A stretch of 62,625 nucleotides of DNA, the filler included, from Collodictyon triciliatum (Eukaryota), in the NCBI GenBank assembly GCA_043381765.1. It is 4 parts of 4 records of this genome, joined end to end, with 100 filler letters (N's around TTAATTAATTAA, not from the genome) between each part and the next. Parts side by side here need not be neighbours in the genome. Positions count along the whole stretch, not along the records: positions 39,238 to 56,630 come from JBHJMP010001071.1; 3 more parts are not named here. One strand, written 5' to 3'. Position 1 is the stretch's first letter, and each line of letters opens with the position of its first letter. Of the stretch, positions 1 through 62,625 are shown piece by piece. The position numbers and the translations under genes were made by a program. Below the pieces are notes generated by a model. That model saw only the letters and a program-made list of their open reading frames with translations. It ran no database searches and was not told the origin of the DNA.

Positions 1-105
1 TTTCTTTCTCTTTTTCTTTCTCTTTTTCTTTCTCTTTTTCTTTCTCTTTTTCTTTCTCTTTTTCTTTCTCTTTTTCTTTCTCTTTTTCTTTCTCTTTTTC
101 TTTTC
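1..105 (+). repeat. Pyrimidine microsatellite (TTTCTTTCTCTT-like unit), probably intronic in the kinase gene
   Basis: Direct tandem repeat, followed by a candidate AG acceptor at about 119-120. Confidence 0.9.
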
Positions 106-183
106 TTCATTTAAACAAAGAATACAGAAACAAAGTTTGTAGAATAATTGCAACATGAAGTAAAATAAAACATACTCTTTAAG

Positions 184-2112
<1,929 letters not shown>

Positions 2113-2606
2113 GAAGTCCCACAAGCGACAAAACATCCTCGATGCAGAAGAAAATGGGGCGACTATGAACCCGCACAACCTTGTCCTTCTTTGCTCGCCT
2201 CATAAAAAGAGGAAACTTAGCCCCGAAACCCAAGTGCGAATCCAAAGGTGTGGCAGATTGCACTCAAAGTCATAGTTCCACATCAAGATATTATATTTCT
2301 GGAATATATACATGTATCATTTTTTGGAGTTGTATTGCGCGCCAATTTTTCCTAACTATATCTACATGTGTATGATTATATGCTAATTGCTATTTTTATG
2401 AGTTCAATAAACATCAAGTTATGTGTTGTTCGCTACTATTCATTCCGCAGTTCAGGTTCGTATTCCTTTCAGGATGGGAGTGTCACTTTTGCGAGTTGCG
2501 TTTCTTCGACTGCTCGTTTGCAACTTGCTTCTGTCCTTTGGCTACTTGAACGCTTACTCACGAAACGCTTATGTTTTCTTCAGGAAGCCCGTTCGGCGCC
2601 GAACAG

Positions 2607-5765
<3,159 letters not shown>

Positions 5766-6251
5766 ATAAATATAATAATAATCATAGTAATAATCATCAT
5801 CATAATAATAATGATACCAAAAATAAAGATAAGGTAAAATGAATAGGTCAGTGCAAATTTTTGTCTCTTTGTGACTCAGTCCCAAGGATGATATTGCATT
5901 ATGGTGTATGCTTGCGAGAAATAACAATTATCATGACTGGCATAGAAAAGCTCCGGAATATAAGTCACAGGACGCAATAAATAGTGGGTTTCAGGCAAAT
6001 CATATGGTTGTTGGAATATGAGAAATTGCATAAAGCCATTAAATTCTCGGAAGGTGATGACCACGCACTGGTTATATACATCGCCATGTTTTCTCTTTTC
6101 TCTCTCTTTTTGAATAAGTTACTACAGTCCCTAAAATCCACCAAATTATTGTAAGTACTCTCAAAAGTAATGTCATTGTCGAAAAACACAGAACTGATTC
6201 TTCCTCAAAATCCTGAAAATGTTTTTCCGCGCCCAAAGCTAAAATTGGATA

Positions 6252-6252
<1 letters not shown>

Positions 6253-6282
<30 letters not shown>

Positions 6283-6364
6283 TGTATGTATGTATGTATG
6301 TATGTATGTATGTATGTATGTATGTATGTATGTATGTATGTATGTATGTATGTATGTATGTATG
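6253..6364 (+). repeat. (TATG)n microsatellite between convergent genes
   Basis: Perfect tetranucleotide repeat. Confidence 0.95.
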
Positions 6365-6982
6365 AGGGTGCTTTTCAATTAAAATTCAGATATTGATTAA
6401 TACCTTGTATTTGACTTTTGAAAACTTGAGTAATTAGCCCTCCTCAATTCACTACATTTTAATGAATTCATGATACATACATATGAATGTATATGCTGTT
6501 TGAATGATGTTTTGTGATGAAATTTTAATGGATTTCAAGAGCCGTATTTTCTTCGAGACTGCCATGAAATTGAGAATGTGTTTGGCTGGGTTGAATTTAG
6601 CTGAAAATATAATTCGATATGGGTGGTGGTTTTGGCGGGTATGTTTTCTTATAAAGGGCATAAAATTGATTAAGTGAGCGAAGACAACAAAGTGATAGTA
6701 CTGAATAAAAAGTAATATAAAAATAGTCGTTTCATCCATCCTAAGGAAGGTGATTTGGTATTTGTTTGTGTGTTAGAAATGCGTAGGTTGCCCATAGCCG
6801 ACTGTGCTATATTGTTTTCATGCTCAGAGCTGATACTTCACAAACTCTGCGAAAAGAAGGTACATTTTATATCAAATTTACTCAAACGTGTAAAAAAAAA
6901 AAGAAGGAAAAATCACTTGAATCCTTTTGGTGGATACCTACAAATGTCTTATAATTGGAACGGGGATGAATGCAGTACAGTG

Positions 6983-9763
6983 TCATCCGTGCAAACCCAG
7001 AGCATACATCGTGATTGTGTGCGCATCTCGGCTGGATACATAAAGGCGACCGCCCGGCTGCAAAGAGACACCCCACGGATGGTTGCAAGTGATATATTTG
7101 ACTACCTTCCCGTCTGCTGCGTACATGTGGATGCGATTGTCATTGTACGAGGCCACAAGGAAGCTTCCGTTGGGAGCCGCACAAAGAGTCGCATAGTCAC
7201 GGACCGCGGCAACGTGAACACAGCGGACGAGGCTTCCATGTGTAGTGAGAAAGTGAACCTTAGAACCAGCAAAGCCGATGACGCCGATTGTATTGTCACT
7301 CGCCACCATGAGCCCATCGCACTGGGTCAAATCCGGCACTGAGCCAGAGTTTACAACAAATCGAACAAAGACTCCTCGCGGGTCAAACATCTGGATGCGA
7401 TTGTTTCCAGAGTCGCTTACAAAGAGATTCCCCTCAGTGTCAAATGCCAAATGATGCGGTTTGTTGAACTCACCAGGGTTGCTTCCTTTTTGCCCGATAG
7501 TCTTTATGTGCACAAACTCATCTGTCATGAGCTGGACTCGGTGGTTGGCTCCTTCGGACACGGCCACGATACCTTGTGGAGATATTGCAATGCCAATCGG
7601 ATAATTGAACTGCATCTTTCCCACACCCTTTTCACCCACCGATTTGATGTGGTCGAGCTGTGGTGAAAGCTGCTGTATTCTAAAGTTCATGCCATCGGCC
7701 ACAAAGACGGCCCCGGTGATTGGGTGTCTGGCGAGGCCGAAAGGGCACATGAATTGTTGAGGCCCGCGACCAAGCTTGCCGATTGTACGAACGACGTGGT
7801 GCTGGTCTCTGCTTCGGCTTGCATCATGCAAGGGAAGCGAAGTGACAATATCGCCCGAGGGTAATGCAGGAGAAGGCGACTGTGGTGGGCCAATCGCCCG
7901 CACCAGACTGGGACTTGAGGGCTGAGACACTTGTCTGGCAGGGCTCTGGGGAGGAAATGGCGTTTGCGCTTGAGGTCGTGCAAATGCATCCGACACTGGG
8001 CGGACTGACTGAACTACATTTGGAGTGCTTTGCTGCAAATTAGAGTCTGTATGGTGACTAACAAATATTTTGATGTAATAGAGAATAAAGTCCATCGTTT
8101 TGTGGGCATCGTTCACACAGGGTGGCGCTTGTATTGTTCTCATCGGTCGAGAGAGGTGATTTTGGGCGATGGAGTCGAGGATGTCATATTCAATATTTTG
8201 CGGTGCTGTTTGCAGGTCGTTGCTTTGGAAGGGCTTTGTTTGGTTTCTCTCATTAGTGATGAAGTCGATTTGTTCGATGGCCATTTGAATGCTTTCTTTT
8301 TCGTTTGCGACGGCTCTTAGGTGGTGGTTGTATCCATCTTCTAACTAGAGGTAGGCGTGATAATACTAATTACATCAAGTGTATTGCAGATTTAGGAATA
8401 CTATTTAATCAGCAGCCAGCGATTATCTATGTCATCATTTTTCTTTACCAAAGAAGATATACTTGTTGCATTACGGTAGCTTCCACTCGGCCAAGAAGCT
8501 CCCTGATTGTGTTTAGCTTTTCTGACATTGCCTCCTTTAGCTTGGTCACTTTTGTCACTTCCTAATATATTTTGCATCAGGTTGTAATTTTTTATTTTAT
8601 TTTTTTTGCTCGCACTAACGCATGGAATAAGACATATGATTTACTGGCAAAATCACATATCAAAAGAAATAGAAATAGAAATAGAACAAAGATGATAAAA
8701 TCAAACAAACATGCTCCAAAAGAACTTGTGCCCGTTCATCCACGGCGAGCATATCGCGCTTCAGTCTCATCGCTCTTTCTGCAAAACTATCTACAAATCC
8801 AGACGAGGATACTGAAGACGACCGCATACATTCGTTTCCAAGCACAGATTCTGCTATTTTTTCAGATTGCTGTGAACTACTCGACTCTGCGTTTTCTGAA
8901 ACAGCCACTTTACGCCCCTCCAATCGGATATACTTTGCGCGGCTTTCATTCCCACTTCCGCTCCCTGTGTTGGACTCGGTCACTTCGGAGAGATTTTCAT
9001 CCACCCTATGGGTTCATAAAACAAATCAAATCAAATCAAATCAAATCAAATCAAATAATATAATATAATATAAAACAAGTAAAGCATGAACCAAATAAAA
9101 CAGAAATATACATATACGTACATATATATGTAAAAGTCAGTATGCACGATAAGTAAACATTTAAATAAAAAGAATAAAGAAAAAGAATAAAGAAAAAGAA
9201 TAAAGAAAAAGAATAAAGAAAAAGAATAAAGAAAAAGAATAAAGAAAAAGAATAAAGAAAAAGAATAAAGAATAAAGAATAAAGAAAAAGAATAAAGAAT
9301 AAAGAAAAAGAATAAAGAATAAAGAAAAGAAAAAGAAAAAGAAAAAGAAAAAGAAAAAGAAAAAGAAAAGAAAAGAGGGAAGGACAATGGTGTTGATACC
9401 AATAATAAAACAACGCGCTACATAGTTTTGAGGGCGGTGTATCGAAAAGGCTTCCGGCCTTTCTGCATGATATAGACAACAGCAAGAGACTCACGGCGTT
9501 TGGCTCTCGCACAACGGCATATAAAGAGTCTTGAGGTCTGATCCAGCCGCAGTCACAATGACGCGACAGACTGAACAAAAGAGCGCGGCAGACGACGAAA
9601 CAAAACTCAGGCGTTCGGGAGAGAGACACGCCGTGCAACAAACGTGTCCGCATGACAGTTGCTTCCTGACCAGAGTTCGGCCGCACTCTCGTCTGCACAT
9701 TCCGCATTGGCGCAGGTCGCTCATCACGCAGCGCGGGGGAGAAGGACAGAGAAGCCGCTTCAT
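6983..9763 (-). CDS. RING-HC + coiled-coil + NHL-repeat protein (TRIM-NHL-like E3 ligase, no B-box seen)
   Basis: First exon (9495-9763, alternative ATG at 9724) encodes CGMC..CGHVCCTAC..CSVC. Helical exons follow at about 8710-9006, 8478-8562 and from about 8344. The final exon has NHL repeats (QFNYPIGIAIS..VSEGANHRVQ, EFNKPHHLAFD..VSDSGNNRIQMF) and ends at TGA 6983. Confidence 0.85.
9165..9375 (-). repeat. Compound purine-rich (plus strand) microsatellite in the RING-NHL intron
   Basis: AAAGAAT/AAAAAG tandem units. Confidence 0.9.
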
Positions 9764-10001
9764 GCGGAACAGAGGCAGCAATAAGCACAACAAATGAAGC
9801 AGGAAGAAGGTTTGGGTGAGAAAGCGGCGGATGGCTGAAAAGAGAGGCTTTCCAGGCAGCAATAAAGATCCGCGAGTCACAGGATCAGCGCCTCTCATTC
9901 AGTGGGATGACATGTTTTGTTTATTCGTGGTGGAGTATATTAGTGTGGTGTAAACTGGTCTGAAGATTTTGCTATTGACACCCTTCCGTCTGTATCGTTT
10001 T

Positions 10002-10002
<1 letters not shown>

Positions 10003-10032
<30 letters not shown>

Positions 10033-10098
10033 GTTTTTGTTTTGTTTTGTTTTGTTTTGTTTTGTTTTGTTTTGTTTTGTTTTGTTTTGTTTTGTTTT
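10003..10098 (+). repeat. (TTTTG)n microsatellite
   Basis: Direct repeat. Confidence 0.95.
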
Positions 10099-10173
10099 AA
10101 TTTGAAAGACGCTGAAGACATGCAAAAGTATAGTGCTTGATGTTGCTGGTAATGATAGCTAATGACTGTTGTC

Positions 10174-12108
10174 TCACGAGTTAATGCTCCTTTGGCTCAC
10201 TGGTGCTACTGGGCGGTCTTCTCCAAAGATAAGGATTCTGTAAGAAATGAATTAGTGACATATGGCGCACACAGAAACAGACACAGACGATGGTGCATTG
10301 GGGCACAATACGGTTCAGTACCGATAGTTTTGGCGGAGCTTCTTATTGTTGCCATATATGATGCTGTTGAAGAAGCCGAAAGTCGGGGAGAAGATGGAAT
10401 GGATAAGATAAAGCCAGAACTATCCAAGGTTGGTTTATCAAAGTGGAGTATTGTTGTTTTTAATAAATATTCTGCTCTTCGCGAGCACATGCGTTATACT
10501 TTACTGTGTTAAAAGTTTTGGGAAAGTAAGTATGATAAACCCGAGACAAATTGAAAAAAAAACCTGCGGGTGGTCGGGATCGATGATGTTCTGGATGCGA
10601 TTGATAACAGCCCAAATCCAACAAAACACCCATGAAATCACTACGCTTAGTAGCCTTCGGCTGATTTCGTCTCGAAAGCGGTCCATATTGGCAGATTTTG
10701 GTGTGTATCCATCTCCATTCCCGGACTATTTTAATTCATCTTTAGTTGTTCGTAAACTTCTTTTCTTTTCTTCAAATCCTAGCTGATTTTAAAATAATTT
10801 TTTTGTCTATATATTCAAGTTGTACTTCTGGTAAAACAGATAAATGTATCGATATTCTGAAGAAAGAAAAAAAAAAGGCAAAAGGTGATGGAATGAAAAT
10901 GCAACTCTTTACTTGAAGCTTTAAAAGCTCTCGGTGGCAGATTGCGTAGATGCCCAGGTTGATAATTAGAATTGCAATCATGGGCCCGTAGAAGAAGGCA
11001 AAGCGAAATGGACTTTCAGGGTCTTCAATCCAGCACCTAGTAACAACGAATAGAGGGAATTCATTCAGACATGATAAAAAAAAATGAGGTGAAGATACAA
11101 ATTTAATTACTGAACGAAAAAAAAAAAAAAAAGAAGCACCAAACACCAGCTTCACCAAAGCTTTCGAGGGATAAAAGAATGATTAGAAACAATCCAGGAA
11201 TTCCCCATGCAACCATATGAAAGTATCTTTCGTAATCTTCAAGCTAGACCATACAGACCGGAAGAAATGTGTTAATTGCAAAATCTGGACAGCGCTCCTG
11301 AAAATTGGCGCATCAAATGGGATACGTTCATTATTTACACTCAGATAAAAACCACATGGTGAAAAAATAAGATTGGTTGAAGTACATACATGAACTAAAG
11401 GCCTTGTAATCATAAAGTATGCCGCCAGGGCTATGAAGAATGTCCATATGAAAGCCGAGAGATAAAAGAATTGAATGCCCGCTCCTGCCACAAAAGTATT
11501 CGCCATTGTGTGTGTCATGAATCAAAAGTGATAAAGAGAGAAAAGAGAGAGAAAAGAGAGAGAAAAGAGAGAGAAAAGAGAGAGAAAAGAGAGAGAAAAG
11601 AGAGAGAAAAGAGAGAGAAAAGAGAGAGAAAAGANNNNNNNNNNNNNNNNNNNNNNNNNNNNNNNNNNNNNNNNNNNNNNNNNNNNNNNNNNNNNNNNNN
11701 NNNNNNNNNNNNNNNNNNNNNNNNNNNNNNNNNNNNNNNNNNNNAGAGAGAAAAAGAGAGAAAAAGAGAGAAAAAGAGAGAAAAAGAGAGAAAAAGAGAG
11801 AAAAAGAGAGAAAAAGAGAGAAAAAGAGAGAAAAAGAGAGAAAAACCTTGCAAAACGCAAGCAAAGTGCTCTCCAGGATTTGCTGTGTCGAAGCTTGATC
11901 CAGCAGCAAAAACAGACATCAGAGTAGAAAAGGAGCCAAACAAGTCTGTAATGGACTGGATAAAAACCAGCTTCAAGGCGAATGATCGCAACGCCGGGAA
12001 CCGCACATACGAGAATATCACGAATAAGCAGCCGATGATGGACAGGCAGCATGCGGTGAACGTGACAGACCGAATCGCTGTGGTTTCGTCACGGGAAAAG
12101 CTTGTCAT
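10174..12108 (-). CDS. cAMP receptor / GCR1-like 7TM GPCR, multi-exon
   Basis: Spliced peptides: MTSFSRDE..CCLSIIGCLFVIFSYVRFPALRSFALKLVFIQSITD, CVLQG, IQFFYLSAFIWTFFIA, YFHMVAWG, CWIEDP..RFAFFYGP, VFCWIWAVINRI, GFFNSIIYG. These are typical Dicty_CAR/GCR1 signatures. Stop is TGA 10174. An upstream in-frame ATG lies at 12135. Confidence 0.88.
11533..11845. repeat. GA-rich microsatellite flanking a 110-N gap (11635-11744), intronic in the GPCR gene
   Basis: AAAAGAGAGAG-type tandem units on both sides of the N run. Confidence 0.9.
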
Positions 12109-12949
12109 TCTAAGGTGCCCAATAGAAACTTTCATGAACTCGTTTCTGACTCTGTTCATTTTTCTTATTTTCAACTCTCACTTTCACTCTCACTCTCTCT
12201 CAATCTCATTGGCGCCATTTTTCTGTCCTTTGAAAGCCCAGTGCAAACTGATAGTTATGGATAAAGCCCAGGATATTGCCACAAAACAAAAGTCTCCGTT
12301 AGATATATTCCATATAGTGTATTTGGTATTTTTATTTGTGGAAGTTATATAATATTATGTAGCTTCAGGTTCAATTCACACAAATATGGATATTTATAGG
12401 TGTCAAGTTTGCGCTAATGCCGCAATATTAATCTGGGGAAAGGAAATCGCACCCGCCTTAGTTTCGTTGGTTTTGTTTTTTCAAAATACGCCGTGTTGTC
12501 CTTTGTGGGTTGTGGATCACCCATCAGAGACACAAACACACACAAAGCACAAAAACGAAGGCAACTTCGCGGGCGTCCCAGGAGTCAAGACACATCTGCC
12601 ACTTTTTGTATTCATCGGACAGAGAAGAATAGAACAGGAGACCTTAGAAAAGAAGCTGAGAGCGAAAAAAAAACAAAACCAAAGGAATATGAGAAAGATC
12701 GAAATGAAAACAGGAAAAGACCTGTGAACCAACAAAGACCCGTCACTCGTTAGTTTTCTACACAAAACTTTGCCTTTCATAAGGCAGGAAACCACCTTTG
12801 CCCTTTTAGTTTGTGGTCACAAAAGTCCCACTCTCTTTTTCTTTTTCTGATTGTATTTATTTGGTTTAGATATGCCGATGGACAATAAGTTGTTTCTTTA
12901 TTTCATTCTTTCATGGTTTCAAAATAGGCTTAAAGTTCAGGCTCGGAGG

Positions 12950-15262
12950 ATGGGTCACCCTGGTCCCTTTGAACCCAAACAGTTCAAGGACATCGAGTTC
13001 GACAAGTACTCTGTTTCTATCACTGTGATGACGGCCTTTGGACTGATCATCGCAGCGTTCTTTAAGTTTGTCTTAGGGCTCATCGACTTTGTAGGGTTTC
13101 ATTCATGTATTTACCAGATATTCACGTCCTTTTACATATTTATTTATTTTATTATTTGCCTGGGAACAATTATATTTTGAACTTAACATTTTGCTTGCTC
13201 GAGTATCTCTCTTGAGACTGAGACTGAATATATTTGGGAGACAAAATAAGCCAGAAGAAAAAAACACTAACTAGATTATCATCCTCCTCTCTTCAATATA
13301 TCTTTATGGTCAAATAAAAAAGTATATGAAGAATCAGATACCCCAATTGTATGACATTATTCAAAGACTTTACAAGGGTATGAACTATGTTACAAGCTGT
13401 AATACTATTAATATCTGTTTTTTTTTAATTCTTTGATATTTTCTTCTTTTTTTTGACCTTTATTTTTTTTAATAAATAGAATTGATGGTCTGCAGTGCGA
13501 TATCTATGTTTGTGTTTATAAGCAAGTTCACAAACTTTGTGGCTCATATTACGTCACAAGAAATGCCGGGAATGATGTATGACCTTGTGACCTTGTTATT
13601 TATTACCGGTTTTCTGGTATACACAGTATTCATCATGTACCTGATGTTGTTGGGAACGTACTTTATGAACAGATGGTCATCCTTTGAGCAATCTATCCCA
13701 AGTAAAACTTAATATACATTTTATCCCACATAAATCCAAAATCATTACTTTGCTGATTAAAGAAGCTCTATCCATTTTCCTTTCATTTATTTCCAAGAAC
13801 AATTATGTATTCAAAATTGATGAGGATGAAGCCTTTGATACACAAAACTAGGCAAAATCAAATAAAACATCAGATTTTAAAATAAATTATGACAGGTATC
13901 ATGGAAGAGAGGAGCAACGAAACGCTGGAGATGATAAAGAGACGACCCCTTCTTACAAGATATACAAATATACGATTGTTGATAGACCATTGGCGCTTCC
14001 AAGAGGCATATGAATACCATCTTGCTCGCAGTGATTTCATTATCAACCATGACCTCAGTGATTGCTTCGAGTATAGTTCATATTTACGGAAATGTATCCG
14101 GGAGGTGATTGCTCGACTACTCAAAATCCATTGGTCATTTTGGTTTCTTATTTTTCTTATTGTATGTGGTCAGCATGTTCGAATGGAGTTGGGATATCGC
14201 CTGACACGCAAAGAGCACCTCATCCTCTTTGCCGTGCTCGGTTGGGTATCCCTTTTTGTTGGCCTTTTAGCCATGCTGAAGTGTAAATACCTATGGAACC
14301 ACATACTTAGGTCAGGTGCTGGCCCAGGGTCTGATTGGAATAATACAAAAGCGGAGCAAAACTTGGAAACCGTGGACGCAAACTTCCATCCACGAAGAAT
14401 AAGGGAGCTTGACATGGGCTTGGATGTCGATTTGGGACTTCATGTCCATCCAAAAGTCGCTCCTCAACAAAGCCCTTCGCTGCATAAGCCTGGGCAACAA
14501 AAGCCACAACAACCCATGAACCATGTGGCGGATGCAAATACTCGCGCGGACTACCAAAATGTTGGTGAAGAACAGCGAGAAAATAGGCCAAACCAAACCG
14601 CATACGAGAAACACAAGGTCAAGCCGCCGCCAGATTCTCAAGCGACGTCCATGGGCTCATATTTTGAGCTGGATGAGGACCAAGATATTGAAGCAGGATT
14701 CGCAAGAACTTTGCCATCTTCAGCAGATTCGATTGAACAAAACCGACAAGGGAATGAAAACATTAGGGGTGGAGGGAATCTTGGCCGTCTTTTTCCAGCA
14801 GGTTTCCAGTCTCCTTATCCTGTCCAACCAAAACATTACACACGCCGTCAATCTCCGCTTTCGGCTGAAGCTGAGAAGTTGCTTCGAAACCATCGCACGA
14901 GGCAACCATTGTCTGAATCGGAGACCAGTCAGAACCCAGTTGTCGCATCTACATATGTCCCTTTTGAAAAGCTGTTTTGGCTGCGCGGTCCTCGGCCGTT
15001 GCTGTGGACTCTTCGTGGAGTTTTGTTCTACCAAATCTTCCATATTTCCCTCTACTCTCTATATTACTTTCCTCTCGCAGTTGACATTGGTTTGTTGTGG
15101 ATTCACTTTTTGATTGTGATTCCACCGGTCATATTTCTGTTTGTCCTGCTTCCGCTTCTTCTTCCGTTTTATACCATCATCAGCGTGAGTGGCATGTTTT
15201 CACAAGGGACTATGATTCGCCTCACTCTTTTGCAACAAGGCTGGTCGTCTGATGGCCAGTAG
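12950..15262 (+). CDS. MLO: MLO-family 7TM protein
   Basis: Exons about 12950-13090, 13323-13377, 13480-13701 and about 13896-15262. Motifs matching plant MLO: LYDIIQRLYKELMVCSAIS (cf. ALEKxKEELMxLGFIS), FEYSSYLRKCIREVIARLLKIHWSFW (cf. FxFHKYxxRSxEDDFxxVVGISxxLW), LFWLRGPRPLLWTLRGVLFYQIF (cf. FWFxRPxxxLxLIHxxLFQNAF), LPFYTIIS (cf. TLPLYALVT). The start codon is tentative. Confidence 0.75.
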
Positions 15263-15489
15263 TCCACTGATACTAAGCTTCGTTGGACAATACGCTAGTA
15301 TTATCAGCTGGATTTTGAGTCCTCTTTTTTTCTTTTTCACGAAGGATTCGTCACAGCAACATACGGCATCTCATTCTTTCCTTATCAACACCAAAATCAT
15401 TTATAAAGTTCACGATGATGTGTTTGCTGAACTTTTGTTTGCGACGAAATGATAATATCTTGCCTTTCCCTTTGTTTCATTTTATTCTT

Positions 15490-15612
15490 ATCAATCTTTT
15501 TAATTCTTTTTTATTTTTTAATTCTTTTTTAATTCTTTTTTAATTCTTTTTTAATTCTTTTTTAATTCTTTTTTAATTCTTTTTTAATTCTTTAATTCTT
15601 TTTAATTCTTTC
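15490..15612 (+). repeat. (TTTTTTAATTC)n minisatellite downstream of MLO
   Basis: 11-nt tandem units. Confidence 0.85.
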
Positions 15613-16206
15613 TTATTTTAAGTTCTGTTGCGCATATCAGTTGGTTTTTGTTTAAAAAAAATGACTCGCAATTCTATTTAATGGTGAATATTTTTCAACA
15701 TCCATATTTCTTTGTATTCATAACATCATCCACGCCTTTCGTTGACCTCTGCGTTGTTTTGTCGGAAAAGCTGCACCGATTTCACAACGACAAAGTCCCA
15801 GTGCCCAGAATCGAACGAGACGGCTTTACAAAGAGAAAAATGAGCCTTCGCGTTATAAAGCCTTGCGCCAAATCGCACCACTTTCGCCTCTTTTCGTCTG
15901 ACAGGAGAAAACAGAGTCTCGATCGAACAACAATCCGCATGAGAGGGCGCCAAAAGTCCTGCTCTCAGCACAGCTCCTTTTTTTTTTTTTTTTTATTGCT
16001 TTTTATTGTGATCACTTCCCCAGAGTTGCAGGAGCAGAGGCAACACTAATAACCTCACTTTTTCCCTCTACCTATCATCGATTTTTTTTTTTTTTTTACA
16101 TATATTTATACTGTGTTATACCCGCAAAGCGCGAGCCCAGGCCAGAAGAGAGTCAAGACCTGCCAACCACCTCCACCCACTCGCAACAGCAAAGTGTAAG
16201 CGCACG

Positions 16207-17667
16207 ATGAACACGCCTGCTTCAAGCAATAACGACGCTACGGGGCAGACAGTTGCCGATCACAGACGGATCGATCTTCTGCGTTGGAAAGTCACTGTCT
16301 TTGTGCTCCTCAAAGTCGCCTCCCAGTCCACGCCGTTGATTCTGATCGTGCTCTTGCTGATGGCCATCTACTACGCCCCGTCTCTTGTGATTCCACCCGA
16401 CTCTGAGGACTTTGATGTGATGGTCTTGCTGGTCTACACAAAGATCCGCGTCATGCTGCTGATCCTGTTTATGTCGCTGCTCTACATCAGCGGCGGCATC
16501 AAGCTCTTTGGACATCACTTTATGATTCGCCCGATGATGTTCGTTATTCTGCCCATCTTTGTGCTTTCGGGACTTGTCTGGCCCGTGGCGCAGTATCTGG
16601 GCTCATTCCAATATCCAATCACCTTGCCTCTGTCGCTGGTGACGCCGGTTGCGATGTTCCATCTCATCAAGAAGGCGGAACTGCCTCCTGGCGCGGACGA
16701 GAGGCTAATTGGATTCTACCACCTCACAAAAGACGGATCACCCATGGCTATCTGCAAAGGCATCCTCGGCTTCTTCTTTGTCCTTATTCTCTTTCGCTTT
16801 ATCTTTCGTGTTTACCTCAACGCAAGTCTGCTTTCCCAGATGGCTTTTCGGCTCCTTGTAGCGCCATTGATTGTTGCAGCGCTGCAGTTTTTCCAGACGC
16901 GGATTCTTTTCGGCCTTTCCATTGAGCATATGCAGTATCGCCTTATTGCGAGTGTGTGCTCCAGCCAAGACATGCGCTTCATGACGCGCTTAATGGTGTC
17001 TGCCGTTGTCTCGGCAGACTATCCAAACATGTACGTCTGGCTGATATTCTGGTCTACACTGGTGGATAGTATACTCAGAATCACTTACTTGCGTCGGTCT
17101 CGCCTTTTCTATCGCATTATTCATAACGTCAAAGGCTTATTCAGATGCTTTGTGCGATTGAAAGAAAAGAAAGTAACAAACGTAAATCTCGTGTCTGTAA
17201 TGAATCTCGAAAGCAATCCACCGGCACAAAATGAGTCGGCTGATGCGGAAAATCCACCAGCGATCGATAGCCAGTTCGACTCAAACAACCAGGGCAGCCC
17301 TTATTCAGAATACGATCCAAACTATATGGTCAGAATGCGTGTACTTCATGTCATCGAAGAGATGGGCACAGAGTTGCGGGTCATGATAATCGTTCCAATC
17401 TTGCTGTACTTTCTACACAACCTGTATCCAGACTCCGCCTTCCAGACCATCGATTCGCTCAGAGAGGTTCTTTACCAGATAGGCACGCAGCTCCTGTTTG
17501 TTGTGGTTGGGGATATGATATCGCTGTGGATTGAAATGTTTTACTTGGATATTCCCATCGAGCCCGATGAAATCCCCTGGGTCGACCCTTTCCTCTACGC
17601 GAAAGTCTTTTCCACCTTCGCCTCTATTCTATACTTTGACTGGTATGTGGGAGGAATGCCACCGTAA
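16207..17667 (+). CDS. Intronless 486-aa multi-pass membrane protein of unknown family
   Basis: Uninterrupted ATG-to-TAA ORF with about 9-10 hydrophobic segments, a polar loop near aa 320-370 and coding-like GC content. Confidence 0.8.
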   Translation: MNTPASSNNDATGQTVADHRRIDLLRWKVTVFVLLKVASQSTPLILIVLLLMAIYYAPSLVIPPDSEDFDVMVLLVYTKIRVMLLILFMSLLYISGGIKLFGHHFMIRPMMFVILPIFVLSGLVWPVAQYLGSFQYPITLPLSLVTPVAMFHLIKKAELPPGADERLIGFYHLTKDGSPMAICKGILGFFFVLILFRFIFRVYLNASLLSQMAFRLLVAPLIVAALQFFQTRILFGLSIEHMQYRLIASVCSSQDMRFMTRLMVSAVVSADYPNMYVWLIFWSTLVDSILRITYLRRSRLFYRIIHNVKGLFRCFVRLKEKKVTNVNLVSVMNLESNPPAQNESADAENPPAIDSQFDSNNQGSPYSEYDPNYMVRMRVLHVIEEMGTELRVMIIVPILLYFLHNLYPDSAFQTIDSLREVLYQIGTQLLFVVVGDMISLWIEMFYLDIPIEPDEIPWVDPFLYAKVFSTFASILYFDWYVGGMPP

Positions 17668-18099
17668 TGCGGTGTGGGCTCTTGCATTCTGCCTTCCAAA
17701 CCGAATGCCATCGATGTGATGGACAGTGTAATGGTACATATCAAAATATAATAAAAAATCACATACCCGCTCTTCCTTTTTTTTTTTCTTTCTTGTTTCC
17801 TTTGTTCTTGTCTCTTGATTTTCTTTGCTATCCCATCCAACCCACCCCACAAGTTCTAGGCAGCAAACACAACTCTTTCATGGCTCATGATAGACCCTCT
17901 CTTTGTCATTCTGCAAAACGCTGTTCATATCTATCATCTTTTTCATCTCCCCTTTAAAAACGCTTAGTCACAAGAAAGAAAAAAAAACAAAAAAAACAAA
18001 AAACAGAACACACAAAAAAACAAAAAACAAAAAAACAAAAAACAAAACAAAACAAAAAAAAAAAACACACACAGGGCGCTCCACCAAAGCCAACCGGTT

Positions 18100-19791
18100 A
18101 TGCCCAAGCTTCCTCCACCACGCGTCCTCACCTCCATCATCTTCCTCGTGGGTTGCATCGCCGCGCTTTCGTCTCTGCTTCTTTTCGCACCCACGTTCTT
18201 TTCCTCAACACGGCCGCACTACGAGTCGGTCCCAAACACAGACTCTCTGCCTGCGGGCAATCGATTCGATCAGAAGCCCGCCTCACAAAACAATAACCCC
18301 GCTGCCGACGAGAACAAACGTTCTTGGGATCAGAGCTGTGCCGGAAGTTTCCTGCGTGCGTGGATTCCCCCGGCTTTGCAGCCTGTCCTCACTGCAGACA
18401 AGATCGACTATGCAGCCGCAAAACCCATGGGCGACTTGGCCTCTCTTCGACTGACTCCCGAGCTGATGGCCCATCCAAGCAGAGTTCCATCCATCCTGTG
18501 CCCCGAGACGCTTTGCAGCACGCAGCTTTTGTCTGTCCTCGGCTTCCCTGTTCCACCGAGGCCAAGCAATCTTACGATTCTGTTTATTGCTGTGCCACCG
18601 GCTATGCCCGGTAACAGCATGCAAAAGATGCTACAGGTGTGGAAGGATGTAAACTTGTGATTTGTTGTGATTTGTTGTGATTTGTTGTGATTTGGTGTGA
18701 TTTGGTGTGATTTGGTGTGATTTATTGTTGTGTAATTTGGTGTGATTTGATGTTTTGTGATTTAATGTTTTGTGATTTGATGTTTTGTGATTTAATGTTT
18801 TGTGCTTTGTGGTGATTTATTGTTTTGTGATTTGTTGTGTGATTTGGTGTGATTTGGCGTGATTTGGTGTGTTTTGTTTTGTGATTTGGTGTGATTTAAT
18901 GTTTTGTGATTTGTGGTGATTTATTGTTGTGTAATTTGTTGTGTGATTTGGTGTGATTTGGTGTGATTTGGTGTGATTTGGTGTGATTTGATGTTTTGTG
19001 ATTTGTGGTGATAATTTGTTGTGTGATTTGTTGTGATTTGGTGTGATTAAGAAATAATCAAGATTCTTGCCGAGTAGGAAATATCAGAGAAGCAAAATCT
19101 CAACTTTGAAATCACCATCAACGCGCACAAGAAATGGATGCGTCCGTATCTAAGAACAACAGAGCGCGAAAACTGGGATGTAGTATACGGGATTTTCGCA
19201 TACGGACTGCACCGCCTTCTCCCAAGTTTTTCATACTACACGTACATGGTCATGGTTCAGCCGCCTGTGGAGCGATGGATCGAGCACTACCACTGGGCCA
19301 GAGACAAAAAACTTGATTACGTCTCCCAGCATCCAAACATCACCTCATGGGCCCGTGCCCAGTACAACTGCAACATGCAGTTTGCCATGCTTTCCGGACT
19401 CGCCCCAAACGACTTTAGTCTGCTGGACCGCGCAGACCCCAGCTGGCCCGTGCCGTGCAGAGGATATGACCAGAACCACATGGACATTGTGCAGCGAGTC
19501 AAAGACACGCTCTCGGGACACTTCAAGTACGTCATCCCGCAAGACAGAGCAGCAGAGGCTGTGCCCATGCTTTGCCACGAATTCCAACTCTCCAAAGACT
19601 CGTGCAGGCTGATGAAGGAGAAGCACAGGTGGACATCGTACTCGAGAGTGGCCCAAATCAAAGAGACGCTCTCGTCTGAGGACAGCGCGGCCATCGAGGA
19701 GCAGACGCATCTGGACAGGCTTTTGTACGAACATGCAAATCAGTTGTTTGAATATCAATTGCATGCTTTCAAGAGTTTAAAGTCTGTCTAA
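18100..19791 (+). CDS. Type II membrane sulfotransferase-like protein with degenerate PAPS-binding motifs, 2 exons
   Basis: Exons 18100-18636 and 19078-19791 join in frame (CAG|gt..ag|GAA). There is an N-terminal TM anchor and stem, then ILFIAVPPAMPGNS, VVYGIFAYGLH, YMVMVQPPVERWIEHY and IEEQTHLDRLLYEHANQLF. These follow the Golgi sulfotransferase layout (FxHxPKTxGT, YGH, LRxPxxRxxSxY, NxLDxxLY). Confidence 0.7.
18655..19048 (+). repeat. Degenerate GT-rich decamer repeat (TTTGGTGTGA variants) filling the sulfotransferase intron
   Basis: Tandem imperfect units of about 10 nt. Confidence 0.9.
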
Positions 19792-20516
19792 GAGGAATTA
19801 GAAAAAAAAAAAAACGACGTCGCGAATTCAAAGCGCTGTTTTTTTCTCCCTATTCCTTTCCTTTCATGGTCGGTGTTTGTTTCTTGTTTTTGTTTTGTTA
19901 TCTATGTGGTGCGCAATCATCACGCCCGCATCACATCTGCTGTGCATCATACGGATACTGTTCATACGAAGCTGGCTTCTTCATTCTTTGGCCACACTTT
20001 GCCATAATCCTACTGCCATTTCGCTGGTCTTCTTTGTCTTTCTTCCGCTTGAATAAACCAGCTCACGCTAATGAAGATATGGAATAATCTGAGCTACAGG
20101 GATAGTATAACCGGCGCCAGTTGCTACTTGGATACAAATCGAGTTTCGATACTCTTGAAGCAGTCTGGAGAGAGAACCCTGTTGATAATGCTGCATAGCT
20201 TTTCCGGGTTAGCTCGGTTTATGGCCGCCAATAAGAGAAAAAATAAGTAAAAGTAGAAAATGAGAAAGGAACACACACACAAAAAAAAAGAGGAGGAAAG
20301 AGTAACGAACAACAGTGCAAAAATGCCTAGCCAGAAACCAATAGAAAGTTGGATTAGTTGTGTGAATCACATACGCATATCCTTTTTCTGTAGCGTCCCA
20401 GTTCGTTTTGTAATCATAAGGATAGTCTCTGCAAATGCTCTTTTTTTTTTATTTGGAGAAGGGTGCAAGTGATTTGACCAGTCATTAACGACCCTTTTTG
20501 TCTGTCCCAATGAGAG

Positions 20517-23090
20517 TTAATGCTTATTGTCGAATTCAGTTGATAGGGGGGTGTAATGTTGGCGTGAAAGCCAAAATTGGGTGATTAGAGCAAGAATCAG
20601 GCCAAAGAAGCAAACAGTAAATATTGTTGCCGTCGTCACGGAACCAGCCTTCGTTGAAGACAAACGTCAGAAGGGATACATATCTTTCTTTCTTTTAAGA
20701 AATCAATGCACATTACAAAAAGAAAAAGAAAAAGAAAAAGAAAAAGAAAAAGAAAAAGAAAAAGAAAAAGAAAAAGAAAAAGAAAAAGAAAAAGAAAAAG
20801 AAAAAGAAAAAGAAAAGGGGAAGAGGGAAAGAGGGAAAGAGGGAAAGAGGGAAAAAGGGAAAAAGGGAAAAAGGGAAAAAGGGAAAAGGGGAAAAGGGGA
20901 AAAGGGGAAAAGGGGGAAAAGCTCTATACATTACCTTGATTAGGACGACTACGACGAAAAGATTAAGGGGGACTCTGAAAAAGTTCATCAGAGCTGCACG
21001 ACACTCCTCCCTTTGAAAAAAAATAATTTGAATTTCATTATTTTAGGATGCTGGCTTCAATGCACAATTAAACCATGACAAGGCATTGTAAGACCGTAAG
21101 TAACAAGTACTTCAAATATCTTCCACGCATGGTACCGATACAAGGCCAGTATGTGCCACAAAAGAGTTCAAAGACACAAAACGAAACCAGAATAGCATTA
21201 TAGTTCTGTCAGTGTCAAGGGAAAAAAATGTAATGATTAGAAATTGTGGCAGATTGTGAGTCAAACGAAAATATGACAATACAAATAATTGAGTTTTAAA
21301 TCGGAAGAAGCTTGGAAAACCTCTGGCATCATGATGGGGACCAAAAATGTTAGTGAAGAGACAGCAAACACGAAGCTGGCAAGGGTCTCCACTGGGTAAG
21401 AATGGGAGCCACTTCGGAAAATCGCACTTCCGATCATAACACAAACCATGTATGTAGAAAATATCAAACCAAATGGAAGACTGCCGTAGATGTTAGAGAC
21501 ACTTGCAGCCTGTCAATATAAAAGCGAAAAATTATTGAGTTCATATTCAATTCCTACGAAAATAAATAAATAAAAAGGTAGTGGGGGAAGGGAGGGATGA
21601 GTTCCATAATAACTAATAAGGTTTAGATCAAATTATTGACACATAAATATTACCTCTTCAAGAGCAGGTGTCCACATAAATACGAATGTATACATCGAAC
21701 CTTCATAAAGAGACTGTATCAATCCCAGTGCCATGACCATATTGTCTGTGATTAGGTATGTTATAATGAGTAACTTAATCTTATCGCATGATTCGTATTG
21801 TTTTGTTCTCTCCCTATTTCCAATTAAATGGGAATATATAACTTAGCTTTTCGAGTACAATTCGCAAGGGTAATAGTAAAATAATAATAATAATTAAAAT
21901 ACTAACTCCCAGTTACTTCGTGGAATGCAGAGCTAAATGTGGTCGCAAGGTCGAATTGAGCGTTCCCATAGTTTTCCCTCCAAGTGAACTGGATGACAAA
22001 CCCAACAACTACAAGGCACGCCAGGGCAGCCATAAAAGGGCTAACAAACCCGAAACTACCTGCAAGAAGATCAGCCAAAAGTCCAGATATGATAGCAACA
22101 AACCCATTAATCAGCGTAGCCATGGAGAAGGTTTCAGATAAAAGCTCATCTGAAAATCCCGCCTTGATTTTTTTTTTTTGGTAGTCAAAAAATGAATTGA
22201 CGTTAGTATGCGCTTCGGAATTATGCCTGATACTTCGTTAAAATTGTTGAAGGAGGGTGTGGATTAGAAGATAAAAAAAATTAAAAAGAAAATGATATGA
22301 ACAGGTGATGTCTAAGCATCACAAAATGTAAAGAATAGGTGGAAATCGTTCGCTCTGAGAAGGCTAACAAGATTACAAACTAATAAACATTCATTCATTT
22401 ATTTGTTTTGTTCGTCTGTTTGGAGTTACCTTTCGGTGCTCGCATACCATCCATGCCTCAAAAACAGAGAATAGAAGAGATGTGGATATTCCTCCCAAAA
22501 CCCGACCGAGTAGGAGAATTTCAAAATTTGGTGAAAGTTTTGTGATGCATGACATGGAGTACGTCACGACATACACCAGACACGAGTTTTTGCGTCCGCT
22601 AGAGTATTTTTGGTCATATTCAATTTTTGATATATATATGTATATAAAAAGATAATTCAGAGCAACGTGAAAAGAAACACGATATATTTTGAGTTAGTTT
22701 TTTTCAGAATAATTTATAAAACTATGAATTGAGACGCATGATTTGGTAGCAGGAAAAATGCAGTTAGCCGCAAGAAGGGGGGAAAATCCAATAAGCCTTG
22801 GTGTATAAGGTCATTTAGAGGATATATCATCCGTAAGTAAACACATACAATTTATCGGCGAGTGATCCCACAAAAGTCCCGAAAACACCACTGGAGAGAA
22901 ACCCAGTAATAAATAATGTTGCGATGTCCTGCTTTTCATATCCGTAACTTTGATAGAGAGCGTATATGTAAGGGCCTTGGAGCCAGTCGGCCACTAACAA
23001 AACCCAAGGAAAAAGTCATAAGTATCAAGACAAAACAATACATCGTCGGAAAAGAAGAAAAAAAGGAAGAAAGGAAAAAAGGGGGAAAAA

Positions 23091-23150
<60 letters not shown>

Positions 23151-23562
23151 AAAAAAGAAAGAAAAAAAGAAAGAAAAAAAGAAAGAAAAAAAGAAAGAAA
23201 AAAAGAAAGAAAAAAGAAAGAAAAAAAGAAAGAAAAAAGAAAGAAAAAAGAAAGAAAAAAAGAAAGAAAAAAGAAAGAAAGAATGAAAGGATGATAATGA
23301 AAAATATATATGTTAGCCAGACGAAAAAAAAACTCTTGTGAGGACAAAAGAAAGTAAGCTGCGACTGATAAATAAACACGACGTCCACATAACGCAAAGG
23401 CGAGGGCAGGAGGGACTCACTCATGGCAAGGGCATATACAAACAGGTAACGCCGCTGGAATTGGGCAAAGGAGACCGAATGCCCAGGCTTCGAGCGGAGT
23501 TGGTTCCCGTTCAAGACGAGGCAGATGATCAGAAGAAAAGTAAACAGGGCCACGATGTTCAT
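20517..23562 (-). CDS. MFSD5: Molybdate-anion transporter, MFS (MFSD5/MOT2 family), multi-exon
   Basis: Spliced peptides: FQRRYLFVYALAM, ADWLQGPYIYALYQSYG, GRVLGGISTSLLFSVFEAWMVCEH, WRENYG, QSLYEGSMYTFVFMWTP, PFGLIFSTYM, MNFFRVPLNLFVV. Stop is TAA 20517. Confidence 0.93.
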
Positions 23563-23694
23563 CTTGTGAATCGAACTAGACTTAGCTGACGTGTCTTTGC
23601 CTTGGTCTCTGCTTCACCTCGTTCCGGAGCTTGCGGTGGGTTGTTAGAAAAGTTGAGACTGAAGCAAACATAGTCTGTTCCGCTCGTTGGAAAA

Positions 23695-24012
23695 GGAAAA
23701 TGGAAAATGGAAAAAGGAAAAAGGAAAAAGGAAAAAGGAAAAAGGAAAAAGGAAAAAGGAAAAAGGAAAAAGGAAAAAGGAAAAAGGAAAGAAAAGAAAA
23801 AGAAAAAAAGAGAAAAAGGAAAAAGGAAAAAGGAAAAAGAAAAGAAAAGAAAAGAAAAAATGAAAATGAAAATGAAAAAGAGAAAAGAAAAGAAAAAAGA
23901 AAAGAAAAAGAAAAGAAAAAAGAAAAGAAAAAGAAAAGAAAAAGAAAAGAAAAAAGAAAAAGAAAAAAAGAAAAAAAGAAAAAAAGGAAAAAGGAAAAAG
24001 AAAAGAAAAAGG
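23695..24012. repeat. Purine-rich (GGAAAAA/GAAAA)n microsatellite upstream of MFSD5
   Basis: Direct repeats. Similar tracts occur at 20717-20920 and 23050-23285 inside MFSD5 introns. Confidence 0.9.
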
Positions 24013-24695
24013 AATGTATGTGAAGAGCGAGTCTTCTTTCGCGGGATGGGGTTCGCTCTGCTGCCAGTTTCACCTCTGCGTTCGTGTGCCTGGCGACTTT
24101 TACAAGCGCAGCCGCACTCTTCCGCCTGGCAACAGCAGACCCCTTCCGTCCTGTTTCTTCGGGCACACAGCAAAGGCGAGACCACTCCACGCAGCACTCA
24201 ACCCATCCAAGTATGGATTCACGCCAAGAACAATGTGCTCGACGGATTGCAGTGGCCCGATCAAAACGCGTTTTGTGCTTCCATAGGTTCGGGAAATGCG
24301 CTATGAAGTCTCGTTGTTCCGCATTGAAAGCGGTATTAATTCCATAAAAGTTATATTTTAAAAAGATCTAACCCTATGAAATAGAAATATAACATTCATA
24401 GAAACTAGTTAAAATAGTGTATTTAAATCTGGAATATATAATTATAATCATTTGTATGCATTTGCTTGTATTAGCACTTTTCTTTTTTCACAACGCATAT
24501 ATCCATCTACCTATCAATTCTGTATGCTATAGATGAATTAGGTGAGTTTGTTTGCACGATTATGAGTTTCTTTCTATGAGGCAAAATAGTAGGCTTTTTT
24601 TTCCTTTATTCGATTCAAAGTGTAGCGAGGTTATGCCATACAAAGGGGTGAGATAGATGCGCATGGAAGAGAGCAAACGTAAGTAGGAGAAGACA

Positions 24696-27600
24696 CTACC
24701 GTGGAGAGGCTAGGACTGGAAAGAAATCAGTGATAGCGAGCTGGTCAGGTGGGCGTCCCAACTGGTTGATTGGTTGCGTGGGTAGCAGGGGTTGGATATG
24801 CTGTGGGAGATATCTTNNNNNNNNNNNNNNNNNNNNNNNNNNNNNNNNNNNNNNNNNNNNTTAATTAATTAANNNNNNNNNNNNNNNNNNNNNNNNNNNN
24901 NNNNNNNNNNNNNNNNAAAAAAATGAAACGTAGCGAACACAACACTTGCTATTCACATGCGAGTTTCGTAATTAATTCATTTCATTTTCTGCATAATTGT
25001 GTACATAGTGTTTTGCTGGTAAGATAACGATGGTATTCATACTCGTTGGGCCCTCATTTCCGTCATTTCCGTTTGTTTTGTGTTGCGGTCCTCCAGCTGC
25101 GTGAATTTCTTCAAGTCCGCGTCCTTCTTCTCCAAGTCGAGCAAAAGCTTATCTACGTTTAGATTTTTCCACTTTTCAAACTGTGCCAGTTTGCTTTCCA
25201 TCTCAGTCAGTTGGTGAGTCTTGGATACCTTCCATTGGATGAGGCTGTTTTTTGTGCGTTGCTGTGTTGCAAAATGAGTGTTTGTGGCGATGAATGATCG
25301 AAATGTCATTGTGTTTCAATCTTTGTACTATTTGACTTGGCAACGATTTTTTCCCTTTATTCGAATCAAAGTTTACTTGGCAAAGATATTAGAATGATTT
25401 ATAAATTATGAATCTGAATAACAACTCAAAAAATGACATGCCTGTTGCTCTAATTCTTTTCTCAAGGTCTCAATATCCTGTTCGCGACTGCTCAGTGCCC
25501 GTTGTGAGGCGGCGAGCTGCTGCCTCAAAATACTTTCCTTCTGCTCCATTTCATCGCGAGTCTCCCAGAGGGTCTTATTAATCATACTTTTCTCGTCTTC
25601 CAACTTTCTTAACTAAAGTCCGAGTGTAAGGAGGAAATTATATTTACTAGTAGACCAAGAATGATACATATATAAACATTAAAAAAAAGTTTCAAAAAAA
25701 AAAAGCATTTGTATAGAATCTGATTAGCAACGTCTCATGAAGCGTATAGCTTTGCTTTTTCTGGGATACAACCAAAGTGCTTGTAAATTTTTATAAGAGC
25801 TTAAGCGAACGTTTCCGAATGAAATTTGTGCATTTCGTACCTTTTTAATGTAAGAACTCTGTGATGAAATGTTGCGAAGACGATGAAGCGATTTCAGTTT
25901 CAAAACCTTTGAATTATTATTATCATTATAATTATTATATTTTATTTTAAAAAAATGTATTACTTTGATTTGAACCAAAAAGAATAAATTCAAATGACTA
26001 AACTAAATGAAGGTAGCATGGTAATGCCACACGATAGATATATACAATATGATGACAAATGAAATATAAGTGGAAAAAAAGTTTATATCGTTCGAACTGA
26101 CAAGATTGTCAAGTGCCATTTTATCTGTGCGAAGATCATTTAATTCATCCTCGACATGAATCATTTTCAGTGTCTTTCTCTTCAACTCCATCGGCGTGCT
26201 TCCACTCTGCACCATTTTCTTCAGAGCATCTTTTTTCGCATCAAACAGGTTCGACATAATATCCTGCTGTAATTGAGAACGATATTCTATGGTGGAAGTT
26301 TAATGTTAAGCTATATGCAACAGCATATTGCATGTATGAAGATGCCGATTTTGCCAGCTCAACATCATAGTAGAAATTAAAATAATGCTGCTATTACATT
26401 CATATAATTGTGATCTAAATTACCTTTAAACTTCGTTTTCACCTCAATCGCCTCTACAGTAAGTTGCCTGACCAGATCATCATACTCTCTCTTGATTTTT
26501 TCCCTCACAATGGATTCTTGCCGTTTCAGCTCTTCTTCAGACCTCGAAAGCTTTCGGTTGAGTGTGTCTATCTCAAAGATAAGGTCATATCCTTTATCAG
26601 CCACTTCTGTTTGGATTTTTCGGTAGGATTCCTTTGTAGGGAAATAGAAACAAAAAGTAATTAACGCTTTCATTTGTAAAATGCACATTAAAAAAAATTA
26701 ATAATTAATTTATTGATAACTCAAGAGTTATGAAATGAACAAGCGTACTTTTAAAAAAAATTATCTTAAACATGTTCCTACATACCTTTTTGTCTTGCTC
26801 TCTTAGATATTCAGAATATCTTAAGTTACGCTCACATGTGTACAAAAGGTGCTGGAGATGCTTTACTTGAGACAGTTGGCTCTTTCCTTCCTCAGCGAGG
26901 CGTGCTGTGGTCCAATCCATAAGGTCTTTAGACATGTGCGACAACTAGGTCATAGTTCGAGTGATATATTGAGTTCAGTATGTGGTATGATCAGTAAACG
27001 AAAGAAAAGCATACTTTGTTCACTTATATAGATAAAAATATCAGAATGTTCCCTAGCCATCGCATGAAAGATACTAAAAATATTGGGAAAAAATACACTG
27101 CTTCTAAGGTGTGATTCTGACATGATGAATCCTCTGTCGCCTGTTTCTGTTCGAGTTTCTTGCACATTCAACTGGAAAATTCGTTTTGGTTAACATGTGA
27201 CTTGTACAAAGAAGTGTCAATAAAGCTAAAGCTTAGTGACATATGAATATGCAAGTTTTCCTTTCTTTTCTAGTTTAAAGCGTCAAAAAATACATTAAGG
27301 AGGGAATAGACAAAGTGTAAGAAGATAAAATGGGTATACCATTAGACGGTAGACAAAATCAGAAAATATTCTCTGTTTGGCAGCATAGTCTTCAAGATTG
27401 ACAGGGTCAGTCAGGTGAGATTCTGACATGGCGACAATTTGGTCCGTTTCTGCAATCAAATGACCAAATATGACAGAGACATCATTCGTTTGTGCATGGA
27501 TAAGCAATTTATCTACTTCTTGCTTCAATATTTCCACTTGGAGTTGGCGAATAAGCTAGGCAGCAATATAAATGAGTTTCTAATATCAAAACTGCAACAT

Positions 27601-29607
27601 AACTGAGATATCCATCTACATTTTTAAAATTAAATAAATTCCTCTATATCGTGTTCCATCCATTTGAGCAGCAACCATGATTCACATAATATTTGTGAGA
27701 GGGGAAATATTATATATTTACCATTTCAGACTTGGGCATGGCTGTGTCATCTGCATCATCACCTAGAGAGGATATGGTGGTTATGTATAAAGCGTGGGAC
27801 TATATTAACAGGAAAGGTTTTTAACTCTAAAGTCGACCGTGGTGTTGATGTATATCAAGCTTGCAGATACCATCATTCCCGTCTGACTCGTTTTGCTTTC
27901 GAACTATGCTCACAGCTTTGCTCCACACCGTCTCGTTATACAGCGTGAAGAGCTTCTTGAACGATGCAGAATCCTTTCAAAAAAAATTACATCTTAACCG
28001 TTATATCTAGATAATATTTTTCTTCTTGCAGAGATGACATCAAGAAGAAAGTTGATAAGAAGGTAGTACAAATAAACAAATATGACATCATGCAACGCGA
28101 AATACCTGAGGGAAGGGTATCTTCAGAGTGGAGAGTGCATAGTAATACTTGAGTTGGCGCAGGGATAGAGATGTTTCCAGAAATTCACGCTGTAGGGCAA
28201 TTGCCATGGAAGGCTGTGATGCAAAGTATATGTTTTTTTCTGAGAGAAGATCTTCAAACTGCAGGTCGATGGCCATCATTTCTCCATTGGCATAGTTGCG
28301 GTCGGAATCGGGCAATGTGGCCAGAAACACGTTCGCCAAGGGGAATATGGCTGGTTGATGCATCCCCACAAATAGCGTTGATTGTGATAGAAAGAATCTT
28401 TGTCGAATTGTTTGAGATGTTGGCGTGTGCATATTCAGCACACGAAAGAGGGCATCTGCTGCGTTATAGTTCCGCTTTCCAGGGACCTGAAGAGGGTCTG
28501 AGATAAAGTGTGGGCTGTGAATAGTATCTGAGAGTGCCACCATCTTGTGGGGATACATAACTCGGTCGCATTCACGGTCGATAATTCTTAGAATTGCTGG
28601 ATTGACGTTCTGCGAAGTGAGGATGATTGTTACATGATAATAGTATTGTTCTCTTTTGTTCATATTTTTCAAAATATGCTTCTGAATGTTCTGCGGTATA
28701 GTTAGTACAAAAGGAAAAGGAAGGAAAAGAAGGGAAAAGCAGGGAAAAGCAGGGAAAAGCTGGGAAAAGGAGGGAAAAGGAGGGTAAATGCTCGGCAGCT
28801 CCATCCGAAACAACATATGCAAATACAAACCTCTCTCTGCAGGATGGTATCTGTTAGGTTGTATAATGTAAGGAGGATTTTCTGGAAGAGAACTTTGCGC
28901 TTTGTTGTAAGGTAAATGGAGACAGAATTCGGATCTGTGGGGTCCACAATATGGGACAGCTCGCTTTTCACTTTAACGAGTTCATTGTATGTGTTCTCCA
29001 CACCAACTACGAATTTGGAAGCAAAATGAAGAAATTAGGGAAGAAATTGATAGGGCACAGGAACTTGTAGCTTAAGGTTTTGACTTGTCAGAAAATAATT
29101 GAAAGGGTGTCCATTTTATAGAAAAATTATCCCAACGAAAAAAAAAAAAAGACCTGCAGAGAATATATCCAGGGACGGGAGTGACATTCTGGATTGTATT
29201 TTCAGGAAAGTAACGACATCGCACAAGGACGAAATAATGCTGACGCAAAAGCGAAGAGACGAGGCTTGAAGTGCAGAGCGTGAATGGCATAGAAGCTATT
29301 GAAAACAAACAAGTTTTATATTACTTCATCGAAAGAATAGTAAAAGTTCCAGAATGAAGTAATTGTTCCGTATGAACAAAAAAAAAATCTCTTTTTCTTT
29401 ATTCTCAATTCAATAAAATGTGAGCGACCTTGGCTGCATCTTTTCTATGAGGAATGCTCCAAACGCTCCCCAGTCTCCCATCATCGTGAATAAGAATCTC
29501 AGCATCATCCTCGGCATGCTAAGTTAGTGGGTGAAAATATTATTATTGGACCCTAAGAATGTTACAGCAAACTTAAAATTAATGGATGAGTGTCTAGATG
29601 GAAATAT

Positions 29608-29704
<97 letters not shown>

Positions 29705-32700
29705 ATGTTTTGAATATGTGTCCTATGAATTAAAATGTTGGCACATACTGTTCCGTATACCCGCGCAGCATCCACATCTTTTGAAATATTTCAATTTGCA
29801 TTTACTATCTTATTGCATACATAGGACCATATTTTGCAATCATAACGATTCATGAAAGCATGACAATGATTGCAAAATATGTAACATTACCATCGACGAA
29901 AACATCTGCGTCTGGATCAGGTGCCAGAATAAAAGGGTTTTCTTCAGGTGGAAATTGTGACTTTGTCAAAGAATCAGCGAAAGCTTTAACGAGAGTTCAT
30001 TTGTACAGGAATAACAATTTAAATGGTTTTGAATGGAAAAAGGATATCAGATGCCAACATTCTCAATCTCTCAATTTCTCTTGATAGCTGAGTTCGAAGA
30101 GAATACGTTAGAATAGTTGTCATCAAATCCTGGCAGAATCCTAGAATCAGGTCATACTATTTTAAATGAGAAAAATTTAAAAAAATGACCAGATAATCAT
30201 GGAAGGTGGCTTATTAGTATGCACAAGGTGTGTGATTTTTATTTAGGTATAGACGAATATAGACCGGGGAGTAATATGTGTAGCAAACTCGGAGTGGTTG
30301 TAATTACAGCGAGCTACATTCGAAAAGAATGTATGATTATAATTTTTTACCTTCAAATCCTTCAGTTTTGGGGGAACTAGCTCAGGTTTCTGAGTTTTAA
30401 TTATTCGTATTGACCTAATTTTTTGGTTAAGATAAATTACGATTAAAATTATTCAAGATTGTCATTCTCGAGTATGTATAATGGCATTCGTAGTATTATT
30501 TTGTTTAATGAATCATTTAATTAACGTAATATGGTCTAGATTGACGGGTACTTTTCTGTATATGTGCTTAGAATTGCTTTTCGAATTGGATTTTTCTGAT
30601 TGTGAATCCACATCAAGTATGGAATAAGCCGAGCGAGATATTCCCGTTGTTTTCTCTGACCTTCCATATTCATGGACTATAAAATAGAAAACAAGGGAGA
30701 AGCACTAATGAGCATGATAAAGACTATATTAGGTATGTTATGTCTCAACAGATTCATACGACTTTCTCGGAAGACTCAACCATGGCCTCTGGGATTGATG
30801 TCACGAATGTGTTTTCGGCTTTTGGAAAGCGCTGAATATATGGGTCTAGCAAAAACTGGAAGATATGTAGATGATTTAAAGTGTGGTTATTACACAATTT
30901 TAACAAAAGACCGAACGAGTAAAAATAAGCATGAGTTTACTTAATACATTGACAGGCTCTTATATGCGCATAAAGCACTGTTATGTGAAATACCTGATTA
31001 TATTGAACAGCTACAATTAGAACATTTTTGTGGACAATCTGTACTTGCATGGCTCGGCGCACATAATCGATTTCGGGTTCATTGAACATTCTCTAAAGAA
31101 GATAAAATAAACTTCAAAATTAGAGTTTATTCCCTTAATGAATTATGTACTAAAGATTGCATATTAAAAAAACTACACAAAAGAAAAGAAGTGATACACT
31201 TACCTGAATACTTTGATAAGAATTAAAGTCAAGGTTGGCCATGCTGACTTCGAATTCCATAATTGCATACTTTGGGTATATCGCTCCGATTGGGATGTCG
31301 TCACATTTGAGCTGGAACAGGAATTAGAGGTGTTAGCGAAGGAGGTCTGCAAAAGGTAGTGGCTGACTAATTTAGTTGGATAGGTAGCCAACATCGCAAA
31401 AAAATACGACTACAAACCTTCTCTGCTAGGATACCTTCTTCGAATTTTAAAGGATCAAGATAAATAGATGGCGATTCCATTTCGGCCATTTGCATCTGAG
31501 CCAAATAGACAGGAGCAAGGATTTCTGCATTGAAATGGTTGAACGGATATATTTTGTGAAATTTATTAAACAATTCAAGTACAACCAATTAGTTGGCAGA
31601 GACAAAGACAACCCGGGAGCATAAATTGAAAGAAATGAAAACTTATTGCATAGAGAAATACCTGACTCATAAAGGGCATCGACCAGCTTTTCTCTGATGC
31701 ACAACAAATCCAGTGCTTTCGAATAAATGTAAAGATATTTTGGTCGATAGAACCACCACGGCCGCGAATTTTCTGTACTAAATGTGTTTGGTTTGACCGC
31801 TGCTCCAGAAAGTGTTTCCTTAGTTCGAATATAGTCCTCATCTTTGGCCGATTTTATCACATCTACATTAAAAAAAAAATTGTGTTTAAGTGTCTAAAAT
31901 ATTTTTATCAGTTTTGGTATATCACATCGAAAATACTTTGAAGATCATAAATGTTTGAAAATAAAAAAAATGAAAGTAGTATGGATTTATGAATTGTCTT
32001 CTTTGTTTCTCCCTTTACTCCATTCAAATTATGCTAATTATCTTAAATTTTGGTTTAAAAAATCCGCTCTGAAGAAATGTGAAACTTGGATAGATGAAAT
32101 AATGTTATTTACTAGGAAGAGAGATCTCATACCCATAATCAAATTATCATAGAGAACAGGGTCATCCACCAGGCAATTTGCTGTAAATGAAGAGGCCTCT
32201 TCTCGCTCGGGAGAGACGTGGTCGCCCAATAACCTCCACTCGACCTTAGGATTTTACTTCAACGTAAGTCATCTTTGCTTGGATTTCAAAATCCAAGCCA
32301 TCTTGCAAATTGAGCACAATAAATGGAGTCTATCACACTTCAAATTGACAATCTCGAAATATTTAAAAGATTGTGTTACGTAAACAATGTGCAAGGTGAA
32401 AAAGACGGATTCCTCTTACCATGCATTGTTGGAGAATGGTCCTTTTGAGCATATTACATTCCTTGATATTCGTGACTCTGAATATGTTTCTGAATTCCGT
32501 ATAAACTGTGTCCAGGACGCTTTGAAATTTTGTTATATGACTCAACGTCGTGAAAAATTCCATTAAATCTACAGGATTGGAGGTAGCGCTCACAGATACC
32601 ATTTTTGACTTTACTAATAACAGTGATAAGGATAAGTGAATAGAGTGATTGAAAATGGACATGTGATTATGGCCAACAAATCGGTGCCTCCATACAATTT

Positions 32701-35700
32701 TTAGAAAGTGTGTATAATTCTTATTATTTTCAGAATCTGGTGACGTTGCAGTCGAATTGGGATGAATAATGTTTGGAGGTAATGATTCAAGCAAGCCTCA
32801 ACTTACCATTTGGGTCTGGAAACCCAGATAAACCACTGTCTGCTTCTCCATAAATGGCCTCTGCCAACTCAGCAAGATTATTTCGTATTACAGGCTTCGA
32901 TAATGTCACATGACATTTCTCTGTAGCATTGCGCTCTTCATTTATTTGGCCGGTGACCAATTGGCGTAGCAAATTCTGATGAAACTCTAAACAAACAATT
33001 TCCGTGGCATAGCTTTCCATGAAATAGGGTGACTAGTACAACCGGTAATTATAGATCAAAAATCTGATGAATCGATGAACCATGCAGATAGATTCGAAAA
33101 GTATAGTGTTGTTGGGCCTAAGTATGTACCTCAGTGTCGATGGCTGGACGAAGCGCCATCAGGTCAATTATGGACTGAGAAATTTTATGCAGCTCGGCTT
33201 GGTCGAAGGTATGTTCGTACATTTCGAGATAACAATCTAGTATCTGGAAAAGATTTATATCAACGAGTAAGTGTTATTGAATCACGATTTTATGAATGTC
33301 GTTATTATTTATCGTTCCTCTTTCTTTTTTTTTTTTGATTATTTTCTGATTTTCTGTTTTCAAAAATATTCACAAGGTTGAATCAGAGATATGAAAAAAA
33401 AAAACCTTCTTCTTTGCCTCGATAAACCAACATTCACTTTCCATCAGATCTGATATGACACCAACAAAATCCACAACAAAAGAATTCGAATGATCTTTCT
33501 TCTTATTGATAAAGAAAGTCCCAATCTGGAGCATTTCCTGCTGCAGTTTTTTCATGTCATTCAATGCTGAATCTTAAAAGAGAGAGAAAAAAGTCAAAAC
33601 AAAATAGTGTAATCATTGCATCGGAAATATGAATAGTGATGTTTTCTGGGTAAAAGTCTACAAGAGCAAATGCAGAATGCAAAATAAGCTCACCATAAAT
33701 AATTGGAATGGTATTGGAGTCATATACTATAATAAATCCACCACTGGAGTCCATCGAGTAAGTATCCTCTCGGTTAACGTCCAAGTCAAGTTTACCTTTT
33801 ATCACATCCTCATCATCACTTGACGCATCCACTGGAAGTTCAAATACACTGTGTCTAGACAGGTCTGTATCCTTGGAACCCAAGCTGCTATACACGAACG
33901 ACATTTATGTCCAACGTATCATATCGGAACAATGTGTATCTGTCACTAGGGAAATTAAAAAAAAAAGGCCATACTAAGTAATACACAATAGGCCCGAATA
34001 ATTACCCTTCCTGAGAACCCTCCGTCTTTATTGGATTTGAGTGATAGCGCGAATTCTTGACGAAACCATGATGCTGTGGATGTTGAGAGAATAAATAATT
34101 GTATAATATGACGTATGTAAGCAAAACAAGAGAAATCGCCCTCGAAGTTAGGGATTGGTGAAAATTGACACATATTAGCAGATATGACTTAAAAGGGTCT
34201 TTGTAATGCTTCTGACAAACATCCATTGTTATTTTCCTTTCGACTGAACGGAAATAGTTCAGGATTCCCAATATTCTACGACGAAAACCGCGTGCTCGGG
34301 CATGCCGTAGCAATGCAAAAGAGAGCATCGTGTGAGTGGAAACTCCCAAAGATGGAGCCTATGAAAAATATATAAATATGCTTCAAGTAGCAATTTATGA
34401 AAGCGAGTTCTAACTAATTGAAACTTTCAATTCAGAAATCCATAGGAAAATCAAAAAGAAGCTATTGTATATTTCAATCAATCGAAATTACCGGCTCGCT
34501 TTTGGGAGCTGTTGGAGTAGACTTCACTCCTTTCCTATTTATGGACACTGATGTGTTGGAAGCTTGTTGCGGGCCATCTTTTCCATCTTTACTGTTTTGG
34601 AACATACTAGATGCTATGAGAAACTTCTGGGCTTCGTCGACTAATAAGATACATTATTGGGTAAGTATGTAAGACCGGATTTTGTTCATTTGGAGTGGAT
34701 GCTGTGACTGAGAATATTTCAGAGAAACAAAGCAGTTTGATTCACAGGGCAGATAGATTTTATTAATAAAACTCACGGGGCTTTTGTCTATACGAAACAG
34801 AAAGCCGGAGGACATAGCTATCGACGTAATCTTTAATCCTTTTCATTACATACTGGGTTTCATCGTTCTCCAGAAATGAGCATTCTACCTTTAAACTATG
34901 GTCTACTTTGCGTATCTGTGAAATATGTTTTTAATGATAGGTAGAGTAAATAAACATAATAGCCTTGTGTTGAAATTCACTACAGAAAATATGATTTCAG
35001 CTGACTCGTGTAAAGTAAGGAGAAAACTTATTGATTTTTTTTTTTTAGAGAACTGAATTTCATAGCATGATGTATGCCAAAGAGAGAGAGAAATAACGTT
35101 CAATATAAGGTACCTGCTCAAATCGTGCAGTTTGCATTTCTTGATTGTCACTAATTCGAGGTTGCCAAGTGACGTAAGGCATCCAAGAACTCTCCTTTAT
35201 ATATGTCCTGAATGGGTCAGTTTGTCTGTCGCTCTCTTTCCCTATATTTAGAGCTACTTTAGTTTCCGAAACTATTTTCGTGTCTTCCATTTGGTGGTGT
35301 CCGAATGAGTAAATGTGATTCATTCAAAGGGATTTTATCGGCTGCACGAATAGTTTTTAAAAACGTGGAGACCTTTATCACCTTCCCTATCGCTACTTTC
35401 TCCAACAACAGAGTTATGAGGCTTCAGCGAGGATTCGTATGTCATCATGACATTAGCCTCTGACTTGAATTGTGTGTTTTCCAAAAGATAGAATTGTTAA
35501 TATTGGCTGTGTAATATTTACAAAGTATTACTCATGTGTTTAGAATCATCGATTGACAGTATAGTTGGAAACAAGTGGCTTATTGGCATTTACTTGCTCA
35601 TGAAACAGGTTCAGGAAACGTTTGTTCGCTTGATAAAAGAGCTCCAACCCATCACTTTTATCCACTTCGGCAGAAAGCTCGAAATGGGACCTCAGCTCTT

Positions 35701-37803
35701 CCAACTGGCTCAGAATCGATATAGTGTTTGACGAAAGGATAGGCACTCTATTTTTTAAAATAAAATAAAACAATACGATTCATTTCTGAGCTGGACATAT
35801 GCGATTACGAAAGAAAAAAACTAGAGAACGTGTAGATAATATCTTAATCGTGTGATGTAACTATACAGAGGAGTGTTTAATAAAAAAAAAATTACGATGA
35901 ATTCTGATAGCCATTCTCTTTGTCTGCATATTGCTAATGGTTAAAAAGGATAAAAGAAGAGGAAAAGACCGTGAGAAGTTTCAATTCACATAGAATCCTA
36001 TTCAACTGATGCAAACCAAAGATGTAGAATGCAGGAAAGTATGTCAAGCCTTTTTAAGAAGCACTTACTTTCATATGCCTCAACCGGCGATTGATTTCGT
36101 AGCGATTAGTGTAGGGCATCCACTGAACCAAAATTCAAGAACAAAAAGGAGGAATATTGTTTGGGCCCATAGTATAGATATTGGGTAAGATATAGTGCTT
36201 CAATATTTCATTTTACATGTGACTCTTTTTTGTGATATAAAGAAACTTTTGTGTGCAAATGATTTGAAAGTACTTACCTGTATTCGTTTATAAAATTTAT
36301 GCAGCCTTTGAAGAGATGCGCTTGAGTGAAGCTTATGTCGGATAAAAAATTGGATATCCGTGGCGTCAATTATTCCATCATGCATTTGGATTCGACCCTG
36401 GCATTTTGGGAGGGAAAAAAACACCATATTTTACTTGGTGGTTATGCAGGATGCAAATGAAACGGCTGGTTTTATAAGCGGGGGCAGCACTTTGTTACAG
36501 CAAGAACAAGACATGAGAGTAAAATAGAAAAATGTACCTCGTCTGTGTCTTCTCCAACTTCAGCTGGTCGCCCCAAAATACGCTGAACTCGAGTCTTGGT
36601 CATATAGTATTGTAGGTCAACCAGGTTCAATCTATCTCTCATTACTTCATGCAAACGCTCAAAGTCGTCGCAATTTCTGCCTGCAAAGATATTGAATGTG
36701 AATCCACAAACGTACAATTACTGGATTGAAAACAAGCAGTATATGTAGAGTGCATTTGCTGCTGTCTATCATCAACTTAAAAAGATATATCTGAGAGTAC
36801 AATATCAGAGGGATGGAGATTTACAATGTACAGCCCAGCGTAAAAGATGCTTGTATTTCTTTGCGATTAGACTTTTCTCATATCGCAAGAAAAAGTTGGA
36901 GAGGATGTCTTGAAGAACTTCTAGGTTGGAATCCTTAGCGTTGCTTAACTCCACCTATGAACCAATCAGCTATGAATAATATTGATTACGACATTCTCGA
37001 CGAAAAAGTGGAGCTGTCTTCAGGATGGGAAATCGTTTACTAATATTGATTAAATGTCCGTGTATTGTGAGCAATGTAAACATGTATTGGCATCGTTGTG
37101 TATTGTATGAGTGGACCGACTGACGCCGGTATATCGACAAACCTCCATATTTAGAATGTCAGCCTCCATCACAAAGGCAGGTGGCTCAGGAACACGAGAC
37201 ATCATACCCACCGTGCTGATGCGCTCTCTTCGGTATGTCAAGATGTCCTTCAACTCCCTCGGGGTGGATGGAACGAATCCTACGTTCTAATATGACAGGT
37301 AGCTAATAAGTATCTTAAAAAATATGGATGAGGCTAGTTTTCCATCCAAAAAAATCACAGAAATCCAGCAAAATAAAAAGGTAGTCATTAGTAAGAGTGA
37401 GGGGGAAAAGAAAGGATCATATGTGAACTAGTTTATACTTGGTAACCAAGTTTTCTATCTTGCTGTATTATACATAATGGTACACTAAACATCGGGGGTC
37501 CGTTTCGCGACAAGATAGTCAAGTCATTTTACAACAAAACATAAAGCGAAAATAAGAAAGGAAAGGAAAGGAAGCTGCTGTTACTCGCTTTCCGGTCGTT
37601 GGTTCCGATCGGCGCCGCTCGAGTATGTCTGCACTTTGGTTGACAAGATTTTCAAGGCGGTACTCGAGCAGCCGCTGGGAGAGACTTGCATCGTAGTTGC
37701 CCTCCTCAGAGAACGAGAATCCCGTCGGATATTTAGCACGCAGTTCGGCCAACGCGGCCCTTTGCTGGGCGCGGAAAATCTCTGATACGTTTGCAGAGGC
37801 CAT
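24696..37803 (-). CDS. CCDC162: Very large multi-exon coiled-coil protein, CCDC162/DUF4549-like
   Basis: Dozens of short GT-AG exons on the minus strand. Peptides KYKHLLRWA, DIQFFIRHKLHS..IQWMP, RRILGILNYFRSVERKITMD, ISDLMESECWFIEAKKK, YDLIFEIDTLNRKL..KIKREYDDLVRQL and C-terminal heptads resemble CCDC162 as I recall it. The 3' end crosses the gap at 24817-24916 and is uncertain. Confidence 0.62.
24817..24916. other. Assembly gap with artificial six-frame-stop linker (44N-TTAATTAATTAA-44N)
   Basis: The identical construct recurs at 39138-39237 and 56631-56730. Confidence 0.95.
29608..29703 (+). repeat. Poly(A) tract (poly-T on the sense strand) in an intron
   Basis: About 95 consecutive A. 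Confidence 0.95.
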
Positions 37804-38797
37804 TCGAAGCGCTGCGATCGACGGTCGGGTCTTCGGGCGTGGCGATCAGCGGCGGGTGTCTTTCGCGGTCGGCCGGAGGGGTTTGATTGGAGCGGGAGGC
37901 GTTGAGTGCTGATGGCTTCAGGTTTTTAGTTTCACGACGCGCAAGGGTTGGCCAGAGCCGGTTTTGCTTTGGGTTGTTTGTTTGTGTGTGTGTGTGTATG
38001 CGTGTTGTGTTCGAAGCCGATGGAGCGCGTCGTTTGTTGTGTTGACAAAAGAAATATTTTCCACATATAGGTCAACGGTGCGATGCACCACAACTCTTTG
38101 TTCGGTGTGATATCCATTTTGTTTTAACCGGTGATGGGAAAGTGTTAACGCCTCATTCTCTAGACATTATATTACATGATTTTAGAAATTTGATAATTAC
38201 ATTGAAATGCGAATTTACCCAGGCGTTTGCGACTAGAAATTAATTCAAGAAGAATAAACTTATTTATAAATTCCACTTTTGAATTGGGCCTTTGGAAACT
38301 AACCTCCAAGGGAACAACCTTCTTTCCTTGCACGTCCACAATCGAAGGCGAAGATCGGGCAGATCAGATCAGCGCGCAGCAGAAAACAACGCAACAAACA
38401 GAGGAGCAGAGGAACACAAGCTGCAAAGATGTACGAGGCGAAGCGGTCGTTCACATGGGCTGAAGTATCCGAAGAAGAAGAGGTTTCCTTCCCAACTCCC
38501 TTACATACCGGTTTTTTTCGCGTAACCCGTTGTTCGTTGTGTTCGGCCTGCTTGGCGTCGGCTTGTGTGATCCCCGCCTTGAAACAAAGTCCCATTTTAT
38601 CTGAGATGCCATACTGATGTCGATACGCCCCAGAATCTCGATCGAGCAGTGCTGATTGCGGTACAGCAGGAGCTTCATGGCATGCAGCAAGTGATTCGTA
38701 GTGAGGAGCAAGAGCAGGATCCTTTGGGTGTTCTCACGTAAGAAAAGGGGAGACACACATCCAGCCTACTTCTTCGTAGTTTCACCAATATCTGCAT

Positions 38798-46993
<8,196 letters not shown>

Positions 46994-47904
46994 CGCACGC
47001 GACTAACGGGCTGCGAAACACTGGAATATTGAAAATAAGTAATTAAACCACAACTTTTATTGAACAAAAAAAACTATGATGGGGTCTCATCGCCCGAGAC
47101 GGTTGGTTTCGTCCCTCGAGGTATTTCAAGTATGATTAAAGTCGTGTTCTGGTTTGGCAAATAAGAAGCGAAGCAGCAGTTGACAGTGGCGACGATCCTG
47201 AACTATAATCCTTTGGGCTGAAACTTGCTCCTTCTGTAAGGAAATCTATGTACGGACATGGGAGGGTTCCTTCTGGTTTCCCCTCTCAACCTCCTTTTCT
47301 TTCTTTTTCTTTTCTTTCTTCGGTGTGTGTCCGAAGACGACAGCTTCACGCTTCACCAAACACAAACGACTGTCAAAAAAAACTCTGATCACACGCGAAC
47401 CCAGCTGATGGTAAACAGCAGTTATAAAAAGAGCCTCTCGCGCCCAACGAAACTTCTGCTGCAAACAAATAGCTCTTTCGTGCGGGAGGCGATGCGGATT
47501 TATAGCCAAAAGTCAAAGCAAGGCAGCCTTCAAGCCGCGGTTCGGTGGCGAATGTGATACACAGGCAATGACAGAGTTACCATTCGTGATCGAACGCAGC
47601 CGAAAACTCAGAACAGTTGATTCGAACGCGTCTGAATATTCCAGATTTGCAGAACGGTTTTGTGTATATATGGCATCTTGTAGCAGTGTAAAAGGGTGCG
47701 AGACGCTGTTTGGCTGCGAGGAAAACCAAACCCTGAAAAGAAAAAAAAAAGAAGAGCGAAAATTGAAAGATGCCTCTCCTGATTGACAACCAATCCATAT
47801 CTTTGTTTTGTTATATTCCTACTTTTTTTTTTTTGGAAAGTCTTATCTTTCTTTCCCTGTAATTTTATAGCATCTACCGGCAGCGTGTAGGAAGGAGTGG
47901 TGTG

Positions 47905-50900
47905 TCAGTCTGATAGTGGGTCGTATGGTCGTGGCTTTCCCAAGTTTTTCATCATAGCGAGTGTCCCCTGGATCGAATAATTTCGCAAGAGCGGGGCCAA
48001 TAAAGAAGCAGACGAATAATAGAGTATCCAGATAGAGTTCATTCCAATTAGAAATGCAGTAACCCACGCCTTGGAGGCAAGTAGAGTCGACAAAAGGGCC
48101 AAGAAGAAAGAGACAAAGATGACGTACAAACTGGATACCTCCATTTCATTCTCGATTTTCGAGTTGTATGGCTCGTACTGTATTTGTAACCATATCGAGC
48201 CCTGGGGATGAGACAAGTTTATAGATGAATATAACTCAGTGTATATTATCGATATTTGTAACACAAACCAACCTGTATAAGAATGACTAGGAGAAGGTAA
48301 AAAACAGATCGACTAGTGTAAGGAATGACACTCAGCACAAAAGAGAAAGAGAGACGTCGAGCAATTATGACGAACTCCCAATACTTGAATCCCTAGGAAA
48401 AATATATCATCGCAATTAAAGTGAATGTTAAAATAAACCGTGATACGCCATAATTAGGTACCTCTCTATATGGCAGGTAAAGGAATCCATATCGTGCCCT
48501 TGGCTCATGTCCAGGGTCCTCTGGGATTTTTCTCACTTTCCACCAAACAAAAGCTGGTAGTCCAAGAATAAAAAAAATAAAGACAGGAGTGGATATAGCG
48601 ATGAGGCTCTGGTGTTCCGAGCTAGATGGACTACATCGAATCCAGGGTTCATAATTCAGATACCAAGTTTCTTCTCCATCATCATAGACAGTGCACCCGA
48701 AAACACCAAAGATTTCTCTCGCAACGGAGTAGTAAATGAAGAACAAAAGGTTCAAGGTGACAAAAATGGCCTGTTTTTAAATTACAAAAATGTGAGTAAA
48801 GCTGCCTATAACGTATCATAGATAAAATCATATAATTGCGTCTCATTTTAACCTTGTTTTGCTTGTGTCCATATCCAAAATAGTAAGTAACCAATCCAAT
48901 AATGATGAAAAAAGGTATTCTTGCAAAGCTAAACAATAGTAAGTTAAGTGAACTATTTATTCCCAGGGCGCATTGAAGATTGGGAAATTGAATAGAGCTG
49001 ACAGATGATGATACATCGATAAAGGCGTTTGTATCTGTTGACTCAAAAGAACTAGATGAAACGATTGACAGTGTTTGCATGTGGAACATAATGATCCTCA
49101 GATCAGCTAGATATGTAATGGATGTAGCATTAGTATATGTTAAGATAATCTAAATAATGACTATTAATTGAATAAAGGGATAAATTTTGATTAATTGATG
49201 GATATTTACCAGATTTTGTTGTTTCCGACATGTATAGATATATTATGAAAGCAAAAAATCCCATAGATCCAAGAATAAAGGTTGCATAGATAACTCCTTC
49301 ATAGCATCTAACACACGATCTCCCTTGTCGCCCATAGCCATCTAGACATTTTGAACATGCATGCCCTTCATATCCAACTTCGCAAAAATGGACTATCTCA
49401 ACAGTGGTATTCGAATTCGAGGCTTTTTCTGGTATCCATGTATTACACGATGTCGGTTTTGGACAGGCCACAATGAACTTCACTGCGGTCACATTTGGAG
49501 TAGCATAGCAGTACATCAATGAAGTTCCATCGAGACATTCACATTCGCTCGGGCACTGGACACAATTGTCTCCAAATCCAAAATATCCAGGTAGACATTT
49601 GCAAAGTTCAAAATCATAGTACTTTGGATTTAGATCTACTAATGTCTCGACCAATCCATTCCTGGAAACAATCAAAGGACACAAATAATTTTCCCATTCG
49701 TCCTTCAAATTGAATGTTGAGGTGTATTCCATGAATCCAGGCAAAAAATTCGCCCTTCCATGATTCAAGGATGTTACATTCATGCCCATATATTCTAGCT
49801 TCGTAAACTGACGGTAAGATTCAGGAATGCTTCCAACAATGGGATTTCCAGAAAGGTCGAGTGATCTCCAGAGTAATATATTGGGGAGTTCTCCGAGTTT
49901 TGTAATGTTATTCCCCCTCAAACTTACTGTTCTCACATTCATTAGCGCATTAAATATCTTCCAGTTGAATTCTCCATAAACTTGGTTATTATCAAGTAAG
50001 ACGGAATCATAAGACCAACCGAACTGCCCTGTGCCTGTGACAAAAAGAGCACTGATATCGCTAGAAAAAGAATTATATCGTAAATCCAACTCCACCAACA
50101 TGGGCAAGTTCCACAACATAAATGGTATATCTCCTGAAAAATTATTGTGAGATATAGCAAAGAATTTCAACTGGTAGGTTTTCTGAAGGAATTTCGGTAA
50201 TGTACCATTAAACTTGTTCCTTGATAAATTGATATGTTGGATTAATGGAATGTGCCAGTCAGGGTTGATTGGCCCACTAATTTGGTTTTCAGCAATATCC
50301 AATCTGGTGAGCATTGGTATATCGATATTAAGTGATGTATCGGTAAATCCATTTCGGAAAACGACAATCTCTTTCAAACTGGCGCAGTTCACAAAGTTTG
50401 GAATGACGCCTTCAATTTGATTGTCAGATGCCGAGAAATATTCAATATTGGGAGTATGACTTAAATTTGGAAGCGTGCCTGTGGTTTATCGACATTAGAT
50501 GCTTGAATATGTTTGCAAAAGTCATATTTTTAAGCCTCCCAGTGGCAATCATGCAAATGATAGCTGGTAAAAAGAGGTCTAAATCTCTTATCGGAAAAAA
50601 ATCGAAAGAAATAGGAAAAAGTAAAGGAAAATGCAAGTATCACCTATCAATTTGTTGCTATCAACGCGAATGGCCAACATATTTGGAATGCCGGTGAAAT
50701 CTGGTATGGTAGCTAAAAATTGGATAAGCGATGAAGATTTGGAATGTGAAATGTTCAAATATAAATCACCTCTAAATTCGTTGTTACCAAGATAACACCT
50801 AAGCATATAAGGCATATTGCTAAAGTTTGGTATAGATCCTAAGGTTTTTCAAATCAGCTATTTTTTCACATTTCTTTTTGGCATATACACGATATGTCTC

Positions 50901-53112
50901 GTATCAAAGAAAATTTCAAATAAAAGCTTTAATAAAAGATTAAGTCTCCCAAGTTGTGCATATTAGTAGAAATAAGAATCGGTATTGTATCGAAAGCAAA
51001 AAAGAGAAAATATCCAATGGTGAATTTGAAGACCACCTTTTAATTTATTACCACTAAAATCAATCTCTAATACACTGAAAAGGTTCTTAAAGTCCGTAAT
51101 TGTTCCTATAATAATAAAATCATCACGAAAGAGTTCAAAGGCTATTCATAAACAGATTACTCACCGTCTAATTGGTTGATGTGAAGGTAAATAAACTTCG
51201 CATTTGGAATATTGTAGAAGTCAGGGATATTACCTTAAGTAAAAAAAAAGAGGATTAATTACTGTTTATAATCACATCTTTTTTAAATTTTTACTAACCA
51301 GTAAGTAAATTGTGAATCAGGTATATTAATTCAATATTCGGGATATTCTCAAAGTCAGGTATCCCTCCTAATAGTAAAACGAAGGATTTAGAATTAAATT
51401 GAAAAACATGAGGTGACTTGATTTATCCTTACCGGTGAGTTGATTTTCTGACAGATTAATGTTTTCAATGATAGGCATATTCCTGAAATTTGGAATTGTT
51501 CCTAGTGTGATATAGTGCAAGATTGGTGACTACTTTGTGATTTAGTTAAAGAGATCTAATTTCATTCAAACCAAAAATGTTACTCCCAAGAATTGAAAGT
51601 GATTTTGTGTTGGGCAATTTTGAAAAATCTGGTAGATTCCCTAAATTTTGGAACAGTTTTAGCTTCTAATGCACGCAATTGCAGTAAAATGAGGATTACC
51701 TGTAACTTTGTCACTTATACCAATCGAGATGCTTTTTATTAAAGATATTCCCACAAAATCTGGAATAGTCCCCTCTATATCATTTCCTTCAATATATAAA
51801 TCTTCAATCATGAATATTGCCTGAAAGTCTGGAATTGTCCCCCTAATACTGTTATAACCGATATTCAAATATGTTATATCTGGAAAGTAAAAGTCTGGTA
51901 GTTTTCCTGATATTGAGTTGTAACTGAAATCCAGGAATATTAAGAAAGATAGCCTCTCTAGTGTGACAGAAGCAACCTCCATATCACCGTAAAGATTATT
52001 ATTTGGTAATCGAATACCGATAACAGGGCATTCATTATTCTACAAATATAAAGGACAAAAAAAAATATGATTTGTAAATGCTAGCTTATCTTGGTTTCTA
52101 TTTTTATCTGATTGCGTGATATTAAAGTATGAAACTCACCAAGGCGTCTTTATTTGAACAATATTCACTGCAAAAAATTCCAAACCAATCACAAATACTA
52201 ACATTCGTATCATTCCATCCATTATACGAAAACCAATTGTTCCCATCCATTACTATGTAAAATTCGACAAGAGCTTCATATTGACTGGATAAGGTTCCAT
52301 TTCCTTCATTATTTTCATTTTTGATGGAAAATGACTGTTTTTTAGACCCCTGAAATTCCAACACATCAGCCTTTTCTTGGAAATACTCATCTTTGCTCAA
52401 TTCCTCGTGCCCTTTATTGCTCTTGTAGAATTTTTCCTCGTTGTAATAATAACTGCTGCAATCTTCGCGAAGCATATGTGATGAAGTAGTTCTTTCAAAA
52501 TGGTCTCTATTCTGTATCGAGCATGTATCCTCATAATGACTCAACAGAATGTGAAAGGCGTCCTCCATATTCATGCTCAATATTTGATCTTTCGTGAGTC
52601 GACATCTAGTCCTAGAAGTCAAATTTTCAGAGATTCATATACAAAACAATGCAAATAACTAACAAGAAGTATAGGTATAAATATCATTATAATTATAATA
52701 AAGTAGGGTTAGTAATAATAATAGTAATAGCAATAGCAATAGCAATAGTAATAGTAATAGTAATAGTAATAGTAATAGTAATAGCAATAGCAATAGCAAT
52801 AGCAATAGTAATAGTAATAGTAATAGTAATAGTAATAGTAATAGTAATAGTAATAGTAATAGTAATAGTAATAGTAATAGTAATAGTAATAGTAATAGTA
52901 ATAGTAATAGTAATAGTAATAGTAATAGTAATAGTAATAGTAATAGTAATAGTAATAGTAATAGTAATTATACAGAATATGAGCAAAAATTACTCTCCCG
53001 AAGCTGCAGATGACAGGGATGATGCCACAAGAAAATCAGTTGAAATTAATATGGCAATTAACAGCCAATATCTGGATAAAATACATGTTTCATTAAAAAT
53101 CCTCGCTATCAT
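47905..53112 (-). CDS. Receptor-like protein: signal peptide, plant-type LRRNT and many LRRs, Cys-rich EGF/furin-like region, multi-TM (about 7-8) C-terminal domain
   Basis: LRRNT: EALVEFY..W..GW..CDWFGIFC. LRRs follow the LxxLDxSxNxxxGxIPDF pattern. Cys-rich region: CKCLPGYFG..C..CP..C.C and CEVGYEGHACSKCLDGYGR..C..C. TM region contains FGCT, WYLNYEPWIRC, YGFLYLPY..YWEFVIIARR, YEPY..IEN.ME. Stop is TGA 47905. The first exon is tentative. Confidence 0.85.
52712..52968. repeat. (AGTAAT/AGCAAT)n hexamer microsatellite in the first intron of the LRR receptor
   Basis: Direct repeat. Confidence 0.95.
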
Positions 53113-56100
53113 GGTGGTAAATTAGATATTATAAATATTAGAATAAAGCAAGACCTTAACTTCATATCTCTTTTAAAATATGACTGGTTCATATCAGGGA
53201 GACTGTCGTACATTTAAGTGTTACAATCAGATTGAAATTTAAGCATTTTGAAACCCGCTTACAATGTATACTTAATCATATATAATTTAAAATAAATAAA
53301 TCCGAACTATACACGAATCAAAACACATCAAATACATTTTTTACAGTAACTTCACTGACGATTGTTTGAAGAAACCCCGAGACAAGGATTCATGAGCATA
53401 TTTCCAAATAAAACCTTTTAGCATAAATATCCTTTAGTAATTCAATTATAATACAAATACTGCTGTTCGATTTGGTGATTGAATAAAATTTTAAAATAAA
53501 ACCTCTTTTCATGAGACGTGCTCAGGCACTTTGGACTCCCAGAAAACCTTTGATAGATATGTTAAATATTGATATACTAAATGGGTAGATATATGAATAT
53601 GAAAATTAATCGTTGAGATTTTTGAAATAAGAGCCTAACTTGCAAAAAAGAAATAATCAGCACAAATTCTCGACTATTAAACATTCTCAAAATGTAATTC
53701 ATCACTTTCATTTGCTTTATTGGTCAGTTTTCTTTTGAAACATTGCAATTTACTTTCATTAATATACAAATAACTAAAGTATGGAAACTGTTCTTTGCAG
53801 TAAAATAAAAGGATTGCATTCTATCGTCAAATTCTTAATGCTTGGTATATTAATCGATAAAATCTTATATCTAAACTATATTTGATTTTAGATGCGTTAT
53901 ATTATGCTCAATTATGAACTCATAAATAGGTATGAATGAAGCCTAAAGATTTAGGGAAGAATGCACAAAGATGTGAATTCAATTTTAATTGAAAATTAAA
54001 AAATGACTTGTGTGAATGTAAACATTAAATTGGATCAAGATATCCCTCTCTTCAACACACAATAAATTTTTTTACCAAATATCTGATTAGAGAGGGTTTT
54101 CTGAAGTATATAGAAAAAAGAAATTTTAATGTAAAATAATATTAAATATACAATAGGAAATTTCTAAAAGTGTAGTTTTGCAGATAAAATTAATAAACCT
54201 AGGTAAAGTAACAATTCAGTGCAGAAAAAACACTTTTTATTCATCCCCAATCGAAAGTTTCATGAAAATCAGTCCCGATAAAAGAATTTTAAAAAAAAAT
54301 TCTATCCTTATCGTGATTGACATTAAAGAGGATTCATGATTCGTTTTTCGATGGAAATACAAAAAAAATTATAAAAATTGTAATTTGAGATAACCAGAAA
54401 ATGATGCATAATTGATTGGTAACATTACCTTTGGTCTCTTCTTTTCCAAAGAACGGATTTGAAAATCTTCAAAACCGGTGAGAAGTATTCTGACTTGAAG
54501 ATATTACTTGGTGCATGAATAACTCTCTGATGTTTCGATCATATATTCGTTCTTAGATCGTCCGGTTTAAGATATAAAATTTTAATTAAGAAAGTTGCGA
54601 AACCATTGATTAAATTCATACATTTTGAAAGAAAAGACCAAAGTTCTGCTGCACAAAAACCGTAAAGAAATCTGTCATAATAAAGTCAACTATTCATACA
54701 TATATGAATGTCCTCCAAATTTGTAGTATGCCTCTTTAGCAACCTGGTTTATATCGCCTATATCGGTTAATCACTCACTACAATAATGTCGTAAATCGAA
54801 TTAATTATACATTTCAATACTGAATAAGAAATTATATTTACCAGGTGTACGACAAGAAGCCATGTATATGTTACACCATATGAAAAAACCTCTAGGTGAT
54901 ATAAAAATTCCGCATTAAGTCAAAATAAGAGAGATAGCACCAAAATCTTTCGGAGGTGGATAAGATATTTAAGAATCGATTATATTCTAAAATCCATGAT
55001 AGACTGAATGATATCTGGTAGAATTTAGCAAATATCTTATTCTTAGATGAGAAAAATAACACCTGTCTTAGCTTAGAGATAAAATTAAGACAGTCTCACC
55101 TGCACCGATGTAGAACGATTGAATAGGAGGTTCCTCATTAATGGCTAAGGACGAGTTTTATTATTTTTTAGGGTAACGTCAATAAACTAAATTTTCAATT
55201 TAATTCATTAAAATGAAAATAGGCTTGCTGAATTGACGGGGTATGAAATGAAAATTTAGTATCTTGAATTTTCTCACAATATGAGAGGAAATTAAAGGGA
55301 ACTTATTGACTTATCTAAATAATATTTTTCGTTCCATAACTAAGTTGAAATCTTGATGAACTTATTCTATGATTCGGATACGATTTAATGAACTTCTTAA
55401 AAAAGAATATATATACATATATAAGTCAGCGTTGTAACGTCTATCGATGTATATAATAACAGAATAAGGAAAGGCACTCGACTATGTAGTTTTAGAACAT
55501 CATATCAGGTTCTAATATTAAGGAGTATTATCAAGAGGATGAAAGGGGATATGCGTATAATTTCTATTTTGAATTAATTGTGAACATGCGCGTATTGATT
55601 TCGTATGATTCAGTTTGATATGTGACTAAAAGTTTCAAAAATTTTTTTAGTTATTTCGACACTCTGAAAAAATCATACCATCCCACAAACAATATGTTGA
55701 TTTGGTCCTACTTTTCCAATTTTTAGATAACGAATCATTACTCTTTTCACTTTGTACTGTTACACTAGGCTGTAAGAATTGTACCATAACGCATCATACA
55801 CTTTACGACAGATTACCATTTCATCATGAAGCTTCACTTCCTGCCGATCTAGGAGTTTGTGGTTGCGTATTAATTCTTGGAGAACTTCAATACTACGTCT
55901 CTTGTAAGTAGAATAGTATGATATGATATTCTGCGGCCTTGTCTATAATACATAAAGTATGTTAGTTAGACTCACACATTTGCGCCAGTTTTATTTAGAG
56001 AGGAAAAGGTAAGTCTTTATCGAAGCTTCCCTCTACTCACTAGGCAGCATTTCCTCATTTTGGGAGCGAGCAGTGCAGCAAAGCAGCAATGGCTTTGGGC

Positions 56101-56547
56101 TTGTAAGGTTGCTTGATCAAGTGGCGGCTCTTCAAGAGAAAAGCCTTTGCTGGCACCGACATGGAACAAAAGGCTTGGTTTCTGAGGTCACTCCAGGCGA
56201 GTAGCTCACGGTGATTTTCGAGCAAAATCGCTTGCAGTGGACGGAACGCACGATTTCTGGATTGCACAGAGGCTAAACATGCATTTTATCATGTTTTTGT
56301 TGCTGCAAGGATTCTCAACCTCGCGATTACTAGGGCGTTTTATTTTAGAAAGTTGCCTCAGGGCGTAGTGTTTTAGAAGTGTTGATCGAGACTTTTTTCT
56401 TTCGCTGTTTTCTTTTCTTTTCTTTTTTCTGAAACGACAAGTATATTGTGCTGATTCTGTTGCGCGGCACTGTGGTCGTGTGGATATTAGCTTCATTTTT
56501 TCTCTTTGAAATGGTAAATGACCTGCTTGATGATTATTTCTCAAGCA

Positions 56548-56579
56548 ACAAAAAAAAAAGACAAAAAAGAAAAAAAAGA

Positions 56580-56630
<51 letters not shown>

Positions 56631-56730
56631 NNNNNNNNNNNNNNNNNNNNNNNNNNNNNNNNNNNNNNNNNNNNTTAATTAATTAANNNNNNNNNNNNNN
56701 NNNNNNNNNNNNNNNNNNNNNNNNNNNNNN

Positions 56731-56827
<97 letters not shown>

Positions 56828-56832
56828 TATTA
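56548..56832. repeat. Poly(A) and (TAT)n tracts around linker gap 56631-56730
   Basis: Homopolymer and trinucleotide repeats flanking the N-linker-N gap. Confidence 0.9.
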
Positions 56833-56878
56833 TTGCCGCTTTCACTTTCAGGTTTACTTTTGTGTATTCTACCTCTAG

Positions 56879-57234
56879 GCTGTTCAATCTGGTCAAACTG
56901 TGGAGTTTCTGAAGGCCTGGGTGGAAAAAAACCATGAAGTCCCATTTGTCGAGCAGGTTGTTCATCCTACTGTCTTGTATTTTCTTCTTTTATTTTTGTC
57001 TTGTTTCTGTGCCTGAGTCACCATGAACTCCACGGACTGCCTTTCTATTCAAAATTTTGACAAGCTCCAAACTTTCTTTCCTCGCATTTATTGCAGAAGT
57101 TATATTTCCAAGGAAAGCATCTCGCAGACCCCCTCACCCTCAACGACTTTCCTGACCTTGTGGCATCCTCAAATCCAGAAATCGAAGTTCGAAAAGTACG
57201 TCTTTGTCGGGCCGTGATAAATGAAAGCCATTAA
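56879..57234 (+). CDS. Small ubiquitin-like (beta-grasp) domain protein, partial (5' exons unresolved or in the gap)
   Basis: Exon 56879-56956 (AVQSGQTVEFLKAWVEKNHEVPFVEQ) splices phase 0 to the exon from 57097 (KLYFQGKHLADPLTLNDFPDLVASSNPEIEVRK..). This matches the ubiquitin pattern TVxxLK..xPxxQxLxFxGKxLxD..TLxDy. It is not in the supplied ORF track. Confidence 0.72.
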
Positions 57235-57454
57235 AAAGAAAAAAAGAAAAAGGGATAAAGAAAGAGCAGGGAAAGGAAGATAATTGATTTCTCCATAAAT
57301 ACACTAGTAAGCAAAGCAAAGCAAAGCAAAGTACAGGCAGCCAGCAACCAGTTCGATGCAACATCCCTCGTTTTCTCCGCCATTTAAAGAACGCACTCTT
57401 CCTTTTCTGCCATCCAAAGAACAATAAATTCGTTTTTGTCTTTTCCGTTTTTTT

Positions 57455-57506
<52 letters not shown>

Positions 57507-57953
57507 CTTGTTTTTTCTTTATTTTATTTTTTATTTTTCTGTCTCGTTACGTACATAACATTGTCAAAGACGAATGTGCAACAAATTATAATAATATAGT
57601 AATGCCTTTCCATCGGCATTCCTGCTCGCACCTTTTTAATCATCGGCACTAACACGGGAGAGATGCACAAGAAACACCACCCCTTTCGCCACCGTGTGAG
57701 AAATATATTTAGGACGCATTTTATTAATCCCGACTGCTCCTTCGTATGAAAGAATCTTTCGCATTCCGATGTCGAAGCGGACTATTTATTCCTTCACAGA
57801 GTCCACTGTGTGGCGGAGAAGAACTCTATATTGGGGCAGAATGATAGAAATGGACGAATGAATGCGATGAGTTCAGATGATAACGGGAAGCGCAAGTGGA
57901 AAGGAGAGGCAGACTATTCCTGTTCTTACGGGCGATTATCTTGATTAAAGTTG

Positions 57954-60900
57954 TTACTTTTCGAGGATTTCCTTGAATGCAGCCCGAGCAGAGTCGATGA
58001 TTTCGGGAGGGAATCGACCCGGACTTCCGTACACTGTGATGATACAATTCAATTGCGACACAAACATCAAGGTACTTTCTACAAAGATTCAAGCACGTCT
58101 CGCAGTGGCAAACACAGTCAGACTGGGTGCGCTTTGTTTTGTGTGGCTGGTGGGGGTTATGATGGTGTGGTGATGATTCTTACCTAAGAGAATCTCGCTT
58201 ATTTGGGGACACAGCTCGGGAAAGGCAGCGGCGATTCGTGGGAGGGAGGATAGGCAGAGTGGAAGGTCTTTCATGGGAATAGAGTCTTGCTTTTGGAGAA
58301 TCGAGATGATGGTGTTTCCAATCTGGAGGCTGAACGAATAGGTGCATTGGTTTAAAATGCTTCCCTTTTTTATGTGTGTCTTTTATATAAGTTTTTCAGA
58401 TACCTTCGATCAAGAGGGTACTTTTCTGAAATGTGTGAACCTAGCAGGATTCCAAATATCCTTCGCTCTGTTTGCTGAGTTGTAAATCAAATAAAGTTCA
58501 ATCAAACACTTTTTCCCCCAATACCCATCATCATCATAATGATAATCACAATAACAATAATAATCTGCGAACAATGGCCTCAAAAGCAATCATAAATATC
58601 TTGATTTCTTTAACAACGATGCTTTGACATGAAACCAAACCGAATCCATCAGCAACTCTGGTAGAAACTCCATACAGATGTCTATATCAATGAGGTGTGT
58701 CAGTTACCATGAACAGTTCTCATAAGGATGAATTATATGCTACTGTTGTTTGTAAAGCTTAGTGGATTACGCATGGATGGGATTCCCTTGACCGTCGTCG
58801 GCAGGAGTGTTGGATGATATCCTTGATAATGGACCTGTATAACGAATTCCAAAGATGAAAATGAAGATGCACAAGTTATCATCTCGGAAACTTATTTCAA
58901 TCGTTACTGATTTGAAAAATTAGAAAAAAAATGTATTAAAAAAACCGCTAACCAATTTCATGATTTCTTTGCTTTCGAGAAAGGTCTGGTGGATAAACTT
59001 GCAAATCATGCCACGAATTTCATCAAAAGCCCCTGAACGAACGCCGTTTAATACTTAATCATTGGGATATTATTAGAATGTAATAGGAAAGATTACAAAG
59101 AGAGAAGTGTGTAAGTATATCAAGCTGAATAAAGATATAATTAAGAATAAATCTATAGAGAACCCTTGTTTGTTTGTTCTCCTTTCTCAAGACACAGTTC
59201 AAGAAGGATTTGAACCATCGCTGATTCGTAAGTGATTGCGTAAGGTGTGGGTTTGGACTAAAAATGCAATAATTGTGGTTTATTTATTAGTTTATTTTTA
59301 GCTTATTTGAAAAATAAAACGAATAAAGAAAACAAATATTGTGAGGGAACATGTCTAATGTACCCTGATGAAAGGGAATAGATATTTTAGGTTTTAATTT
59401 GGTGGCTTTCTGACCATGCCAACTATAATTTGCTTTGATGTCGAAAGATTTTTGAATGCAGCCCTCAGATGGGAAACAATCTAGATATACAACAAGTTTA
59501 TTCATGTTCTATGTTCCAAGAAGCAGAATCTGAAATATGCAAATGAATCGTAACTTGAGAGAAAATAGATAGCGTAACCCCATATTAAGATTGCTATGAC
59601 ATCATCACCTCGATTAAAATGGAGAAAAGTAAGGGCTCGGTCAAAATGTACTTATCCACTCCAAGAGAAAGGATAGGGTCTTGTACAAAGTCTGTGTAAC
59701 TCAACATTTCCTCAGAGCTTCATAATCAATAAATCAATTATGAATAATAATAAACAAAAAAAAAAAGTTGATCAGTAAGAAACAAAAGCGAGAAAAGATC
59801 ACAATAGATGACCTCGAAATAACCCAAATGACTTAATTCATATAGATGGAATGTTTCTTACCCACGAAAAATATTTGATGTCTGTAAGACACATTCGAGT
59901 GGATCTTGTTCGTACAACTTGAACCAGATTGTGTTCGAAAGTATCAGGATTCTATGATCGACTCTTTTGATGGAAAAAGTAAAAGTTTTTTCAGGTTAAT
60001 GATATGCACATATCCAATCGCAAGATTTGGATCATGCAATAGAAGGTAGCTAAAACATATACAAAGTGTCTTTAAAAGGACATATAAAGTGAGTAACTAG
60101 CGGAAGAGCATTACTTCTCTCTTAAAAGAATGATTTTTCTCATCAACTTTGATGATAGTGCTGTCGTCAGATGCTTCAGCCCATTAGGAGCCATTTGTGT
60201 TATAAAGACCAAAGCTAAATAAAATTATTGGGATAAGCACAATTTCGGTTCAAACAAGCTCAGAATTATTTTCTTTGACTGGGTAACTAATTAAATCAAT
60301 ATTCGCAGCTAAATTGTATTCTTTGTTATGATAAACTATTTTCCACATTTTCATAAAGGCGTTGACTCATTCTTATATATTTTACCATCAATCAAACTAT
60401 TTGAGTCTAAGTGGGCATTCTCGATTAGCATGTCGATGTTCCTTTTAATATCACTAGACCAAGTTTCACTTTTATTTGTTGATTTCTCGAGGGTTTGAAC
60501 TTCATTAATGCAGGAATTGTGATACATTAAAAATTACCTCTCTGAGTGTAAATCCAATCGGTCACTCAAACTTGTCATGTGGGATATATGACCGTGTGTA
60601 TTTCCATGTTTTTTTCTTTAAAAAAATAATTTCGAGCTTAAAGAGGTATTAACTAACACATTTAAACCTTAAATTAAATTAGAAGATCAAAAGTAAGATT
60701 TGTTATGAATTAATATTACAATAATATCTGAGACCAATGAGCAACCAAACATGTGCTCGGAAAATCAATCAAACATGCAGATTTAAATTCAGATAGAATC
60801 AAATCACAAGACTTACTGGATAGCCTCCAAATCCTCAGACATTATCAACTGGGGTACGTTTGAGTGCTCTGGAAAAAGCGAGACGAAGAGGGCGAAAAAT

Positions 60901-62535
60901 GGCGGGAATATGTTGACAAATAGAGATTTTCTACTTTCAACCATCGAGAATATACTTTTAACAGATATTTTGTGCATAATCTCGGCAGGATATTCTATTG
61001 ATGGGGGGCTAAATTACGATGGATAAAAAGAACGGGATAAAGCAGGGGATGAGAGGTAACGTGTGTCGATTATTATTTTCTCATAATCTTCAACTTGGAT
61101 GCCTGTAAAGCGACACGAAATATACAATGGGTAAAACTCCGCGTCATTGAATTAGTAAAAATATGTGAACGTAATATGTATATCTAACCCTTAAGCTCCT
61201 TTAATCCAGAGCGGGCGCCTTTTGACTAAGTAGGTGAAAAGATTTGTCGAGAGAAATGGGTCAGTAGCATCCAATAACTGCGATTCGATTATTATTTTTT
61301 TTTTAAAAAAAACACCGAGGGTATGGACAAAGTTTTGTTGATTTGAACATGAACCTTTTCTTCGGGTGTGAGTTTTCTAACAGCAGAGTTGTAATACATT
61401 ATATAATACAGACATATGCACTGAGTGGCCAAAGAGGAAAAATCTGTCCGAATAATGATACAATATGATATGAAACGAGGCAATGTTCTCTCTCTTTTTT
61501 TTTATGTAATGAAAATAGAGTGCTTTGCATTCTCAGTACATTTTTGTCAGATATTTATATATCAGCTATACCCTCGCATTCTGCCTGGAAAATAGTGAAA
61601 ATCTCTGATTCTGTTAATGGAGTATAAGAAAAAGAAGACTCTGCTCTCATCGGCATCATTCTTTTACATTTATGCATTATTAAGTAAACCATTGATAGAA
61701 TATTTCCAAAAAATGCATGTGGAACGAAGAGAGAAACTATGAATTTATGACTAAAATAGGGCAAAAAATATTGATATGATTGAGGATATACTGTAATACC
61801 CATTCACGTATTCCTCAACCATGGACCCGGCTAGCTGATGCATCGGCAGGCTGACTAATTGATTAAGTATTTGATATTGAAATGGAGAAATGGAGAAATG
61901 GAGAAATGAGTAATGGCTCATCTGAACACATTAAATGGTGTGCCGAAATATTTGTAGGAATGAGATCCTCAGATTGATCTTATGACAATAGTGTAGTGAA
62001 TTTCGATATGCATGTGGATATAGTGTTGTAGATAATAGAACCGTTTTTTATTTGGGATAATATCCATTGGTGGACGTCGACTCTGTATCTCCGAAATAAA
62101 CCAGCTTTCATGCCCTCATACATAAAAATCGGGGCGATGTCTTTGTGTCTAGCAGAAAGCTTTGAGGATATTAAGTATTACATCAATTACTATTATGATT
62201 ATGGCTATCAATATTGTTGCTGTTATCTTTATTAATATTAGTTTTATCAGTGTTGCTTTTTTTCCCTTTAATCAGTGTTACTTTCTAAATAGACAATTTC
62301 AAAAACGTTCATAGGTCAATGATAGGAAGGTATTTCTTAATTTTACATCGGATATTGCCGAGAGGTTTATAGCGCGTGTCAAGATGGTCTCCAGAGGCAA
62401 CACACCGCTGCTCACGAGGTCCTTCACTTTTGATAAGCTTTCCGTATCTGGTAACACGAAGGCATATTTAAGGGTCAGTTGTCCACAAGCCCCCCGGCAA
62501 TTAAAGTGGTCGCTGATGTACATAGTATAGTGTTT
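57954..62535 (-). CDS. INTS2: Integrator complex subunit 2, multi-exon, 5' partial
   Basis: Spliced peptides: ATQCICLYYIMYY, DFVQDPILSLGVD, EIRGMICKFIHQTF..KLVHYQGYHPTLLPTTVKGIPSMHICMEFLPEL, IFGILLGSHISEKYP, LPRIAAAFPEL. These match the INTS2 C-terminal signature (LVHFQGY..GIPSMHIC.DF.PEL). Stop is TAA 57954. Confidence 0.9.
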
Positions 62536-62569
62536 CTAGAATTTTAAAAGGGTGCTCAATTTTAGCCTT

Positions 62570-62612
<43 letters not shown>

Positions 62613-62625
62613 AGAAAAAAAAAAA

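Follow-up and report, generated by a model that had tools for sequence, protein, structure and literature searches.

What does a run of equal-sized exons, each holding a single protein repeat, say about the gene that contains it: is it a set of cassettes kept for diversification, or an old gene structure in ordinary use? The question is raised by a gene of Collodictyon triciliatum within a stretch of assembled DNA of 62,625 nt, filler included (the window). A preliminary description of this stretch had placed seven consecutive 69-nt exons on the minus strand, with phase-1 GT-AG introns and one leucine-rich repeat (LRR) in each. All of these coordinates checked. Each of the seven exons measures exactly 69 nt, with AG before and GT after it, and each encodes one 23-aa LRR (7/7), the translations agreeing with both peptides quoted there. 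All seven end in G, so that the next unit has its first codon split 1+2, which is phase 1. The split first codon is Gly in six exons (GGG, GGA, GGA, GGT, GGA and GGA) and Ala (GCT) in the last (50644–50712). The introns between the exons are, in order, 70, 65, 65, 59, 198 and 57 nt long, and nine consecutive introns of the gene are alike in phase and codon. The neighbouring LRRs lie, as had been claimed, in long multi-repeat exons, of 340 nt and 1269 nt, which bracket the seven (Table 1).

As a chance control, all 69-nt segments with AG before and GT after were collected from both strands of the window. There were 352 of them, 144 being open in phase 1. A unit-start motif (x[ILVM][PT]x[FLYW]) stood at the start of eight of these 144 segments, and seven of the eight were the seven exons, in a row. 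Mononucleotide shuffles of the window (n = 20) gave 0–3 scattered motif matches each. The array of seven exons with one LRR each was confirmed as a real feature.

The host gene was modelled with 14 exons on the minus strand (52634..47905), encoding 1188 aa. GT-AG borders with G at position −1 were found at 13/13 introns of the model, and the GC content was 18–34% in introns versus 38% in exons. In the predicted protein, an LRRNT cap precedes 12 regular GxIPxF repeats and irregular LRRs, after which come a Cys-rich stalk and a multi-pass membrane domain. The cap in exon 1 matched Pfam LRRNT_2 (E = 1.2e-4; 22.7 bits versus a cutoff of 20.7). The C-terminal cap and the Cys-rich stalk are both encoded by exon 10, as are two further regular units, irregular LRRs and the first membrane helix. 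The short open reading frame (ORF) ahead of exon 1 would be joined to it either by a 31-nt mini-intron or across an assembly frameshift; homologues from Diphylleia rotans open with a signal peptide, after which comes the same Cys-containing motif. A six-frame motif scan of the 62.6-kb window detected no LRR paralogue, and an LRR candidate at 57806–57880 was dismissed as a chance match (E = 0.18). A cyclase-like gene suspected downstream was not confirmed when single exons were searched against Pfam and PDB.

Table 1. Parts of the modelled LRR gene, with positions counted along the window.
Feature	Position	Strand	Content and remarks
Signal-peptide-like short ORF (MIFIPILLVSYLHCF...)	52619..52687	−	just upstream of exon 1, one base out of frame
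Modelled exon 1, open at its 5' end	52140..52634	−	N-terminal region and LRRNT cap (..CDWFGIFC..); donor TTG/gtgagt
Exon 2, 340 nt	51700..52039	−	cap LRR and three regular units, intron-free inside; Pfam LRR_1 E = 1.2e-8
69-nt exon E1	51572..51640	−	one LRR (GNLPDFSKLPNTKSLSILGSNIF)
69-nt exon E2	51433..51501	−	one LRR
69-nt exon E3	51299..51367	−	one LRR
69-nt exon E4	51165..51233	−	one LRR; closest pair is E4/E3, 14/23 aa
69-nt exon E5	51037..51105	−	one LRR; the 198-nt intron after it is unusually long
69-nt exon E6	50770..50838	−	one LRR; covered by the unspliced X1 contig only
69-nt exon E7	50644..50712	−	one LRR, Ala first; covered by the unspliced X1 contig only
Exon 10, 1269 nt, phase 1-1	49210..50478	−	Pfam LRR_4/LRR_1/LRR_8 above cutoff
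Exon 11	48853..49106	−	membrane domain; predicted donor fits loose X1 contig end at 48852
Exon 12	48462..48770	−	membrane domain, extracellular hairpin, GFLY motif; next intron 69 nt
Exon 13	48273..48392	−	membrane domain, YWE motif
Exon 14	47905..48201	−	stop codon 47905–47907; C-terminus aligns with Diphylleia C-termini

Contigs of two sequencing runs, X1 and X9, were compared with the genome over 46810–52650; X1 is RNA-like, and no run is recorded as RNA. The introns on both sides of exon 13 were spliced out in X1/X9 contigs (joints 48391–48461 and 48200–48272), and a spliced X1 contig ended at 47852, beyond exon 14. Neither run had a joint at any of the seven 69-nt exons, and 50906–51490 was without cover in both. 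Over E6 and E7, X1 record 7 (50393–50906, 9 differences) ran colinear with the genome across three predicted introns. Since this unspliced record is the sole RNA-like contig on the array, we infer the splicing of the seven exons from their canonical sites, from the 23-aa period that runs on unbroken, and from the colinearity with cDNA-derived Diphylleia proteins; splicing here may also be inefficient or regulated. The X1 contigs aligned at 85–99% identity (19 contigs; 3, 5, 7 and 4 by identity class), which suggests that a close relative has more than one paralogue or allele. The X1 differences within E6 and E7 (two synonymous, one non-synonymous) are three sites, too few to interpret. Odd joints at 48565–48672, 48885–49054 and 49089–49574 had short sides or unclear content and were read as pieces of paralogues or of other organisms.

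The closest full-length relatives belonged to a large paralogue family in the transcriptome of Diphylleia rotans (CRuMs), with 35–37% identity and the same architecture. Full-length colinear alignments of the window protein gave 396/1143 identities to P0154 and 413/1131 to P0027, both cDNA-derived, and the gaps in the LRR region of these alignments had lengths near whole 23-aa units. The 451-aa exon alone matched the family with E = 5.9e-118. Conserved Cys columns and the GFLY..YWE membrane motifs are common to the window protein and the family, which at 50% clustering has about 30 representatives that cover the LRR, Cys-rich and membrane parts. Diphylleia rotans was the species in 22/22 named clusters looked up; scans of metagenome contigs with the 451-aa exon and with alignment A1 yielded no related loci. 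The Diphylleia sequences are cDNA only, so exon layout is visible only where introns were retained. Retained-intron ORFs (P0028, P0147 and P0155) break at an LRR Gly boundary and at introns 11 and 13 of the window gene, with the break of P0028 at the protein position that matches exon 11, and a metagenome ORF (P0001) has its start at the exon 10 acceptor. The Diphylleia family (EukProt; P0027, P0154) shares the end-to-end domain order, the 23-aa GxIPxF unit and intron positions with the window gene, and differs from it in the count of regular units. The window protein has 12, versus 14 and 20–22 in Diphylleia relatives, and the range was 7–23 among 22 full-length or longest members (21 from Diphylleia plus the window protein). 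When units were compared one by one between the window protein and Diphylleia, no diagonal stood out as orthology. Judged from these alignments, the window gene is a member of the Diphylleia-type LRR/Cys-rich/multi-pass membrane family. In the library searched, no literature was found that ties Diphylleia rotans or Collodictyon to LRR receptors.

The AF2 model of a homologue, P0148 (pLDDT 88.6), covers that protein's C-terminal LRRs, outside the seven exons themselves, and matched the ectodomains of PSKR, RGFR1, BRI1 and FLS2 (Foldseek E ~1e-9). With LRRNT_2 and an LRR solenoid, the ectodomain as modelled is of the plant type. A multi-helix membrane domain stands where plant LRR receptor-like kinases (LRR-RLKs) have their kinase; neither a protein kinase nor ROC/COR was matched by Pfam in the scanned exons or in P0027 and P0154 (full-length for the kinase search). 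For the membrane domain, Pfam gave nothing credible and no PF06011 match, the PDB sequence search returned only designed 'Cake' proteins over 30 residues, and Foldseek had no match at E ≤ 1e-3. The best match in the VIA wide search, pannexin (Z 8.6 over 83 residues), was within the noise range of helical bundles. The only TRP/Flc-like (PF06011) link was an Atlas neighbour cluster with PF06011 in 12% of its members, and fold searches stayed at noise level. By the searches made, the membrane domain is without a recognisable fold or family, so any signalling step is speculation.

The seven exons had a mean nucleotide identity to each other of 50% (maximum 58%) and a mean amino acid identity of 36%. 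Among the introns of the modelled gene, 0/78 pairs were similar at z > 3, no introner-like common sequence was detected, and no exon-like relic was found. The 198-nt intron contains a faintly LRR-like peptide, which was considered as a relic exon and rejected, its best local alignment to the seven exons (z = −1.1) being like that of shuffles. Because the exons have diverged to 50% nucleotide identity on average and the introns are mutually unrelated, we judge the seven exons to be old.

The reading we prefer, with a probability of roughly 0.65, is an old tandem array of one-repeat exons with an ordinary coding role, most likely constitutive, in the middle of the ectodomain of a receptor-like surface protein. 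The protein would begin with a signal peptide, and the seven exons would supply the middle of its LRR ectodomain, the solenoid being built turn by turn from one 69-nt exon each, with phase-1 introns in the Gly codon that opens the repeat. One-repeat-per-exon LRR arrays are a textbook case of exon duplication, and the present layout would have come from tandem duplication of a one-repeat exon long ago, the units of the window gene having long diverged since. In the flanking repeats, introns would have been lost or have never arisen. Over evolutionary time, frame-neutral modularity may have led to the spread of 7 to 23 regular units among family members. Outside the cell, the concave LRR face may bind a ligand, and the membrane domain may carry out a signal or transport step.

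Exon duplication and the parallel gain of introns at a recurring G/G site are not separated by the array sequence. Under such gain, introns would have entered secondarily at a recurring proto-splice sequence (..G/G..), and the layout would then be silent on exon duplication. Consistent with this are the mutually unrelated intron sequences, the lack of a unit orthology signal with Diphylleia, and the repeats of the flanking long exons, which have xxG/GGx at unit starts yet no intron. However, nine introns in succession share phase and codon, and the introns have no introner-like sequence in common. At least two Gly-codon introns at LRR boundaries are also indicated in Diphylleia paralogues with 35–40% identity (the retained intron of P0155 and the deletion of P0147), which argues that the intron position is old in the family. 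Parallel gain therefore appears rather unlikely to us. The preferred old array was further weighed against two forms of present-day diversification. The preliminary description had proposed that any of the exons could be skipped, duplicated or swapped without a frameshift. The geometry bears this out: each exon is 69 nt long, has phase 1 at both ends and closes with G, and its removal, repetition or exchange therefore keeps both the frame and the Gly/Ala codon. If used at the transcript level, alternative skipping would give up to 128 in-frame combinations, with varied LRR number and surface, from one gene. Several donors are not of the strong form (gtttga, gtggtc, gtgatt and gtgata among them), and the one-LRR-exon ROCO genes of brown algae are reportedly alternatively spliced (PMC11378527). 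In the Diphylleia isoform P0147, 12 aa are missing from precisely an LRR Gly boundary onwards, which would fit an alternative acceptor. The unspliced state of the array in the single RNA-like contig could reflect regulated splicing; against this, X1 and X9 showed no skipping junction, though the exons had no spliced cover. Whole-repeat (23n-aa) indels in the LRR array were found in 0/65 isoform ORFs from 19 Diphylleia clusters, which are Trinity-based, so that rare isoforms escape. Symmetric one-repeat exons are, moreover, used constitutively in many plant LRR kinases. We consider cassette splicing improbable.

Much the same holds for ongoing shuffling, duplication or conversion of exons among paralogues in the germline, as proposed for brown-algal ROCO genes, by which new LRR combinations would be formed. 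It would suit a large family with about 30 representatives and so wide a range of regular units among its 22 members, as well as the several paralogues or alleles suggested by the X1 identities. However, near-identical units were absent, with a maximum unit-unit identity of 16/23 between proteins (58,211 pairs) and 18/23 within one protein (22 family members). The signature of shuffling, similar exons in altered order or number, was absent among the 22 family proteins, mostly from Diphylleia. The divergence of the seven exons, their unrelated introns and the lack of a paralogue in the window also speak against it. Between near-identical protein variants, replacements occurred at 14/3874 sites in repeats versus 37/9822 elsewhere, which is no excess, on few sites. 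Both processes together, true cassette exons in the lineage-specific receptor repertoire of a CRuMs-type protist, with repeat number tuned by germline gain and loss as well as transcript skipping, seem very unlikely. The proposal of a diversifying, immune-like receptor was thus partly supported: its receptor-like character stood, and the gene belongs to a large, length-variable family, whereas active diversification was not supported, with neither near-identical units nor repeat-skipping isoforms found among the family proteins.

Were the cassette reading true, a diversifying system of LRR recognition would have been invented independently, with an intron phase of its own, and dozens of paralogues would combine an LRR ectodomain like that of plants with a membrane domain of unknown fold. 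The layout itself is a known one, reported from plants, brown algae and vertebrates; the window gene joins it as an independent case in a little-studied, deep-branching lineage of eukaryotes. Its exon size, phase and split codon differ from those in all three groups, which speaks for more than one origin of the layout. The large, undescribed LRR/Cys-rich/multi-pass family, much expanded in Diphylleia, may matter more than the exons: its proteins may serve a predatory flagellate as surface receptors, and their output domain, without a recognisable fold, may outweigh the exon layout in importance.

The preliminary description had mentioned one-repeat-per-exon layouts from plants and brown algae, and the cited papers agree. 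Plant LRR-RLKs of the ERECTA, SERK and SYMRK types resemble the window gene in having symmetric, short one-LRR exons behind an LRRNT cap, a symmetry that lets repeats come and go in frame, and the ectodomains of plant LRR receptor kinases are matched by the P0148 model. In PMC3050792, an origin by exon duplication is proposed for the intron-rich plant LRR-RLKs, whose LRR exons are 72 nt long with phase-2 introns splitting the first Leu of xxLxLxx. The window gene departs from this rule (69 nt, phase 1, split Gly opening GxIPxF), its repeat has 23 aa versus 24, and a multi-pass membrane domain without a kinase replaces the single membrane helix followed by a kinase. The brown-algal ROCO genes likewise have one LRR per exon in tandem, symmetric exons of equal length. 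Intense exon shuffling and alternative splicing, as well as an immune-receptor repertoire, are put forward for them in PMC3341825 and PMC11378527, the latter giving 72-bp phase-2 LRR exons and cytosolic GTPases. Unlike them, the window gene has neither ROC-COR nor similar exons, and its Diphylleia relatives had no repeat-skipping isoforms. In vertebrates, glycoprotein-hormone receptors and LGRs combine an LRR ectodomain, a Cys-rich hinge and a multi-helix membrane domain, an order shared by the window gene, and their introns, too, keep to one phase. That phase is 2, with about one repeat per LRR exon (PMC11378527), and the membrane domain of the window gene gave no clear GPCR match. Exons of 69 nt in phase 1 with a split Gly, set against 72 nt in phase 2 in plants and brown algae, point to an independent origin of the one-repeat-per-exon layout in the lineage of the window gene.

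The LRR gene contained seven consecutive 69-nt exons (E1–E7, see table), at exactly the coordinates that the preliminary description had given on the minus strand. All seven were preceded by AG, followed by GT and ended in G. As had been proposed, each encoded one 23-aa leucine-rich repeat when translated in phase 1 (G-x-I-P-D/N-F-x-N-x-P-N-x-x-x-L-x-L-x-x-N-x-L-x). The sequence also bore out the phase-1 GT-AG flanks, the split first codon (Gly in six units, Ala in one) and the long multi-repeat exons on both sides of the array. The introns between E1 and E7 measured 70, 65, 65, 59, 198 and 57 nt. In a chance control, the window contained 352 segments of 69 nt between AG and GT, of which 144 were open in phase 1. 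Only eight segments opened with the repeat motif, and seven of these were E1–E7 in uninterrupted order; shuffled windows gave 0–3 scattered matches to the same pattern.

Chaining of open frames via canonical GT-AG sites led to a model with 14 exons (52634 to 47905) and a 1188-aa protein. G preceded all 13 introns at −1, and GC content was 18–34% in the introns versus 38% in the exons. Introns 2 to 10 were all in phase 1, so exon 10 (1269 nt) was symmetric too. The N-terminal region carried a Cys motif, then an LRRNT_2 cap (Pfam, 22.7 bits; cutoff 20.7). Twelve regular 23-aa units followed (three in exon 2, seven in the single-repeat exons and two opening exon 10), and after them irregular LRRs, a Cys-rich stalk and a multi-helix membrane domain, with the stop codon at 47905–47907. 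A signal-peptide-like open reading frame (ORF; 52687–52619, span 52619–52690) was located just upstream of exon 1, one base out of frame. The offset would be explained either by a 31-nt mini-intron or by a draft-assembly frameshift; a 31-nt intron lies far below the 57–198-nt range of the others. Intron 8 (50713–50769, between E6 and E7) was 57 nt long, in frame and stop-free, and its retention alone would add 19 residues to the LRR array.

Contigs of two sequencing runs, X1 and X9, were aligned to window positions 46810–52650. X1 was a small run whose RNA nature was guessed (share 0.19), and none of the matching runs listed was recorded as RNA. The contigs removed both 3' introns exactly as modelled (joints 48391–48461 and 48200–48272, CT..AC on the plus strand), so transcription and 3' splicing take place in the LRR gene or in a close relative's copy of about 98% identity. 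The contigs had no junction at E1–E7, and 50906–51490 was without X1 cover. A single X1 contig spanned E6 and E7 (50393–50906, 514 nt, nine differences, no gaps), running colinearly with genomic sequence across introns 9 and 8 and into intron 7. X1 covered the gene from its 3' end up to 50906 only, which we regard as more like 3'-biased RNA than even DNA carry-over, and the contig may therefore be a precursor that had not been spliced; it may also reflect DNA carry-over or a regulated splicing step. Retention as in this contig would yield no protein because intron 9 contains stops; intron 8 alone was in frame and free of them.

The 451-aa open frame containing exon 10 shared only 23–36% identity with plant receptor-like proteins, over parts of its length. 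Two unnamed metagenome ORFs matched it at 45% and 59%, and one of them (P0001) began exactly at the exon-10 acceptor. In a search among longer proteins, two transcriptome proteins of Diphylleia rotans, a collodictyonid of the CRuMs clade, scored far above plants (E 5.9e-118 and 2.6e-107). Both aligned end to end with the window protein (35–37% identity) in identical domain order. With the C-terminal half of one Diphylleia protein as the query, 1.84 billion representatives gave 576 matches at E ≤ 1e-30, about 30 of which spanned the LRR, Cys-rich and membrane parts. All 22 named clusters looked up were from D. rotans, a species in which the LRR/Cys-rich/multi-pass family has thus undergone great expansion. 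The window's organism carries a distant member of the Diphylleia-type family. The organism itself had small word shares in freshwater and subsurface metagenome runs.

The preliminary description had suggested that the exons could form a diversifying receptor system. This interpretation was supported in part: the modular geometry and a large, variable family proved real, but the analyses gave no indication that exons are actively skipped or shuffled. E1–E7 shared on average 50% nucleotide identity (maximum 58%) and 36% amino acid identity (maximum 61%, E3–E4), hardly more than they shared with units of the long exons (46% and 29%). None of the 78 intron pairs of the gene was similar at z > 3 after splice signals were trimmed, and no intron of the gene resembled an exon. 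The exon-intron units have therefore not been duplicated recently, and the gene's introns share no 'introner' sequence. Near-identical units were absent between the 22 family proteins: the best of 58,211 between-protein pairs matched at 16/23 residues, mostly scaffold positions, and the best within-protein pair reached 18/23 (14/23 in the window protein). In none of 65 Trinity ORFs (19 Diphylleia clusters) did the LRR array differ from that of cluster mates by an in-frame indel of 23 aa or a multiple; the differences consisted of truncated ends, retained introns and a single deletion of 12 aa. In P0147, a D. rotans isoform, the 12 missing residues begin precisely at an LRR unit's Gly, as would be expected if an alternative acceptor lay 36 nt inside an LRR exon. 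This unit is aligned with the window gene's E5–E6 junction. Among near-identical variants, regular units showed no excess of replacements (14/3874 sites versus 37/9822 elsewhere, small numbers).

Other observations agreed with the diversifying reading. Repeat number varied widely in the family, from 7 to 23 regular units per protein, and alignment gaps between the window and Diphylleia LRR regions were close to whole-unit, 23-aa lengths. The Diphylleia retained-intron ORF P0155 placed an intron at a repeat's Gly codon, and two others (P0028, P0147) revealed two membrane-domain intron positions common to Diphylleia and the window gene. The varied repeat number, the gaps and these intron positions led us to conclude that the one-repeat-per-exon layout is probably old in the family and that, in the course of evolution, it has let repeats be added and lost in frame.

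E1–E7 are most likely spliced constitutively, each supplying a single turn to an LRR solenoid of the plant type. A model of the Diphylleia homologue P0148 (pLDDT 88.6) matched the ectodomains of PSKR, RGFR1, BRI1 and FLS2. Speculatively, the LRR ectodomain might bind a ligand outside the cell, and the membrane domain might relay the signal. This C-terminal domain (corresponding to window 47905–49300) was studied in P0148 and a second Diphylleia protein, P0182. It was modelled confidently (pLDDT 88.1), matched no Pfam family and had no Foldseek match at E ≤ 1e-3; a wide structure search returned hits in the noise range only (best Z 8.6, pannexin 1, 83 residues). Its language-model neighbours were uncharacterised membrane proteins of haptophytes and ciliates, and some carried Ephrin_rec_like or TRP annotations. 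More interesting as a lead than the exons is the undescribed Diphylleia-type LRR/multi-pass family and its unassigned membrane domain.

Downstream of the LRR gene (39760–47100, minus strand), exon-like ORFs contained ..DISGFTKLS.. and ..IAGDALLVLF.., which we take to be class III nucleotidyl cyclase motifs, followed by a P-loop (GNHGSGKS) and weak AAA_16/nSTAND3 matches that fell below cutoff (E 4e-4 and 7e-4). Together these features suggest a gene for a soluble-adenylyl-cyclase-like cyclase with a STAND ATPase; single-exon Pfam and PDB searches left the cyclase part unconfirmed. It is separate from the LRR gene, since the C-terminus of the latter aligns with homologue ends and the spliced contig stops at 47852. 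A (TAGTAA)x43 microsatellite lay directly upstream of the LRR gene. Long microsatellites, among them purine-rich AAAAAGAAG-type arrays and (AGAGATAG)x15, flanked and interrupted genes, and like purine and pyrimidine tracts recurred across the window. N runs, mostly in simple repeats, were located at 11635–11744 (one of 110) and, as three pairs of 44, at the filler joins 24817–24916, 39138–39237 and 56631–56730; the run within a record marks the assembly as a gapped draft.

Features located in the window
Feature	Position	Strand	Size or match
E1	51640-51572	minus	69 nt
E2	51501-51433	minus	69 nt
E3	51367-51299	minus	69 nt
E4	51233-51165	minus	69 nt
E5	51105-51037	minus	69 nt
E6	50838-50770	minus	69 nt
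E7	50712-50644	minus	69 nt
Long microsatellite	52710-52968		
Long microsatellite	42313-42504		
Long microsatellite	45452-45616		
Long microsatellite	40635-40756		
Long microsatellite	39300-39340		
NHL-repeat beta-propeller protein	6983-8344	minus	Pfam NHL, E 1e-20
Protein kinase domain fragment	1088-1546	plus	Pkinase, E 1.1e-22

In intron-rich LRR kinases of rice and other plants, exons measure 72 nt and the first Leu of xxLxLxx is split by phase-2 introns (PMC3050792). The LRR exons of brown-algal ROCO genes are 72 bp long and in phase 2, with shuffling and alternative splicing reported (PMC11378527, PMC3341825), and phase-2 LRR exons are also noted for gonadotrophin receptors (PMC11378527). 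The one-repeat-per-exon principle is common to the window gene, the plant kinases and the ROCO genes. In contrast to the plant genes, its exons are 69 nt long, its repeat has 23 aa, its introns lie in phase 1 in the repeat-opening Gly and its output domain is not a kinase; from the ROCO genes it differs in exon length, intron phase and the lack of a ROC-COR output domain. Because of these differences in exon size, intron phase, repeat length and output domain, it is outside both gene families, and it is apparently a further, independent case of a known layout.
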